The notes under the pieces are model-generated. The model was not told the DNA's origin, searched no databases, and was given only the letters and a program-made list of their open reading frames with translations. Source: an uncultured bacterium (GTDB taxonomy: Bacteria; Chloroflexota; UBA5177; JANWHV01). Taken from it: a stretch of 64,000 nucleotides of DNA. This document shows positions 1 through 64,000 of the stretch, piece by piece (the stretch's first letter is position 1; every line of letters begins with the position of its first letter). Position numbers and translations under genes: made by a program. Location: positions 896,001 to 960,000 of the forward strand of contig CAVSOU010000010.1 in assembly GCA_963729625.1 (NCBI GenBank). Direction: 5' to 3'.

Positions 1-117
1 ACCCGGAGGACCCCTGCCATCGCGGCATGCCGTACCATGAAGCTCCGGGGCCGCGCGACCAGTCCGGGCCGAGCACCGCAAGGACCCGGACCCTTCAATC
101 GGGCCGCATCCGGAGGG

Positions 118-621
118 CTACGTGGGTGACTTTCGCTCGCGCCGCGTTGCTTCCTGCTGCTTTCGCAAACGCGTCTTCATCTCTTCGATCTGCCGTTCTA
201 TCTCGTCCGCCTTGCGCAATGCGTCGTCGAACGATTGCTGGGCATCGGCGGCAGCTTTGTGGGCTCGGTCGGAATCTTCCTGCCAGGCGCGTCCGTCGGT
301 CGGTGTGCCGGGCGGATGGGCTCCGCTCGTGCGCTGGCGGTCCACATATGCTTGTCGCCCGTCGGCGGGCGCCGGACAGTGGACACACAGACTTCCCTGC
401 TTCGATCGCTCGTAGCAATCCGGGCACAAATGGGACCGGCAGCGGACGCAACGATCGGCGCAGTGAGAGCATACGGCCTTGCCGCAGTTTGGCAGTCCAT
501 CGTCGTGCGCGCCGCCACACACGAGTGTTGTAGACGTGGATCGCGAACAGTTATTGCAGCGCCACAAACCCTCGGTCGTGATAGTCACGCCTCCGATCTT
601 TGGCTTCGCTACGCCTGCCAT
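118..621 (-). CDS. Cys-rich (B-box/zinc-finger-like) protein with C-terminal coiled coil
   Basis: CNNC, CSHC, CVRC, CPDC, CVHC plus two extra Cys; heptad-like acidic/basic tail; AGGAGG SD upstream of ATG. Confidence 0.6.
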   Translation of the reverse strand: MAGVAKPKIGGVTITTEGLWRCNNCSRSTSTTLVCGGAHDDGLPNCGKAVCSHCADRCVRCRSHLCPDCYERSKQGSLCVHCPAPADGRQAYVDRQRTSGAHPPGTPTDGRAWQEDSDRAHKAAADAQQSFDDALRKADEIERQIEEMKTRLRKQQEATRRERKSPT

Positions 622-847
622 CCGCGCGCCCTCCTGTCGTCAACCAGCGGTCCTACCGGAATTATGCCCCAGCCTGAGTCACAATGAAAGGCCGACGTGC
701 GGTAAGCCGGCGAACGGCCTGTAATCGGTCATCTGTCCCTGAGGGGCCATGCCCTCGCCACTGCGACTCGTCTGCAACGGTCTGCTCTGCTCCCCTGTCA
801 CTGTCGGCTCCGCCTGCGTCAGGCGCGGAGCGCGAGTGCCACACCTC

Positions 848-876
848 TTGCAAGAGATGAAGCCACGTGCTAGAAT
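848..876 (+). promoter_or_regulatory. sigma70-type promoter for sugar ABC operon
   Basis: TTGCAA-17 bp-TAGAAT. Confidence 0.55.
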
Positions 877-1202
877 AGCAGACGCGCTGGGACTTACACC
901 GGTGTATTGAACGGGAGAGGCGGCTTCGCGGCCGGTCCTACGGTAGCACGGGTTCGCTCTCGGCCTCGATCGCGATTCCTCACCGGTTTACCTCAGTACG
1001 GGTCTCATTCGTTCTAGGCACGCACACCTGAATGGAAGGAGGGTGACAGCCTTTCGCCTGACCGGCATCCACAAACCAACCCCGAAGCGACCAGAGGGAG
1101 CGATGGCGCGTCTCATGCCGTTTCCGGACCGCGACTGGCAGGTACTGCGCGTTTCGGCCGATGAAGTCCATTGCTCGCTACGTAAGGCATAAGGAGAAAA
1201 AG

Positions 1203-2555
1203 TTGAAGTCCAGAACTCTTCTCATATCAGCGCTCCTGACCACTGCCACGGTGCTCTCGATGACCCCAGCCCTGCCGACCAGCGTGCATGCCGCCACCAG
1301 GGTCGCGGACGCTACCCTGAATGCCCCGCCTGTGCCCAACGCGGCCGCACTGAAAGCCAAGTATGGCGGCCAGAGCATCACGTACGTCGGCGGCTCGGTT
1401 GGCAGCGACCACAACCGCGACCTCATCCTCGCCGCGGAATTCACCAAGGATACGGGCATCGGCGTCAACATCGTCGAGGGCGCTGCTTCCTCCACCGATC
1501 ACTACTCTCAACTCGTGCGCGACTTCCAGGGTCACTCCAGCGCCTTTGACGTGATGGTGATCGACGTGATCTGGCCGGGCGCCTTCGCCCCCTATCTGGT
1601 CGACCTCAAGCCCTATTTCAGCAGTGCGGAGATCGCACGACAGGCGCCGGGTATCGTCGCCAACGATACGGTCGGCGGCCACCTGGTAGCCATGCCATGG
1701 TTCGGCGATTTCGGCATCCTCTACTATCGCACCGACCTGCTCAAGAAGTACGGCTTCAGCGCGCCGCCCACGACCTGGGACCAGCTCACGAGCATGGCCA
1801 CGACGATCGCGGCGGGCGAGCGCAAGTCCAACGCGAACTTCTCCGGTTTCGTCTTCCAGGGTGATTCGTACGAGGGCCTGACCTGTGACGCCCTCGAATG
1901 GCTGGCCTCCAGCGGCACGCCCGGCTTCATCGTGAACGGCAAGGCGGATCTGAACAACCCCTCCTTCATCAAGATGCTCAGCCTGGTCAAGAGCTGGGTG
2001 GGCACGATCAGCCCGCGCGGCGTCACCAGCATGGAGGAGGAAGGGGCTCGCAATATCTTCGACTCCGGAAACGCGGCGTTCATGCGCAACTGGCCGTATG
2101 CGTACGCCCTGTCCGCGGCCAAGGGCAGCAAGATCGCCGGCAAGTTCGACGTCACCACGCTGCCTGCCGAAACGGGGAGCAAGCCGGTGGGCACCGTCGG
2201 CGGCTGGCAGCTGGCCGTGTCCAAGTACTCCAAGAACATCCCCGCATCCGTGGAGTTCGTGCGCTACATGACCAGCCCGGCAGTGGAAAAGTTCGATGCC
2301 CTCTTCGCCAGCTACGTGCCAACCATCGCCTCCGTAGCCAGCGATCCCGTGGTTCGGGCAGCCAACCCATACCTCAAGCCGCAGATCGCCAACGTGATGC
2401 GCGTGGCGCGACCTGCCGGTCTGCTGGGCATCAACTACCAGCAGGCTTCCACGGACATCTACCAGGGCATCAATTCGGTCCTCAACGGGTCGAATCCTGC
2501 TTCAGTCTTGCCGGGGGTCGACAGCAAGCTGAACGCCTTGATGGCGAAACATTAG
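1203..2555 (+). CDS. Trehalose/maltose-type ABC transporter substrate-binding protein
   Basis: Signal peptide, DVIW, FQGDSYEGLTCDALEW, FMRNWPYAY motifs; AAGGAG SD before TTG at 1203 (ORF track starts 1161). Confidence 0.9.
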   Translation: MKSRTLLISALLTTATVLSMTPALPTSVHAATRVADATLNAPPVPNAAALKAKYGGQSITYVGGSVGSDHNRDLILAAEFTKDTGIGVNIVEGAASSTDHYSQLVRDFQGHSSAFDVMVIDVIWPGAFAPYLVDLKPYFSSAEIARQAPGIVANDTVGGHLVAMPWFGDFGILYYRTDLLKKYGFSAPPTTWDQLTSMATTIAAGERKSNANFSGFVFQGDSYEGLTCDALEWLASSGTPGFIVNGKADLNNPSFIKMLSLVKSWVGTISPRGVTSMEEEGARNIFDSGNAAFMRNWPYAYALSAAKGSKIAGKFDVTTLPAETGSKPVGTVGGWQLAVSKYSKNIPASVEFVRYMTSPAVEKFDALFASYVPTIASVASDPVVRAANPYLKPQIANVMRVARPAGLLGINYQQASTDIYQGINSVLNGSNPASVLPGVDSKLNALMAKH

Positions 2556-2593
2556 TCCGAAGGCTCTGAGTATCTAGCGGTCCAGGTTGAATC

Positions 2594-2625
2594 GCCGGGG
2601 CTGGAAGGCACCTTCCAGTCCCGGC
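2594..2625 (+). terminator. Strong intercistronic stem-loop after SBP gene (no U tract)
   Basis: GCCGGGGCTGGAAGG-CA-CCTTCCAGTCCCGGC. Confidence 0.5.
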
Positions 2626-2642
2626 CAGTGGTCGGAGGGGAG

Positions 2643-3587
2643 ATGAACGAGCAGATCGGCCTGCCGGCCGGCATGAAGAAGCGCCGCGGCGGGTTCACCC
2701 TTCAGCAGCGACAGGTACGGCTGGCCTGGCTGATGCTTGTCCCGGCCCTATTGGTCCTGGTGTGTGTGGCCCTGTACCCGCTGATCCGCACCATCTACAG
2801 CAGCTTCACCAACGAGCAGTTCCTTGGCAGCGGCACCAAGTTCGTGGGATTCGAGAACTACTACAACATCTTCACGAACAACGTCAACGGCGGTTTTCCC
2901 GATTTCTTCTCCGCTATCGGCTTGACGCTCAAGTTTGCCGTCTGGTCCGTGGTTCTGGAGTTCTTCATCGGGCTCGGCATCGCCCTGGTGCTCAACTCTC
3001 GCTTCCAGGGCCGGGGCGCTATGCGCGCCGCCATGTTGGTGCCGTGGGCGATCCCCACAGTTGTATCTTCCCAGATGTGGAAGTGGATGCTCGACGACAC
3101 GTTCGGCGTGGTGAACGATTTTCTGGCCAAAATCCACGTGCTCAAGGCGCCCGGCCAAGCCTGGCTCGAAGACCCCAGTACGGCGCTGGCCTCCACCATA
3201 GCCGTGGACGTCTGGAAGACCACGCCGTTCGTGGCCCTGCTGCTGCTGGCCGGCCTGCAGGTCATCCCTACCGACATTTACGAGGCCGCCGCGGTCGACG
3301 GTGCCACCGGGTTCCAGAAGCTCTGGCGGATCACACTGCCGTTGCTGCGGCCGGCAATCGCCGTGACGCTCATCTTCCGCACGCTGGACGCAATTCGCGT
3401 GTTCGACATCTTCAACGTATTCTTCGGCAACCGCGCAGACACGCAGACCATGGCCACGACCATTCAGAATGAGATCGTGACCAGCAACCAGGTTGGTTAT
3501 GGCGCCGCCTTGAGCGTCGTCATGTTCGTGATCATCGCGGTCTTCGTCGTGCTTTATACGAGTGTATTCAAGGTGGAGCAGCAATGA
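2643..3587 (+). CDS. Carbohydrate ABC transporter permease (MalF-type)
   Basis: TM helices, WKTTPF and EAAAVDGA EAA motif; GGAGG SD before ATG 2643. Confidence 0.9.
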   Translation: MNEQIGLPAGMKKRRGGFTLQQRQVRLAWLMLVPALLVLVCVALYPLIRTIYSSFTNEQFLGSGTKFVGFENYYNIFTNNVNGGFPDFFSAIGLTLKFAVWSVVLEFFIGLGIALVLNSRFQGRGAMRAAMLVPWAIPTVVSSQMWKWMLDDTFGVVNDFLAKIHVLKAPGQAWLEDPSTALASTIAVDVWKTTPFVALLLLAGLQVIPTDIYEAAAVDGATGFQKLWRITLPLLRPAIAVTLIFRTLDAIRVFDIFNVFFGNRADTQTMATTIQNEIVTSNQVGYGAALSVVMFVIIAVFVVLYTSVFKVEQQ

Positions 3588-4483
3588 GCGTCAATGCAAT
3601 CCCGCGGTCTGCCCGCGCCGCTACGCCGCTCTTGAAAGGCGGCGCCCCGCGCCAAAACCTCGTATTGCGGGGCCTGTTCTACCTGGTGATCGTCGTGATC
3701 GCCTTCTACATGCTGTTCCCGTTCTACTGGGCAATTCGCTCTGCGCTGACCAAGGAGACCGACCTCTTCCTCACTCCCGTGCAGTACTTCCCCAGCAGCC
3801 CCACGTTGGACAACTTCAATAGCGCCTTGACCGGCGGCGTGCTGAAGCCCGCACTGGTCAATTCTGCCATCGTCGCCTGCTCGGTGACCCTGCTGTCGCT
3901 GGCGGTCGGCTCCTCCGCTGCCTACGCCCTGGGGCGTCTGAAGTTCCGCGGCCGCACCGTGATGATGTACGTCATCCTCTCCATGACCATCTTCCCCCAG
4001 ATTGCCATCCTGGGCGCGCTGTATACCGCGTTCAGCAACTTCGGCATGATCAACACGTCGTGGTCGCTGATCATCTCGTACCTGATTTTCACGCTGCCCT
4101 TTACCGTGTGGGTGCTGCAGAGCTTCTTCCGCACCATGCCGAAGGAGCTCGAGGAGTCAGCCTATGTGGATGGCGCGTCTCCGTTCCGGACGTTCTGGTC
4201 GATCATGCTGCCACTGGCGGCGCCCGGACTGGTCACCACCGGGTTGCTGGCCTTCATCAATGCCTGGAACGAGTACCTCTACGCGGTGTCGTTCCTGCAG
4301 ACATCCGACCACTATACGGTTCCCGTGACCATTGCCGCCTGGCCGGGCAATAGCCAGTACGCGCGCCCCTGGGGAGACATCATGGCGGCCACCGTGGTCG
4401 TGACGGTACCGCTGATCATCCTGGTCCTGATATTCCAGCGCCGCCTGGTGGCCGGTCTGACCGCCGGCGCGGTCAAGGGATAG
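3584..4483 (+). CDS. Carbohydrate ABC transporter permease (MalG-type)
   Basis: ELEESAYVDGAS, AWNEY, GLTAGAVKG C-terminus; ATGA overlap. Confidence 0.92.
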   Translation: MSVNAIPRSARAATPLLKGGAPRQNLVLRGLFYLVIVVIAFYMLFPFYWAIRSALTKETDLFLTPVQYFPSSPTLDNFNSALTGGVLKPALVNSAIVACSVTLLSLAVGSSAAYALGRLKFRGRTVMMYVILSMTIFPQIAILGALYTAFSNFGMINTSWSLIISYLIFTLPFTVWVLQSFFRTMPKELEESAYVDGASPFRTFWSIMLPLAAPGLVTTGLLAFINAWNEYLYAVSFLQTSDHYTVPVTIAAWPGNSQYARPWGDIMAATVVVTVPLIILVLIFQRRLVAGLTAGAVKG

Positions 4484-4537
4484 GCGCCTGGCGAATGACC
4501 TGATTCACTGCGCACCGCATCTTGTAGGTAGAGAATA

Positions 4538-6958
4538 ATGAGCAGCGATGCCCAGGAAGGCAGGGAGTATCTGCACCCTGTCGAGCCCTGGAGGTTGACT
4601 GAACGCGCGTTCGATGCCGGCGCCAGCGTGCTCAACGAGACCCTGTTCGCGCTGGGCAACGGGTACGTTGGGCTGCGCGGCGCGCACGAAGAAGCATTCG
4701 CCGGCCACGGGTATCGTTCGTTGGACGGGACGTACCTCAACGGTTTCTACGAGTCGGACGACATTCAGTATCCTGAACCGGCCTTCGGCCTGGCGCGGCA
4801 TCACCAGTTCATGCTCAACGTGCCAAACGCCAAGGGCATTCGGCTGTACGTGGACGGCGAGCTCTTTAGCCTGCTGCGCGGCACGATCGAGCGGTACGAG
4901 CGGTGGATCGACTTCCGGGAAGGAGTACTGCACCGCTCGATCGTCTGGAAGTCTCCCAGCGGCAGGCGAGTGACGATCGCCAGCAGGCGGCTCGTCTGCT
5001 TCACGCACAAACATCTCTTCGCACTCGACTATGAGGTGCGCCCACTCGATGGGTCCGCCAGCGTTCGACTGGTATCCGTGCTCGACGGCCAGGTCAGCAA
5101 CCTGGAGACAGCAGACGACCCCAGGGTTGGCACCGCCGTGTCCGGGCCTAGGCTCCAGCTCGAAGACGTGCACCTCACCGCTGATCTCATGACCCTTACC
5201 CATCGCACCCAACACAGCGGGTTCGTACTGGTGAGCGGGGTTCACACCGATTTTGTGCACGATAGCTCCGGCACGCCGGCACGAGACGTTGAACGCAGCG
5301 ACCAGCGGCTGGAACAGCGCTTCACCGTCGACCTTCGGGCCGGCCAAGCCGCGCGGCTGACCAAGCTCGGCGTCTATTGCACCTCCCGTGACTTCGCCGA
5401 GGATCGGGTCATGGAGGAGGCTCAGTTGGCCCTGCTGGTAGGTCACCGCACCGGTTTTGATGTCCTCTGCGAGGAGCAAAGAAGCTTTCTGGCGGAGTTC
5501 TGGCGCTGCGCGGAGGTCGAGATCGCCGGGGATGATTCCCTCCAGCAGGGCATCCACTTCAATCAGTTTCACCTTCTCCAGTCTGTCGGACGGGACGGCA
5601 AGACGAACATCGCGGCCAAGGGCGTGACCGGCGAGGGCTACGCGGGTCACTATTTCTGGGATTCGGAGACGTACGTCTTCCCGTTTTTCCTGTTCACGAA
5701 GCCGGAGATCGCGCGCTGCCTTCTGCAGTTCCGCTACGAGGGACTTGGGCAGGCTCGCGACCGTGCCTGCGAGCTCTCCCGCGCCTGCAGACCCGCGGCC
5801 GGTGCGGGTGGTCCGGATCCGGCGACGGGAGCGCTTTACCCCTGGCGCACTATCGGCGGTGAGGAGTGCTCGGCATACTTCCCCGCAGGAACCGCCCAGT
5901 ACCACATCAACGCCGACATCGCCTACTCGATCAAGTTGTATGAGGAGGCCACGGGCGACACGGATCTTGTCTATTCCCGTGGCGCCGAGGTCGTCCTGCA
6001 GACCGCCAGAATCTGGATGGAAATTGGCTGCTACGTCGAGCGGCGCGGCGGCCACTTTTGCATCCACGAAGTGACCGGCCCCGACGAGTACAAGGCGCTG
6101 GTCAACAACAATTACTACACGAACGCGATGGCGAAGATGCACCTGCAGTACGCCGCGGACCTGGCGACCCGGATGGTCGGGGCAGAGCCACGAGCGTTCC
6201 AGGACCTGGCCGAGCGAATCCGGCTCCGTCCCGACGAGCCCGGCGAGTGGCGCCGCGCAGCCGAGCTGATGTATCTGCCGTATGACGACAAGTTGCGCAT
6301 CCACCCGCAGGACGATAGCTTCCTCTTCAAGGAGAAATGGGACTTTGCTAAAGCCCATCAGGGTTCAGGTCCTCTGCTCATGCACTTCCACCCGCTCGTC
6401 ATCTACCGTTACCAGATATGCAAGCAGGCAGACGTCGTACTGGCGCTCCTCCTCCTCGGGCATTGGTTCGATCCCGACGACAAACGGCGAGATTTCGACT
6501 ACTATGAAGCCGTAACGACGCACGATTCGTCTCTTTCCGGCTGCATATTCGGCATTATCGCCGCCGAAGTCGGCTACCGCGAGAAAGCCTACAAATACTT
6601 CATGGAGACGGCGCGCCTGGACCTTGACGACACGCACGGCAACACCGAGACCGGAGTGCACACCGCGGCGATGGCCGGGACGTGGATGGGCGTGGTATAC
6701 GGATTCGCCGGCATGCGCTTACAGGACGGCCGGCTGCGATTCGCGCCCTACCTTCCCGGCAAGTGGACGCGGTACCAGTTCAAGATTCGCTTCCTCGGAA
6801 GGCTCTTGCAGGTGCGTGTCGACGAGCACCATGCGACGTACTCACTGCTCGAGGGCAATGCGATCGAATTTCAGCATCGCGACCGGGCGATACGACTCTC
6901 CTCCGGCGACTCGGCCGAAGTGGCGGTCGACGCGCAGGTTTTGCATGAACGTGCATAG
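4538..6958 (+). CDS. Glycoside hydrolase family 65 (maltose/trehalose/kojibiose phosphorylase)
   Basis: GNGYVGLRG, GHYFWD, VTGPDEY, KQADV, HDSSLS motifs. Confidence 0.93.
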   Translation: MSSDAQEGREYLHPVEPWRLTERAFDAGASVLNETLFALGNGYVGLRGAHEEAFAGHGYRSLDGTYLNGFYESDDIQYPEPAFGLARHHQFMLNVPNAKGIRLYVDGELFSLLRGTIERYERWIDFREGVLHRSIVWKSPSGRRVTIASRRLVCFTHKHLFALDYEVRPLDGSASVRLVSVLDGQVSNLETADDPRVGTAVSGPRLQLEDVHLTADLMTLTHRTQHSGFVLVSGVHTDFVHDSSGTPARDVERSDQRLEQRFTVDLRAGQAARLTKLGVYCTSRDFAEDRVMEEAQLALLVGHRTGFDVLCEEQRSFLAEFWRCAEVEIAGDDSLQQGIHFNQFHLLQSVGRDGKTNIAAKGVTGEGYAGHYFWDSETYVFPFFLFTKPEIARCLLQFRYEGLGQARDRACELSRACRPAAGAGGPDPATGALYPWRTIGGEECSAYFPAGTAQYHINADIAYSIKLYEEATGDTDLVYSRGAEVVLQTARIWMEIGCYVERRGGHFCIHEVTGPDEYKALVNNNYYTNAMAKMHLQYAADLATRMVGAEPRAFQDLAERIRLRPDEPGEWRRAAELMYLPYDDKLRIHPQDDSFLFKEKWDFAKAHQGSGPLLMHFHPLVIYRYQICKQADVVLALLLLGHWFDPDDKRRDFDYYEAVTTHDSSLSGCIFGIIAAEVGYREKAYKYFMETARLDLDDTHGNTETGVHTAAMAGTWMGVVYGFAGMRLQDGRLRFAPYLPGKWTRYQFKIRFLGRLLQVRVDEHHATYSLLEGNAIEFQHRDRAIRLSSGDSAEVAVDAQVLHERA

Positions 6959-7016
6959 GGAGCGACGAGGGCAACGACTGGCCGCAAGCACCACGCTCGT
7001 GCGTGCAACGAGAGGG

Positions 7017-7709
7017 ATGACGGTGCCTAAGCAACGGGACTATCGAGCGGTCATCTTTGACCTCGATGGCGTGATCACCGATACAGCACGCTACCATTTC
7101 CTTGGCTGGAAGAGGCTGGCAGAGCGTGAGGGGATCCCGTTCGATGAGCAGTTCAACGAACGATTGAAGGGCGTGGACCGTATGGGCTCGCTCGACCTGA
7201 TACTCGCCCAGTCCGCCAAACAGTATTCCGCGACCGAAAGACTCGCGTTGGCGGACGAGAAGAACGAGTACTACAGACAATTGATCGCCTCCATGACACC
7301 GGTCGATCTTCTTCCGGGCGCGCTGAATGCGCTGACATCGGTCCATGCCGCCGGCCTCAAGGTCGGCCTGGCCTCCGTGAGCAAGAACGCTCCCACGGTG
7401 CTCGATCGACTGGGAATTGCCACACTCTTCGATTACGTCGTGGACGCCCGAACCGTGGCCAAGGGCAAGCCCGACCCGGAGATCTTCTTGCAGGCCGCAG
7501 ACCGCCTGGGTGTGCCGCCTGCTCTGAGCATCGGCGTGGAGGATGCCATCGCAGGCGTGCAGGCGATCAAGGCGGCCGGAATGTACGCCGTCGGCATTGG
7601 CGACCCGGCAGTGCTCCGGCAGGCCGACTTCGTCCTTCCCGGTCTCCAGGACTTCCGCATCGCCGACGTTCTGGACAAAGCAGAGCGTCGGGCCATTGAG
7701 CGCAAGTGA
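7017..7709 (+). CDS. pgmB: Beta-phosphoglucomutase (HAD superfamily)
   Basis: FDLDGVITDTA, LKGVDR, KPDPEIF, GVEDA; follows GH65; start moved to ATG 7017. Confidence 0.9.
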   Translation: MTVPKQRDYRAVIFDLDGVITDTARYHFLGWKRLAEREGIPFDEQFNERLKGVDRMGSLDLILAQSAKQYSATERLALADEKNEYYRQLIASMTPVDLLPGALNALTSVHAAGLKVGLASVSKNAPTVLDRLGIATLFDYVVDARTVAKGKPDPEIFLQAADRLGVPPALSIGVEDAIAGVQAIKAAGMYAVGIGDPAVLRQADFVLPGLQDFRIADVLDKAERRAIERK

Positions 7710-7764
7710 CGATGCTCCTCGAGCGCCCTAACCATGCCGTGAACTGCGCCGAGCCGCCGGACAA

Positions 7765-8382
7765 TCAACCGTCGCTTGTATGCGCGGGCCCTGAATCGCG
7801 CCCGACATTGCCTGGGGCACTGCGACGGCTCACCTCCCACTCGACGGCAAGCATGGCATAGACGTACTCGTCGCCCCAAGCGCCCTTGAAGCATTCGTTT
7901 TGGCGAAAATACGCCTCGCGCCGCATTCCCAGGCGCTCCATCAACCGCGCTGATGCTGCATTTCGCGCGTCGCAGCGCCCGACAATCCGGTGCAGCCCCA
8001 GCTCTGAGAACCCCAACCGCAATACCTCAGCAGCCGCCTCGCGCCCGTACCCACGTCCGTGATGCTCTGGATCGAGGACGAAGCCAATCTCCCCCTGCTG
8101 ATGTTGCGCGCTGAGCCACAGGAGGCTTACATCCCCTATCATGGCGCCGGAGTCGCGCCGGTCAATCGCCAGAAACAACCGGTCGCCTTCTCTCTCCAGC
8201 GTCGGATGCTGTGCTCTTCCCGCGAGAATGTCGCGGACCTCGGCACGGGTGCGCGGCTCTCCATAGAGATACCTCATCACCTCCGGCCGGCATTGGATCG
8301 CGTAGAGCGCGTCCAGGTCGTCGAGTGTGAACGGGCGAAGACGCAGTCGTGCAGTCTCAATAGGATATTCCGGTCGCAGCAT
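7765..8382 (-). CDS. GNAT N-acetyltransferase (RimJ/RimL family)
   Basis: ETARLRLRPF, GRGYGREA, NAASARLMERLGM. Confidence 0.88.
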   Translation of the reverse strand: MLRPEYPIETARLRLRPFTLDDLDALYAIQCRPEVMRYLYGEPRTRAEVRDILAGRAQHPTLEREGDRLFLAIDRRDSGAMIGDVSLLWLSAQHQQGEIGFVLDPEHHGRGYGREAAAEVLRLGFSELGLHRIVGRCDARNAASARLMERLGMRREAYFRQNECFKGAWGDEYVYAMLAVEWEVSRRSAPGNVGRDSGPAHTSDG

Positions 8383-8398
8383 GATGAACGCCTTCGGG

Positions 8399-9889
8399 CT
8401 ATATCTGGGGCAGTTCGAGCACCACTCCGCTCCGAGCCGGTACCTGCAGCCTGAGCCGGAGACCGCTCGAGGTCAGAATGTCGGCAGTGCCGAAGCTCAC
8501 GCGCGGAGCCCCGGACGATCCGGGCAGGGCCGCCACGGGAACGTCGACGATCTGTGCCGCGTCGCCCACGTTCAGCGCCACGACCATGGCGGGCTTTCCA
8601 CGACCGGTGTCTTGGCCAGGCAAGCGGGCAAACGCGTAGGTTGTGTCGCCAGCGGCCAGCGGAAGATACTTGCCCGTACGCAGCGCTTCGTGCTCGTGGC
8701 GTAGTTTGATGACATCCCTTGTAGCCTGTAACAGTGACCTATCCCAGGTTTGCGGCTGATCCCATGGAAAGGCCCGTCGCGCCAAAGCATCGCTCGGTCC
8801 TCCGGTCAGCCCTATCTCATCGCCATAGTATATCGAGGGCGCGCCGGGGTAGGTGCACAGCAAGAGCAGCGCGAGCTTCAGGCTCTGCACGTCGCCATTC
8901 GCCAGAGTCATGAACCGAGACGTGTCGTGACTGCCGAGCAGATTGTACTGCACGAGCTGGGTCGGCCACGGATAGGTGGCAAGCAGCGTATCGATCCTGC
9001 TTGCATACTCGACACCGGTCAGAGGCGGATACGGGCGATAGCCCCGCTCACCAACCATTTCCGGGCGTACTCGCGAGCCAGCAGTGAAAGCAATGACTGC
9101 CTCGGTAAACGGATAGTTCATGGTCGCGTCGAAAGTGTCCCCTCGGAGATGTTCCGGTACCATGTGCCAGATCTCCGCCACGATGTATGCTTCGGGGTTG
9201 ATCCGCCTGATCCTTTGCCGAAACTCCTGCCAGAAACCCGATGCGGAGATCTCGAGCGGCACGTCCAGCCGCCAGCCGTCGATGCCTCTGCGCATCCAAT
9301 ATTCGCCTACCTGCATCAGGTATTCCCGCACTCTTGGGTTGTCAGTATTCAGCTTGGGAAGGGCATGCAGCCCGTACCACGCCACATAGCCGGGAGGCCG
9401 GCTCGGGTCATACGCGTTGGGAGGATAGCCTTCAAACGTGAACCAATCCAACCACGGGGACGCCGCACCGTTCTCGAGCACGTCGTTGAATCGGAAGAAA
9501 CCCCGGCTGGCATGGTTGAAAACGCCGTCGAGCACGATCCTCAGGCCCCGCCGTTTGCATGCGCGCACAAGCGCCTCGAATGCCTCGTCGCCGCCCAGCA
9601 GCGGATCGATCCGATAGTAGTCGTGGGTGTGATAGCGGTGATTTGACGCCGACTGGAAAACAGGGTTGAAGTAGAGCGCGGTAACGCCGAGATCGAGCAG
9701 GTAGTCGAGCTTCTCGATCACGCCATACAGGTCGCCGCCCTTGTAGCCGTGTGTGCTGGGCTCGCTCTCCCAGGATTCGAGACTGGTCGGTTTCTCCAGC
9801 AGTGCGCTCTTGGCGAAGCGATCTGGGAAGATCTGATAGAAGACGGCGTGCTTGACCCAATCGAGCGTTTCATCGTCCTTCATGTTCAC
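8399..9889 (-). CDS. GH13 alpha-amylase family (cyclomaltodextrinase/neopullulanase-like)
   Basis: FYQIFPDRF, LDGVFNH, DGWRLDV, EIW, GSHDT, YYGDEIG. Confidence 0.92.
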   Translation of the reverse strand: MNMKDDETLDWVKHAVFYQIFPDRFAKSALLEKPTSLESWESEPSTHGYKGGDLYGVIEKLDYLLDLGVTALYFNPVFQSASNHRYHTHDYYRIDPLLGGDEAFEALVRACKRRGLRIVLDGVFNHASRGFFRFNDVLENGAASPWLDWFTFEGYPPNAYDPSRPPGYVAWYGLHALPKLNTDNPRVREYLMQVGEYWMRRGIDGWRLDVPLEISASGFWQEFRQRIRRINPEAYIVAEIWHMVPEHLRGDTFDATMNYPFTEAVIAFTAGSRVRPEMVGERGYRPYPPLTGVEYASRIDTLLATYPWPTQLVQYNLLGSHDTSRFMTLANGDVQSLKLALLLLCTYPGAPSIYYGDEIGLTGGPSDALARRAFPWDQPQTWDRSLLQATRDVIKLRHEHEALRTGKYLPLAAGDTTYAFARLPGQDTGRGKPAMVVALNVGDAAQIVDVPVAALPGSSGAPRVSFGTADILTSSGLRLRLQVPARSGVVLELPQI

Positions 9890-11662
9890 TCAATCTACAG
9901 TGAGAACGGCGCTCTGCAAAGGCGCCAGGTCGAGATGAAGAGCGCCGGCTGACATGCGATGTCGCGTGCCGGACAGTACATCGCGCCACACTGGTGCATG
10001 TGGCAGGCCGCCCGCTGGCAGCCTCACCGTCGCCCCTCGACTGGATGCATTGACAGCCACGACCACCGCGTCGTCATTCCACTGGCGAAGGTACACGAAC
10101 TGCCTCCGGCCACGCTCTGCCAACAACGGCAGGCAACTTCCGCGCAACAGCGCCGGATGCTGGAGGCGAAGGCAGGCCAGCCGCCGTACGTGCCCGTACA
10201 GGTCGTGATCCTGCTTGGCGGGATCCCATTCCATGCAGCCTCGGCACCCGGGATCCGGTCCGCCGGCAAGGCCCACCTCATCGCCGTAGTAGATGTGCGG
10301 AACTCCGGCGTACGTCAGTTGCAGCGTAAGGGCCAGATGCATCTTGCGCTTGTTGTTGCCGCATTCCGTGAGAAAGCGCGTGGTATCGTGGGTGCCAAGC
10401 ACGTTCCAGAGGACTGCCTGCTCCTGATAGGGAACCCGAGCCCTGGTCAGACGGTTCACGAACTCTGCCGCGTCGATCGATTGTTTGGCGATGAAGCGGC
10501 TCACGGCTCCCATGAAGGGAAAATGCGTCAGGCCGTCTAGCTCACCGGGCCGCACGAACTGCGCAGCCTGGTACCAGATCTCGGCCACCAGGAGTGCGTC
10601 GGGATTAACCGCACGCACCGTGCCGCGAAGGTCGCGCCAAAACGCGTGATCCACCTCGTTCGCGGCGTCCAGCCTCCAACCGTCGACGCCAAAACGGGTC
10701 CAGCGCTCTGCGACACCGAGCAAGTAGCGCCGGACCTCCGGATTCAGCGTGTTCAGCTTCGGCAGTTTCGTATGGTTGCCGAAGAACAGGAATGTCGCAT
10801 CAGCTTCCGTCGCCCGCGGATCGACCGGGAACGAGGTGATCCAGAACCAGTCCTTGTAGCGCGACCGCTCCTGATTCCGAGCTACGTCGAGCCAAGGTCC
10901 GAATCTCATGCCAGCGTGGTTAAACACCGCGTCAAGTACCACATGCATCGAGCGTGCGTGCGCACCGTCAAGCAGCCGCCGCAGGGCTGTCTCGTCGCCA
11001 ACGGACGGATCTATTCTTGTGTAGTCCACGGTGTCGTACTTATGGTTTGTGTTGGCCAGAAATATCGGCGTCAGATACAGAGTCGAAACACCAAGATCGG
11101 CAAGATAATCCAGGCTGTCAATCACGCCCTGCAGGTCGCCGCCCGCAATCATCTTTCCCGTTGCTAGAGTGCCCCAGGGTACTGTACTTTTGGGATCGTT
11201 GCTAGAATCGCCGTTCCGGAAGCGATCGACAAACACCTGGTAGACCAGTCCCTCGCGCGCCCATTGTGGCGTATCGAAGACCTCGGTCGCGTGGATGAAT
11301 GCGTGATGGAAGTACCCGGCGGTCATCAAAGTACCGGGTTCGTCCAGGCTCAATCCCTCGTCGCCGTACCAGTACCTGTGCTCGCCGTCGTCCACGCGAA
11401 AGAGATACTGGACGCGATGCGTTGGTTGCGGCAGAGCTGCCTGCCAGTAATCGTAGTCCGCGTCTCGCGCCCACAGATCCATCGGCTGCTGCAGATCGTT
11501 CTCGCGCGGCATGTAGCGATCGCCCCACTGCACGATGCACTGCTTGACGACACCCAGCCTGGAGCGCAGCCGGACGCGCAACGTCGTAGCATCCAGTGGA
11601 TATGAGTCACCGGCGTGGGGAAGGTGCACCAGGCTCTCCGGATCGAACTGAAGTCGTGCCAC
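9890..11662 (-). CDS. GH13 neopullulanase/maltogenic amylase with N-terminal Ig-like domain
   Basis: YQVFVDRF, LDAVFNH, DGWRLDAANE, GTHDT, YYGDEVG, PGCRGCM. Confidence 0.92.
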   Translation of the reverse strand: MARLQFDPESLVHLPHAGDSYPLDATTLRVRLRSRLGVVKQCIVQWGDRYMPRENDLQQPMDLWARDADYDYWQAALPQPTHRVQYLFRVDDGEHRYWYGDEGLSLDEPGTLMTAGYFHHAFIHATEVFDTPQWAREGLVYQVFVDRFRNGDSSNDPKSTVPWGTLATGKMIAGGDLQGVIDSLDYLADLGVSTLYLTPIFLANTNHKYDTVDYTRIDPSVGDETALRRLLDGAHARSMHVVLDAVFNHAGMRFGPWLDVARNQERSRYKDWFWITSFPVDPRATEADATFLFFGNHTKLPKLNTLNPEVRRYLLGVAERWTRFGVDGWRLDAANEVDHAFWRDLRGTVRAVNPDALLVAEIWYQAAQFVRPGELDGLTHFPFMGAVSRFIAKQSIDAAEFVNRLTRARVPYQEQAVLWNVLGTHDTTRFLTECGNNKRKMHLALTLQLTYAGVPHIYYGDEVGLAGGPDPGCRGCMEWDPAKQDHDLYGHVRRLACLRLQHPALLRGSCLPLLAERGRRQFVYLRQWNDDAVVVAVNASSRGATVRLPAGGLPHAPVWRDVLSGTRHRMSAGALHLDLAPLQSAVLTVD

Positions 11663-11732
11663 CGGCTGCTCCCACGGGTAGACTCACCCCATGCCACGCT
11701 GTTCCGGCCTTGTCGCCGCACGCAGCGCTCAA

Positions 11733-11752
11733 TTGCTAAATCGAATTAGCAA
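11733..11752. promoter_or_regulatory. LacI-family-like operator palindrome in GH13 operon leader
   Basis: TTGCTAA-ATCGAA-TTAGCAA with central CG; weaker copy TAACTCGATTAA just beside it. Confidence 0.6.
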
Positions 11753-11784
11753 ATCAATTAACTAACTCGATTAACTGCGTTAGT

Positions 11785-11813
11785 ATGGTAGGACGCCCGT
11801 GCTTGGCTGTCAA
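11785..11813 (-). promoter_or_regulatory. sigma70-type promoter for GH13 operon
   Basis: TTGACA-17 bp-TACCAT on minus strand. Confidence 0.65.
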
Positions 11814-11993
11814 GCAGCCGGACAGGCCTTTTGGGTCCCTTCGCATCGCGTTGGGATCGAACGGTCAGTCGGCGAGACGGTGGCCTGCAAAGTGGTTGCG
11901 CGCTCCAGATGCGGTGGATATTGCCGCGAGGGGCCGTTGCGATGCCGCTATACTTGTTCCACATGCCAGCGGTCGAGCGCGAGGGTGGTGAAT

Positions 11994-13334
11994 ATGCCGC
12001 AGAGTCTCGACGACGAGTGGCAAGACATCGCGCTCCGCAGGGACGCCCGATATTGCCAGTCCGCAAGCCAGAGACGTGCCACGGCGATTGTGATCGAGCA
12101 TCAGCGCTCCAACACGACAGATAGCGGTCTCGATAAGGCTGTCCGGCGCGGCCAGTTTGCGATCAGCCGTACGGCGGTCAACTGCCGCGTGCTGGGGACA
12201 CTCATGCTTGCTATCGCGCTTCTCGCCTCGAGCGTCCCGGCTTCAGTGGCCGTGCATGGCTCACCTGCCACACTGATCGGCGCGCTAGATCTCGGCGGCG
12301 TGCGGATCATTTCTCGCGATCAGTGGGGCGCCGGCGACGGGGAGGGAAGTCCCCGATGGGTGCCGATGTTCCAGCGGCCGTTTCACATCGTCATTCACCA
12401 TACGGCAGCTGAGACCGGTCCGAATGGGTCGATAGGCGACATCACCACCATTTGGGCGTACCACACGTTCACTCTCGGCTGGGGCGACATCGGCTACAAC
12501 TACCTTATCGATCCGGAAGGCAACGTCTACGAAGGCCGCGCCGGGGGGGACAGCGTGGTGGGGGCGCACACCCAGCACTTCAACTTCGGGTCGATCGGCA
12601 TCTCGCTGATGGGCGACTACTCTGTCTCCAAGCCTGCCAAGGCGATGATGGCCTCGCTGCGAGAGCTCGTTACGATGCTGTCCAACAGGTACGGCATCGA
12701 CGCGCGCGCCACGTTCTCAGAGGATGGCGCCAGCTACCCCGAAGTCGGCGGACACCGAGATTTCAACTACACGGAATGTCCAGGAATCAACGTATATGAC
12801 CTGCTGCCGGTACTGCGGCAGCAGGTCGCGTCCGGCGTGAGGAGCGACGCGGCTCCGGGCGAAGGAGAGACCGTTTTCGTGCACTCAGGTGCGCCCGCAA
12901 TGGCGCAGCTCGTGGTGCGAAACACCGGCACGACAACGTGGAATGGCCGCTTCACCTTGCGCCTCACGGCAGGCGACGAGTATCGTGCTCTCATGCTCCC
13001 TATAGCCTATAGCGTCCCCGATGTCGGGCCCGGCGGAACGATCACCATTCCGCTGTTCCTGCCCGCGCTCAGGGCTGGCCAGGTCATCAACACCGACTGG
13101 CAGCTCTCAGACATGACGGGAAACTCCGTGGGCCAGACGTTTCCGTTTTCGATCGTCGCTCTCGCTCCCGGCTCGGTGCTTCCCACTCCGTTCCCGGCGC
13201 CTACGCTCACGTTCACGCCCATCCCTACCACCACGCCGACGAACACCATTACGAGCACGCCGACACCGTCGAACACTGTGACGCGTACGCCCCGCCCAAC
13301 CGGAACACGGCCCACGGCCACGCGACGCCGATGA
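11994..13334 (+). CDS. N-acetylmuramoyl-L-alanine amidase (Amidase_2/PGRP-like) with NBR1-Ig-like domain and Pro/Thr tail
   Basis: IVIHHTA, GWGDIGYNYLID, YEGRAG, GHRD...TECPG; RNTGTTTW; start uncertain (11799/11994/12204). Confidence 0.82.
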   Translation: MPQSLDDEWQDIALRRDARYCQSASQRRATAIVIEHQRSNTTDSGLDKAVRRGQFAISRTAVNCRVLGTLMLAIALLASSVPASVAVHGSPATLIGALDLGGVRIISRDQWGAGDGEGSPRWVPMFQRPFHIVIHHTAAETGPNGSIGDITTIWAYHTFTLGWGDIGYNYLIDPEGNVYEGRAGGDSVVGAHTQHFNFGSIGISLMGDYSVSKPAKAMMASLRELVTMLSNRYGIDARATFSEDGASYPEVGGHRDFNYTECPGINVYDLLPVLRQQVASGVRSDAAPGEGETVFVHSGAPAMAQLVVRNTGTTTWNGRFTLRLTAGDEYRALMLPIAYSVPDVGPGGTITIPLFLPALRAGQVINTDWQLSDMTGNSVGQTFPFSIVALAPGSVLPTPFPAPTLTFTPIPTTTPTNTITSTPTPSNTVTRTPRPTGTRPTATRRR

Positions 13335-13364
13335 AGCGGCAGTAGCAGTCCTGCATTTGGGGGC

Positions 13365-13393
13365 TTGACGCAAGAGAACTCTAGGCATATCAT
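13365..13393 (+). promoter_or_regulatory. sigma70-type promoter of PadR gene
   Basis: TTGACG-17 bp-TATCAT followed by AT-rich GATATATC palindrome. Confidence 0.55.
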
Positions 13394-13439
13394 AGATATA
13401 TCGAGATAATTATAGAGTGCTCGATGAAAGGTTTACACG

Positions 13440-14114
13440 ATGGAAGGTAGCGACACGATGCACGCAAGCGTACACAGGCACTTCAGGCAGCGGTTGCATC
13501 ATTTTGACCGACACGAACATGGGCCGAGGGATGCACGGCCCTTTCCACCGGATGAGGCGCCCGATGAAGCGCCACCGCACGTTATGGGAATGCGCTTTGG
13601 CGGGCCGGAAGGCTTCGGCAGGCATCGTCACTTCGGCGGCAGGGGTGGCCCCCGGGTCGGCCGGGGCGACGTCCGCGCCGCTACGCTGCTCCTGCTGGTG
13701 GACAAGCCCATGCACGGGTATCAGGTCATTCAGGAAATCGCCGCAAGCAGTGGTGGAGTATGGCGGCCAAGTGCGGGCTCCGTGTACCCGGCACTGCAGC
13801 AGTTGGAGGACGAAGGCCTGGTGCGAGCAGAACAGACGGACGGGCGCAGGGTGTTCTACCTGACCGACACCGGTCGCACCTATGTCGAGGACCGGCGCGC
13901 AGAACTCATTGCCGCGCGCGACGCCGTCACCGATAACGTCGATGGCGGCGTCGTCGCGCTGCACGACCTGTTCATGCAAGTTGGCGTCGCGATCAAGCAG
14001 GTGGCGCACGCCGGCACCCCCACGCAGATGGCCACGGCGCGGGAGCTCCTCAAGGCCACTCGCAGGCAGCTCTATCGCATTCTTGCAGGTGACGACTCGG
14101 CATCCGAGCCCTAA
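13440..14114 (+). CDS. PadR family transcriptional regulator
   Basis: RGDVRAA, PMHGYQVI, PSAGSVYPALQQLEDEGL. Confidence 0.9.
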   Translation: MEGSDTMHASVHRHFRQRLHHFDRHEHGPRDARPFPPDEAPDEAPPHVMGMRFGGPEGFGRHRHFGGRGGPRVGRGDVRAATLLLLVDKPMHGYQVIQEIAASSGGVWRPSAGSVYPALQQLEDEGLVRAEQTDGRRVFYLTDTGRTYVEDRRAELIAARDAVTDNVDGGVVALHDLFMQVGVAIKQVAHAGTPTQMATARELLKATRRQLYRILAGDDSASEP

Positions 14115-14447
14115 CATGCACGATTTGAATGCCTGCTGGACGCGCTCGATGCCCTGCTCGATACGCGAACGGCCCCCGCCTTGGCAACCGTATGGCGTAC
14201 TCGTCGGGGGTCCGGCCGCCTCCGCGCCGATTGCCCAAACAGGAAAGCTCTTTTGTCGCATCCACTCCGCGCAGTAGACTGTGCGACGAAGCGAGCGGGC
14301 CCGGAGCCGCCGGGTAATGCTGGCTTGAGAAGCGATGCGATGAACGTTATCTCGGAATCGTGTGCCGAGTGGCACAAGGAGCTCCTTGCCGAGTGATGAG
14401 AAGCGTGAGATACTTCAGGTTGTTTCTGAAAGGCCGGTAAGCTCGCA

Positions 14448-15209
14448 ATGACCGCAGCGACAGGTTCACGACGCGTAGCCCTGGTGACAGGCGGCTCGCG
14501 CGGTATTGGGCGCGCCACGGCAATTGCGCTGGCTGCAGCCGGCAATGCCATTTGCGTCAACTATCGGGATCCCACTCAGGCCGAGCTGGCGGATTCGGTT
14601 GTGGCAGCGATCGCCGAGGCCGGCGGGTACGCTGTCGCCATCGAGGGCGATATCTCGAAACGCGAGGATGTCGACGCACTGTTTCGTGCGGCGCAGGAAA
14701 AGCTTGGGCCAGTAGAGATTCTGGTCAACAACGCGGGCATAACGCGCGACACCCTGCTGTTGCGCCTGTCGGATGACGAGTGGGACGTGGTGCTGAACAC
14801 GAACTTGCGCGGTGCATTCATGTGTACAAGGGCGGCCATGCGGTCCATGGTACGAGCGCGCTGGGGCCGCGTCATCAACATCTCATCGGTCGTGGGCATC
14901 ATGGGTAATCCCGGTCAGGCCAACTACGCGGCTGCCAAAGCCGGCATGATCGGCTTCACGCGCGCGGTTGCGCGCGAAGTGGCGAATCGCGGCATCACGG
15001 TGAATGCCGTTGCGCCCGGCTTCATCACGACCAACATCACGGAGGATCTGCCGCCAGAGCTCAAGGCGCGCATGCTCGACGCCATACCGGCCGGCCGTTT
15101 CGGCACGCCGGAAGACGTCGCAGAGGTCATCGCGTTCCTTGCGTCGGACGCATCGCGCTACGTAACCGGTCAGGTGCTGAACATAGATGGAGGTTTTCTG
15201 ACCGCATGA
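14448..15209 (+). CDS. fabG: 3-oxoacyl-ACP reductase
   Basis: TGGSRGIG, NNAGITRD, GNPGQANYAAAKAG. Confidence 0.93.
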   Translation: MTAATGSRRVALVTGGSRGIGRATAIALAAAGNAICVNYRDPTQAELADSVVAAIAEAGGYAVAIEGDISKREDVDALFRAAQEKLGPVEILVNNAGITRDTLLLRLSDDEWDVVLNTNLRGAFMCTRAAMRSMVRARWGRVINISSVVGIMGNPGQANYAAAKAGMIGFTRAVAREVANRGITVNAVAPGFITTNITEDLPPELKARMLDAIPAGRFGTPEDVAEVIAFLASDASRYVTGQVLNIDGGFLTA

Positions 15210-16192
15210 TCACGAACAGACTCCGCCAAAGCGGCTCGCGTCGAGATGACAATCGTGCCGTGTTCGTGTTTCCCGGGCAGGGCTCCCAGTTCGTTGGCAT
15301 GGGCAGCGATCTGTATGAGGAGTCGGCGGCAGCACGCGCGGTCTTCGACCAGGCAGATGACGTACTGGATACGTCGATTAGCAAGCTCTGCTTCGAAGGA
15401 CCGGAGGACGATCTCGAACGCACATACAACCAGCAACCAGGTGTGCTGACCGTTAGCATCGCATACCTTGCGGCGCTCCGCGAGCGCGCCGCGGGCGTCG
15501 GGCGCAGACTCAACCCGGTGTTTGTCGCCGGCCATAGCATGGGCGAGTACTCGGCGCTCGTCGCCGCGGATGTGATGGATTTCGCCGACGCACTGCAGCT
15601 TGTCCGCGAGCGCGGACGACTGATGGAAGAGTCCAGTGTGAAATCGCCGGGCGGAATGGCTGCGGTCATTGGCCTGGACATGCCTACACTGGAGTCCGTC
15701 GTACATCGAGCGCGAGAGCTGGGTGAGATCGTACTCGCGAACATGAACAGCCCCCTGCAAACGGTCATTTCTGGTGAGGTCGGCGCTCTCGTTCGCGCCA
15801 TGGAGCTTGCGCGCCAGGCGGGCGCCCGCCGCGTCGCACGGCTCAAGATCAGCATCGCCTCGCATTCGCCGCTCATGCAGCAGGCGGCCGCTCAGCTCTC
15901 TGAGAGACTGGCGTCCATCACCTTGCGCGAGCCATACATACCTGTCGTCGCGAATATCACCGGTCAGGTACTGCAGTCGGCCGCGGACATCAAGCGCGAG
16001 CTTGGCGAGCAACTCTGCAAGCCGGTGCAGTGGACGCGATCCGTGCTCGAGATGCGTAACCTCGGTGGCCGAATGTTCCTCGAGATCGGACCAGGCAATG
16101 TGCTGTCCGGCCTGATCAGGCGCATCGACGGCACGGTACAAGTTGTAACATGTCGAGACGTCGAAATAGACGCCATATCGACGCCCGTATGA
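15206..16192 (+). CDS. fabD: Malonyl-CoA:ACP transacylase (copy 1)
   Basis: FPGQGSQ, GHSMGEY, SHSPLM, EIGPG. Confidence 0.92.
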   Translation: MITNRLRQSGSRRDDNRAVFVFPGQGSQFVGMGSDLYEESAAARAVFDQADDVLDTSISKLCFEGPEDDLERTYNQQPGVLTVSIAYLAALRERAAGVGRRLNPVFVAGHSMGEYSALVAADVMDFADALQLVRERGRLMEESSVKSPGGMAAVIGLDMPTLESVVHRARELGEIVLANMNSPLQTVISGEVGALVRAMELARQAGARRVARLKISIASHSPLMQQAAAQLSERLASITLREPYIPVVANITGQVLQSAADIKRELGEQLCKPVQWTRSVLEMRNLGGRMFLEIGPGNVLSGLIRRIDGTVQVVTCRDVEIDAISTPV

Positions 16193-17448
16193 TGGCAAAG
16201 CGATCGATGAACCCGGTTGTCATCACCGGGCTGGGTATGCTGTGCCCTGTAGGCATCGGCACGGAGGCGGCCTGGAAGGCGCTGCTGGCCGGCAAGTCAG
16301 GTGTTGCCCGCATCACGCACTTCGACCCAAGCCCTTACGCCGTGCAGATTGCCGGGGAAGTCAAGGGATTTGACCCTTCATGCATCGGCGATCCTAAAGA
16401 AGTGCGCAGGATGGACCGCTGCTCCCAACTCGCGCTCGCGGCGACGCTCGAGGCTGTGCAGGACGCCAAGCTGACTCCAGAATCTCTTGACCCCACGACG
16501 AGCGGTGTCGTGATTGGCTCGGCAGCCGGAGGCATCCAGACCGCACTCGAACAATACCGGGTGTTTCTCGAGCGGGGACCGCGCCGGCTGAGTCCCTTCT
16601 TTATCCAGAACATGCTTGTCGATTCCCCTGCCGGTCACGTGGCGATCAAGCTGGGCCTGCAGGGGCCCAACATGGCGGTGGTCTCGGCTTGCGCCACCGG
16701 CACTCAGGCAATCGGCGAGGCCGCTGAGCTTATTGCGCGCGGTGACGCCGAGGTTATGCTCGCCGGCGGCGCCGAAGCGCCGATTCACCCGCTGTTTTTG
16801 GCCGGCTTCGGTGTAATGGGCGCCCTTGCCCGGAATAACGAGGAACCATGGCGCGCGTCCTCACCTTTCACCAAGCGTCGCGACGGCTTCGTGCTCTCCG
16901 AAGGCGCTGCGGTCGTCGTGCTTGAGACGCTCGAACATGCCAGAGCGCGCGGCGCCCACGTTTATGCCGAGGTAGGCGGATATGGAGCCACGAACGATGC
17001 GTTCGACATGGCGGCCATGCCCGAAGACCCCGTGACGGCGGCTCGATGCATGCAACGTGCCCTTGACAAAGCAGGAATGCGGCCTGAGGACATCGACTAC
17101 ATCAACCCTCATGGCACCAGCACGCCGGTGAACGACCTTGCCGAGACGCGGGCGATCAAGTCCATCTTCGGTGACCACGCGTATCGATTGGCCGTAGGTT
17201 CTACCAAGAGTATGACCGGGCACATGATGGGAGGCTCAGGAGCCGTGGAGGCAGTTGTCTGTGCCCTGGCGATCCGTGACCAGGTCGTGCCGCCGACGAT
17301 CAATCTTGACGACCCCGATCCGGAGCTCGACCTCGACTATGTGCCGAACCAGGCGCGACGCATGCGCGTGCGCGCAGCACTCTCAAACTCATTCGGTCTC
17401 GGCGGTCACAACGCCACGATCGTCCTTCGCGAGGCGTACTCCACTTAG
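16189..17448 (+). CDS. fabF: 3-oxoacyl-ACP synthase II
   Basis: SACATG, HGTSTP, KSMTGH, SNSFGLGGHN; ATGA overlap with fabD. Confidence 0.93.
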   Translation: MMAKRSMNPVVITGLGMLCPVGIGTEAAWKALLAGKSGVARITHFDPSPYAVQIAGEVKGFDPSCIGDPKEVRRMDRCSQLALAATLEAVQDAKLTPESLDPTTSGVVIGSAAGGIQTALEQYRVFLERGPRRLSPFFIQNMLVDSPAGHVAIKLGLQGPNMAVVSACATGTQAIGEAAELIARGDAEVMLAGGAEAPIHPLFLAGFGVMGALARNNEEPWRASSPFTKRRDGFVLSEGAAVVVLETLEHARARGAHVYAEVGGYGATNDAFDMAAMPEDPVTAARCMQRALDKAGMRPEDIDYINPHGTSTPVNDLAETRAIKSIFGDHAYRLAVGSTKSMTGHMMGGSGAVEAVVCALAIRDQVVPPTINLDDPDPELDLDYVPNQARRMRVRAALSNSFGLGGHNATIVLREAYST

Positions 17449-17505
17449 GCCAGGGCCATGCCGGGGTCATGCCACAATGTACCCCGAATGCGCGGCGCCG
17501 GGCGC

Positions 17506-18528
17506 TTAGCGGAAGCGCGGCATCACCTCTTCTGAAAAGAGACGAATCGAAGCGAGAGAGCGGGCCGGATCGAGATTTCCGAACTGGCTCATGAAGCAAA
17601 AGTCGGTGACACCAAATCTCATCCAGGCACGGATCTTGCTTTCGATGACGTCCGGCGTGCCAAACATGACCCTCCCAGGGAACATCGCGTCAAAGGACGG
17701 GGATGGCAGGTCGGCGCGCCCCGAATCGCCCCCCTTGAGGAACGCTCTGTCCACCGCGCTCAAGTACTGGAGCAGAGCCTCGCGCGGCTCTTCGCGCACC
17801 GCGCGGTCGTCTCGAGCCACGTACAGATGGTAGTTCACCATGATCCGCGTGCTGCCGGCCTCATGGCCGGTGGACGCGAGAGCCTCGCGGTACCAGTCGA
17901 GCCCGCGACGCACCTCATCAACCTCGCGGCTATATGGGTTGAGCATCAGGTTGAATCCGCAGCGTCCGGCGAGCTCGAAGCTCGATCGGTTGCTCGACGC
18001 GGCCATCCATATTGGCGGGTGCGGCCGCTGCACGGGCTTGGGAAACAGCTCCACGCCAGTCAGGTGGTAGAAGTCACCTTCGAACGAAAACTGGTCGTGT
18101 GTCCATGCGTCGATGAGCACGGATACGCCTTCCTCAAACCGGCGCTCTCGCGAATCCATCAAAATCCCAAGAGACCTGAACTCGTGGCGCGAGAAGCCGC
18201 GACCAATCCCCAGTTCGGCGCGCCCGCCGCTCAGGACGTCGAGCATTGCGTACTCCTCGGCCACGCGGACGGCGTGGTGGAGCGGCAGGACAGCCACCGC
18301 AGCACCTATCCTCACGCGCTGTGTGCGTGCCGCCACCGCGGTTGCCAATAGAGCCGGAGACGGCACGATGCCGCCAAACTCGTCGAAATGATGCTCGGCG
18401 AACCAGACATTGTCCCATCCCAGTTCGTCTGCCACGCATGCCTCACGAATGACCGTCTGGTAGACCTGGCCGGCTGTGAGCCCGCTGTGCACGGTAGGAA
18501 TGTAGAAAAGTCCGAAACCCATCTTCAA
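17506..18528 (-). CDS. LLM-class (luciferase-like) flavin-dependent oxidoreductase
   Basis: WFAEHHF, AEEYAMLDVLSGGRAELGIGRG, PKPVQRPHPPIW. Confidence 0.88.
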   Translation of the reverse strand: MKMGFGLFYIPTVHSGLTAGQVYQTVIREACVADELGWDNVWFAEHHFDEFGGIVPSPALLATAVAARTQRVRIGAAVAVLPLHHAVRVAEEYAMLDVLSGGRAELGIGRGFSRHEFRSLGILMDSRERRFEEGVSVLIDAWTHDQFSFEGDFYHLTGVELFPKPVQRPHPPIWMAASSNRSSFELAGRCGFNLMLNPYSREVDEVRRGLDWYREALASTGHEAGSTRIMVNYHLYVARDDRAVREEPREALLQYLSAVDRAFLKGGDSGRADLPSPSFDAMFPGRVMFGTPDVIESKIRAWMRFGVTDFCFMSQFGNLDPARSLASIRLFSEEVMPRFR

Positions 18529-18877
18529 CGCGCCCTTCTGTGATCAGCCCTGGCGGTGCTGGCCGCGGTTGAGGCTGTCGCTGCTACTACTGCTGTATCA
18601 CGTGCAGGCTTGGACAGACAACTCCGCTTCGGCTGGTGCTCACTCCAGAGGAACAAGCGATAAAGAGCGCCCGCGCCCGGCCTGACCCGCGGGTCTGGTG
18701 ACGGCTGTATGCTACACTCGATGGCGATCCAGGTCATCTGCGCTCGCGTGGATGCACGGCTCCCTTCCTTGCAGGTCATCGGATGAATGGCCGCCGCTCA
18801 GACGGAACGACTTTTGACAAGATGTCGTAGCGAGATTCCTGTCCTCTAGCGAATCAGCATACGAAGGAGTGTATTCA

Positions 18878-19960
18878 GTGGCACGAGTATACAACTTTAG
18901 CCCGGGCCCATCGATGCTTCCCGAGTCTGTGCTCGCGCAAGCCGCGGAAGAGATGCTTGATTATCGCGGCACCGGGCAATCGGTGATGGAGATGAGCCAC
19001 CGATCACCGGAGTTCGAGGGCATTCTCCATGATGCCGAGGCGCGTCTGCGCGATCTCATGTCCGTCCCAGCTACGTACCGCGTGCTCTTTCTGCAAGGCG
19101 GCGCGTCGACCCAGTTCGCCATGGTTCCGCTCAACCTGTACAACGAGAGGCGGAAAGCCGACTATGTCGTGACCGGCATGTGGGCAAAGAAGGCTCTTTC
19201 AGAGGCCAAGCGCTTCGGAATTCCCCGGGTGGTCGCCTCGTCCGACGACAAGAACTTCACGTACATTCCGGACTTGACCCCCGAGATGTTCGACCAAACC
19301 GCGTCGTACGCGCACATAACCACAAACAACACGATTTTCGGTACGCGATATCGGCAGATCCCAGACACTGGTTTATTACCGCTCGTCACCGACATGTCGT
19401 CGAGCATCTTGTCGGAAGTCTACGACGTGTCCAAGTTCGCACTTATCTATGCCGGGGCGCAGAAGAATATAGGGCCGGCCGGACTCACCATCGTGATCAT
19501 CCGCGAGGATTTGATCGGAAGGGCGCTCGATATAACTCCCACCATGCTCAACTATCAGACGCATGCTGAGAGTGATTCACTCTACAATACGCCGCCATGT
19601 TTTGCCGTGTACGTCGCCAAGCTCGTATTCGAGTGGGTCATAGCGCAGGGCGGGGTAGAGGCGTTACAACGCGTAAACGAAGAACGAGCTGACATACTCT
19701 ACTCGTTCCTCGACAAATCCGGGCAATTCAAGGGCACTGCGGTGCCGGAGTTCCGGTCGCTTATGAACGCACCATTCGTGTTGCCTACCGATGAGCTAAA
19801 CAAGAAGTTCATCAAAGAAGCGACGGCGCAGGGCTTCATCAATCTCAAGGGGCACCGGTCGGTCGGTGGCATGCGAGCCAGCATGTACAACGCCATGCCG
19901 ATCGAGGGCGTCAGGCAGTTGGTGGAGTTCATGAGCAACTTTGAACATCAGAATAGCTGA
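18878..19960 (+). CDS. serC: Phosphoserine aminotransferase
   Basis: NFSPGPSMLP, EMSHRS, YAGAQKNIGPAG, GHRSVGGMRAS; AAGGAG SD before GTG. Confidence 0.95.
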   Translation: MARVYNFSPGPSMLPESVLAQAAEEMLDYRGTGQSVMEMSHRSPEFEGILHDAEARLRDLMSVPATYRVLFLQGGASTQFAMVPLNLYNERRKADYVVTGMWAKKALSEAKRFGIPRVVASSDDKNFTYIPDLTPEMFDQTASYAHITTNNTIFGTRYRQIPDTGLLPLVTDMSSSILSEVYDVSKFALIYAGAQKNIGPAGLTIVIIREDLIGRALDITPTMLNYQTHAESDSLYNTPPCFAVYVAKLVFEWVIAQGGVEALQRVNEERADILYSFLDKSGQFKGTAVPEFRSLMNAPFVLPTDELNKKFIKEATAQGFINLKGHRSVGGMRASMYNAMPIEGVRQLVEFMSNFEHQNS

Positions 19961-19979
19961 GGTCGGGCCTGGAGTGCAA

Positions 19980-21179
19980 GTGTACAGAATACAGACGCTC
20001 AATAAGGTATCGAACGTTGGGATCGAGCAGTTCTCGCGCGACTCCTATGAGGTTGCCTCGGAGATCATCAATCCGGACGCCATTCTCGTGCGCAGCGCGA
20101 ACATGCTGGAAATGCAGATTCCCGAGTCCGTCAAGGCTGTTGCCCGAGCGGGCGCGGGCGTCAACAACATTCCGATCGAAGCTTGCTCAGCTCGCGGTAT
20201 CGTCGTGTTCAATACGCCGGGGGCTAACGCCAACGGTGTGAAGGAGCTGGTGTTCGCCGGCCTCCTGCTCTCCTCGCGCAAGATCCTCTCCGGCGTCCAA
20301 TGGGCCAAGAGTCTGGCTGGGCACGGAGAATCGGTGCCCAGCCTGGTCGAAAAAGGGAAGAGCCAGTTTGTCGGACCCGAGATCAAGGGCAAGAGTCTCG
20401 GCGTCGTCGGCCTCGGCGCTATCGGAGTCATGGTTGCGAACGATGCGATCGGGCTCGGGATGCAAGTAACCGGGTACGATCCGTTCATCTCCGTTGAAGC
20501 AGCTTGGGGCCTTTCTCGAAGCGTGAAGCGCGCTCGCTCGCTCGAAAGCTTGCTTGCGGATTCCGACTATATTACGCTTCACGTGCCGTTGAACGGCGAC
20601 ACGAAACGGCTGATCAATCGCGATCGCTTGGCGCTGATGAAGAAAGGCACTAGGCTTCTCAATCTCGCGCGCGGCCCACTTGTGGACAATGAGGCACTAG
20701 GCGCCGCGATATCCGCAGGCATCGTGTCCACGTACGTGACTGATTTTCCTGACGAGGAACTGCTGAAACTCGACAATGTGATCTGTTTCCCTCACCTTGG
20801 CGCATCAACTCCTGAGGCTGAAGACAATTGCGCGGTCATGGCGGTGAACCAGTTGAGGGGATTCCTCGAGTTGGGCAATATCAAGAACTCGGTTAACTTC
20901 CCAGACTGCGAGCTGGACATGATCGGCGCGACGAAGCGCGTTGTCATCGCCAATCGCAATATTCCCAACATGGTTGGTCAAATCTCAACTATTCTGGCGA
21001 GCGAGAGCATGAATATAGCCGACATGATCAATCGCCATAAAGGTGACTACGCGTATAACATCATCGACGTCGAGGGCGACATGCAGCCGAACCTGACTGA
21101 CCGGATCCGCGGCATCGACGGCGTGGTCATGGTGCGAGCAATCGACCCGACCACTGAGGAGCAATCACAGGACTCGTAG
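19980..21179 (+). CDS. serA: D-3-phosphoglycerate dehydrogenase with C-terminal ACT domain
   Basis: RAGAGVNNIP, NTPGANAN, GLGAIG, PHLGASTPEAE; follows serC. Confidence 0.9.
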   Translation: MYRIQTLNKVSNVGIEQFSRDSYEVASEIINPDAILVRSANMLEMQIPESVKAVARAGAGVNNIPIEACSARGIVVFNTPGANANGVKELVFAGLLLSSRKILSGVQWAKSLAGHGESVPSLVEKGKSQFVGPEIKGKSLGVVGLGAIGVMVANDAIGLGMQVTGYDPFISVEAAWGLSRSVKRARSLESLLADSDYITLHVPLNGDTKRLINRDRLALMKKGTRLLNLARGPLVDNEALGAAISAGIVSTYVTDFPDEELLKLDNVICFPHLGASTPEAEDNCAVMAVNQLRGFLELGNIKNSVNFPDCELDMIGATKRVVIANRNIPNMVGQISTILASESMNIADMINRHKGDYAYNIIDVEGDMQPNLTDRIRGIDGVVMVRAIDPTTEEQSQDS

Positions 21180-21356
21180 CAATGCTATCGGTATCGCCAC
21201 GACGCCTGAGCACTGCGGGACATCTGCCTCCGGCGACGGAGTGCGGTGAGGCGCTGACTGCGCCACACAGGCGCGGTGCAAGCAGGCGCGGCAAAGTACC
21301 GCCCTGCTTGCATTGAGTGCCACTGAGAGCCAGCAGGTTGCGCGGAGATCTCAGCA

Positions 21357-21659
21357 ATGGACGAGCAGCATGAGAAGACCCAGGACGATGTCCGTGCGGC
21401 GGTCGCGCGCATCCTAACCGCAGCGCACGGGAGGACGTCGTCGATCACGGAGTGCGGCCGCGAGAACATGCGTACGGTCAACCGGCTTTCACGCATCATC
21501 GCACTTCGGCATGTCGCAAACGACAAGACGTTCCGACACAACCTCGCCCGTTACCGGTCAGAAGCGCTCGAAGAAGATATCGTGATCGGCGCGCGCCGCG
21601 AGGGAAACGGAGTGTGGTCGCTCGTGGCCGAGCTCGTACCCCGCCAAGAACCATACTGA
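21357..21659 (+). CDS. Hypothetical protein
   Basis: 100 aa ORF with GGAG SD and protein-like composition, fills gap between serA and the dnaA-like gene. Confidence 0.55.
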   Translation: MDEQHEKTQDDVRAAVARILTAAHGRTSSITECGRENMRTVNRLSRIIALRHVANDKTFRHNLARYRSEALEEDIVIGARREGNGVWSLVAELVPRQEPY

Positions 21660-21817
21660 GCACGAGCCTTCGGGCAGCCATCGACTCCGTTCGCGCCCCA
21701 AGGACGCAGCGAGCGTCGCCGCGGATTCGTGCCTTTCCAGTCCCAAATGCCATACGAGCCCGGTTGTGGGCACCGGGCTCGTATCGGGGCGGTCGCCAGG
21801 AATATGGACCTGTGCCC

Positions 21818-22876
21818 TCATGCGAGAGCGTCAAGGAGATTCTCCCGCACCGCGGATATGGCCTGAATGATTGACTCATCGTTTGAAGCTGTCGCGCCCT
21901 CAATTCGCTTGCACCCATGCAAGACAGTCGAATGATCGCGCTCGAGCTCGCGGCCGATACGTGCGACCGTGAGACCGGCATCCTCCCGAAGCAGGAACAT
22001 GCCAATCTGGCGCGCCTGAGAAATCGTTGCTTCACGTTTCTTGCTCAACAGATCCTCTTTGCTTACGCCAAATTCAGCACAGACCGCACGAAGAATAGTC
22101 TCCACGTCACCGCGCACGGGCGCGTTCTGAGCTTGGCGTAACAGGTCGCAAAGAACACTCTTCACAATGGTGGCGCCGACTACCGTTCCACGCGGGGCAA
22201 GGTGCGCGCAGCGGCGGACCGCGGTCTCAAGCTCGTTCACGCCGCCTGCGGTCCGGTGAGCCAGAAGGTGCAGGGACTCTTCCGTGAACCAGGTCTGAGT
22301 ATATGAGGCAAATGTGCGCGCAAGGACGAGACGCGTACGTAGGCTGGGCTTACCAATACGCACGACCTGCCCCGAAAGCAGGAACGACCGAAGTCGCTCA
22401 GACAGGTCCTTAATCATCGCTGGGTCGCCCTCGCCGCTGAGCACAACCTGGCGCCCGCTGTCGCGCAGAGTCTCGATAGTGTACGCAAGATCTTCGAGGA
22501 CCGCTGCTCGGCCGGCCAACACCGGGAAGTCGTCCACAAGCAGCGCGTCCACTGAACGGTAGCGGTCACGCACTGCTTCGGCGCGGCGTTGCCGGATTCC
22601 GCTCGTGAGCTCCTGGCTTACTGTCTCCGCAGGGATGTACAGCACGTTGTGCATACCGGGTATCAGGGAAATCTGCTGTGCCATTGCCTTCAGTAGGTGG
22701 GTTTTTCCCATCCCGGGTGAGCTCTGAAGATAGAGTGGGTTGTACGTCGTTCCCGGCGACTTTGCGACATTCCAGGCGGCACGATACGCCAGTAGACTCT
22801 CCGGTCCAAACACGAACGAGGCAAAAGAGTAACGCGGCGGTTGCCCTGTATTTAAGTGCCTGTGTGTCGCAAGCAT
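21818..22876 (-). CDS. DnaA-like protein (domains III+IV only; degenerate AAA+)
   Basis: YNPLYL, GMGKTHLL, YRSVDALLVDD, LLSKKR...ARQIGMFL, RDHSTVLHG; AGGAGG SD before ATG 22876; no domain I/II. Confidence 0.88.
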   Translation of the reverse strand: MLATHRHLNTGQPPRYSFASFVFGPESLLAYRAAWNVAKSPGTTYNPLYLQSSPGMGKTHLLKAMAQQISLIPGMHNVLYIPAETVSQELTSGIRQRRAEAVRDRYRSVDALLVDDFPVLAGRAAVLEDLAYTIETLRDSGRQVVLSGEGDPAMIKDLSERLRSFLLSGQVVRIGKPSLRTRLVLARTFASYTQTWFTEESLHLLAHRTAGGVNELETAVRRCAHLAPRGTVVGATIVKSVLCDLLRQAQNAPVRGDVETILRAVCAEFGVSKEDLLSKKREATISQARQIGMFLLREDAGLTVARIGRELERDHSTVLHGCKRIEGATASNDESIIQAISAVRENLLDALA

Positions 22877-22909
22877 TCTTGCCCTCCTACCTAATTCAGA
22901 ACCTTGCAC

Positions 22910-22938
22910 ACTCTAGCAGACAAGGCCGGGGTCCACAA
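22910..22938 (-). promoter_or_regulatory. Putative promoter of dnaA-like gene
   Basis: TTGTGG-17 bp-TAGAGT with extended -10 TG; -35 overlaps a degenerate DnaA box. Confidence 0.45.
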
Positions 22939-23106
22939 CCGCGCTTCCCCTGCTTATCCACAGCCACGAGACACACTGTCTCCACAACCGTTCATGGGTA
23001 GTGAGCACGCCTTATCCGCCTCCCAGGGGTGTTTATCCGCGTGCTATCCACTGTTATCCACATGGATCCACAACTTATCCACGAAATTGTGGCAAAGTTA
23101 TCCCCC
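22929..23106. promoter_or_regulatory. Cluster of DnaA boxes (oriC-like or DnaA regulatory array)
   Basis: Perfect TTATCCACA at 22954 and 23054; 1-2 mismatch boxes at 22978, 23012, 23033, 23044, 23064, 23075, 23098 and inverted at 23088. Confidence 0.85.
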
Positions 23107-23258
23107 GGCTTGGGGAGCCTGCTCGGCCAGCGGACTGACGCACCCAACGGATCAATCGACAGATCCTTCGCCTCGCCGCACAGGAGACCGCTCTCCGGCA
23201 GCGACTGAGTCTGGCACGAAACGCGTCACGTTTGCGCTCTGGGTCGGTCCTCGATCGG

Positions 23259-23675
23259 CTAGAGTATGACGACTGCCGTGGCCGTTACGAGCGCCTGGCC
23301 TTCGCTATCGGCCACCTGCAGATTGCATTCAACGTGCGTCGACCCATCACGCATAGTGACTGACTTCACCACTCCGCCCACTCGCACACTCGAGCCAACC
23401 TTTGCAGGCACCCGGAACCTCGCGTCCAGAGTGCCGCCATGGATCCAGGCCGAGCCGAAGCGCCGCGTGAGGAGGCGCGACACATACGCCAGCAAGAGCA
23501 TGCCGTGCGCTATTGTGCCGCCGAAGGGCGTCGTAGCAGCAAACTCACTGTCGATGTGGATCGGATTGTGGTCCGAAGCTGCGTCGGCGTACGCGCGAAC
23601 ACACTCAGCCGTGATGTTCAATTCCAACTGATCCAGGACCTCGCCCTCGCTCGGGAAAGGTATCGGGCTAGCCAT
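23259..23675 (-). CDS. MaoC-family dehydratase (HadB-like catalytic subunit)
   Basis: Hydratase-2 motif YADAASDHNPIHID...GGTIAHGML. Confidence 0.88.
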   Translation of the reverse strand: MASPIPFPSEGEVLDQLELNITAECVRAYADAASDHNPIHIDSEFAATTPFGGTIAHGMLLLAYVSRLLTRRFGSAWIHGGTLDARFRVPAKVGSSVRVGGVVKSVTMRDGSTHVECNLQVADSEGQALVTATAVVIL

Positions 23676-24090
23676 TATCTACCTCCCGAGCATGTAATGG
23701 GACCATGAGCAGGAGCCCGCCTTCCAGTACTGGCTTGCCTTCGGAAAGCACATGCGCGTCCAGGTTGAGCGCTGCATATCCCCGACGTTCAGATCTGGAG
23801 CGCACGACCAGAGTCGCGGTCACGGTGGAGCCTATGGGTATGGGCTTGTGTGACGTAAGTTGCAGGGTGAGGTGCAGAACTCCCGGAAAATGTACCAGCA
23901 CTTCGGTCAGGCAGCGCATCGCAAGAGCGAGCGCAGCCAGAGGCGGAACGACAGCGTGCTCTCCCATGTAGCCCTCAAACGAGTCCCCTACAGCCGACAC
24001 GTACGCCGACACTGTCTCGGCATCCAGCTCGATCGTTTGAACCGGAAACGCAAAGCCGGTCTCTACCGAGGGCAGGTCTAGCACGGACAT
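23668..24090 (-). CDS. Hot-dog fold MaoC N-terminal-like protein (HadA-like partner)
   Basis: AYVSAVGD, VPPLA, GVLH; overlaps MaoC gene; lacks hydratase-2 motif. Confidence 0.7.
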   Translation of the reverse strand: MSVLDLPSVETGFAFPVQTIELDAETVSAYVSAVGDSFEGYMGEHAVVPPLAALALAMRCLTEVLVHFPGVLHLTLQLTSHKPIPIGSTVTATLVVRSRSERRGYAALNLDAHVLSEGKPVLEGGLLLMVPLHAREVDNG

Positions 24091-24106
24091 CTCCTCACAG
24101 CGCTGA

Positions 24107-25483
24107 TCACGCGGGTGCGGACGCCAGAGCACCCGTCGTCGAATTATAGAACACTACTTTCTTGCCGTATCGCTGGACCTGCAAACTGCCAAGCGTCGTA
24201 GCCTGGCTTGTCGGCAGACCCAGGCCTGGGTGTTGCTGAAAGTATGACAGAAATGGGGGTCGGACGAAGTAGCCCGTCCCAATGTAGTAACGCCATGGCT
24301 TCCCCAGCCCATCCATTCCCGCCAGATACCGGTCAGGCGCATCCTGCCGGAAGTCGTCCGAGGGGTAGAGAAGGCGCTCTAGGCTCGCGCTCACGCTCGC
24401 CGGCGAGTGCCAGGTGAAATCGTGTAGGGCGAAGTTCAGCAGATCGCGCACGTCCGTGAATCGATCCACCATGCCCAAGATCACTGCGGCGACATGCCGG
24501 TCGCCCCGCACGGCATAGAGTGCATCGCAGAAGCCGGCCGCGGTCGTGTTTCCTGGTTTCGCGCCCTTGACGCCGGGATACCACCACAGTGGCTCGTGCA
24601 CGTTCGTCATTCGGTGCAAATAGTTATGTGCTGTTGCCGGGATCGTGAACGTACGAGTGCTGACGACGGCGCGGAACGTTGAGAACCGCAGGTCCGCCAG
24701 CAATATGAGCAGTAGATCGTGCGCCGTCGAGTAGCCGCCATATCCGTCAAGCCCGTGTGGAGTCGTGAAATGCGAGCCCGTGCAGCCAAGCTTGCGGCAA
24801 CGACGGTTCATCGCGGTCACGAAGGCGCTCTCAGTGCCGCTGACCGCTTCTGCGAGCGCGATCGCCGCATCGTTTCCCGATGGGAGAAGCAAACCATACA
24901 GGAGTTCCCGCAGGCTCAACCGCTCTCCCTCACGCAGATACATGGTCGACTCGCCGATGGTTGCGGCTGCGTAGCTCGCGGTAGTCGTACTGTCAAGATG
25001 GCCATGCTCGAGCACGAGGAGGGCTGTCATAAGCTTCGTGGTGCTCGCGATGGGTAGCTGTTCCTGAGAATGCGCAGCATACAGCGTTTGGCCAGAATCC
25101 ATGTCGTAGACGATCGCTGCCTTTCCCTCCAGGGGTGGAGCGGGATACAGCGTGTCGACAGCAATGCTGCCCGGATCTCCATGAGCCGGCGCCGGGAGCA
25201 GGCTCAGCAACAGCGCGACAAGCACGCCTGTGACGGCTGCCCTTCGGCAAAGTCCGCACACGTTCACCTGCGTCCATCTCCATGCCGCGCCAGGCACTGG
25301 AAGTCTCACCCTGCTCAATGCCGAACTCATGGATGGCCCACTCCACGCGGCACTGCCTTGCCATCGAAGGACTCGTCGCCGCACATCAAGCGCAATACGT
25401 GGGATAGAGTACACGACGCGGCTTTGCCATGAGAGGAAGAGAGCATCACTCGACCGATTGCCGCGATCAGAGGCGGTCGCCAC
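24107..25483 (-). CDS. D-alanyl-D-alanine carboxypeptidase (peptidase S11) with C-terminal Chloroflexi-type repeat
   Basis: IASTTK (SxxK), SGN (SxN), PHGL, KPG in place of KTG; start uncertain. Confidence 0.85.
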   Translation of the reverse strand: MATASDRGNRSSDALFLSWQSRVVYSIPRIALDVRRRVLRWQGSAAWSGPSMSSALSRVRLPVPGAAWRWTQVNVCGLCRRAAVTGVLVALLLSLLPAPAHGDPGSIAVDTLYPAPPLEGKAAIVYDMDSGQTLYAAHSQEQLPIASTTKLMTALLVLEHGHLDSTTTASYAAATIGESTMYLREGERLSLRELLYGLLLPSGNDAAIALAEAVSGTESAFVTAMNRRCRKLGCTGSHFTTPHGLDGYGGYSTAHDLLLILLADLRFSTFRAVVSTRTFTIPATAHNYLHRMTNVHEPLWWYPGVKGAKPGNTTAAGFCDALYAVRGDRHVAAVILGMVDRFTDVRDLLNFALHDFTWHSPASVSASLERLLYPSDDFRQDAPDRYLAGMDGLGKPWRYYIGTGYFVRPPFLSYFQQHPGLGLPTSQATTLGSLQVQRYGKKVVFYNSTTGALASAPA

Positions 25484-25486
25484 GCG

Positions 25487-26542
25487 CTAGGCGGCTGGGT
25501 CCCCACCCGCGTAGCTGGGCGCGACAGCCGGGACAGGGGCATCATGATAGTCAACGAGGTACTTGCGAAGGAAACTCAAGACGGTTTCCTGATACGCCTG
25601 GGGTAGAGAATCAAGCGCGCCTGATTGACCACCTACTGGCGAGATCCAAAATGACTTGTGCTGCACATGAGCGACGTCTAGCAGTTGTCGGGCCGCTGCC
25701 TCGGACGTTGTCGAATTGGTATCGCCCTGGTCATGGATGATCAACAGCGACTGATTCGGCGACAGGTGCATCGCTCCCTCCAGTGCGCTGCGCACGTCAG
25801 GGTTGCCGCCAACTGTGGCATCCACTGCCCATCGCGCATCCGGCAGGAATTGAATATGGTGGCCAAAGAGCGTAAACGCGTGCGGAAGTGGGATGGAGAG
25901 TCCGGCCAACGGTAAACTGTTGAGCCGATCGATGGTGTCGTCTTCAGTCGCCCACGGATTGTCGGCGATGACTGCCACGACTTCGGGCGCACCGAGATAC
26001 TGGTCGCCATTACCTCCGGCCGTGGCGATCGCGACGCCAGCGCCGAATGACACACCGTACAAGGCATAGTGGTGGTTCGTCAGCTGACTGTTTGAATCGA
26101 GGTAGCTGATCGCGGCCTTCACATCCATGGGCTCGTTCAGCCCAAGACTGAATTCTCCCCCGCTGTGGCCCGAACCACGAAGGTCAATTGCCAGTATGTT
26201 CAGCCCGCCGGTAAGCAGCATCCTGGCGTAGCCGACCATCGCGCTACGGTCGGCCTTCCATCCTGGAAGTAGAATGACCGTCGGCGCGTGTGTGTTGACA
26301 ACGTACAGCCAGCCCGCGATCGGGATTGGATTGTCCTGCCCTACGATTCCGGACCCCGTTGTGTCATCACTCGTGTAGAAATGCGCATCGCTCGCCTCCA
26401 AGCCGTCGATCACGGGTGGGACCTCGACCGTGTGCTGGCTCTCTCGGAGCAACAGCATAGCGCGTGCCATTGGCGTGACAACCCACAGGCCCGCGACGAC
26501 GACGATGAGGCTTACCAGGAGCGTGGAAAAGCGTGGCATCAA
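25487..26542 (-). CDS. Membrane-anchored alpha/beta hydrolase-fold protein
   Basis: N-terminal TM, DLRGSGHSGG, GVSFG nucleophile elbow. Confidence 0.8.
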   Translation of the reverse strand: MMPRFSTLLVSLIVVVAGLWVVTPMARAMLLLRESQHTVEVPPVIDGLEASDAHFYTSDDTTGSGIVGQDNPIPIAGWLYVVNTHAPTVILLPGWKADRSAMVGYARMLLTGGLNILAIDLRGSGHSGGEFSLGLNEPMDVKAAISYLDSNSQLTNHHYALYGVSFGAGVAIATAGGNGDQYLGAPEVVAVIADNPWATEDDTIDRLNSLPLAGLSIPLPHAFTLFGHHIQFLPDARWAVDATVGGNPDVRSALEGAMHLSPNQSLLIIHDQGDTNSTTSEAAARQLLDVAHVQHKSFWISPVGGQSGALDSLPQAYQETVLSFLRKYLVDYHDAPVPAVAPSYAGGDPAA

Positions 26543-26794
26543 GCCGGCCTTGGAAGAAGTTTGGGCGGCTCGCGTGTTTCAGCTTGCATTGCTCGGATAG
26601 ACACGTCACCGTCCAGTCTCGCTGAACAATTAACAGACGAAAAAACCCGGCCGCACAGACCCGAGCGTCCGGCGAGGCTGGCCCGTGCGGCCCCAGCGCA
26701 AGACACCCAGCTACAGAGCGACCGGCCTTCTAGGCCCGATCCCACCGCGTTGTACACTCTGACTCGACAATGCGTCAAGGAGATCGAACGAAAC

Positions 26795-27355
26795 ATGCGA
26801 GTCATAGCAGGCTCAGCGCGCGGTGTTACGCTCAAGGGACCGCCCGATGCACAAACCAGGGCTACCGCAGACAAAGTCCGAGGCGCTATCTTTAACGTGC
26901 TTGCAGCGTTCGTTCCCGGGTCGCGCGTGCTCGATCTGTATGCCGGAACGGGCGCGCTCGGCGTGGAAGCCCTGAGCCGCGGGGCCGAACACTGCGATTT
27001 CGTCGAACGCCGGTACGCCCTGTGCGCGATCATTCGGGAGAATCTTGCCAAGACTCGCCTGTTGGAGCGGGCACTGGTGGTGCAGGCGGAGGCGTCTCGG
27101 GTGCTTTCCGAAATCCGGGGACCATATGACATCGTCCTGGCAGATCCGCCATATGGCGATAGCGAGAGTCTCGCGCTGGTCTCGATGCCCTCGTTGCATC
27201 ACCTGCTGGCAGCGGAAGCCGTCGTAATACTGGAGCATAGCCCCAGGGCGGAGGTAGTCGGAGACGTCGGGCCGTTGCGATTTGTGCGCACGCGACGGTA
27301 TGGTGACAGTGCTGTTAGCATATGGCAGCGCGAAGAAGTGGAGGTTACGCCCTGA
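26795..27355 (+). CDS. rsmD: 16S rRNA (guanine966-N2)-methyltransferase
   Basis: MRVIAG, LDLYAGTGALGVEALSRGA, DPPY, RRYGD. Confidence 0.93.
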   Translation: MRVIAGSARGVTLKGPPDAQTRATADKVRGAIFNVLAAFVPGSRVLDLYAGTGALGVEALSRGAEHCDFVERRYALCAIIRENLAKTRLLERALVVQAEASRVLSEIRGPYDIVLADPPYGDSESLALVSMPSLHHLLAAEAVVILEHSPRAEVVGDVGPLRFVRTRRYGDSAVSIWQREEVEVTP

Positions 27356-27876
27356 CACGCGCCTTTTTTCCCGCGAGCTTCGACCCGATGACCAATGGAC
27401 ACTTGGACATCGCCGCGCGCGCCTGTGCCGTGTTCGATGAGTTGGTAATCGGCGTTTACCGCACGCCCCCTAAGAACGTGCTGTTCACATGGGAAGAGCG
27501 AATCAGTATGGCGCGAGAATCTACCGCGCATTTGGTTAATGCGCGTGTAGAGGGATTCACCGGCCTAATGGTAAACTATGCAATGCATATCGACGCGGAT
27601 GTAATCGTGCGCGGCCTTCGACATGGACCGGATTTTGAAGGCGAGTACCAGATGGCGCTGGCCAACAGAATGCTCGCGCCGTCACTGGAGACAGTCTGCT
27701 TTATCGGTAGCCAGGAACTCGTTTTTATTAGCTCCAGCCGTATCAAGGAGATCGCGTTGCTGGGAGGCGATGTCTCAGGCCTGGTACCACCGCCGGTGGC
27801 TACGCGTTTCGCGCATCTCCGAGCGAGGACCAGTATCACCGATGACGCTGATGCCCACAAGGCGGAAGGAGGCTGA
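27352..27876 (+). CDS. coaD: Pantetheine-phosphate adenylyltransferase
   Basis: SFDPMTNGHLDI, IVRGLR, ISSSRIKE; likely CTG start at 27352 (alternative ATG 27322). Confidence 0.93.
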   Translation: MTRAFFPASFDPMTNGHLDIAARACAVFDELVIGVYRTPPKNVLFTWEERISMARESTAHLVNARVEGFTGLMVNYAMHIDADVIVRGLRHGPDFEGEYQMALANRMLAPSLETVCFIGSQELVFISSSRIKEIALLGGDVSGLVPPPVATRFAHLRARTSITDDADAHKAEGG

Positions 27877-27880
27877 TCCT

Positions 27881-28342
27881 ATCGACATTCTGCATTTGCT
27901 GGACCGGCTGGAGGAAACCATCCGTTCCGGCTGGCATATTCCTGGAATGTCTCGCTGTGCGATCGATGAGAACGAAGTGCAGGAGATCATCGAGAGCATC
28001 AGAGTGAGTATTCCGGAGCAGGTCCGCGAGGCTGATGAGGTCAAGCGCGGACGAGAGGGTATTCTTGCCGAAGGCAAAGCCGAAGCTGAACGCGTCATTG
28101 CTGATGCTCAGGCGCAGGCGATAGAGCTCGTGCACGAGCAGGTACTCTACAAGACGGCCGAACGCGAGGCGCGCCGAATCATCGAGGAAGCCAATCAACA
28201 GGCCTATGAAACCCGGATTCGTGCCGACGAGTACGTCGTCGGCACCCTCGAAGCGCTTGAGCGACAGCTCCTGACCACAGTCGGTACTGTTCGAAACGGA
28301 ATCGCCGCGCTTCGCACCGAGGTCGTGACCTCGGATCAGTGA
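27881..28342 (+). CDS. Coiled-coil protein typically found between coaD and yceD (DivIVA/ATPase subunit-like)
   Basis: DILHLLDRLEE...IPEQVREA...ADEYV...VRNG; AAGGAGG SD 8 nt before ATC. Confidence 0.75.
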   Translation: MDILHLLDRLEETIRSGWHIPGMSRCAIDENEVQEIIESIRVSIPEQVREADEVKRGREGILAEGKAEAERVIADAQAQAIELVHEQVLYKTAEREARRIIEEANQQAYETRIRADEYVVGTLEALERQLLTTVGTVRNGIAALRTEVVTSDQ

Positions 28343-28396
28343 GTCCTTGCCTGGTCGTCCGACCTTGTCCCTGGATCAACCAAGAGGCACCTTGAC

Positions 28397-28924
28397 ATGC
28401 AAATTAACGTTGCCCAACTCTTGAAATGGCCCGTCGGGACCACACGCAGCTATCCAATCGATCTCGATGAGCCACTTGTGCTGGATGACACGTCCATCGC
28501 CAACTTAACAGGCGGGAAGGTACGCCTTGATCGCATTGACGGCGGAATCCTGGCGCGCGGCGATGTCGAGTGTACGGTAGACATGGAGTGTGGCCGCTGC
28601 CTTGATGTATTTCCCGCAAGAATGCACGTGCACTTTGAGGAGGAGTTTGCACCGTCGATTGACGTCGGCACGGGCGCACCGCTTCCTGACCCCGAGGATG
28701 ATCTCGTGTTCAGGATTGACGCCGGTCACGTTCTCGATCTTGGTGAAGCCATTCGACAGAATGTCATCGCGATGTTTCCGATACAACCTATTTGCAGAAC
28801 GGAGTGTCGGGGGCTGTGCGCCGTATGCGGTGCCAACCGGAATCTGGTGCCTTGTCCTTGCCTTGCTGCAGCCGAGACAGAGGCGAATCGCCCTTTCGCA
28901 GCCTTGCAAGGTCTGCTACACTAA
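28397..28924 (+). CDS. yceD: DUF177/YceD family protein
   Basis: CGRCL, LDL, CRTECRGLCAVCG; directly upstream of rpmF. Confidence 0.88.
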   Translation: MQINVAQLLKWPVGTTRSYPIDLDEPLVLDDTSIANLTGGKVRLDRIDGGILARGDVECTVDMECGRCLDVFPARMHVHFEEEFAPSIDVGTGAPLPDPEDDLVFRIDAGHVLDLGEAIRQNVIAMFPIQPICRTECRGLCAVCGANRNLVPCPCLAAAETEANRPFAALQGLLH

Positions 28925-29050
28925 CTCTTTGGTGCCGGAAACCGTCGAGCCTGGGAAAGACGCGCCCGGTCGCCAGCAGACGAATTATGTGGGGACGACC
29001 GGTAACGGGCCCCCAGTCAGTGTGCGCGGGTATGCGCGCTAACAGGAGGA

Positions 29051-29269
29051 ATGATGCCGGCCGTACCTAAGAAACGAACGTCGCGCGCCCGCCAGGGCGA
29101 TCGCAGACAGCACCTGCGCCTGAAGCTTGCCGAGCTCAACGTGTGTCGGCAATGCCGCCAGCCAAAGGTCCGGCATCACGTCTGCCCAACCTGTGGCACC
29201 TATAAGGGCCGGAGCTACATCGAATTCAAGGACAAGACGTCCAAGCCTCGTGGAGGCGCCGCATCGTGA
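29051..29269 (+). CDS. rpmF: 50S ribosomal protein L32 (zinc-ribbon form)
   Basis: AVPKKRTSRAR, CRQC, HHVCPTCGTYKGR. Confidence 0.95.
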   Translation: MMPAVPKKRTSRARQGDRRQHLRLKLAELNVCRQCRQPKVRHHVCPTCGTYKGRSYIEFKDKTSKPRGGAAS

Positions 29270-29328
29270 CAGAGCGCTCGCTGGGCCAGAGGACAAGCCT
29301 TCCTGTTGCCGGCAAGATCACCCTCTAG

Positions 29329-30273
29329 ATGGTTCGACACGCAGCGATTCTGTTTCCGGGCCAAGCTTCCCAGCAGATCGGAATGGGGCGTGCTGCCTAC
29401 GCGCGGTTCGCCAAGGCTCGCGAAGTTTTCGATCGCATAGACACCGCTCTCGCTATGCCGGTTAGTCGCGCGTGCTTTGAAGGCCCGGCCGAGCGCCTTC
29501 TGGAGACTCGATGGCAGCAGCCAGCGGTGTTCGCTTGCAGCATGGCTCTGTACTGCGCCTGGAGTGCCACCACCCCCGATATCGTGATCATCGGGGCCGC
29601 AGGCCACAGCCTGGGCGAGTACGGAGCGCTCGTAGCAGCTGGCGCCCTTGCGCTCGAAGACGCCGCTAAGCTGGTGGCCTTGCGTGGCGGCGCGATGCAG
29701 GACGCGTCAGACGTGGTTAGCGGCGGTATGGCTGCCGTCATTGGCCTTGACAGGGCATCCGTGGAGACGATATGCGCGGGCGCCTCGCGGCCGGATGCAG
29801 GGGCCGGCGAAGTCGTGGTCCTCGCGAACGACAACGGGCCGGACCAGTTGGTCATCTCGGGTGGATTGACCGCGATCGAGCGCGCCGCAGTGGCGGCGAG
29901 ATCACTCGGCGCGCGACGCATCATACCCCTCAGGGTCGCGGGAGCGTTTCATTCGCCGCTGATGATGTCAGCTGTAACGCCGCTGGCCGAGGCGCTCGCC
30001 CGAGTCCCGATGGGCAGATGCAGTTTTCCCGTGATCGCGAACACCAGCGCCGAGCCCCTTGTCGAGGCCGAGTCCGTGCGCGCCGAGCTAATCCGCCAGG
30101 TGACGGCGCCGGTGCGCTGGGTTGAGTCGATGCATGCGCTTGCGACGTTGGCTCCGGAGGTGTGGGTCGACGTCGGGCCCGGTGCGGTCGTCGCCGGTCT
30201 GCTTTCGCGCGTTGTGCAGGGAGCGGACGTGGTTCGAGTGGCGGCACTTATGGACGTCTCGCCGCCGGCCTAG
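29329..30273 (+). CDS. fabD: Malonyl-CoA:ACP transacylase (copy 2)
   Basis: LFPGQASQ, GHSLGEY, GAFHSPLM, PVRW. Confidence 0.9.
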   Translation: MVRHAAILFPGQASQQIGMGRAAYARFAKAREVFDRIDTALAMPVSRACFEGPAERLLETRWQQPAVFACSMALYCAWSATTPDIVIIGAAGHSLGEYGALVAAGALALEDAAKLVALRGGAMQDASDVVSGGMAAVIGLDRASVETICAGASRPDAGAGEVVVLANDNGPDQLVISGGLTAIERAAVAARSLGARRIIPLRVAGAFHSPLMMSAVTPLAEALARVPMGRCSFPVIANTSAEPLVEAESVRAELIRQVTAPVRWVESMHALATLAPEVWVDVGPGAVVAGLLSRVVQGADVVRVAALMDVSPPA

Positions 30274-30426
30274 TCAGCGCGACTGTGGCCCCATGCAGCT
30301 ATGTCTGCGTGCCCCATCTCGCGTACCATACACCGTGCAAAGCGTCCCCGAGTGGAAATGTGCCGCCGTCATCGGATTGGCCTCGGCTGTACACTCACTG
30401 CGCAAAATGCACGTCAAGGAGCAAGG

Positions 30427-31812
30427 GTGATTCAAAAGGTTCTGATCGCCAATCGAGGTGAGATAGCTCTCCGTATCATTCGAGCGTGCCGGGAGATGGG
30501 TATTCGCACCGTGCTCGCCCATTCGGACGTGGATCGGAACTCGCTTCCTGCGCGATATGCCGACGAGACGGTGTGCATCGGACCGGCGACGGCGGGCAAG
30601 AGCTACCTGAACATCCCGAATCTCGTCACGGCCGCGTTGATGAAAGAGTGCGATGCCGTACACCCTGGGACCGGATTCCTCGCCGAGAACCCATACTTCG
30701 CCGAGGTCTGCGAGAAATGCGACCTGATCTTCATCGGTCCGTCAGCCAGGGCGATAACCGACATGAGCGACAAGCCTACCGCGCGCGTGGCGATGCGGCG
30801 CGCCGGGCTGGAGGTGCTACCCGGGTGTGACGCGCCTCTGCGCAGTCTTGACGAGGCCCAGAGCATGGCTGCCGAGATTGGTTTTCCGGTGATCCTCAAG
30901 GCGGTTGCGGGAGGTGGTGGCCGCGGCATTCGTGTGGCAAACGATGAAGCCAGCCTGACTAACGAGTACATGACGGCCCAGGCAGAGGCACAGGCGGCCT
31001 TCGGCAACCGGCAGCTCTACTTGGAAAAGTATCTTGCCTACTGCCGGCACATCGAGGTGCAAGTCCTGGGCGATCACTTCGGCTCAGTCGTGCACTTTGG
31101 CGACAGGGAGTGCTCGCTGCAACGGCGCCATCAGAAGCTTGTCGAGGAAGGCCCGAGCATCCTGTCAGATCAGGAGCGCGCTGCCCTCGGGGCCGCGGCG
31201 GCGCGCGCGGCCAAGCTGTGCGGCTACACCAACGCCGGGACTCTGGAGTTCCTCTGGGCGGATGGACACGCCTATTTCAGCGAGATGAATACCCGCATCC
31301 AGGTCGAGCATGGCGTAACAGAGTTGCTCACGGGATTCGACCTCGTCAAGGAGCAGATACTGATAGCATCAGGGAGACCCTTGAGTATCCGCCAGCAGGA
31401 TGTTACGCTACGTGGGCACGCGATCGAGTGTCGAATCACCGCCGAAAGCGCCGACGACGATTTTCAGCCACGCTTTGGCACGGTTACCGCATATCTGCCA
31501 CCAGGGGGGACGGGCGTGCGCGTCGAGTCTCATCTGTACACGGGATACCCGGTGCCGATCCACTACGACTCTCTGTTAGCCAAGCTTCTCACGTGGGGCA
31601 GGGATCGCGAGGAAGCCATTGCCCGCATGGAGCGCGCTCTGTCGGAGTACATCATCGAGGGCGTAACGACGGTCATTCCATTCCAATTGCGAATCATGGC
31701 CGACGCGAATTTTCGCCAGCGCAACATACATACGCGATACCTGGAGGCGCTGATCGTCGCGGACCGCGAGCGCGCCGCGGCTGTGCCGGCAGGTGAGGTA
31801 GAGTCCGCATGA
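30427..31812 (+). CDS. accC: Acetyl-CoA carboxylase biotin carboxylase subunit
   Basis: KVLIANRGEIA, GGGGRG, RECSLQRRHQK, EMNTRIQVEH. Confidence 0.93.
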   Translation: MIQKVLIANRGEIALRIIRACREMGIRTVLAHSDVDRNSLPARYADETVCIGPATAGKSYLNIPNLVTAALMKECDAVHPGTGFLAENPYFAEVCEKCDLIFIGPSARAITDMSDKPTARVAMRRAGLEVLPGCDAPLRSLDEAQSMAAEIGFPVILKAVAGGGGRGIRVANDEASLTNEYMTAQAEAQAAFGNRQLYLEKYLAYCRHIEVQVLGDHFGSVVHFGDRECSLQRRHQKLVEEGPSILSDQERAALGAAAARAAKLCGYTNAGTLEFLWADGHAYFSEMNTRIQVEHGVTELLTGFDLVKEQILIASGRPLSIRQQDVTLRGHAIECRITAESADDDFQPRFGTVTAYLPPGGTGVRVESHLYTGYPVPIHYDSLLAKLLTWGRDREEAIARMERALSEYIIEGVTTVIPFQLRIMADANFRQRNIHTRYLEALIVADRERAAAVPAGEVESA

Positions 31813-32141
31813 CGGAAGCAGCATCGTCGATTCGCATCGCGCCCGAGGTACTGGCCACGATTGTCAATCTGACGACGATGTCCGTCCCCGGAATCGTTGC
31901 GATGGCGGATGTGCCGCGGGGCGGCATCTTCAGCCGGCGACAGCAGCCAGATGCCACGCGCGGCGTGCTCGTCGATGTACGCGACATGACCGTGCACGCC
32001 GATGTCTATGTGGTGGTAGCCCAGGGCGTCAACATGGTCGCGCTGGGAAACGAAGTACAGCGCAAGGTGTCTCAGGCGGTCCATGAGATGCTGGGCATGT
32101 CGGTGCGCAACGTCAACGTGTATATTCAGGGCGTGGAATAG
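31809..32141 (+). CDS. Asp23/Gls24 family protein (YqhY-like)
   Basis: IRIAPEVLATI...VQRKV...VNVYIQGV; accC-asp23-nusB context. Confidence 0.88.
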   Translation: MTEAASSIRIAPEVLATIVNLTTMSVPGIVAMADVPRGGIFSRRQQPDATRGVLVDVRDMTVHADVYVVVAQGVNMVALGNEVQRKVSQAVHEMLGMSVRNVNVYIQGVE

Positions 32142-32575
32142 TGGCCACCCGCAGACGTCTTGCCAGGCACGTTGCCGTCCAGGTGCTCTACGAGGTGGAC
32201 GCGGTGGAGCACGATCCAGATGACGTAGTCGCTCGCTGGGCGGCCGAGAGCAAGGCCAGCGAGGCGACGACGGCGTTCGCTCGTGAGCTTGTTACCGGTG
32301 TCTTGCAAGAACGCGAAGAACTCGATACCCTGCTGCAAGGGTCGGCGCCGCTATTCCCAGTGTCGCGGATTGCTCCTGTGGATCGGGCGGTCTTGCGCCT
32401 TGCGCTCTTTGAACTGTTGCACGTCCCAGCGACGCCGCCCAAGGTCGTAATCAACGAGGCGGTGGAGCTGGCGAAAGAATTCGGGGGAGATAAATCAGGT
32501 AGTTTTGTTAACGGTGTCTTAGGTAACGTTATGGTGCGCCATGAGGTCGCAATCGCGGCTCGCGACAGCGGATAG
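32141..32575 (+). CDS. nusB: Transcription antitermination factor NusB
   Basis: [34 protein letters not shown]. Confidence 0.95.
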
Positions 32576-32603
32576 TGATCCGACTGCGAAAAGGAGTTCC
32601 ACA

Positions 32604-32849
32604 GTGTCAGATACCCAGGCAATTGAAGAGAAACTGCGCCCGATCATCGCCGAGCAGCTTGGCGTGGAGGAGTCGAAGGTTACGCGTGACGCAAGCTTCC
32701 AGGACGATCTCAATGCCGATTCGCTCGACCTCGTCGAGCTGATAATGTCCCTTGAAGAGGAATTCAAGCTCGAGATCTCCGACGAGGATGCCGAGGGGAT
32801 CAAGACGGTTGGCGACGCCGTAGACTATATCGTGGAGCACGGCGAGTAG
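32604..32849 (+). CDS. acpP: Acyl carrier protein
   Basis: [20 protein letters not shown]; AAGGAG SD before GTG 32604. Confidence 0.95.
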
Positions 32850-32916
32850 GTATCTGCGGCGCCAAACTCGTCGTCGTGGGATCCCACTCGCGAGACAGTA
32901 AGAGTCGGATAAGGCG

Positions 32917-33708
32917 ATGGCTGTGACTGGGCCACGTGTGCGCCGTGCCGCATCAATGGGTACCGGCAGGCGCATGCCCGTTCTCGCAGCCACTCGTCGA
33001 CCGTCGGCGACGTGGAAGGTGCGCGACGCCGTGTTCATTATGGGTGCTGGCCTGGCGTTCCTGCTGGCCGCGCTTGTCATGAGTCTTGGCGTCTTTGAGC
33101 TGCAAGGAAGCGCGTTTGCCGGCTCAGAGAGCAGAGCGGCACTCAGCACATTCGTACCCGCCGCCTTCTCGCTATTCCTCTTCTGGATGATCTACGTCGT
33201 CGTCGTGCATCGCTACCGCTGCAGCTGGCGCATGCTGGGTGTCCGGCCTGTCTCTTGGCAATGGCTTGCAGCCGTGCCTGTCGTGTTCGCGCTGCTAACC
33301 TTCTGCTATGTGCTGATGCTGCGAGGTGCGGTCGCTGTATGGGGTCCGACGGTGCACTGGCCCAGGACACTGACCACGTCGACCGTGGATGCCACGCACG
33401 TGCCTTTGCTCGAGGCCGTGGTGATCCTCTCAAATGTTGTGCTGACCCCAATCAGCGAAGAGCTTCTGTTCCGCGGGGTGCTCTACCAGGCCTTGCGGCG
33501 GAGCCTGCCTGTAGGCAGTGCTATCGCCATAAGTGCCATCGTCTTCGCCTTTATGCACCTGAGCCTGGTTCTCTTCATCCCGTTTGTGCTGATGGGCTTC
33601 ATGCTCGGACTGGTTTTCGAATGGAGTGGATCGCTGATACCCACCATTCTGCTTCACGCCTGCAACAATGGGATAATCCTGCTGTTCATGGCCTACGGCG
33701 CGACATAG
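32917..33708 (+). CDS. CPBP (CAAX/Abi) family intramembrane protease
   Basis: EELLFRG, FAFMH, HACNN motifs and TM helices. Confidence 0.88.
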   Translation: MAVTGPRVRRAASMGTGRRMPVLAATRRPSATWKVRDAVFIMGAGLAFLLAALVMSLGVFELQGSAFAGSESRAALSTFVPAAFSLFLFWMIYVVVVHRYRCSWRMLGVRPVSWQWLAAVPVVFALLTFCYVLMLRGAVAVWGPTVHWPRTLTTSTVDATHVPLLEAVVILSNVVLTPISEELLFRGVLYQALRRSLPVGSAIAISAIVFAFMHLSLVLFIPFVLMGFMLGLVFEWSGSLIPTILLHACNNGIILLFMAYGAT

Positions 33709-33895
33709 CAGCGATCAACCGCCGGCAGGGTCCACGGTCTGGCGGCAAGGTGCAGGGGGGCCTGGCTCACTCCAACTGCGGCCTCACGTCCCTGCCCTGG
33801 CAGTTCCTGGCTGACACTTGAAGGTCGATGCGGCGGGGCATCCGTACAACGGCTTCTGCCCACAGGCCTGCCCTCCAGTGCGCGTGTCGTGCCGG

Positions 33896-34375
33896 CTAGA
33901 TGCTGTGCTCATACACTGCGACGCGTTGCAGTGCACCTTGATGGTCATAGTAAAAGCAGATCTCAAGCCGCTTGTTGGTGCTCATGCCCAGCGAATGGAT
34001 CGTGCCAAGCGCGGCCGCGAAGAGGGTGGCGCCCTGCGAGTACCGTTCCGATCGGCAAAGCTGGCCGGTGCGCTGAGCATCATCGGGCGCCGGCACCTGA
34101 ACCATAGCCGTATCAGGCGTGACGTTGCTAAAGTCGTGCGTTGCCGTAAACCCACGCAGCGAGGAGGACTCCAGAAAGCGAAGCGTGGCCGCGATGCTTG
34201 AACCGGTCCTCAATCCCTTGGCGACGGCCGATTTCGCGGCCGCCATATCGCTCTGCATCACCTGACCGGGGAGGTATTGGGCAGCGAGAACCCACCAGGC
34301 AACCGCAGCGATCACGCATGCCACTAAGGCTGTGTTCAGCCCTGATCCGCCACCCGAAGCTGCCCGAACCCGCAT
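33896..34375 (-). CDS. Hypothetical single-pass membrane/secreted protein
   Basis: GGAGG SD, N-terminal hydrophobic helix, no recognised motif. Confidence 0.55.
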   Translation of the reverse strand: MRVRAASGGGSGLNTALVACVIAAVAWWVLAAQYLPGQVMQSDMAAAKSAVAKGLRTGSSIAATLRFLESSSLRGFTATHDFSNVTPDTAMVQVPAPDDAQRTGQLCRSERYSQGATLFAAALGTIHSLGMSTNKRLEICFYYDHQGALQRVAVYEHSI

Positions 34376-34441
34376 GGCGCCCTCCGCGGCACGCCCGATC
34401 GGGCGCCGCAGGACATATCGTACACCAAAGGCGCCATCCGT

Positions 34442-34747
34442 CTACACGCGCGTGAGCATACTTATGCTTCGACCGATGACCTCGCGCGCCTGATCCGGCG
34501 GCAAGGCAAGGCAGGTGTCAATGCTCGTCGACACGACAGCCGCGGCAATCTTCTCGAGCGCCGCTCGAACAGCCATGATCTGCACCAGCACCTCGTCGCA
34601 TGGGCGCCGATCGTCGATCATCTTGCTCAGGCCACGAACCTGCCCCTCAATCCGAGCGAGGCGATCGCGAAGGTCACGCGGTGACTCGCCCTCAAGTTTC
34701 GGCTGCACAGTGCTCACCTCCAATGTCTTGCCGCCGGTATGGCCCAT
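34442..34747 (-). CDS. CsoR/RcnR/CstR family transcriptional repressor
   Basis: RLARIEGQVRGL, PCDEVLVQIMAVRAAL, second Cys in SIDTC. Confidence 0.9.
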   Translation of the reverse strand: MGHTGGKTLEVSTVQPKLEGESPRDLRDRLARIEGQVRGLSKMIDDRRPCDEVLVQIMAVRAALEKIAAAVVSTSIDTCLALPPDQAREVIGRSISMLTRV

Positions 34748-34753
34748 ATGCTC

Positions 34754-35221
34754 TCAAACAGTTGCGACGTCGATTTGAACCCCGACGGCGGTGTCCTGCG
34801 ACCGCTCTTCATCGACCACCGTATACGATGTGTGAATAGCCGCGACACCACGCACCGTCGCGGCAACCGAGCAGTACTTTTCCTCAGATAGCTCGATTGC
34901 CCGCTCCACGGCTTCTTTGCTCACGCTGCGCCCCCGCACGGCGTAATGAACGTCAATGTGCGTAAAAGCGTGCGGGAACTCCGTTTGCTGCCTGCCAGTC
35001 ACGGTGATTCGCAAGCCAGTCACCTGCTGGTGCTTCTTGCGCAGGATATCTACGACATCGACACCGGTACAGCCGCCAACTGCCGCCAGCAGCAGCTCGC
35101 TCGGCTTGAAGCCATCCCATGCCGACCGACCGGCTGGAGCGTCCAGCACAACACTGTGGCCTCCAGATCCCGTGCCGACAAACTGAACTCCCTGTACCCA
35201 TGTCACGGTCACTTCGGCCAT
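34754..35221 (-). CDS. OsmC/YhfA family protein
   Basis: PSELLL, GGCTGVDV, LSEEKYCSV. Confidence 0.9.
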   Translation of the reverse strand: MAEVTVTWVQGVQFVGTGSGGHSVVLDAPAGRSAWDGFKPSELLLAAVGGCTGVDVVDILRKKHQQVTGLRITVTGRQQTEFPHAFTHIDVHYAVRGRSVSKEAVERAIELSEEKYCSVAATVRGVAAIHTSYTVVDEERSQDTAVGVQIDVATV

Positions 35222-35407
35222 GCCAGCCTCTCCTCCAATGCTGTCCAGCGAGCAACATCTGCGGACCTCGTCGAGCCCTGGATCTGGATGCCTGTGTGCC
35301 AGCCCACGCAGCGGCTTGAGCCCACGGATCCCTGGGCTCAGGTCGCGAACAATGTGACTTCACGCTGAGCTAGGCACCATGCTTTCGCATGAACCAGCCC
35401 GCGCGCC

Positions 35408-35554
35408 ATGCCTCTCTTGACTCAGTATATCCGATACCCCGGTACGGTATCAAGTCCCCTGCAGGTCGGACGCGGTCGGGCTCTGTGGTCCGGGTGCGCA
35501 GGTCAATGCGAGCGCGCAGAGCCGGACACTTGAACCGGCGTAATGCGCCGGGGA
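35408..35554 (+). repeat. Diverged ~146 bp direct repeat, copy A
   Basis: Hand alignment to 41753-41897: 40/47 and 50/64 identical ungapped blocks; 18 bp identical core TATCCGATACCCCGGTAC. Confidence 0.85.
35424..35453 (-). promoter_or_regulatory. Promoter of osmC-csoR with overlapping CsoR-family operator
   Basis: TTGATA-18 bp-TATACT on minus strand; ATACC-CCGGTAC-GGTAT pseudo-palindrome overlapping spacer and -35. Confidence 0.7.
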
Positions 35555-35578
35555 TCCGGGTGGTGGGAGGAGCTCGAA

Positions 35579-35894
35579 CTAGTTCGGCGGGACGTGCATA
35601 TCCGGCGCGACGTTCCCTTCGAACTTGATCGCCCGGCACTCGTGAAGGCGCAGGAGGCCTCCTGAAGTATTGGGCAAATGGGTTTCAGACCGTGAGGGTC
35701 TTCCCGTCGAACGTCGTGAGAGAGAGCCCGGCGAACTGCTCGTTGTAGGTGCGGCGCTCGCTTTCCGGGGGCAGTTGCCATCCAGGCGGCCCGATGGCCG
35801 CAGGCTGTCCCTCAGTACGGTGCGCGACACACATATGACCTTTCTGCCCTACCGGTAGCACCGGCAAGACCCCGGGGACTGCCGTTTCTACCAA
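35579..35894 (-). pseudogene. Possible gene remnant of unknown function
   Basis: Protein-like ...YNEQFAGLSLTTFDGKTLTV continues as ETHLPNTSGGLLRLHECRAIKFEGNVAPD if one base near 35687 is removed. Confidence 0.25.
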
Positions 35895-37194
35895 GAGATT
35901 GCTGGTTGGATGCGAAAGACATAGGCAGCCCCGGTGCCTTGGTTTCTGAAGCCTGCTCCCACAAGGCCTGTGGCCCCGCTCAACGCCACAGAGGTGCCAA
36001 AGTAGTCTTGCGCCACCTCGTCACGGGCCGTGAGCCGGGCCTGCTGGACCCAATTCGAGCCGCGCCGCGCAAACGCGTAGGCGGCGCCGAAGTCGTCATT
36101 CGCGTACCAGGCGCCGACCAGGGCGGTATCCCCACTCAGCGCCACTGCGCGACCGAACCAGTCGCCAGCCGCACCATCGTAGGCGGCAAGTCTGGCCTGC
36201 TGCATACAGTGGCTCCCTAGGCGTGTGAAGACGTAGGCGGCTCCCGCGTCGTGCTGCGCAAACCCTGCGCCTATCAGGGCTGTGCCGCCGCTCAGCGCGA
36301 CAGAGGTCCCGAAGGTGTCGCCCGGTTTTCTGCCACCGGCGTTGAGCGTCGCCTGCTGGGTCCACTCGCGCCCGCCCTGCACGAAGATGTAGGCGGCGCC
36401 GGCGTTGCTGTTCACGCCTGCAGCTCCAACCACGCCGGTGCGCCCATCCAGGGCTACCGAGGTGCCGAAGAAGTCTTGCGCCGCCCCATCGCGGGCGGTG
36501 AGGCGAGCCTGCTGGGTCCAATGCCTGCCAATTCGCGTGAAGATGTACGCCGCTCCGAAGTCGTCATGGGCATACCAGGAGCCGACCAGGGCGGTGTCCC
36601 CGCTCAGTGCCACTGCGCGACCGAACCAGTCGCCAACTGCACCATCATCGGCGGCAAGTCTGGCCTGCTGCATCAAGTGGCTCCCGACGCGCACGAACAC
36701 ATAGGGGCCCCGGCTCGACCGGCCAGTGGCGCACTCACCAGGGCGGTATCCGCGCTCAGCGCCACCGAGACGCCGAACCAGTCGCCCGGCCTGCCGTCGT
36801 CGACGGTGAGCTCGGTCTGCTCGGTTCAGCCATTCCCGTGCTGCACGAAGATGTAGGCGGCACCGGCGCCCTGGTGTCTGTCCCACGCGCCGACCAGAGC
36901 AGTGCCATGGCTCACGGCGACGGGACCGCCCAGGTGGTCGCCCGCCTCGCCGTCGCTCGCGGTCAGCTCAGCCTGCTGCTGCCAACGCGCCGGGGTTGTC
37001 GCCGCCGCACGCGCTGGAGTATGGCTCAGGGCGAGCTCCAGGCTGCCCTGTGGCTGGTAGCGATCCGCTCGCAGGATGGCGACACGGCCCGGCGCGCTGA
37101 CCTGGTGGAGTGCTGGACCCGCGGCTGCCGAGGCGGAGGCGGACAGGCAGCCCACCAGCAGGATGGACGGTAACATGCTGTGGATCGTGATCAC
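35888..37194 (-). pseudogene. FG-GAP repeat (beta-propeller) secreted protein, disrupted
   Basis: About six W.QQA.L.A.DG..GD.FG.SVALSG.TALVGA...GAAYVF repeats; in-frame TGA at 36826-36828 and -1 frameshift near 36705. Confidence 0.8.
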
Positions 37195-37516
37195 GGTATG
37201 GGACCTTTTCCATGTCGCGCGAACTCGGACTTCGCCAAAGAGGGCGGCGCCACGGCCGCGCGGTGCTCCTGCGGCGCCGGTGCCGGTCTCAGCCCGTCGG
37301 CAGGTCAGCTATTTCCGGATTGCGTGGGCACGCATCGTCAGGGTGCGGAAGCGGTGCGCGCACGCCCTTGCGTGGTTGCGGCCCGAGGTGCGCAGTCACT
37401 GCAAGGCATCGGGGGGGGGGTGCCCGCTGCAAGCAGCAGGTTGGGACCCACGGGCACAGGAAGCGAGCGATGTAGGATTCCTGCATCGCTCGCATCCTTC
37501 TCACGCCAAGCTCAAC

Positions 37517-38044
37517 TCACTTCCAGGGGACTACCGCACTGATCGTGAATTGCCAGTGATTGTAGTCCTTGTCGGAGCCGACCCACGAACCTGAGCCGTG
37601 CAATCCGGCGAACCCTCCCGTACCGGGGCCCCACGTGGCGGGGCCCTGCTCGAACTTCCCGTTGTCGCTACCGTAATATTGATCCGAGATCGTGCCGGAA
37701 AGGCCTCCACCAGTGCAAACGCAGACGTCGACACCGACATCCACCGACGTGCCGTCCGGATAGGTCAACACATTTGAAAAGTCGTGGTCAATGCCATTGA
37801 GTACACCACTGTACTTCCAGACATAGGTGTAGGACGTCAAGGTGATCCCGTTCACGTGCACCGTCCCTGTCGTCTTGCTGCTGACAATTGAGGCGGTGCC
37901 CGATCCCGACAGGATGGTGGGCGCTTGGGCGCGCAAGGTACGCGCTATTGCCGGCGTGGCGCCGACGTGTAAACAGGACACCGCCAAGACTGCGATAACC
38001 AAGGCGGCGCGCACGATGGACGGACGCAGGAACCTCTGTTGCAT
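37517..38044 (-). CDS. Hypothetical secreted beta-rich protein (DUF3224-like)
   Basis: Signal peptide; C-terminal GTGGFAGLHGSGSW motif. Confidence 0.65.
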   Translation of the reverse strand: MQQRFLRPSIVRAALVIAVLAVSCLHVGATPAIARTLRAQAPTILSGSGTASIVSSKTTGTVHVNGITLTSYTYVWKYSGVLNGIDHDFSNVLTYPDGTSVDVGVDVCVCTGGGLSGTISDQYYGSDNGKFEQGPATWGPGTGGFAGLHGSGSWVGSDKDYNHWQFTISAVVPWK

Positions 38045-38518
38045 GGCTCTTGTACCTCGCTTCTCGGGGGAGCGAGCTCCCATGTTGATGGGTACCGTCT
38101 CGCTCCTGCTTCATGTTCATTTGTGCTGGGTCCCGCAAGCTCACCCATCCCCGATCGCGGCAGGGCATAGCCGCTGCTGGGCCTGCGGCGACGTGCTCAC
38201 CTCTGGCGCGAGAGTGCCCGCCGATCGGTCGTCCGGGTGCCGGTGACGATCACCGCCGCTGTTTGATCCAAGGCTGGCTGCAGTTTCCTCCCTCCGACGC
38301 TCACAGACACCAGGCCTGTCGCCGCAGTCTGCGCTGTCGCCTGCCAGCGAGGTCCTGTCCGCCTACCTGCCGCACTGCTGGTATGTTGTTCTCAACACTG
38401 CACGATCCGGTCGGCCGGCACCAGGCAACTCGCCACAGGAACTCACGTATCGACCCACATGTACGCTGGTGCGACTGCCGGCCGGCCGCCCTCGTCGGGT
38501 CATGGGAGTGAGGCAGAC

Positions 38519-41448
38519 GTGGACCAAGCGCCCTCCTTCGGCACGCTGCTCAAACGCCATCGTGCGAGGGCCGGCCTGACCCAAGAGGCGCTGGCCGAGC
38601 AGGCGGGCATGAGCGTGCGGGGCATCAGTGACCTGGAGCGCGGGATCAATCGTGCGCCGCGAGCGGTGACGCTCGGGCTGCTGGCCAAAGCCCTCCGCCT
38701 GACAGAGACGGATCGTGCGCAACTGGAGGCGGCAGCCGACGTAGCCGGGAGCGTGGCGGCGGCGCTCACCGACGGCGAGCAGCCTGGCATCGCCAGCCGG
38801 CCGCCCCTGGTGGGGCGACGGCGTGAGCTGGCGCTGCTGGAGAAGCACCTGGCCGGGGAAGGGCCGTCAGTGCTGCTGTATGCGGGTGAACCCGGCATCG
38901 GCAAGTCGCGCCTGCTGCAGCACGCCGCGCAGCAGGCCCCGGCGGCAGGCTGGCGGGTGCTGGAGGGCGGCTGCCAGCGACAGGGCGGTCAGGCGCCCTA
39001 TGCCCCGCTGCTCGAGGCGCTGGAGCAGCACCTGCGGAGCCGGTCGCCGGTCCAGCTGCGCGCGGACCTGCAGGGCTGTGCCTGGCTGGTCCGCCTGCTG
39101 CCGGAGCTGGCAGAGGGGCCGATCGAGCCGCTGCCGCGCTGGGTTGTCACGCCTGAGCAGGAGCGCCGGCTGCTGTTTCGGGCGGTGGCCAGGCTGCTGG
39201 CCAACGTGGCGGGGCCGGCAGGGACCGTGTTGGTGCTGGACGACTTGCAGTGGGCGGCTGCCGACGCGCTGGAGCTGCTGGTGACGCTGGTGCGCGCCGC
39301 CGGCAGGCCACTGCGCGTAATCGGCGCCTACCGGACCACGGAGATGACACCGGACCAGCCCCTCGCGGTTACCTGTGCCGAGCTGGCCGAGGCCCAACTG
39401 GCGACCCTGCAGACGCTCGGGCCGCTGGCCGAGCATGAGGCGGAAGATTCTGGTTGCCTCGCTGCTCGGTGGCCGGGAGGGGATGGCGCCGGCAGCGGCG
39501 GCACAGGTCGTGCGGCGGGTGGGTGGCGTGCCCTTCTTCCTGGTGAGCTACGCCCGGAGCCTGGAGGGCGAGGGCGGTGCGGAGCGCGGCCCCGGCGGGG
39601 CTGCCGTGGGACCTGCGGCAGAGCCTGCGGCGACGGATGCGGGCGCTGTCGGAGGCGGGGCAGGCGCTGCTGGCCGCGGCGGCGGTGGCGGGGCGGGTGA
39701 CGCCGCGCGCGCTGTTGCTGGCGGTGCTGGGCCGGCCGGAGTCAGAGGTGATCGAGGCCCTGGAGGAGGCCTGCCGGGCCGGGTTGCTGGAGGAAGTAGG
39801 CGATGACGGCTACGGGTTCGTGCACGACGTGATTCGGGAGGTGGCGGAGAGCGACCTGGGGCAGGCGCGGCGGCGGCTCCTTCATCGGCAGGCGGCCGAA
39901 GCGCTCGAGGGGTTTCCGGGTGGAGCGCCCGCTGAGCTGCTGGCCTACCACTACGGGCGCAGCGACGTGCCGGACCGAGCCCTGCCGTACCTGGAGCAGG
40001 CCGGTGACGCAGCGCGGGACCAGGCGGCCCATGATGCCGCGGAAGGATACTACCGGGAGGCGATCACCCGCCTGGACGGGCTGGGCCGCCTGGTCGAGGC
40101 GGCGCGGATTCGGGAGAAGCTGGGCGCCGTCCTGTACACCAGGGCTCACTTTACGCGGGCGCTGGAGGTGCTGGAGCAAGCGGCGACGGCGCTGCGCCTG
40201 GCCGGGGACGTGGAAGGCCTGGGCCGCGTGGTGGCACGCATAGGGCGCGTGCACGATCGCCAGGGAACGCTGGAGAAGGGGATCGAGCGCCTCCTACCAC
40301 AGATGGAGACGCTCGTTACGGTTGGGCCGTCCACCAGTCTGGCGGCGCTCTACCGTGCTCTGGCCGGTCTCTACATAGGTCAGGGGCAGTTTCGCGCGGG
40401 ACTGGCGGCAGCCACGCGAGCGGCGGAAGTCGCTCGCCTGGTCGGTGATCACGGGCTGCTCGTCCGGGCGGGGTGGACGCGCGGTGTGGTGCTGCTCTAT
40501 ATGGGGCGTGTCGAGGAGGCCCTGGCGGTATTCCAGGAGGCCAGTGTGCTGGCCGAGGCGGAGGGCAATCTCGAAGTCGTATGCGGTGTGGCAGCGAATC
40601 TGGCATGGCTGGCCGAGGAACGGGGCGAGCTAGAACGGGCCAGGCAGCATGCGACCAGGGCACGCGCGCTCGGTGAACGGCTCGGCGATCCTGTCCTTAT
40701 GCAGAGGGGCCTGATCAGGCTTACGGGCCAAGCCTTCTTCAGCGGTGCGTGGGGCGAGGCACACGCGTACATCGACCGTCTCCAGGAACTGCCCGACCGG
40801 TCGCCCGTGGAGGATGCCGCGGCGGCGCTCGAACCCGGCCGCCTGCTGCTGGCCGAAGGGGAATGGGAGCAGGCGGCCCGCTATCTGGAGCAGTGCAGTG
40901 CCATCGCGCGGCAGGCGAGCTATCTCCTCTTGCAACGGGTCGCGCAGAGTTTCCTGGCCGAGCTGGACCTGATGGAGAGGCGACCCGCGTCGGCACTTGC
41001 GCGCCTGCTGCCGTTGCTGGACCGCGACGGCATGGAGGAGTGGATTGTGACCATCCACGTGCTGCCGGTCCTGGCCTGGGCCTACCTGGAGCTGGGCGAG
41101 ACCGAGCAGGCCGCGCGCACGATCGAGGACGCGCTGCGGCGGCAGCGGGCAGGGCAGTGCCGGCGCGCGCTGGTGGACACGCTGCGAGTGCAGGCGCTGG
41201 TTTCCCTGCGGCAGGGCACGATGCAGACTGCGGCGGACGCGCTGGAGGAAGGGCTGAGCCTGGCCCAAGCCATGCCGTATCCCTACGGCGAGGGGCGGCT
41301 GCTGGAGGTGTGCGGACGGCTGCACCTGGAGCGCGGCGAGATCACGGCTGCACGAGAACGTCTGGAGGCGGCGCTGGCCATCTTCGAACGCCTGGGTGCG
41401 CGAAAGGACCGCGAGCGGACAGAGCAGTTCATAGCTGCACTCGGCTGA
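38519..41448 (+). pseudogene. XRE-HTH + AAA ATPase + TPR transcriptional regulator, split by two frameshifts
   Basis: FGTLLKRHRARAGLTQEALAE, GEPGIGKS, LDDLQWAD-like, GGVPFFL, FVHDVIRE, TPR-like tail; frame changes near 39450 and 39590. Confidence 0.82.
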
Positions 41449-41752
41449 TGTCGATTCGTCAGCATTCGCGGAGCCAGGCCGAGGTGAGGGCAACTTTGGA
41501 GGCACCTGGGCCGCCGCGATGCTCGCTCTGGACGGTGACGCCTCGCTGCTGGTGGAGGCCCATTGAGCCGTTGAGCAGATCGTAGGGGCCCTTCCGGACA
41601 CGGGAGTACGCCGGACGGTCCCAGCGGCAGAACCGGTGCGCCTGGTCACCCGCCTACACGGATGAGCTCGGCTGCCTATATGCAGGCAGATCATGGCACT
41701 CCCGCCGATCCCTGATTTGGCAACGACCGGCAAGCGTGCTCACTTAGGAGGT

Positions 41753-41897
41753 ATGCCTCCTTTGACGCAGCGTATCCGATACCCCGGTACAGTATTAAGG
41801 CTCTTGCCGAACCCGTGTTCGGGGCTTATGCTACGGATGCGTCGGTCAACGCGAGCGTGCTCAGCCAGACGTTTGAACCGGCTTGATGCGTCGAGGA
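41753..41897 (+). repeat. Diverged ~145 bp direct repeat, copy B (CsoR-like operator plus leader of PLD gene)
   Basis: Matches 35408-35554; carries ATACCCCGGTACAGTAT. Confidence 0.85.
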
Positions 41898-41915
41898 ACT
41901 CGGCGAGGGAAGTAC

Positions 41916-42968
41916 ATGCGCAGTGTGATCACTGTGGCGACGACACGCCGATTGCGTGCGCTGAGCGCAATCCTGTTATGCTCCACGCTTCCATTGGCCG
42001 GTTGCGCCGGGCAGGCACACTCGACATCACCCACGCCGGTGCCGGCCGCCGCGGTTTTGATGGAGACGAATCTGGGAAGTGGGCTTGCCAACGCGTCGCT
42101 CATCGTAGAGCCCGACGACAAACGCACTGAGGTGACGCGTGCGCTGCGGGCAGCTTCGAAAAGCGTCGATTTGACCATGTATCTTCTGACGGATCGCACA
42201 CTCATACACGCTCTGGAATATGCTCATGGCAATGGAGTGCAGGTCAGGGTGATTCTTGAGCGATACCCGTACGGCTTCGGGGTATCAGGCAGAAGTGCGA
42301 ATCAGAACGCCTACGACCAGCTGACGGCTGCAAACATTCAGGTCCATTGGTCTCCTTCGCGCTTCGCCCTTACTCACGAGAAGGCCATGATCGTGGACGG
42401 CAAGAGTGCCCTGATTCTCACGCTGAACTTCACGGCGTCCGCGTTCACCACGAACCGCGAGTTTGGCGTGATCGACCAGGATCCGACCGACGTGCGGGCC
42501 GCGGACGCAATCTTCAGTGCGGACTGGAATGACCGATCGCATTCACCTTCCGACCCGCACCTCGTGGTGAGCCCCAGCAACAGCCGCGCGAGTCTTGATG
42601 CATTGGTCCGGCGCGCGAAGCGGAGCGTCGAAGTCTACGCCGAAGAGGTGCAGGACACGGCCATCGAGGCAGCACTGGCGGCAGCCCAAAAACGCGGCGC
42701 CGCCGTGCGTCTGATCAGCAACGCGAACGATGCCAGTAACACGAAGGGGCTGAACAGGCTACGGAACGCCGGCGTGAGGATCCATCTGGTGACGAGTCCA
42801 TACATACACGCGAAGGTCATCATCGTAGATCGGTCGCTGGCCTTCGTCGGTTCCGAGAACATCTCTTCGGCGTCGTTGGACGAGAATCGCGAGCTAGGTG
42901 TCATCCTCTCCGACAAACGAGCCATCAGTCGGCTGGAAGTCACCTTTGACCACGACTGGTCGCGCTAA
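41916..42968 (+). CDS. Phospholipase D superfamily lipoprotein
   Basis: Two HKD motifs (HEKAMIVD, HAKVIIVD), LAGC lipobox, NRE motifs. Confidence 0.9.
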   Translation: MRSVITVATTRRLRALSAILLCSTLPLAGCAGQAHSTSPTPVPAAAVLMETNLGSGLANASLIVEPDDKRTEVTRALRAASKSVDLTMYLLTDRTLIHALEYAHGNGVQVRVILERYPYGFGVSGRSANQNAYDQLTAANIQVHWSPSRFALTHEKAMIVDGKSALILTLNFTASAFTTNREFGVIDQDPTDVRAADAIFSADWNDRSHSPSDPHLVVSPSNSRASLDALVRRAKRSVEVYAEEVQDTAIEAALAAAQKRGAAVRLISNANDASNTKGLNRLRNAGVRIHLVTSPYIHAKVIIVDRSLAFVGSENISSASLDENRELGVILSDKRAISRLEVTFDHDWSR

Positions 42969-43050
42969 CACCGCACGCCGTCGCCTCACTCCGTGCCGCG
43001 CAGCCTCACACGACCGTGCAACTATGGAAATGTCTCGCCCGCGACCGTGT

Positions 43051-43683
43051 TTACGCCGCCAGCACCTCGCTCACCATGCGCACGGCGCTCGAGGCATCGG
43101 TGGCGTATCCGTCCGCGCCAATCTCGTGCGCGTAGGCACTGGTGATCGGCGCTCCGCCCACGATAATGCGCGCCTTGTCTCGTAGCCCTGCCGCCTTGAT
43201 CGCCTCGATGATCACCTTCATGTTTGTCATTGTTGTCGTCAGAAGCGCGGACATCGCTACGACATTGGCACCCTCACGGATAGCCTCGACGAACTTCTCA
43301 GCCGGGACGTCTACGCCCAGGTCCATGATCTCGTAGCCCGAGCCTTCCAGCATCATCGCCACAAGGTTCTTCCCGATGTCGTGCAGGTCACCCTTCACGG
43401 TGCCAATCGCCACTTTGCCGCTCGAGGCGACACCCTGGCTCACCAGCTGAGGCTTGAGCACCGCGAGGGCCGAGCTCATTGCTCGCGCCGCCACCAGCAT
43501 TTCAGGCACGAATACTTCGCCCTCTTCGTACAGCTGGCCTACCTGCTTCATAGCCGCGATAAGCCCTTCTTGAAGCAGCGTGCCCGCCGGTATGCCCTCG
43601 GCCAAACCTTGCGTGACTCTTGCCACCGCAACCTTTGCCTGGCCCTCTGCCACGGCCTCGCGAAGCTCGTCTACCAGTGCCAT
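43051..43683 (-). CDS. Corrinoid (cobalamin-binding) methyltransferase protein, MtbC/MttC-like
   Basis: GTVKGDLHDIGKNLV (DxHxxG), MSALLTTTM, GGAP, GADGY. Confidence 0.93.
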   Translation of the reverse strand: MALVDELREAVAEGQAKVAVARVTQGLAEGIPAGTLLQEGLIAAMKQVGQLYEEGEVFVPEMLVAARAMSSALAVLKPQLVSQGVASSGKVAIGTVKGDLHDIGKNLVAMMLEGSGYEIMDLGVDVPAEKFVEAIREGANVVAMSALLTTTMTNMKVIIEAIKAAGLRDKARIIVGGAPITSAYAHEIGADGYATDASSAVRMVSEVLAA

Positions 43684-43728
43684 AGAAGCCTTCCTCCCGT
43701 TTTGTTGTGTCTCTTCACGCCCAAACCA

Positions 43729-45001
43729 TCATAGTGGATTGCTGCGATACTCGTTGACCGCCTCGTAGAGGGCCAGCAGATTCTCGATGGGAATGCCGGC
43801 CTGAACATTATGGATCGTGGTGAAAACGAATCCGCCGCCGGCGCCGAAGACCTTCAGCCGATCCTTCACCATCTCTCGCACCTCCGCCGGCGAGCCGAAT
43901 GGAAGCACCCTCTGGGTGTCGATGCCGCCGCCCCAAAAGGTGATGCGCTCCCCATACTTGGCCTTCAGCGCGACCGGATCCATGTCGGCCGCGGAAGTCT
44001 GCACGGGATTCAGGCAGTCGAATCCGGCATCCACGATATCATCGAGCAGGCGCCAGATTCGATCCGCACGAATGGATAAAGCACTTCCATTGCGTATGGG
44101 AGTGAATCCACTCGTTCACCTTGACATGAAACGGCTTGAACAGGCTGCGGTAGGCCTTTGGCGAGATGAAGGGGCTGTTCTGCGCGCCAAAGTCTGTGCC
44201 GGTCACGAACGCACCGACCACCCGGTCACCAACAACTTGATGAATCTTCTCCAGGTTTCGCAGTCCGATGTCGCACTGCCGCTCGAAAACCTCGTACACG
44301 TAGTCTCGGCGCAAGCTCGTGCTCACGTACCACTCGTCGACGGCCCGGATGCCCTTTGGGTGCTTCAGGTTCATGCCCGGCACCAGGGCAATGTCGCCGA
44401 AAGCCGTACCCCCGAAGTTGGCTAGAATCGCCTTCCCGGTGGGCCACAGGCGATCGACTTCCTGCTTGAGATAGGCCAGGTCGGCATCGCTGATTGGCGC
44501 GAACTCCTCGAGGTTGTCCTCGACGTTCAGCCGGTCGTCGTCGATAGGGTCCTGCCTGGTTATCGCGTCGAAGTAGAAGCCGCCCCTGGGCATGCGGGCG
44601 CACGCCGCGACCGACATATCACCGGCGGGATAGGCCAGAATATCACCATTTGGCTCCGGAACTGTGTTGAACCCCTCGGGAACCAGCACCGGAGTGCCAC
44701 CGAATGTCGTCCAGGGCTTCCAACCTTCATTGCGAAAGCCAAGCATCGTCCCCGGCATCCCCAGCCCCACGATGTCGACGCCAAGCACGTCCATCAGGTC
44801 CGGAGCGATCTCGCCGAGCAGCTGGAACGGCTCGACTACCTTCACGGGCGTGCCAGGAGGATCCAGGTGCAGCGCCTGCCGCAGCCTGTACACCGAGTCT
44901 ACATGCATTCCTGTCACCGGGCTGCCGCCAAGATCGAGCGGCACCTTGTCTGGCTCCTGGTGCTGCACGGCACACTCGACACGAGCACGAGACGTCAACA
45001 T
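43729..45001 (-). pseudogene. UroD/MtaA-CmuA family protein, interrupted by a single +1 frameshift (possible sequencing error)
   Basis: EPDKVPLDLGG, TDFGAQ, FIHSCG then DAGFDCLNPVQ, FWGGGIDTQ, IHNVQ in next frame; extra A near 44060. Confidence 0.85.
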
Positions 45002-45163
45002 CGTTCGGTCCTCCTTCGGCCCGCTGAAGTCAGCCGACCCTCTCAATATCTCTCCGGCGGCATGGATAGCACAAGTCCAACCATCACCGCGAGAGCGCAG
45101 TTGAACATCCGGCACTCGCAGTCCAACACAACCTCGTTACGCAGCGTCGCAGCACAAGCAAAA

Positions 45164-45340
45164 GTGATCTGATCACCGGAAGATATGAGCCATGGTGAGC
45201 ATAGGCTAGAGCTTGCACGCTGTCAAGAGCCAGAACGACCCATGGAGTGTGGATGTATTGACAGCGCGCCGATCCTGCACTATGCTCACACTGGCCTGAA
45301 ACAGTTGATGATCAGATCTCCTTAACAGTCATCTGATCAC
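45164..45340. promoter_or_regulatory. Divergent sigma70 promoter pair with repeated operator
   Basis: TTGACA-17-TATGCT on both strands (45226-45198 minus; 45258-45286 plus); TGATCAGAT sites at ~45167, ~45309, ~45331. Confidence 0.75.
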
Positions 45341-45359
45341 CGGTGTCCATCGCCAATAC

Positions 45360-46283
45360 TTGGACTGCATGGCGGTCGAGTTCACCTTCCATTACGGGGA
45401 ACGGTGCCCAAAGGTGCAGAAGCAAGCGCAACGGCGACAAGTCTATTCGGCAGTGATGGACCAGATCCGCGATGATATCGCCGTGGGACGGCTGCAGGCC
45501 GGCGATCGGCTGGAAACTGTCAGCAACTTGGCCAAGCGCCTGGGCGTCGGCCAGTCATCGGTGCGTGAGGCTGTCCGTGTCCTCAGCTACATGGGCTTGC
45601 TGCGCGTAAAGCATGGCGGTGGCATCTTCGTCACCGAGCGCCTTAGCAGTGGCGGCACGCCCGATCCTATCGATTCGATGGCTGATGTCGAGCGCATCTC
45701 ATTGTGGCACCTGATGGAGCTGCGCTTGGTCGTCGAGCCGGCTGCCGCGAGGTGGGCCGCGGAGCGCGCGACGGCTGCTGAACGCGCGGAGATCGTGCGC
45801 CGGTGCGCGGAAGTGCAGGACGAACTGCGCCGCAATATTGAGTTCCTTGAGAACAGCGAGTTCCAGGAAGACGACGTGGAGTTCCACCTGGCTATCGTGC
45901 GCGCCGCCCACAATCCCCTCCTGCTCGATACTCTTGAGCGCGTACACGCTCAGCTTCGGGTTGGACGCTACATCACGTCGCATGTACCCCAGCTGGTGGA
46001 CAGCGCCCTGCGATTCCACCCGCAGATCGCGCAGGCCATACTTGCACACGATGCGAGCCGGGCCGAGACTTACGCTCGTTCGCATGTTGAAGATGTCGTG
46101 TGGTGGCTGGAACAGCATGCGGCCGACCGCCTCGCCCTGGGCGACGAAGGGCGCGCAGGGCCTGCACTTGAGATCCCCGCCATAGTGACCGGAGAGCCGG
46201 CGAACGCGCCTGGATCCGGCGCACTATTGTCGGGTCGTGCTAGGTACGCGAGGAGCGACGCGTCGCCGGGAGGTCTAGCTTGA
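45360..46283 (+). CDS. GntR/FadR family transcriptional regulator
   Basis: LGVGQSSVREA wHTH, DVEFHLAI...HNP FCD domain; start uncertain. Confidence 0.9.
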   Translation: MDCMAVEFTFHYGERCPKVQKQAQRRQVYSAVMDQIRDDIAVGRLQAGDRLETVSNLAKRLGVGQSSVREAVRVLSYMGLLRVKHGGGIFVTERLSSGGTPDPIDSMADVERISLWHLMELRLVVEPAAARWAAERATAAERAEIVRRCAEVQDELRRNIEFLENSEFQEDDVEFHLAIVRAAHNPLLLDTLERVHAQLRVGRYITSHVPQLVDSALRFHPQIAQAILAHDASRAETYARSHVEDVVWWLEQHAADRLALGDEGRAGPALEIPAIVTGEPANAPGSGALLSGRARYARSDASPGGLA

Positions 46284-47845
46284 CTTCGGCTGCCAGCGCG
46301 GCTCCGCCCTTGGGTCGCACGCTTTTGCGCGCAAATGCCGTCACCAAAATCTATCCGGGCGTGCTCGCGCTGGATCAAGTCAGCCTGGACGTCTGTGCCG
46401 GCGAAGTACATGCCATAGTGGGGGAGAATGGCGCGGGCAAGACCACCTTGATGGCCATTCTGGCGGGCACTCAGCTTCCCGATGGTGGTCAGCTGTACAT
46501 GGACGGTACCCTCGTGCAGATCCCCGACAGGAAGACAGCAGAGCACCTTGGCATCAGCATCGTGTTCCAGGAGCTCAGTCTCGTCTCGAACCTGTCGGTT
46601 GCCGACAACGTGTTCGCTGCTCGCCAGCCCGTGGGCCTCCTCAACCTGGTGCGCCAACGCGAGCTGTACGCTCGCACCCAGGCGGTGCTGGACCGGTTCA
46701 ATCTCGGTCTCAACGCTCGCACGTTGGTGGGAATGCTGCCCACGGCCAGCCGCCAGGTGGTAGAAATCGCCAAGGCGCTGTCGCTTGACGCGCGAGTGCT
46801 CATCCTCGATGAGCCCACCTCGTCGCTAAACCAGCACGAAGCGCAGCGGCTTTTCGCGGTGATTCGCCGGCTGCGTGATGAAGGTATGGGCATTTTCTAC
46901 ATCTCACACCACCTTGACGAAGTGTTCGCTATTGCCGATCGCATCTCGGTCCTCCGCGACGGCAAGCATGTCGGCACGCGAGTAACGGCGGAGACGAACG
47001 AAGCGGAAATCGTGCGGCTCATGGTTGGCCGCGAGGTACAAACTCTCTATGGTCGAGCAGAAGCACTCGACCGCGGTACCGCTTCTCCCGCGCCGTTGCT
47101 CTCCGCGCACGCCCTCCGTTTTGGCGCGATGCTCAGGGACGTGTCTTTGAGCATCAGCCCAGGCGAGATAGTCGGCGTGGCCGGACTCGTGGGAGCCGGT
47201 AGGACGGAGCTTGGCCGTGCGCTCTTCGGGCTGCTGCCGCTGGAAGGAGGCAGCATGACGATCGACGGTAAGTCGGTCGAATTGCGATCGCCTGCCGATG
47301 CCATCCGGCACGGTCTCGCCTACATCCCGCAAGAGCGCAAAGAAGAAGGACTGTTCCTGATCATGCATCTGGCCGACAACATCGCGGCGCCAAACCTGCG
47401 ATCGCTCAGCCGGTACGGCATGATGCAGGCGGACGCCGTGCGCCGCCTGGCGGCCGAGTATACGAAGACGCTGAACATTCGCACGCCAAGTCTTTTCTCC
47501 AGAGTGAGCAACCTCAGTGGCGGGAACCAGCAGAAGGCGCTGGTCTCCATGTGGCTCGCACAGAAGCCGCGGTTGCTGATCGTGGACGAGCCCACCCGAG
47601 GTATCGACATTGGAGCGAAGGCAGAGATTCACCGACTTCTGCGGGAACTCGCCAGGGAAGGCATGGCAATCCTGATGATCTCCTCTGAGCTTCCGGAGAT
47701 TCTGTCACTCAGCCACCGGATCTTGGTCATGGCAAAGGGCCGTATCACGGGTCATTTCACAAGCGAAGAAGCGCAAGAGGAGTCGATCATGGCGTGCGCC
47801 TCGGGCCTTGCTTTGCATCTGCCGGCACAGCCGGACTCACTGTAA
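46280..47845 (+). CDS. Monosaccharide ABC transporter ATP-binding protein (RbsA-type)
   Basis: GENGAGKT, LDEPTSSL, LSGGNQQK, DEPTRGID. Confidence 0.93.
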   Translation: MTSAASAAPPLGRTLLRANAVTKIYPGVLALDQVSLDVCAGEVHAIVGENGAGKTTLMAILAGTQLPDGGQLYMDGTLVQIPDRKTAEHLGISIVFQELSLVSNLSVADNVFAARQPVGLLNLVRQRELYARTQAVLDRFNLGLNARTLVGMLPTASRQVVEIAKALSLDARVLILDEPTSSLNQHEAQRLFAVIRRLRDEGMGIFYISHHLDEVFAIADRISVLRDGKHVGTRVTAETNEAEIVRLMVGREVQTLYGRAEALDRGTASPAPLLSAHALRFGAMLRDVSLSISPGEIVGVAGLVGAGRTELGRALFGLLPLEGGSMTIDGKSVELRSPADAIRHGLAYIPQERKEEGLFLIMHLADNIAAPNLRSLSRYGMMQADAVRRLAAEYTKTLNIRTPSLFSRVSNLSGGNQQKALVSMWLAQKPRLLIVDEPTRGIDIGAKAEIHRLLRELAREGMAILMISSELPEILSLSHRILVMAKGRITGHFTSEEAQEESIMACASGLALHLPAQPDSL

Positions 47846-47859
47846 AGGAGCATCGCGTC

Positions 47860-48942
47860 ATGATCAAGGAACCGCCTGTCGAGGCCGAACTGGCGGGCCA
47901 GGGCGCCGAAAGCGTGCCCGTAGCCGCGCTCAACCCAGTGATGCGCGCGCTTGGGGTCGTCGGGCAGGTCCGTGAGCTTGCATTGGTCATCATGTTGGTG
48001 CTCGGCAGCCTCATCGTCAACATCTACCTCCCGGGCTTCCTTGGCTGGACGAATTTCAAGGTCATACTCCTCGGCATGAGCTTCGATGCCGTGGTGGCCG
48101 TGGGCATGACTATTCTCCTCGTAAGCGGCGGATTCGATCTCTCGGTCGGGGCCACCATGGCTCTGGGCGGGAGCGTCACGGGCCTGGCGATTGGTAACGG
48201 CACGCCAATCGTGCTTGCCATGGCCGAAGGGCTTCTGGTGGGTGGGATCGTCGGACTCGCAAACGGCCTGATCATCGCCCGGCTGGGTGTCAACCCGCTG
48301 ATCACGACGCTGGGCACGATGAGCATCGTGAACGGCGCGGTCCTGCTGATCACGGCGGAGCAGGGCGTGAGCAACCTGCCCGACTCGTTCACCGGCCCGG
48401 TTGGCCAGGACACGCCGCTCGGCATCCAGGTGCCGATCCTGGTCATGGCGGTGTTCGTCGTCGTCGGCGATATCTTGCTGCGGCGATCGCGGTTCTTGCG
48501 CCAGAACTACTACATCGGCGCCAACATCAAGTCCGCCCGGCTCTCCGGCATCACGGTCACGCGCATCCAGATTTTCAACTACACGCTCATGGGCGTGCTG
48601 TCCGCCGTGGCAGGCATACTCACCGCCGCGCGCCAGTCCGGCATCTCGACCAGTACCGGTGGTCCGGACGCTCTCCAGGTCATCGCAGCGTGCGTGATCG
48701 GTGGCGCCAGCCTGAGCGGCGGTGAAGGCACGATACTGGGAGCATTTCTCGGACTCTTCCTTCTCAACGCAATCCTCAACGTTATCTCCGGCGCCGGCAT
48801 CAATCCTGACTGGGGTCCGGTCATCACGGGCGCGGTGCTCGTGATCGCCGTGTCGCTGGACCAGCTTGGTCGGGTGATTCGCCTGCAAGGCGGCTGGCGA
48901 AGCGCCACGCGCTACTTGCTGCGCATGGCACGGCGCGGCTAG
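47860..48942 (+). CDS. Monosaccharide ABC transporter permease (RbsC-type)
   Basis: GGFDLSVG, ITTLGT, VIGGASLSGGEG. Confidence 0.92.
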   Translation: MIKEPPVEAELAGQGAESVPVAALNPVMRALGVVGQVRELALVIMLVLGSLIVNIYLPGFLGWTNFKVILLGMSFDAVVAVGMTILLVSGGFDLSVGATMALGGSVTGLAIGNGTPIVLAMAEGLLVGGIVGLANGLIIARLGVNPLITTLGTMSIVNGAVLLITAEQGVSNLPDSFTGPVGQDTPLGIQVPILVMAVFVVVGDILLRRSRFLRQNYYIGANIKSARLSGITVTRIQIFNYTLMGVLSAVAGILTAARQSGISTSTGGPDALQVIAACVIGGASLSGGEGTILGAFLGLFLLNAILNVISGAGINPDWGPVITGAVLVIAVSLDQLGRVIRLQGGWRSATRYLLRMARRG

Positions 48943-49089
48943 GCGCGGCACGAGGAGGAGAGGAGGACGAGAGTAGATCGATTCGCAGGTCGGGGCAATA
49001 CTGGTGGTCTCATTTGGGCAGCAGGTACATGGCTCTAGTCCGCATGCCACACTGATCGTGGTCCATGCGCAAGCAGAAAAGGACATACC

Positions 49090-50139
49090 GTGAACGATTT
49101 TGAGGATCAGTTGCCCGAGGCAGCACACGATTTTAGTCGCCGCGATATTCTTACAGCCGGCCTCGGCCTCGGAGCCGCGGCAGGCATTGCAACCCTGTTT
49201 CCCGGCTTCGCCGGCGTCGCCTCGGCAGCATCGCGAGCACAGGTGCCCGTGAGCGCTCAGGTGTACGTCGAAGTATCCGCACTGTCATCGCTTTCGTATT
49301 TCATCGACCATCGCCTTGGCATGACGTTAATTGGGAAAGATCTGGGCGTCAAGACGCAGTATGTGGGACCGTCGAACCTGGATCTCACGGCCATGTTGAA
49401 TATCATCGACCAGAAGATTGCTCAGAAAGTGTCCGGCATGCTGGTCGTCGGTTTTGATCCAATCCTCAAGAGTGGCATCGACAAAGCGATCGCGGCCGGC
49501 ATCCCGGTCGTCACGCTCGACGCCGATGTGCCCACGAGCAACCGGCAAGTATTCCTGGGCACGGGCAATGTCAATGTCGGCATCCTGGGCGGCAACCTTA
49601 TGGCGACCGCTATCGGCAAGAAGGGCAAAGTCGCCATTATCAGCAGGATCGGCCAGAGCAATCTTGACGAGCGCGTGCAGGGGTATAAGACTGCCCTCGC
49701 GGCCTATCCCGGTATTACGGTCGTTCAAGTCGCCAACGACGACAGCGACTCGACAAAGGCAGCGTCCGTCGTAGGCTCTATCCTGCGCACGCACTCCGAT
49801 CTTGCCGGCGTAGCCTGCGTTGAAGCGGCTGGCGGCGTGGGATCGGCTACCGCGGTGAAGGAAGCAGGGAAAGTCGGTAAGGTCCAGATCATCTCCATGG
49901 ATCGGGACGATCAGACCCTCAACTTCATTGAGCAGGGTGTGATCCTCGCATCCACTGCCCAAAAGACGGCTCTCATGAGCTACCTGGGTACACTGATGCT
50001 CTACTATTATGTCAACCATCCGGTGCCGATCGTCGCAGACAACATTGCCGCCGCCGTGACGCCGCTCCCGGCGACCGTAGACACAGGTGCGCTGGTCATC
50101 AACAAGGCAAACGCTCACTTCTTCTTCCACAAGAAATAG
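49090..50139 (+). CDS. Monosaccharide ABC substrate-binding protein with Tat signal
   Basis: SRRDIL twin-arginine motif, AGIPVVTLDAD, periplasmic binding fold. Confidence 0.88.
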   Translation: MNDFEDQLPEAAHDFSRRDILTAGLGLGAAAGIATLFPGFAGVASAASRAQVPVSAQVYVEVSALSSLSYFIDHRLGMTLIGKDLGVKTQYVGPSNLDLTAMLNIIDQKIAQKVSGMLVVGFDPILKSGIDKAIAAGIPVVTLDADVPTSNRQVFLGTGNVNVGILGGNLMATAIGKKGKVAIISRIGQSNLDERVQGYKTALAAYPGITVVQVANDDSDSTKAASVVGSILRTHSDLAGVACVEAAGGVGSATAVKEAGKVGKVQIISMDRDDQTLNFIEQGVILASTAQKTALMSYLGTLMLYYYVNHPVPIVADNIAAAVTPLPATVDTGALVINKANAHFFFHKK

Positions 50140-50154
50140 AGCAGTACCGGGCAT

Positions 50155-50190
50155 CCGCCGCACGCGACTCGGGGCGGTCGCGTGCGGCGG
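50155..50190 (+). terminator. Strong intercistronic stem-loop after SBP gene
   Basis: CCGCCGCACGCGAC-8 nt-GTCGCGTGCGGCGG. Confidence 0.5.
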
Positions 50191-50212
50191 CACCTGCCAG
50201 AGGAATCCCAGC

Positions 50213-51376
50213 ATGAAGATCACCTCCGTCAACACGGTCGTCGTCAACGCAAAGATGCGTAACTGGATCTTCGTCAAGGTCGCTACGGATGAGGGGCTGA
50301 TCGGTTGGGGTGAAGCCAGCCTCGAGTGGAAGACTCGAGCAGTGAGCGGTGCGGTTGCCGACCTTGCGCCGCTGATCGTTGGCCAGGATCCGACACGGAT
50401 CGAACACCTGTTTCAGATCATGTACCGCCATCCCTTCTTTCGCGCCGGCGTCGAAGGAATGAGCGCGATCTCCGGCATAGAACAGGCCTGCTGGGACATA
50501 GCCGGGAAAGCTGCCGGCAAGCCTGTGTATCAGTTGCTTGGTGGCGCCGTGCGCGATCGCGTCCGCATGTACGACCATCTTGGCGGCGGCGAGATGACGG
50601 CGCTCTATCTCCGCGATACCGCGGAAAGCATGGCAGAACGCGCCCGCGAGAGCGTTGCTTCGGGATACACGGCGATCAAGGTGCTCGTGGTGCCAAGAAC
50701 CCTACCGCTGGAAGGTAACGCACCAGTGCGGCATGCCGAGACCCTGATGCGGGCCATTCGCGAAGCCGTGGGCCCGGATATTGACATCATGGTCGATCTG
50801 CACGCGCGTACCACCCCTGCCATGGCTATCCAGTATGGCGAGGTGCTGCGCCCGTTCAAGCCGTTCTTCCTCGAAGAGCCCTGCCCTCCCGAAAACGTCG
50901 CAGGCATGGCGGAGATAGCGCGCGCGCTGCCGGGCATAGCCATTGCCACCGGCGAACGCTTGATCACTCGATGGGGCTTCCGCGAGGTGCTGGAGCGGAG
51001 CGCATGCGCGGTCATACAACCGGATCTCTGTCACTGCGGCGGCTTGTGGGAAGCTCGCAAGATCGCGGCGATGGCGGAGACCTACTACGTGAGCGTGGCG
51101 CCACACAACCCGTTGGGCCCGGTTGCCACCGCGGCCGCGATCCACTTTGCGCTGGCCACGCCGAATTGGCTGATTCAGGAGGCAATTCGTTCCGACGTAC
51201 CGTGGCGGGACGCGATAGTCGGCGAAGCCCTGCCGGTCGCGGATGGCTACATTCTTCCGCCAACGGCGCCGGGTTTGGGAGTCGACGTGGACGAGACCGA
51301 GGCCGCGAAGCATCCGTTTGAGCAGGAAGTGCTGATGCAGTGGTGGCACTCCGATGGCGCGGTGGCCGACTGGTAG
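50213..51376 (+). CDS. dgoD: Galactonate dehydratase-like enzyme (mandelate racemase family)
   Basis: GWGEASLE, PVYQLLGG, VDLH, EEP, GERL, QPDLCHCGG, APHNPLGP. Confidence 0.82.
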   Translation: MKITSVNTVVVNAKMRNWIFVKVATDEGLIGWGEASLEWKTRAVSGAVADLAPLIVGQDPTRIEHLFQIMYRHPFFRAGVEGMSAISGIEQACWDIAGKAAGKPVYQLLGGAVRDRVRMYDHLGGGEMTALYLRDTAESMAERARESVASGYTAIKVLVVPRTLPLEGNAPVRHAETLMRAIREAVGPDIDIMVDLHARTTPAMAIQYGEVLRPFKPFFLEEPCPPENVAGMAEIARALPGIAIATGERLITRWGFREVLERSACAVIQPDLCHCGGLWEARKIAAMAETYYVSVAPHNPLGPVATAAAIHFALATPNWLIQEAIRSDVPWRDAIVGEALPVADGYILPPTAPGLGVDVDETEAAKHPFEQEVLMQWWHSDGAVADW

Positions 51377-51586
51377 CCGTCGCCGGCGGCTTCGCGGCGC
51401 TTTGGCGTCCTTCATGAGGCCGGAGAAAGAGCTGTGCCTGCGGCGCGCCAAACTTCTGAGCCGAGTGCTTCCAGGGTGTCATCGCTCAGTTCTGGGCGCC
51501 CGCGGGAATTCTCGCACAGGCCTTGACCCCGTGGCGCCCGGCTCGCTAGGATTGGCTATGGCAATAGGCAACCAGGGGAGGGGCGC

Positions 51587-52387
51587 GTGATGAGTCAGGG
51601 ACGAGTCGCAGGGAAGGGTGCCATCGTCACCGGGGGTGCATCCGGAATCGGATTGGCCACTGCTCGGCTGCTGGCGCATGAGGGGGCCGAGGTCATGATC
51701 GCCGACGTGAATGCCGCGGCCGGTGAGCTCGCGGTCGCGGAGATCGCGAAGTCTGGAGCACATGTTCTCTTTCAGGCTGCCGACGTGTCCGAGCCTGCAG
51801 CCGTTCAGGCACTGATCTCCCGCGCAGTGCGTGAGTTTGGACGCCTGGACATTGTCTTCAACAACGCCGCGATCATGCCATTGGGGTCCGTGCTGACGAC
51901 AACGCCGGCGGTGTGGGATCGCGTGATGGCAGTCAACCTTCGTAGCGTCTTCCTGGTTTCCCAGGCCGCGGCGCGCGCTATGCTCGACGGAGCGCTTCCA
52001 TTGGGCAACGTCGGCAGCATCGTCAACGCGGCGTCGCCGACGGGGTTGCTTGGGTATCCCAACCAGTTGGCGTATTGCGCCTCCAAGGGAGCGATCTCAG
52101 CCATGACCCGCACCATGGCCGTCGAGTTGGCGCCACGGATCCGCGTGAATAGCGTCGTGCCCGGCACCACCGACAGTGGTCTCTTGCATGCCTATATGGA
52201 GACAGTCGAAGACAAGGATCGCGTGTTGAGCGCGTTTGCATCGCAACACCTGCCGGGCCGCATTGGCAAACCCGAGGATGTCGCGTTCGCCGTACTGTAC
52301 CTCGCATCCGACGAGGCAGACTTTGTCACTGGATCGGCGCTCATGGTGGACGGTGGCGCCACCATCATGAAGGGCAATCCTCAATGA
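51587..52387 (+). CDS. SDR family NAD(P)-dependent oxidoreductase
   Basis: TGGASGIG, NNAA, YCASKG. Confidence 0.92.
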   Translation: MMSQGRVAGKGAIVTGGASGIGLATARLLAHEGAEVMIADVNAAAGELAVAEIAKSGAHVLFQAADVSEPAAVQALISRAVREFGRLDIVFNNAAIMPLGSVLTTTPAVWDRVMAVNLRSVFLVSQAAARAMLDGALPLGNVGSIVNAASPTGLLGYPNQLAYCASKGAISAMTRTMAVELAPRIRVNSVVPGTTDSGLLHAYMETVEDKDRVLSAFASQHLPGRIGKPEDVAFAVLYLASDEADFVTGSALMVDGGATIMKGNPQ

Positions 52388-52421
52388 CGTCAGAAAGCCC
52401 GACGGGAGATTGGGTGCGCTG

Positions 52422-53612
52422 CTACGATGTGCCTGCCAGTCGCCCACGCAAGCACTCGAATACGGCTCGGCGTCCGGTCTGGTAGTCGCGACGCACCGAT
52501 TCGTACTTGCCGCCCTCCAGCAGGGCCACAACCGGTGAGTACTGCGAATTAATCACAAGCCCGGTGAAATCAAGACCGTCCAGCAGATCGCTGAAGTATT
52601 GCTCGTACTGCAAGGGAGTGAAATCGCAGACAAACAGCGCGACCTTCCTCCCCAGCTTCTCCCGCAAGCGGCGGAAGCCGTCGAGGTCGTAGAGCGTGTA
52701 GTTGTTGATCGCGCGAAGACCATCGATCGCCAGGAAGTTCTCCGCCTGGTGCGTAGCGTTGCCGCAGTAGTGCAGGCATCCTCCGTCGAAGGCGCGCAAG
52801 AGCCGTGAGTTGTAGGGCACGACGAACTCGCGGTAGTACTTCGGGGACATGATGACCGCGTCATCGTCGGAGAACCAGACGCCGGCGTGTCTGCCCGTAT
52901 ACACCTGCTGGTCCGCGATACATTCTGTCAGCGGCTCGCCAATCACCTCTTTCTGCACCTTGACCCACCGGATGAGGGCCTCGGTGACCTTCTCCATCAG
53001 CTCGTGAGCCGCCGTTGGGTAGTCTGCCATCAAGTAGATGAGCTTGTCGTAGCCCATCAGCTGGTTGGCCGTGGTGAGCGGTCCCTGCAGATCGGTGATT
53101 CCGACCGGCAGGAAGCTGTTCGACTTCATATAGCGGAGATAGTCGAGCACGCGAGGCATAAGGCCATCCCGGTGCGGATCTGGGATCTCCAGCTTCCGGA
53201 CGTCCTCCGGGGTCGTGACGGGATAGAAACGCGGATTGGCGGCGGGATCCTGCTTCGGAAAGAACTCGATCTGGCAGCCGAAAGCGGACGCGGTGACGAC
53301 TGTGCCAAGCCACGGCATCAAATAGGGAACGAAATCGTCGTCGATCTGCCGAACCTGGTCGTAGTACGTGCGCTCCTGGAAGGCCGTCATGACGGCGGCA
53401 TCCTCGCAGTACTCGGCCGGCAACACGTCCGTGTCCAGTCCGAAGATCCAGTAGAGCGAACCGTTCACACTGAACGGCGGTTCCTTGACCGGTCGAAACG
53501 CGAACACGTCGTCGGTCTTGGCCTTGACCTTTGCGAGCCGGCGCTCGAACAGGCGTTGAAAATCCTCTCGCTCAGCTGCTGAGAGCGGTTTGACCTGCGT
53601 TGCCGTTTCCAT
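52422..53612 (-). CDS. UroD/MtaA-CmuA family protein
   Basis: DLQGPLTTA, SDDDA...MSP..YREF, LHYCG; GGAGG SD before ATG 53612. Confidence 0.8.
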   Translation of the reverse strand: METATQVKPLSAAEREDFQRLFERRLAKVKAKTDDVFAFRPVKEPPFSVNGSLYWIFGLDTDVLPAEYCEDAAVMTAFQERTYYDQVRQIDDDFVPYLMPWLGTVVTASAFGCQIEFFPKQDPAANPRFYPVTTPEDVRKLEIPDPHRDGLMPRVLDYLRYMKSNSFLPVGITDLQGPLTTANQLMGYDKLIYLMADYPTAAHELMEKVTEALIRWVKVQKEVIGEPLTECIADQQVYTGRHAGVWFSDDDAVIMSPKYYREFVVPYNSRLLRAFDGGCLHYCGNATHQAENFLAIDGLRAINNYTLYDLDGFRRLREKLGRKVALFVCDFTPLQYEQYFSDLLDGLDFTGLVINSQYSPVVALLEGGKYESVRRDYQTGRRAVFECLRGRLAGTS

Positions 53613-53614
53613 GT

Positions 53615-54652
53615 TCACTGCCTCCGATACGAGCCGTATTTCTTGGCTGACTCTACCAGCGCGTGGATGTTGTCGGCCGGCGTGTTGGGCGGCAATGCGC
53701 AACCTGGTCCGAGAATGAAGCCGCTGCCGGGTTGGCACACCGCGATCAGTTCGCGACACGCATCTTCTACCTCGCCTGGCTTTCCAAGCGCGAGCAGGTT
53801 GGTGTCGATGTTGCCGAGCAGCGTCGTCCTGCCGCGCGCTGCGTCCTTGAGCCGCCTCGCGTCGGTCTTGTGGTCAATTTCGAGCACCTGTGCGCCGGTG
53901 GCGATGTAGTCCTCGGTGATCTTCGCGGTGTCGCCGCAGATGTGCAGGTGCAGAATGATGCCGTGTTGCTTCAGCTCTTCGACCATGCGCTGCTCGTGGA
54001 TCCACGGGTATCGCCGGTAGTGCCGGGGCGAGAGCATCGCAGGTCCACCTACCGGCTCGCCAATCGACGTCGAATGGCCGCCGCACTCAATCAAGGCGAA
54101 TGCATAGCGAGTTGCCACGCGACGAGCATAGTCAAGCAGCGCATGGATCAGGTCCTCGCGTTCGCCTGTCGCTATGTCCATCATGAACTCACTCATCCCG
54201 CGCAGCTCAGCCGCCAGGTCCATCGGTCCCTGGTCTGCCCGCGCGCAGATCCACGCCTGGTCTCCGACCTCGCGCGCGAGGATGCGGGTCGCCTTAAGGA
54301 TTTCGCACATCGGGAACGCAGTATAGGGATCGGGCACCTCGAGCTCGGTCACGTCTTCGAGGGACTTCAGAAGGGGCTCACCGACGACCGGCGCTGTGTC
54401 GTCGCGGTAATACACGTGCATGCCGCATGCCTGCGCGTTGCAGGCCGTGCCGTTTTCCAGCAGGATCATGTCGTGATGAAACTCGCGCCACGCCTGCAGC
54501 ATTGACTCGGCCAAAAGCTCTCCGTCGCGGAACACTTGCGACATGGGTAGCCCCGAGGCATATGCTGCCGGCTGGAAGTTGTGCAGGTCGACCGGGACGC
54601 GGTCTGGCTCGCGCAGCTCGATAGCGGCACGAACGCGCTCAACGGAATCCAA
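53615..54652 (-). CDS. UroD/MtaA-CmuA family methyltransferase-like protein
   Basis: EPDRVPV, LHICG, LLGNID, FILGPGC, TPADNI (complete HxC...C set). Confidence 0.88.
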   Translation of the reverse strand: MDSVERVRAAIELREPDRVPVDLHNFQPAAYASGLPMSQVFRDGELLAESMLQAWREFHHDMILLENGTACNAQACGMHVYYRDDTAPVVGEPLLKSLEDVTELEVPDPYTAFPMCEILKATRILAREVGDQAWICARADQGPMDLAAELRGMSEFMMDIATGEREDLIHALLDYARRVATRYAFALIECGGHSTSIGEPVGGPAMLSPRHYRRYPWIHEQRMVEELKQHGIILHLHICGDTAKITEDYIATGAQVLEIDHKTDARRLKDAARGRTTLLGNIDTNLLALGKPGEVEDACRELIAVCQPGSGFILGPGCALPPNTPADNIHALVESAKKYGSYRRQ

Positions 54653-54777
54653 CTCGCCACCTTCCTCTCATGCTTCCAGTATGGTGCGCAATGCGGTAGC
54701 CTATTGGGAGATAGACCAGACGGTCGGCTCTGCCGAGGATACGGACTTTCCGCTCAATTCATGAAAGGAACCGCCAG

Positions 54778-55038
54778 ATGGCGAAGAGCACGGGCCCTGT
54801 AGCACGCGAAGCGTACCGCCGCGTGGCTCGACACCCGCGCACTCCGACGCCAGAGTCTTCCGACCGCCAAGTTGCCCTGCGCGAGGGTGCCAACAGCTTA
54901 CCGGCGGTGATCTCGATTGCTATCCTCCTCGTGATGACCGTGGTACTGGTGATCGACTTCCACTTCGATCCTTGGCTGTCACTGCTCACCTTGGTCCTAA
55001 TGGGCTCGGTCATCGCCGCGATCGCTACTGTTGGCTGA
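54778..55038 (+). CDS. Small membrane protein (2 TM)
   Basis: AAAGGA SD, two C-terminal hydrophobic helices. Confidence 0.55.
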   Translation: MAKSTGPVAREAYRRVARHPRTPTPESSDRQVALREGANSLPAVISIAILLVMTVVLVIDFHFDPWLSLLTLVLMGSVIAAIATVG

Positions 55039-55099
55039 GCGTAGCTCAGTCGCGCCCAGACCCTAAATCACGGTAATACGGCACCTGCGGCGCTGGTCG

Positions 55100-55300
55100 T
55101 CAGATTGAAGCGCCTCTTGGGCGATACACGAAGGCCACAATTGCGGCTACAACGGCAACCGCGAAGCACGCTTCCGCGCGCCGGGAGTGCGATCCGGTGG
55201 CAATAACGGCCCCGGCGAGATACAGGATGCCTATCACAGCCAGGAGAACAGTAACACCGCAAGCGACCGTGAAGATCAGTTGGCGTTGTTGAGTGTTCAA
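55100..55300 (-). CDS. Small 2-TM membrane protein
   Basis: Purine-rich SD; similar to 55557-55766. Confidence 0.65.
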   Translation of the reverse strand: MNTQQRQLIFTVACGVTVLLAVIGILYLAGAVIATGSHSRRAEACFAVAVVAAIVAFVYRPRGASI

Positions 55301-55556
55301 GCTCTCTCCCCTTCCATTCAGACAACCGCCGCGTCAGGACTCTCGCCGCGCTCGTTGACCGCCGACCCAGGCGATACGCTCAGTATACGCGCGCAGGGCA
55401 CTGCTGAGCGCGCTGGACGAGTGAAGCGGAGCGAGTTCCGTCTGTCACGGTCCGCATTACTAGCGCGCCGATCACTTCGGCGCCGAACGAAGAACCGCCG
55501 CGCGGGTCGGAGCGCGGCGGTCATTCAGCGTCGTCCCCATGGAACTCCGTCTGACG

Positions 55557-55766
55557 TCAGGATCTTCCAGCAATGGTCGCGCCGGGTCGGTTGAAGTTCG
55601 CCACGATCAACGACCCCGCGGCGAGCGCGAAGGACAGTACCGCGTGCTTCCAATGGAATCCGGACGGAATGAAGTGGCTCGTGAGATAGAGTATACCGAT
55701 GACGACGAACACTATGGCTGCCGCGATCGCCAGCAGAAAAACCTTCTGACGGTCATTCGCTCCCAC
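55557..55766 (-). CDS. Small 2-TM membrane protein
   Basis: GGAGG SD; shares VIGILYL...G.H...IVA...RP with 55100-55300. Confidence 0.7.
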   Translation of the reverse strand: MGANDRQKVFLLAIAAAIVFVVIGILYLTSHFIPSGFHWKHAVLSFALAAGSLIVANFNRPGATIAGRS

Positions 55767-55893
55767 AGTTTATCCTCCCTCTTAACACGCCGGCCTGCCA
55801 AACCACAACGCGGCAAGCGAACCGCAGAGCTCTCGCGAACTGCTGGTACGGAGCACGAGTCTCATTTCCAGCGTAGAATACCACCTCAGCATA

Positions 55894-56853
55894 CTAGCCG
55901 CGAAGCTTCAGGCCAACGAGCGCGAGGCTGCCCGCGGCCCAGCAGTAATATGCAAACGGAGTCAGGCGTCCGAAAGTGAAATAGCGCATCAGGAAGCGGA
56001 CACTTGCATAAGCTGCCAGCCCGGCGACCACGCCGCCCAGAACGGCATCGCCGAAAACCGATCTGCCCGATGAGCTCAACAGGCTCGGGATCTCGGCTAC
56101 ACCCGCAGCGAGAATGATCGGTGTCGCCAACAGAAACGCAAACCTCGCAGCCGCCTCATGCGTCAGCCCGGTCGCTAGGCCGGCGACCATGGTCACGCCT
56201 GAACGCGATATACCAGGCACCAGAGCAAGGGATTGAGCTCCGCCGACAAGCACGGCTTCGGTCCACGTCAACGTCGAAATGGGCCTGGGAGCACCTGGCA
56301 TCCTGGTGACGTCATGCTCAGCCTGGGCGACCAGAGCAGTCGCGCGGGCTCTAAGGCGCTCGCCAAAATACATCACGAAGCCGTTCACGACGAGGAATGC
56401 TGCCGCTATCCTAGGGTCGGCGAAGAAGTCCTTTACCCTTTGCTCGAAGAACACGGCGATGATGGCAGGAGGAACCGTTCCCACGCAGACCAGCCAGCCG
56501 AGCTTCTCCTCCGGACTGTCGCCCAGGGTGCCGCGCCGTACGCTTGCCACCATGGGTGTGACGACTGCTACCCATTCGGACCAAAAGTAGACGATCAGTG
56601 CGATCCCGGTACCCAAATGCAGCGCAACCACAAACGGCAGGAAAGTGTCCGACTTCTGATCGATATTCCAGCCAAGAAGCTTCGGCGCGATGACCGTATG
56701 CCCGAGACTGCTGATAGGGAACAGCTCTGCGACGCCCTGGAGCAGGCCCAGCAGCACGGCCTGCAGGTGACCTATGGTGGTCGTGGCCGCCGCCGCGGTT
56801 GCATGGATCGGCGCGTGCTGCAGCATCGTGGCCGCCGCGAGGATGACTAGCAC
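55894..56853 (-). CDS. uppP: Undecaprenyl-diphosphate phosphatase
   Basis: QGVAELFPISSLGH, LHLGT, PGISRSGVT, AARFAFLL. Confidence 0.93.
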   Translation of the reverse strand: MLVILAAATMLQHAPIHATAAAATTTIGHLQAVLLGLLQGVAELFPISSLGHTVIAPKLLGWNIDQKSDTFLPFVVALHLGTGIALIVYFWSEWVAVVTPMVASVRRGTLGDSPEEKLGWLVCVGTVPPAIIAVFFEQRVKDFFADPRIAAAFLVVNGFVMYFGERLRARATALVAQAEHDVTRMPGAPRPISTLTWTEAVLVGGAQSLALVPGISRSGVTMVAGLATGLTHEAAARFAFLLATPIILAAGVAEIPSLLSSSGRSVFGDAVLGGVVAGLAAYASVRFLMRYFTFGRLTPFAYYCWAAGSLALVGLKLRG

Positions 56854-57019
56854 CTAAGACATGCTCCTTTCGGATTCGCCAATACGCGGACCCCGTGCTT
56901 CATTCGAGCAGGGCACGCCCTCCGAATCCATCACGCCCAGTGTACCGGACCGGACTGGCCTGATGGCCGGCAGGAGTATCTGGTACGACGGGCGTGAGGT
57001 CACTTGGAGCAGTCTGCCC

Positions 57020-57718
57020 TTACGGCGTGGCCGTGTCCCCTGAGGCGGCAACGGGCGTCGCGCCGCGGGCGGCAACAACGAACGTCACGCTTGCAAGGTT
57101 ATGGCCGTTGATGGTCGTGCTCACGGCATACGTGCCGGGCCCACGCGGAACGATCTGCGCGTACGCGGTGACGTCGCCCCTGTAAGGGGTCACGTCGGGA
57201 ATGTCCAGTGAGAATGAGCTTCCGTCGGGGTAATGCCAGACAAACTTGACGACGTCGCCCTTGGCCTTGCCGTGAATCTTGGCGACAGCATAGACGACCG
57301 AGGTCCCGGCCGTAAACTCAGTGGTCACTCCTTCTGGAGCATAGTGGTTGCCTACCTTGGACGCGGTAACGAGCGTGATCGTCGCGCCGTGACTTGAGCC
57401 AGGTGTCTTGGTTCCCGAGGCGGCAACAGGCGTATCGGTGCCGGAGGTCGGAGACCCGGTGCCGGCGGTAGGTGTCTCCGCGGCCCCCGTTGGAGTGATA
57501 CTCGCCAGGCTGGCGGTCGGCGTGGCTGTATCGGCTGGCGTCACCGTATCTAGCGGCGTGTTGCTGGCGACAGGCGTGCTGGACGGGATTGGCGCGGGAC
57601 TTGCCGGCGGCGTGTTCGTCTCGGGCGGAACGATAAACGTTGCCGTAGGCGGCCCGGACTGCGTGGGCACGATCAGCGGCACGCGCGTGGGCTCAACTGG
57701 CAGTCGCCGTCGCGACAA
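57020..57718 (-). CDS. Pro/Thr-rich linker plus extracellular beta domain; probably the frameshifted C-terminus of the kinase
   Basis: No SD/start of its own; continues the kinase PT linker if one base near 57699 is removed. Confidence 0.6.
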   Translation of the reverse strand: MSRRRLPVEPTRVPLIVPTQSGPPTATFIVPPETNTPPASPAPIPSSTPVASNTPLDTVTPADTATPTASLASITPTGAAETPTAGTGSPTSGTDTPVAASGTKTPGSSHGATITLVTASKVGNHYAPEGVTTEFTAGTSVVYAVAKIHGKAKGDVVKFVWHYPDGSSFSLDIPDVTPYRGDVTAYAQIVPRGPGTYAVSTTINGHNLASVTFVVAARGATPVAASGDTATP

Positions 57719-58811
57719 GGGTTGGCGTGGTCGTAGCGGTTGGGCCCGACGTCGCGGAATCGTTGCCCGAAATCGTGTGGTAGATCAGTACAGCCGCAAG
57801 CAGCAGGATTGCGGTCGTGATCAGTGCAGCGAACGCACCCCAGCTGCCACGACGGGCCCGATGCGGCGGAGCGGCGGCCAGTGCCTGAGATCCGGCGACC
57901 ACCGTGGGCGCCGCGCCGGCAGCGCCGGCTGCTGACGATGCGCGGCGCGCTCGAGGAACCTCCGTTTGCGCCACCACCGGCGGTGGCGGGGCCGGCTTCG
58001 CGGCGGCAGTTAGCGCCGCCATCAGCTCGTATCCAGAGTGGTAGCGCTGCGACGGATCCTTGGCAATTGCCTTGAGCACTACTGCCTCGACCGGTCTGGG
58101 CAGTTCAGGCACGAAATTCGTCGGGAGCGCCGGCGAATCGTTGACCTGAGCCATCGCGACGGCCACCGGATTGGGCCCGGCGAATGGCACGTGCCCTGTA
58201 AGCATCTCATAGAGCACCATCCCCGCAGCGTATAGATCGGACTCCGCGGTGGCCTGCTGGCCGCTCGCCTGCTCAGGGGAGAAGTACGACACGGATCCCA
58301 GGACGGTACCGGTCGCCGTCAGCGCGGAGCCAGCGAGCGCACGGGCAATGCCAAAATCGCCGACTTTCACTTCGCGTTTGTCGGTTACCAGGATGTTCTC
58401 AGGCTTGATATCGCGGTGGACCACTCCATGCGTGTGCGCGAAATCCAGCGCCGCCGCCAGCTGCCTCATGAAGCTGACCACGGTACCGAGCGGCATTGGC
58501 GCCTCACGGGCGATGATTTGTTTGAGATTGTCGCCGGGCACGTACTCCATAACCATGTAGTACTGACCGTTCTCCTCCCCCACGTCGTACACGCCGACGA
58601 CGTTGGGATGCGCGAGCGCGGCAGCCAGCCGGGCTTCTTGCTTGAAGCGTTCAATGAATTGTGGTTCGGCCGTGAATTGCTCGCGCAAAATCTTGATCGC
58701 AACGGTCCGGTCGAGCCGCGTGTCGGTGGCTCGGAAGACACGCGCCATTCCGCCGTCCCCGATCACGTCGAGGAGCTTGTAGCGACCGCCGTAGAGCCGA
58801 TCGTCGTTCAT
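57693..58811 (-). CDS. Membrane Ser/Thr protein kinase (PknB/Stk1-like catalytic domain)
   Basis: GDGGMARV, VAIK, HRDIKPEN, DFGIAR, SPEQ, TM helix. Confidence 0.93.
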   Translation of the reverse strand: MNDDRLYGGRYKLLDVIGDGGMARVFRATDTRLDRTVAIKILREQFTAEPQFIERFKQEARLAAALAHPNVVGVYDVGEENGQYYMVMEYVPGDNLKQIIAREAPMPLGTVVSFMRQLAAALDFAHTHGVVHRDIKPENILVTDKREVKVGDFGIARALAGSALTATGTVLGSVSYFSPEQASGQQATAESDLYAAGMVLYEMLTGHVPFAGPNPVAVAMAQVNDSPALPTNFVPELPRPVEAVVLKAIAKDPSQRYHSGYELMAALTAAAKPAPPPPVVAQTEVPRARRASSAAGAAGAAPTVVAGSQALAAAPPHRARRGSWGAFAALITTAILLLAAVLIYHTISGNDSATSGPTATTTPTLVATATAS

Positions 58812-59620
58812 CTATCCTCACCAGATACTCTGCCGGCCGTGCCGGCGACGCACGAACAACCTGGCCGCCAGTGGTGCCCGACACTCCCCGACGCGAGCGC
58901 CAGGGTGCGCAAGCGTCTCGGCGTATCGCGTCAACTGGCAGGCAAGTCCGTGACAGATGGATTGTAAACCGCGGCGCGCGTACCTCCAAGGGACAGTGAG
59001 CCGCAAGTCTCCGAGACTGGTGATCGCCGGTCCATGGTTACGGCACATCGTGCTTCACTCACTCGATGCACGGACAGGGCTGCCCGAATTGAACGACGCA
59101 CCTGTTGGGACAGTTGTCGGGCACACCACGCGCCGTTCGGAATGTGTATACTCTATCCAATCACCGCTGCCCATGATGGCTAGTGGAGAGTTCGACATTG
59201 TATCGTCGTCGTCTCCTAGCTTGCTTACGGACGTTCGTGTAGTTTGAGGTATGCGGGATCGTGCCACGGCATTTGAGCAAATCGACGCACTCGTCGTCGC
59301 GATTCCGCGTAGGTGGTCAGCAATGGCGCGTGCCAATCATGGTCGGATCACGTCGCGTTCGCGCCCGAAGCGAGGCGAGACCACAAATTGGCTTTGCTAA
59401 AGGAGGTTGAAGAGAGCAGATACTGACCGGAAGGGAGGAGTAGACGGCGCGACCTGCGGGTCGGGCATGACAAGTGCCGGAGCTGCATCAGGTAGTGCGT
59501 CGAACTCCTGTAGCAGCGTGGGACACGTAATCAATGATCGGCTCGCAGATAGTTGTTGCTCTGCCATGGCTATCAATTCATTCATCCCAGGAATTGCTGC
59601 ATAAGTGAGGGAATGTACCC

Positions 59621-60925
59621 ATGACGAAATCTCAACAGGCGCTTCGTGGACTCGGAGCGGTTGCCCTGGCTTCACTCCTGTTAGGCAATGCCATGCCGCG
59701 GGCGGCTCATGCGACGGCAAGCCGCGCCAGTGCGACGGTAACCATCGGCGTCAGCGTTCCGATCCTCCAGCTGGCCGACCTTGCCAACGGTATCGCCCGA
59801 GGCGTAAAGGTTGCGGCAGCCCAGGCAAATGCCAGTAACTTGGTGCCCGGCGTCACGTTTAAGGTCACGGTCCTGGACGATACTATCAATAACGCCAACA
59901 ACCCCGAGAAGGATGCCGCGAACGCCCGTTCGTTCATCGCGGACAACACGGTAATCGGCGAGGTGGGCCCGCTCAACACCGGTTCCGCCAAAGGTTCCGA
60001 GGCGGTATACAACCAGGCCGGACTGCTGCAGATCAGCCCCTCAAACACGAATCCCGACCTGACGAATCCCAAGTTTCGCGCCAAGTACGAGCCGCGCACC
60101 GCGTCTGGTAAAGGCCCTATCACCTACTTCCGCACGGTAACAAACGACATCCATCAGGGCCAGGATGACGCGGTCTATGCCGTGAAAGTGCTCAAGGCCA
60201 AGCGGATAGCCGTGACCGACAATACCGACCCATACGGCGTTGGCCTTGCCTCGTACTTCAAGTCAGAAGCCGTGAAGCTGGGCGCCACGATTGTCGGTAC
60301 CGGCGAGCTGGACCTCACGCAGCCCAAGCTGGGAGCGGACCAGGTAGCCCGAAATATCGCCAACGTCAGTGGCGGCAAGGTCGACCTGGTGTTCTTTGGC
60401 GGCGAGTATGACCCACATGCCGGTGGCGGCACCTTCCTCGCCGACGCTCTCAAGGCAGCAGGTTTGAACAGTTACTTCATGGGCGGCGATGGTCTCTACT
60501 CTCAGGACTTCATCACCCCCAGCGCCAACGGCGGCGTGCTGAAGGCCTACGCCAGCAGCATCGGACCCGATGCCCAGAACTTCCCCGCCGCGAAGTCCTT
60601 TCTGGCCGCGGAAGCCAAGCAGTTCCCTGGCACTAACACGGCTGCGTACGACGTCGAGTCCTACGATGCGGCAAACCTGATCATCCAGGCCTATGCTCAG
60701 GCCGTGAAGGCCGGCAAGGTCAAGGTCGGCCAGGCAGAGGACGTCGCCTCCCGCTCGATCCTCGCCAGCTATGTTGGCATGACCAAGAACTATCCCGGCG
60801 GGTCAGGCAGCATCACCTTCGACGCCAACGGCGACCTCACCAGTTTCGTCGTCTCGATGTACAAGGTCGTCGGCTCCGGCAAGACCGCTCACTGGATTTA
60901 CGCCGGCCTGGCGCCACAGCCTTAG
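59621..60925 (+). CDS. livK: Branched-chain amino acid ABC substrate-binding protein
   Basis: Signal peptide, QISPSNTNPDLT, YFRTV.ND, MGGDG, ITFDANGD. Confidence 0.85.
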   Translation: MTKSQQALRGLGAVALASLLLGNAMPRAAHATASRASATVTIGVSVPILQLADLANGIARGVKVAAAQANASNLVPGVTFKVTVLDDTINNANNPEKDAANARSFIADNTVIGEVGPLNTGSAKGSEAVYNQAGLLQISPSNTNPDLTNPKFRAKYEPRTASGKGPITYFRTVTNDIHQGQDDAVYAVKVLKAKRIAVTDNTDPYGVGLASYFKSEAVKLGATIVGTGELDLTQPKLGADQVARNIANVSGGKVDLVFFGGEYDPHAGGGTFLADALKAAGLNSYFMGGDGLYSQDFITPSANGGVLKAYASSIGPDAQNFPAAKSFLAAEAKQFPGTNTAAYDVESYDAANLIIQAYAQAVKAGKVKVGQAEDVASRSILASYVGMTKNYPGGSGSITFDANGDLTSFVVSMYKVVGSGKTAHWIYAGLAPQP

Positions 60926-60942
60926 GCTTCGACGCAATGGCC

Positions 60943-60983
60943 CAGAGCAGGAGGGGCGGCAGCGCGCCGTCCCTCCTGCTCTG
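60943..60983 (+). terminator. Strong intercistronic stem-loop after SBP gene
   Basis: CAGAGCAGGAGGGGCGGC-5 nt-GCCGTCCCTCCTGCTCTG. Confidence 0.5.
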
Positions 60984-61016
60984 TGAACATCACACCGAAC
61001 CTTACACTATGCGAGG

Positions 61017-61988
61017 TTGCGTTTGAACCAGTTCTTAACAGACTTACCGAACACGCTGGTGAGCGGCCTGGCGCTGGGGATGATGTATGCGCTTATTGCC
61101 CTCGGCTATACGCTGGTATACGGCATCCTGGAGCTGATCAACTTCGCGCATGGCGACGTGTTCATGCTGGGAGGCCTGTTCTCGTGGGCAATACTCCAGG
61201 ATCTGTTTGGAGGCCCAATAAGCAACAACTATGGTGTGCTCACGGGCGGTATGCTGATTGCCGCTTTTGTCGTGGCATTTATGGTTGCAATGGCGGGCTG
61301 TGGTGCGGTCGGCTTTGTCATCGAGCGCTTCGCCTATCGACCTTTGCGCGGGGCGCCCAAGCTCGCGCCGCTTGTCACGGCAATCGGCGTCTCATTCATC
61401 ATCGAAAATGCAACCCTGGTCTGGCAGATAGGCACGAATAATGGTGCGATCTCCTACCCCAGCCTGATCAATCCGCAGTACCTGCCGTTCCTGGGTCTCA
61501 GCATTTCCAATAAGGCCATTATCGTTTTTATTACCGCGCCGCTGCTCATGATGGGCCTTCTGTACCTGGTTGGCAGCACGAAGATCGGAAAGGCGATGCG
61601 CGCCACGGCTCAAGATCCCGAGGCCGCTCGCATGATGGGGATCGACATAAATCGCGTCATTTCGTTCACCTTTGTCGTCGGCTCCATCCTCGCCGGCGCC
61701 GCCGGTGTGATCTACGGTCTGTACTACAATTCGATCGACTATTCCATTGGTTTCCTGGCCGGGCTCAAGGCATTCACGGCCGCCGTATTGGGCGGTATCG
61801 GGAATATCCGGGGCGCCATGCTTGGCGGCCTGCTCGTGGGAGAAGTTGAGGCGCTGGTGGATGCCATCGACGCATCCCAGGGAGTCGGCCTGCAGTGGGC
61901 CGAGCCTGCGGTGTTTGCAGTACTGATGATGGTGCTGATCTTCCGGCCCACCGGCTTGCTCGGCGCTCAAGTCGTGGATAAGGCATGA
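61017..61988 (+). CDS. livH: Branched-chain amino acid ABC permease
   Basis: YALIALGYTLVYG, INFAHGD, KAFTAAVLGGIG, RPTGLLG. Confidence 0.92.
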   Translation: MRLNQFLTDLPNTLVSGLALGMMYALIALGYTLVYGILELINFAHGDVFMLGGLFSWAILQDLFGGPISNNYGVLTGGMLIAAFVVAFMVAMAGCGAVGFVIERFAYRPLRGAPKLAPLVTAIGVSFIIENATLVWQIGTNNGAISYPSLINPQYLPFLGLSISNKAIIVFITAPLLMMGLLYLVGSTKIGKAMRATAQDPEAARMMGIDINRVISFTFVVGSILAGAAGVIYGLYYNSIDYSIGFLAGLKAFTAAVLGGIGNIRGAMLGGLLVGEVEALVDAIDASQGVGLQWAEPAVFAVLMMVLIFRPTGLLGAQVVDKA

Positions 61989-63223
61989 GCCATATGGCGA
62001 CAACCGCATCAGCTCGTCGCAGCAGGTTGCTCTGGACATTGCAGCGCAACCGCAAACTGCTCATAGGCTGGGGCACGCTGGCGATCTTCGCCCTGATATT
62101 CCCCGTTCTCATCAGCTCGACCGGGCAGCTCCAGGTCATTACCGGCGATGTGGTTGAGGGCGAGATCTATGCGATGCTGGCACTTGGTTTGAACGTCGTC
62201 GTCGGCTTCGCGGGCCTGCTCGACCTCGGTTATGCTGCTTTCTTTGCCATCGGCGCCTACTCGTTCGGCATGCTCTGCTCGTCACACTTTACACCGACGA
62301 GCACGTTCAGCAGCCCTTTCATCAGCTGGGGTCCGGGCGGCGTTCATGCCAACTTCTGGTGGTTCCTGCCGATCTGTGCTCTGCTGGCGGCCGGCTTTGG
62401 CGCCATCCTCGGCGCCCCCACGCTCAGGCTGCGAGGCGACTACCTTGCAATCGTCACCCTCGGCTTTGGCGAGATCGTGCACAAGATTGTCGCGAACCTG
62501 GGTCCAGGCGCCACGCTCACGGCCTTCGGCTGGCCGGACATCACCGGAGGCACGAATAGCCTCGACGGCATCTTCGCGCCGAGCATTGGCGGGCTGCAGT
62601 TCGGGCAGTCCGACCAGGTGCCCTGGTACTACCTGGGCCTGGCAATCCTCGCCGTGATCATCGTGATCGCCTACAGCCTGCAGTCCTCACGTCTTGGACG
62701 TGCCTGGGTCGCGATGCGTGAAGATGAGCTCGCCGCGTCGTGCATGGGCATTAACATCATGCGCACAAAACTGATGGCCTTTGTGATGGGCGCCTTCTTC
62801 TCGGGCTTCGCCGGAGTGATCCAGGGAAGCCGCCTCGGCTTGGTCGATCCGTCCCAGTTCACATTCCTGGTCTCGATCTCCATACTGGTCATGGTCGTGC
62901 TCGGCGGCCAGGGCAGCGTGCCGGGCGTCGTACTGGGTGCCGGGCTAATCGCGTTCATGCAGTATTATCTGCTGCCGAATCTCAATAATTGGGCTTCCGA
63001 TGTGGGCAACAAAGTCAGCGTGTTGAGTTTCCTCCAGAATGTCGATTTTGTGCAGTCGCAGTACTTGATCTTCGGCATCATGCTCGTTCTGATGATGATT
63101 TTCCGCCGCGAGGGGTTGATCCCCAGCGCCACGCGCCGCCGCGAGCTTGCCCCTGGAGAAGAGTCGGTACTGGCGGAAGAGAACATCCAGCTCTACGATG
63201 TGCGCAGTGGAGGTGCAACGTGA
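61985..63223 (+). CDS. livM: Branched-chain amino acid ABC permease
   Basis: LGLNVVVGFAGLLDLGY, LRLRGDYLAIVTLGFGEI, REDELAA. Confidence 0.92.
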   Translation: MSHMATTASARRSRLLWTLQRNRKLLIGWGTLAIFALIFPVLISSTGQLQVITGDVVEGEIYAMLALGLNVVVGFAGLLDLGYAAFFAIGAYSFGMLCSSHFTPTSTFSSPFISWGPGGVHANFWWFLPICALLAAGFGAILGAPTLRLRGDYLAIVTLGFGEIVHKIVANLGPGATLTAFGWPDITGGTNSLDGIFAPSIGGLQFGQSDQVPWYYLGLAILAVIIVIAYSLQSSRLGRAWVAMREDELAASCMGINIMRTKLMAFVMGAFFSGFAGVIQGSRLGLVDPSQFTFLVSISILVMVVLGGQGSVPGVVLGAGLIAFMQYYLLPNLNNWASDVGNKVSVLSFLQNVDFVQSQYLIFGIMLVLMMIFRREGLIPSATRRRELAPGEESVLAEENIQLYDVRSGGAT

Positions 63224-64000
63224 GCACCGTCGCCGCCACCGCTCAGCCAGCGCTCGGCTCCACGGCTCAGCCAGGGCCGCTCCTGCAAACGATCAAGTTA
63301 ACCAAGACGTTCGGCGGTCTCGCCGCGGTGCAGAATATCGACTTCCAGATCCGTGCCGGAGAGATCGTCGGCGTCATCGGCCCAAACGGCGCCGGAAAGT
63401 CCACGTTCTTCAACCTGATTACCGGCCTCTACAAGCCGACCTCAGGCCGCATCTTTGTCGCGGGCAAGGATGTCACTGGCCGCAAGCCTGATGCGGTCCT
63501 GCGGGCCGGGGTGGCCCGCACGTTCCAGAACATTCGGCTGTTCCAGAACATGACTGTGCTGGAGAATGTGCTTGTCGGATACCATTCGCGCCTAACGTCG
63601 CAGGTCTTCGGCGACGTGCTCAAGCTTCCGCACACCCGCAAGGAGGAGAGCGAGGCGCATCGGCGAGCGCTTGAGGTGCTGCGGTTCTTTGGTACTCGCT
63701 TGCTCGCCCAACGCCACGATCTGGCGCGCAATCTTGCCTACGCCGATCGCCGCATGCTCGAGATCGCGCGGGCCATGGCCTCGTATCCCAAGCTGCTTCT
63801 GCTGGACGAGCCCACCGCCGGCATGAACCCTGCCGAGACCGACGCAGCCATTCGTCTCATCGCAACGATTCGATCCAATGACCTTGGCATCATCTTGATC
63901 GAACATAAGCTCAACGTGGTGATGGGCATGTCCGACCGCGTCGTCGTACTCGATTACGGGCAACAGATCGCCGAGGGCACGCCACGCGAGGTACAGACCA
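63220..64000 (+). CDS. livG: Branched-chain amino acid ABC ATP-binding protein (runs off window end)
   Basis: GTGA overlap with livM; FGGLAAV, IGPNGAGKST, RTFQNIRLF, LLLDEPTAGMN. Confidence 0.9.
   Translation, partial: MSTVAATAQPALGSTAQPGPLLQTIKLTKTFGGLAAVQNIDFQIRAGEIVGVIGPNGAGKSTFFNLITGLYKPTSGRIFVAGKDVTGRKPDAVLRAGVARTFQNIRLFQNMTVLENVLVGYHSRLTSQVFGDVLKLPHTRKEESEAHRRALEVLRFFGTRLLAQRHDLARNLAYADRRMLEIARAMASYPKLLLLDEPTAGMNPAETDAAIRLIATIRSNDLGIILIEHKLNVVMGMSDRVVVLDYGQQIAEGTPREVQT

Follow-up and report, generated by a model that had tools for sequence, protein, structure and literature searches.

A conserved, shortened DnaA paralog of Chloroflexota and the DnaA-box array upstream of its gene

Introduction

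Most of what is understood about how bacteria control the initiation of replication comes from Proteobacteria and Firmicutes, and almost nothing is known about it in Chloroflexota. Hda (HdaA; TIGR03420), which functions in the regulatory inactivation of DnaA, is a shortened, AAA+-related DnaA homolog that acts on initiation control without being an initiator; it lacks domain IV and binds the β-clamp through an N-terminal QL[SD]LF-type motif. HdaB of Alphaproteobacteria is described in PMC7049699 as a small DnaA-derived paralog beside DnaA that resembles domain IV only, titrates HdaA and modulates initiation. DnaA proteins truncated N-terminally in the laboratory (B. subtilis DnaA 104-446 and domain III-IV constructs of the E. 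coli and Aquifex proteins) are reported in PMC10721633 and PMC5448010 to form oligomers, to bind to boxes and to separate DNA strands in vitro. For the initiator itself, PMC3287180 describes domain I as bearing the DnaB site and Arg285 as required for the interactions of ATP-DnaA at low-affinity sites, and R334A is listed in the DnaA mutant table in the section of PMC3905854 on the Hda-clamp pathway.

Here, we describe sDnaA, a short DnaA encoded in the 64-kb window (the whole stretch of DNA analysed, 64,000 nucleotides) of a Chloroflexota genome. Like Hda, sDnaA is a shortened DnaA homolog with a related AAA+ domain, but it scores 51.1 bits on TIGR03420, far below the cut-off of 194.8, its domain IV is intact, and its N-terminus, MLATHRHLNTGQPPRYSF, has by eye no evident motif of the QL[SD]LF type. 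Like HdaB, it is a DnaA-derived paralog beside DnaA; unlike HdaB, it also has a complete AAA+ domain and occurs in Chloroflexota. Its architecture is the same as that of the laboratory constructs; however, these are engineered fragments of initiators with canonical motifs, whereas sDnaA is natural, evolves separately, has altered sensors and has its own cis array. Our literature search, outside of which most subscription journals lay, found no domain III+IV DnaA paralog in Chloroflexota; what it found were Hda, HdaB, DnaA-like proteins of Rickettsia plasmids and a preprint on dual origins in Halomonadaceae.

Results

sDnaA consists of DnaA domains III and IV

The sDnaA gene is located on the minus strand at 21818..22876 (352 aa, stop codon included), with the ATG at 22876 and the stop codon at 21818-21820, as supported by the ORF listing, Pfam and NCBIfam matches, orthologs and an AlphaFold2 model. 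A Shine-Dalgarno sequence, AGGAGG (22883..22888, minus strand), lies 6 nt ahead of the ATG and is kept in the orthologs. A GTG at 22909 would provide a longer alternative start, but the orthologs and the other family members all start at the ATG instead. In Pfam searches, sDnaA matches Bac_DnaA (PF00308; E 9.1e-38) and Bac_DnaA_C (PF08299; E 3.7e-24) and has no match to DnaA_N (PF11638). In contrast to the initiator, it matches only profile positions 101-436 of the 437 of NCBIfam TIGR00362, so that domains I-II are absent, and its score of 264.2 bits is below the cut-off of 343.9. Given that the gap between the ATG and the upstream MaoC gene is 382 nt, there is no space for a frameshifted domain I.

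sDnaA is made up of two DnaA domains only: an AAA+ domain III (approximately aa 13-245; 22142..22840, minus strand), as delimited by PF00308 and alignment to 8BTG, 2Z4R and 8BV3, and a domain IV with the predicted DnaA-box-binding helix-turn-helix (approximately aa 258-352; 21821..22105, minus strand), as delimited by PF08299 and alignment to E. coli 1J1V. Both have the same fold as in DnaA. The AlphaFold2 model has a pLDDT of 87.3 and the DnaA structures 8BTG, 1L8Q and 3R8F as its best fold matches; domain III alone superimposes on 8BV3 with a TM score of 0.93 and an rmsd of 1.6 Å. In total, sDnaA is a genuine and conserved short version of the replication initiator DnaA. A preliminary description of this DNA had noted a 352-aa protein with its own AGGAGG that starts at domain III and lacks domain I, all of which is borne out here; the strand, which it left unstated, is the minus strand.

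The motifs of domain III are altered to different extents in the two subfamilies

We read the motifs of sDnaA from alignments to the two full-length DnaAs of its own genome and to solved DnaA structures and counted their states in 63 sequences of the short family (subfamily A, n=20; subfamily B, n=41) and in 59 full-length DnaAs; all coordinates in this section are on the minus strand. As in the initiator, Walker A (GMGKT, aa 55-59; 22700..22714) and Walker B (LLVDD, aa 112-116; 22529..22543) are intact, and the Walker A Lys is kept in 63/63 short-family sequences. The second Asp of Walker B is lost in part of one subfamily, which is distinct from the subfamily that has lost the sensor II Arg. 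The sensor I region, SDRHP in the full-length DnaAs, has become GEGDP (aa 148-152; 22421..22435), and the Glu that replaces the canonical Asp is present in 19/20 sequences of subfamily A and 33/41 of subfamily B. At the sensor II position, NVRELEG has become GVNELET, with Asn214 (22235..22237) in place of the canonical Arg (E. coli R334); the Asn is present in all 20 sequences of subfamily A, and the Arg in 39/41 sequences of subfamily B and 59/59 full-length DnaAs. QEEFFHTFN of the full-length proteins has become LEDLAYTIE.

In box VII, RLRSRF of the full-length DnaAs reads RLRSFL in sDnaA (aa 161-166; 22379..22396). The first Arg of this motif is retained as in the initiator, and the position of the arginine finger (E. 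coli R285) is occupied by Phe165, encoded by TTC at 22382-22384. A DNA contig (run X1, 97.8% identical) agrees with sDnaA at this codon. The corresponding codon in the genus orthologs is CGG, CGC or CGT, i.e. Arg in 3/3, and Arg is also found in 19/20 clusters of subfamily A and 36/41 of subfamily B. As judged from these sequences, the loss of the arginine finger is private to the present lineage.

Domain IV retains the box-reading signature of DnaA. SKKR...ARQIGM and RDHSTVLHG are intact in sDnaA, D-H-S/T...H is invariant across the short family, and the basic-loop Arg as well as the residues that we take to correspond to E. coli Arg407, Asp433, His434, Ser at 435 and His439 are kept in 63/63 sequences. 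The motif changes listed in the preliminary description, together with the integrity of Walker A, Walker B and domain IV, are thus recovered in the alignments; its wording that the AAA+ domain is disabled is too strong, as the finger is present in 19/20 members of subfamily A and the sensor II Arg in 39/41 of subfamily B, and dN/dS for domain III is 0.04-0.15.

The position equivalent to B. subtilis Ile190, which takes part in the capture of ssDNA, is also changed. It is Ile, Val or Leu in 59/59 full-length DnaAs (the Ile190/Val211-type position), Thr in 20/20 sequences of subfamily A including sDnaA, and Ala or Gly in 24/41 of subfamily B; the B. subtilis I190A protein is reported in PMC10721633 to be defective in ssDNA binding. 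The remaining ssDNA-capture residues are mostly kept or conservatively replaced in the short family (Q for N187, I/L for I193, R for R202, R for K222 and D/E for E228).

sDnaA belongs to a short DnaA family under purifying selection

sDnaA falls inside a family of short DnaAs of 336-397 aa from Chloroflexota genomes and metagenomes, which makes up two clusters, P0008 and P0029, in a library built at 50% identity. The short clade is monophyletic (SH-aLRT 100) and, on a long stem (length 1.0), is separate from the full-length DnaAs of the genome. DnaA_N is absent from all members in Pfam searches and domain IV is retained family-wide. NCBI labels two of the members 'DnaA/Hda family protein'. A first scan of the genome contigs found no relatives of the window protein, and a phylum-wide search (401 genomes, query P0047), in which four candidates per genome were scored, missed sDnaA in its own genome at the threshold used. 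A further 80 loci from a scan with the subfamily B alignment are ordinary full-length DnaAs (34-41% identical) and not members of subfamily B.

Within the genus, the orthologs are 77-90% identical to sDnaA and the reading frame is intact in four of five genomes, the fifth of which is 83% complete. With dS near saturation, dN/dS of ortholog pairs is 0.044 for sDnaA and its ortholog in the related genome G001 (0.064 for domain III and 0.009 for domain IV), 0.031 for G003 and G004, and 0.07-0.12 for the other measurable pairs. Purifying selection acts on both sDnaA domains. Of the features that the preliminary description had proposed to follow among homologues, purifying selection, the loss of domain I and, in subfamily A, the loss of R334 are conserved, and the loss of R285 is not.

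The genome has other DnaA-type genes. Other contigs, C7 and C11, carry two full-length dnaA genes whose proteins have DnaA_N and canonical motifs, so that sDnaA is not the sole initiator, in support of the earlier view, and G001 likewise has two full-length DnaAs. A separate ORF at C17:168264-168881 encodes domain IV only. The DnaA set of the lineage comprises two full-length proteins, one or two short ones and one domain-IV-only protein.

The neighbors of sDnaA are serC, serA, MaoC, DD-carboxypeptidase, rpmF, fabD and accC, and a DD-carboxypeptidase gene, two MaoC genes and fabF are syntenic in both subfamilies; the context is chromosomal housekeeping. As previously noted, dnaN, rpmH and gyrB are absent from the vicinity, i.e. 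from the 14 ORFs scanned at 17.5-31.8 kb of the window, where rpmF is present. A search of the whole assembly (87% complete) also found no dnaN; dnaN is unlinked from dnaA in the lineage.

These data bear on an explanation in which sDnaA would be a single duplicate of dnaA undergoing decay, or would have come in with an integrated plasmid or other mobile element as its replication protein. The score under the DnaA equivalog cut-off, the private loss of the arginine finger and an 8-kb insertion that adjoins the array of DnaA boxes (see below) immediately on its upstream side in G001 compared with the present genome would fit this explanation. However, orthologs that are 77-90% identical, dN/dS of 0.03-0.11 at near-saturated dS, the frame kept across the genus, a wider family of two subfamilies with shared synteny, and housekeeping neighbors without integrase, par or conjugation genes among the 14 ORFs all argue against it. 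We consider this explanation highly improbable and largely refuted.

Evidence for expression of sDnaA is weak. Two metatranscriptome runs from one study contain contigs of 153 and 238 nt that are 95-99% identical to the 3' end of the gene only; these small-share RNA contigs cover 21798-22066, the rest of the gene has no RNA contig, and DNA carry-over is possible.

A conserved array of DnaA boxes precedes the sDnaA gene

The strongest functional clue to sDnaA is an array of DnaA boxes upstream of the gene (22954..23106, minus strand), which the preliminary description had missed. As for many dnaA promoters, the boxes upstream of sDnaA are of the consensus type; they read TGTGGATAA in the direction of the gene, are arranged head-to-tail and start at -230, -207, -196, -186, -176, -165, -144 and -86 from the ATG, with a weaker box at -110. 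The array thus comprises 8-9 boxes in the same orientation, spaced 10-11 or 21-23 bp from one to the next, and two of the boxes are exact (22954-22962 and 23054-23062). It is the highest-scoring cluster of DnaA boxes in the 5.4-Mb assembly (score 15; runner-up 12), and the two full-length dnaA genes have one box each within 800 bp upstream. The positions of the boxes are kept in 4/4 genus orthologs while the spacers diverge, with 43 of 54 columns invariant in boxes compared to 23 of 126 between boxes. In subfamily B, the protein of which is only ~40% identical, 6 of 19 loci are preceded by a comparable array (11-bp steps, one box at -83); it is absent upstream of 11 of the 19, and at two further loci the starts were mis-picked. 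In G001, the only pair within 100 bp among nine exact boxes genome-wide lies upstream of its sDnaA gene. The present genome has 13 exact boxes, scattered singly, and boxes with up to one mismatch are not enriched across the 64-kb window (6 found, 5.5 expected). The signal in the array is clustering and conserved positions rather than box count.

Between the array and the gene lies TGCTAGAGT (22910..22918, minus strand), a putative extended -10 promoter element (TGnTAnnnT), for which a promoter role is suggested by conservation: TGCTAnnnT is conserved in the genus orthologs and the subfamily B loci. A strict scan of 21600-23300 for sigma-70 promoters and for terminators, which takes in this element, was empty.

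The array tops the DnaA-box clusters of the assembly, and the two full-length dnaA genes are nearly box-free nearby. Moreover, head-to-tail boxes at 11-bp steps look like the DnaA-oligomerisation regions of known origins. Such regions are described in PMC3287180, and DnaA without domains I-II is reported in PMC10721633 to separate strands in vitro. The present genome (G000) encodes a Zn-finger DnaI/DnaC-like loader at C10:151260-152141, and its cumulative GC-skew curve dips to a shallow local minimum around C10:900-920 kb. The array could on these grounds be a chromosomal or second origin, with sDnaA as an initiator or as an obligatory orisome subunit together with full-length DnaA and the loader. 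Several observations speak against this explanation. There is no AT-rich tract, the AT peak being 0.65 per 20 nt and located within the array itself, and no (WAR)x3 run, i.e. at least three DnaA-trio-like triplets, on either strand. GC skew on a larger scale has the same sign on either side in C10 and shows no switch at the locus orthologous to it in G001 (G001:C19), and the strand bias of genes stays unchanged across the array, although both signals are weak in the lineage and mark no clear origin anywhere, so that the skew negatives are not decisive. The residue equivalent to Ile190 is not hydrophobic-aliphatic in most members of the short family, and array and gene have the candidate promoter and the Shine-Dalgarno sequence directly between them, as fits a regulatory region. 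Because an AT-rich unwinding element, DnaA-trios and a GC-skew switch are all missing, it is unlikely that the array is an origin, and we regard the full scheme with sDnaA as initiator or orisome subunit as distinctly improbable. sDnaA itself may nevertheless have a role in unwinding, because most ssDNA-capture residues are kept and DnaA without domains I-II separates strands in vitro.

Discussion

Combining the architecture, the motif states, the conservation of the family and the array with the presence of two full-length dnaA genes, we suggest, with some caution, that sDnaA is probably a functional short DnaA paralog, either autoregulated or responsive to DnaA, that binds boxes, is blind to the helicase and acts as a regulator rather than as an initiator. 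In this model, sDnaA would consist of an ATP-binding AAA+ module and a box-reading domain IV, minus the domains I-II on which helicase and regulators dock. It would bind boxes of the TTATCCACA type and assemble head-to-tail on the phased array that immediately precedes its own promoter, and its expression would be autoregulated or, alternatively, set by the occupancy of the array by full-length DnaA. Elsewhere, at the DnaA boxes of the origin and of further sites, sDnaA would be a helicase-blind competitor or a co-assembling subunit. As in the preliminary description, we infer that sDnaA might serve as a decoy, a capper or a transcription factor.

E. coli DnaA loses its coupling to ATP hydrolysis when the sensor II Arg is replaced. 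Because this Arg is replaced throughout subfamily A, sDnaA is predicted to be ATP-locked and to escape hydrolysis-based inactivation. Because the arginine finger is lost in the present genome, sDnaA with Phe165 could accept the finger of a neighbor and not donate one, and would in that way act as a one-sided chain terminator; this idea is confined to the present lineage with its R-to-F change.

Alternatively, sDnaA could work as an ordinary transcription factor, with the DnaA-box code put to new use in a regulon that has nothing to do with replication control, and the array would serve only for tight autoregulation. DnaA also acts as a transcription factor, as described in PMC8203912; the DNA-reading residues and the promoter-proximal array are conserved, and the 13 exact boxes are spread singly over the genome, as this alternative would have it. 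On the other hand, the AAA+ module is under purifying selection and most members have the arginine finger, a pattern that speaks for ATP-dependent oligomerisation and not for simple helix-turn-helix binding, and sDnaA and the initiator are predicted to read a common box, which would make cross-talk with DnaA sites hard to avoid. We find this alternative unlikely and favor a short paralog that regulates within the DnaA system.

A wider and more tentative reading, which is possible but which we regard as doubtful, is that sDnaA and its array form a self-contained module for initiation control derived from the initiator, in which an ATP-locked, helicase-blind DnaA, the level of which is set by box occupancy at its own promoter, would co-polymerise with or cap filaments of full-length DnaA at the origin, the R-to-F change of the present genome making it a one-sided chain terminator.

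A natural DnaA that lacks domain I and is accompanied by a conserved box array provides a system for addressing the function of AAA+ filaments without helicase recruitment, and sDnaA also bears on whether initiator paralogs regulate each other. The natural variation in the short family, i.e. the losses of the sensor II Arg, the second Walker B Asp and the arginine finger, makes these questions directly testable. If the wider reading is correct, the sDnaA module would be a third independent recycling of pieces of DnaA to control DnaA, after Hda and HdaB, and would operate in a lineage that retains two full-length initiators.

Gene and domain structure of sDnaA

The 352-aa short DnaA paralog, sDnaA, is encoded at window 21818-22876 (- strand) and starts with an ATG at 22876 that is preceded by an AGGAGG at 22883-22888 (- strand). 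A start at the alternative GTG at 22909 would lengthen the protein by 11 residues; all orthologs and family members use the ATG. In Pfam, sDnaA matches Bac_DnaA (E 9.1e-38) and Bac_DnaA_C (E 3.7e-24) and has no match to DnaA_N, and the NCBIfam model TIGR00362 aligns only over profile positions 101-436 of 437 (264.2 bits, cut-off 343.9); the Hda model reaches 51.1 bits (cut-off 194.8). Given that 382 nt of intergenic DNA separate sDnaA from the next gene, which encodes a MaoC dehydratase and ends at 23259, no frameshifted domain I can hide 5' of sDnaA.

Alignment of sDnaA with the two full-length DnaAs of its own genome and with solved DnaA structures bears out the motif states read in the preliminary description: sDnaA retains Walker A (GMGKT) and Walker B (LLVDD), has RLRSFL at box VII, GVNELET at sensor II, GEGDP at sensor I and LEDLAYTIE in place of QEEFFHTFN, and its domain IV is intact. 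A 48-sequence alignment yielded a confident AlphaFold2 model of sDnaA (pLDDT 87.3), whose fold is best matched by the DnaA structures 8BTG, 1L8Q, 3R8F and 2HCB; domain III alone matches 8BV3 with a TM of 0.93 at 1.6 A.

Full-length DnaAs and other replication genes

The window corresponds to G000:C10:896001-960000 in an assembly of 5.4 Mb in 21 contigs (87% complete, 5% contamination). The proposal that sDnaA is not the initiator called for a full-length dnaA elsewhere in the genome, and two were found, encoding proteins of 502 aa (C7:296180-297688, + strand) and 508 aa (C11:898395-899921, - strand), both with DnaA_N and the canonical motifs RLRSRF, NVRELEG, SDRHP and QEEFFHTFN. As the genus relative G001 also carries a pair of full-length dnaA genes on large contigs, the second copy in G000 is unlikely to stem from contamination. 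No DnaA-box cluster and no dnaN adjoins either full-length dnaA of G000; two family models found no dnaN in the 87% complete assembly, and in G001 dnaN lies ~450 kb from dnaA on one contig. At least two DnaA matches are present in 15 of 16 class-level relatives (the unpublished genome G018 being one of the 16), typically one of ~450-470 aa and one of ~560-620 aa; phylum-level relatives mostly have one each.

The G000 assembly also encodes a 293-aa protein (C10:151260-152141, locus L004:1201-2082) whose N-terminus is rich in Cys (CDRCGGAGY...PCGC) and which has an AAA+ domain of the IstB/DnaC type; it is probably a DnaI/DnaC-like helicase loader and has a 289-aa counterpart in the genus relatives. 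A 205-aa protein (C17:168264-168881, locus L009:1411-2028) has Bac_DnaA_C as its sole Pfam match (E 1.6e-10) and is thus a relative of DnaA with domain IV alone, an architecture that recalls HdaB.

A conserved family of short DnaA proteins

Orthologs of sDnaA in three genus relatives share 90%, 78% and 77% identity with it and are each exactly 352 aa with the same start; none was seen in the fifth genus genome, G002 (83% complete). G001 has a second short DnaA with 51% identity to sDnaA (P0022, 352 aa, G001:C12:1629226-1630284, locus L040:2995-4053). P0022 has a degenerate box VII (GGLGAALL) and retains the sensor II Arg, TGTGGACAA-type boxes lie 5' of its gene, and ~3 kb separate the gene from one end of a contig of 1.63 Mb that carries a full-length dnaA at 10.5 kb at its opposite end.

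With sDnaA as query, a collection of 5.8 billion proteins yielded two groups: subfamily A, which holds the window protein (~22 clusters, 51-100% identity, full-length members of 351-352 aa and three shorter fragments), and subfamily B (~40 clusters, 36-42% identity, mostly 336-397 aa with a few shorter fragments). DnaA_N is present in no member of either subfamily retrieved from this collection, and two members are named 'DnaA/Hda family protein [Chloroflexota bacterium]' by their sources. In a 50%-identity library the family comprises two clusters, P0008 and P0029, the next matches being other kinds of DnaA. A maximum-likelihood tree of 62 rows, one of them from G018 (quick search, SH-aLRT support only), unites the two subfamilies with support 100 in a clade whose stem measures 1.0 substitutions per site, which is separate from the full-length DnaAs of G000 and whose nearest outgroup is a 468-aa protein with DnaA_N. 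None of the conclusions depends solely on G018.

A 376-aa DnaA without DnaA_N in the class-level genome G014, which has four DnaA matches overall (G014:C1:7920-9050, - strand, locus L041:2921-4051), has canonical SDRHP, an SSRL box VII and NVRGLEG, lies on a long branch outside the short-DnaA clade and may reflect an independent loss of the N-terminus. Proteins P0121-P0134 from the representative search, of ~585-697 aa plus two of 1876 and 1990 aa, each have two separate short-DnaA profile matches, a pattern that tandem or fused DnaA AAA+ modules could explain.

The gene is under purifying selection and is not a one-off duplicate: it has orthologs in three genus relatives, and Nei-Gojobori dN/dS in the measurable pairs (0.031-0.12) is 0.044 for window sDnaA and G001 (domain III 0.064, domain IV 0.009), 0.031 for G003 and G004, and 0.07-0.12 for G001 and either G003 or G004; dS is saturated in the remaining ortholog pairs. 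The locus is syntenic over ~50 kb between G000 and G001, and subfamily B genes on metagenome contigs have the same upstream neighbours (a DD-carboxypeptidase, two MaoC dehydratases and a fabF-type synthase). This shared context argues for a vertically inherited housekeeping locus and against a mobile element.

A 100-aa ORF without a Pfam match (window 21357-21659, + strand) is convergent with sDnaA and has a homolog directly 3' of sDnaA in all four genus loci; no homolog was found at subfamily B loci. In G000 the box array adjoins the MaoC-side synteny block (C10:919121-919359); in G001 the two are separated by ~8 kb of extra DNA (C19:125351-133661).

AAA+ and DNA-reading residues

Residues were compared among 20 subfamily A, two divergent A-like, 41 subfamily B and 59 full-length proteins. 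The full-length DnaAs invariably have the Arg finger, the sensor II Arg, the second Walker B Asp, the Walker A Thr and Ile, Val or Leu at the position of B. subtilis Ile190 (59/59 each), and have Asp (44), Ala (14) or Asn (1) at the sensor I Asp. Subfamily A retains the second Walker B Asp and the Walker A Thr (20/20 each) and has Asn at sensor II and Thr at the Ile190 position (20/20 each) and Glu at the sensor I Asp (19/20). In subfamily B sensor II is Arg in 39 of 41, the sensor I position is Glu in 33, the second Walker B Asp is Gly in 14, the Walker A Thr is Ser in 24 and the Ile190 position is Ala or Gly in 24. According to PMC10721633, Ile190 is needed for ssDNA binding; the other nucleobase-capture positions are retained or conservatively replaced in the short family. 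Without exception, the 63 short proteins have the Walker A Lys and the reading residues of domain IV.

Given this invariance and the branch-wise losses, the "disabled AAA+ motifs" of the preliminary description are too strong a term. The motif changes of the window protein stand; its Arg-finger loss is private to its lineage, with Arg in 19 of 20 subfamily A proteins (Phe only in the window protein) and 36 of 41 in subfamily B. The window codon is TTC versus CGN in the three genus orthologs, i.e. two nucleotide changes, and is the same on a 97.8%-identical DNA contig. The sensor II loss holds throughout subfamily A but not for subfamily B. Judged from these residues, the short family appears to retain both a DnaA-box reader and an AAA+ module that binds ATP and is competent to oligomerise, with catalytic or ssDNA-handling residues relaxed, different ones in different branches.

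A DnaA-box array upstream of sDnaA

The preliminary description missed an array of DnaA boxes 5' of sDnaA (window 22954-23106), all on the sDnaA strand. Relative to the ATG, exact TGTGGATAA boxes lie at -186 and -86, a CGTGGATAA box at -207, two-mismatch boxes at -230, -196, -176, -165 and -144, and a weaker one at -110; the five boxes from -207 to -165 are arranged head-to-tail in steps of 10-11 bp. By a weighted score in 300-bp windows the array ranks first in the G000 assembly (15 versus 12 and 11 for two C8 sites). For each full-length dnaA gene, the 800 bp upstream contain just one box, with one mismatch, and no box lies downstream. Exact boxes are scarce (13 in G000; 9 in G001 versus 10 in a reversed control), and the sole pair within 100 bp in G001 is upstream of its sDnaA ortholog.

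The boxes at -230, -207, -186, -144 and -86 differ in position by no more than 1 nt among the four genus orthologs, and the spacers diverge: between -240 and -61, 43 of 54 columns in boxes are invariant versus 23 of 126 others (Fisher p 6e-15; boxes defined on the window sequence, G003 and G004 being close kin). A conserved TGCTAnnnT at -42 to -34 resembles an extended -10 element and may be one; a strict sigma-70 scan found no promoter in this upstream region. Among 19 subfamily B metagenome loci, two of them with mis-picked starts, six (two near-identical) carry three or four boxes, each with one mismatch or none, in a closely similar layout, at ~-217 and ~-193, five at 11-bp steps from -172 to -127, and one at -83 followed by TGCTAnnAT and AGGAGG; 11 have no such boxes. 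The cis architecture is thus old, though not family-wide.

Elsewhere in G000, box clusters lie directly downstream of rimM-trmD-like genes (C8:206880-207000; five boxes with at most one mismatch and an AT-richer stretch) and, more weakly, at C8:438135-438435 (nine boxes with at most two mismatches), and a palindromic pair of exact boxes 14 nt apart lies at C5:65945-65967; no dnaA gene adjoins these sites. Genes in C5:64113-70478 have a GC3 of 0.83-0.90 versus 0.64-0.77 in neighbours and elsewhere in the assembly, and this segment may be chimeric or contaminant.

Could the array be a replication origin rather than an operator? We consider this improbable. From -450 to 0 there is no AT-rich element, the maximum AT of 0.60-0.65 lying inside the array itself, and no run of three or more DnaA-trio-like triplets on either strand. 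At larger scale, GC skew on C10 does not change sign across the locus and only dips to a shallow local minimum at 900-920 kb; no switch in skew occurs at the orthologous position on G001:C19, and none in gene-strand bias at the locus. Because skew is weak throughout the lineage, these are moderate arguments and not proofs.

Discussion

DnaA-like proteins are encoded on plasmids in Rickettsia. The known DnaA-derived regulators consist of the AAA+ domain only (Hda/HdaA) or of a domain-IV-like part only (HdaB; PMC7049699). A full-text literature search, with most subscription journals outside it, returned neither a natural domain III+IV DnaA paralog nor this Chloroflexota family; a description may still exist in those journals.

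The protein and the array are solid, and from them we infer the function of sDnaA. Given that its domain IV base-reading residues are as in DnaA and that consensus boxes lie upstream, sDnaA should bind TTATCCACA-type boxes. In most short-family members the AAA+ module, which is under selection, retains the Arg finger as well as the first Arg of box VII, and an 11-bp head-to-tail array is the geometry for ATP-DnaA oligomerisation via Arg285-type contacts (PMC3287180). Domains I-II form the surface that binds DnaB and regulators (PMC3287180, PMC5448010); lacking them, sDnaA would be helicase-blind.

Loss of the sensor II Arg would lock the sDnaAs of subfamily A in the ATP state. In E. coli DnaA, R334A causes a hydrolysis defect. 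This mutant is included in the DnaA-mutant table in the Hda-clamp pathway section of PMC3905854.

Combining the domain IV residues, the boxes, the selected AAA+ module and the missing domains I-II, we suggest that sDnaA is probably an autoregulated or DnaA-responsive, helicase-blind DnaA-box binder that would compete or co-assemble with the full-length initiators, with a net effect on initiation that could be either negative, as a decoy or cap, or positive.
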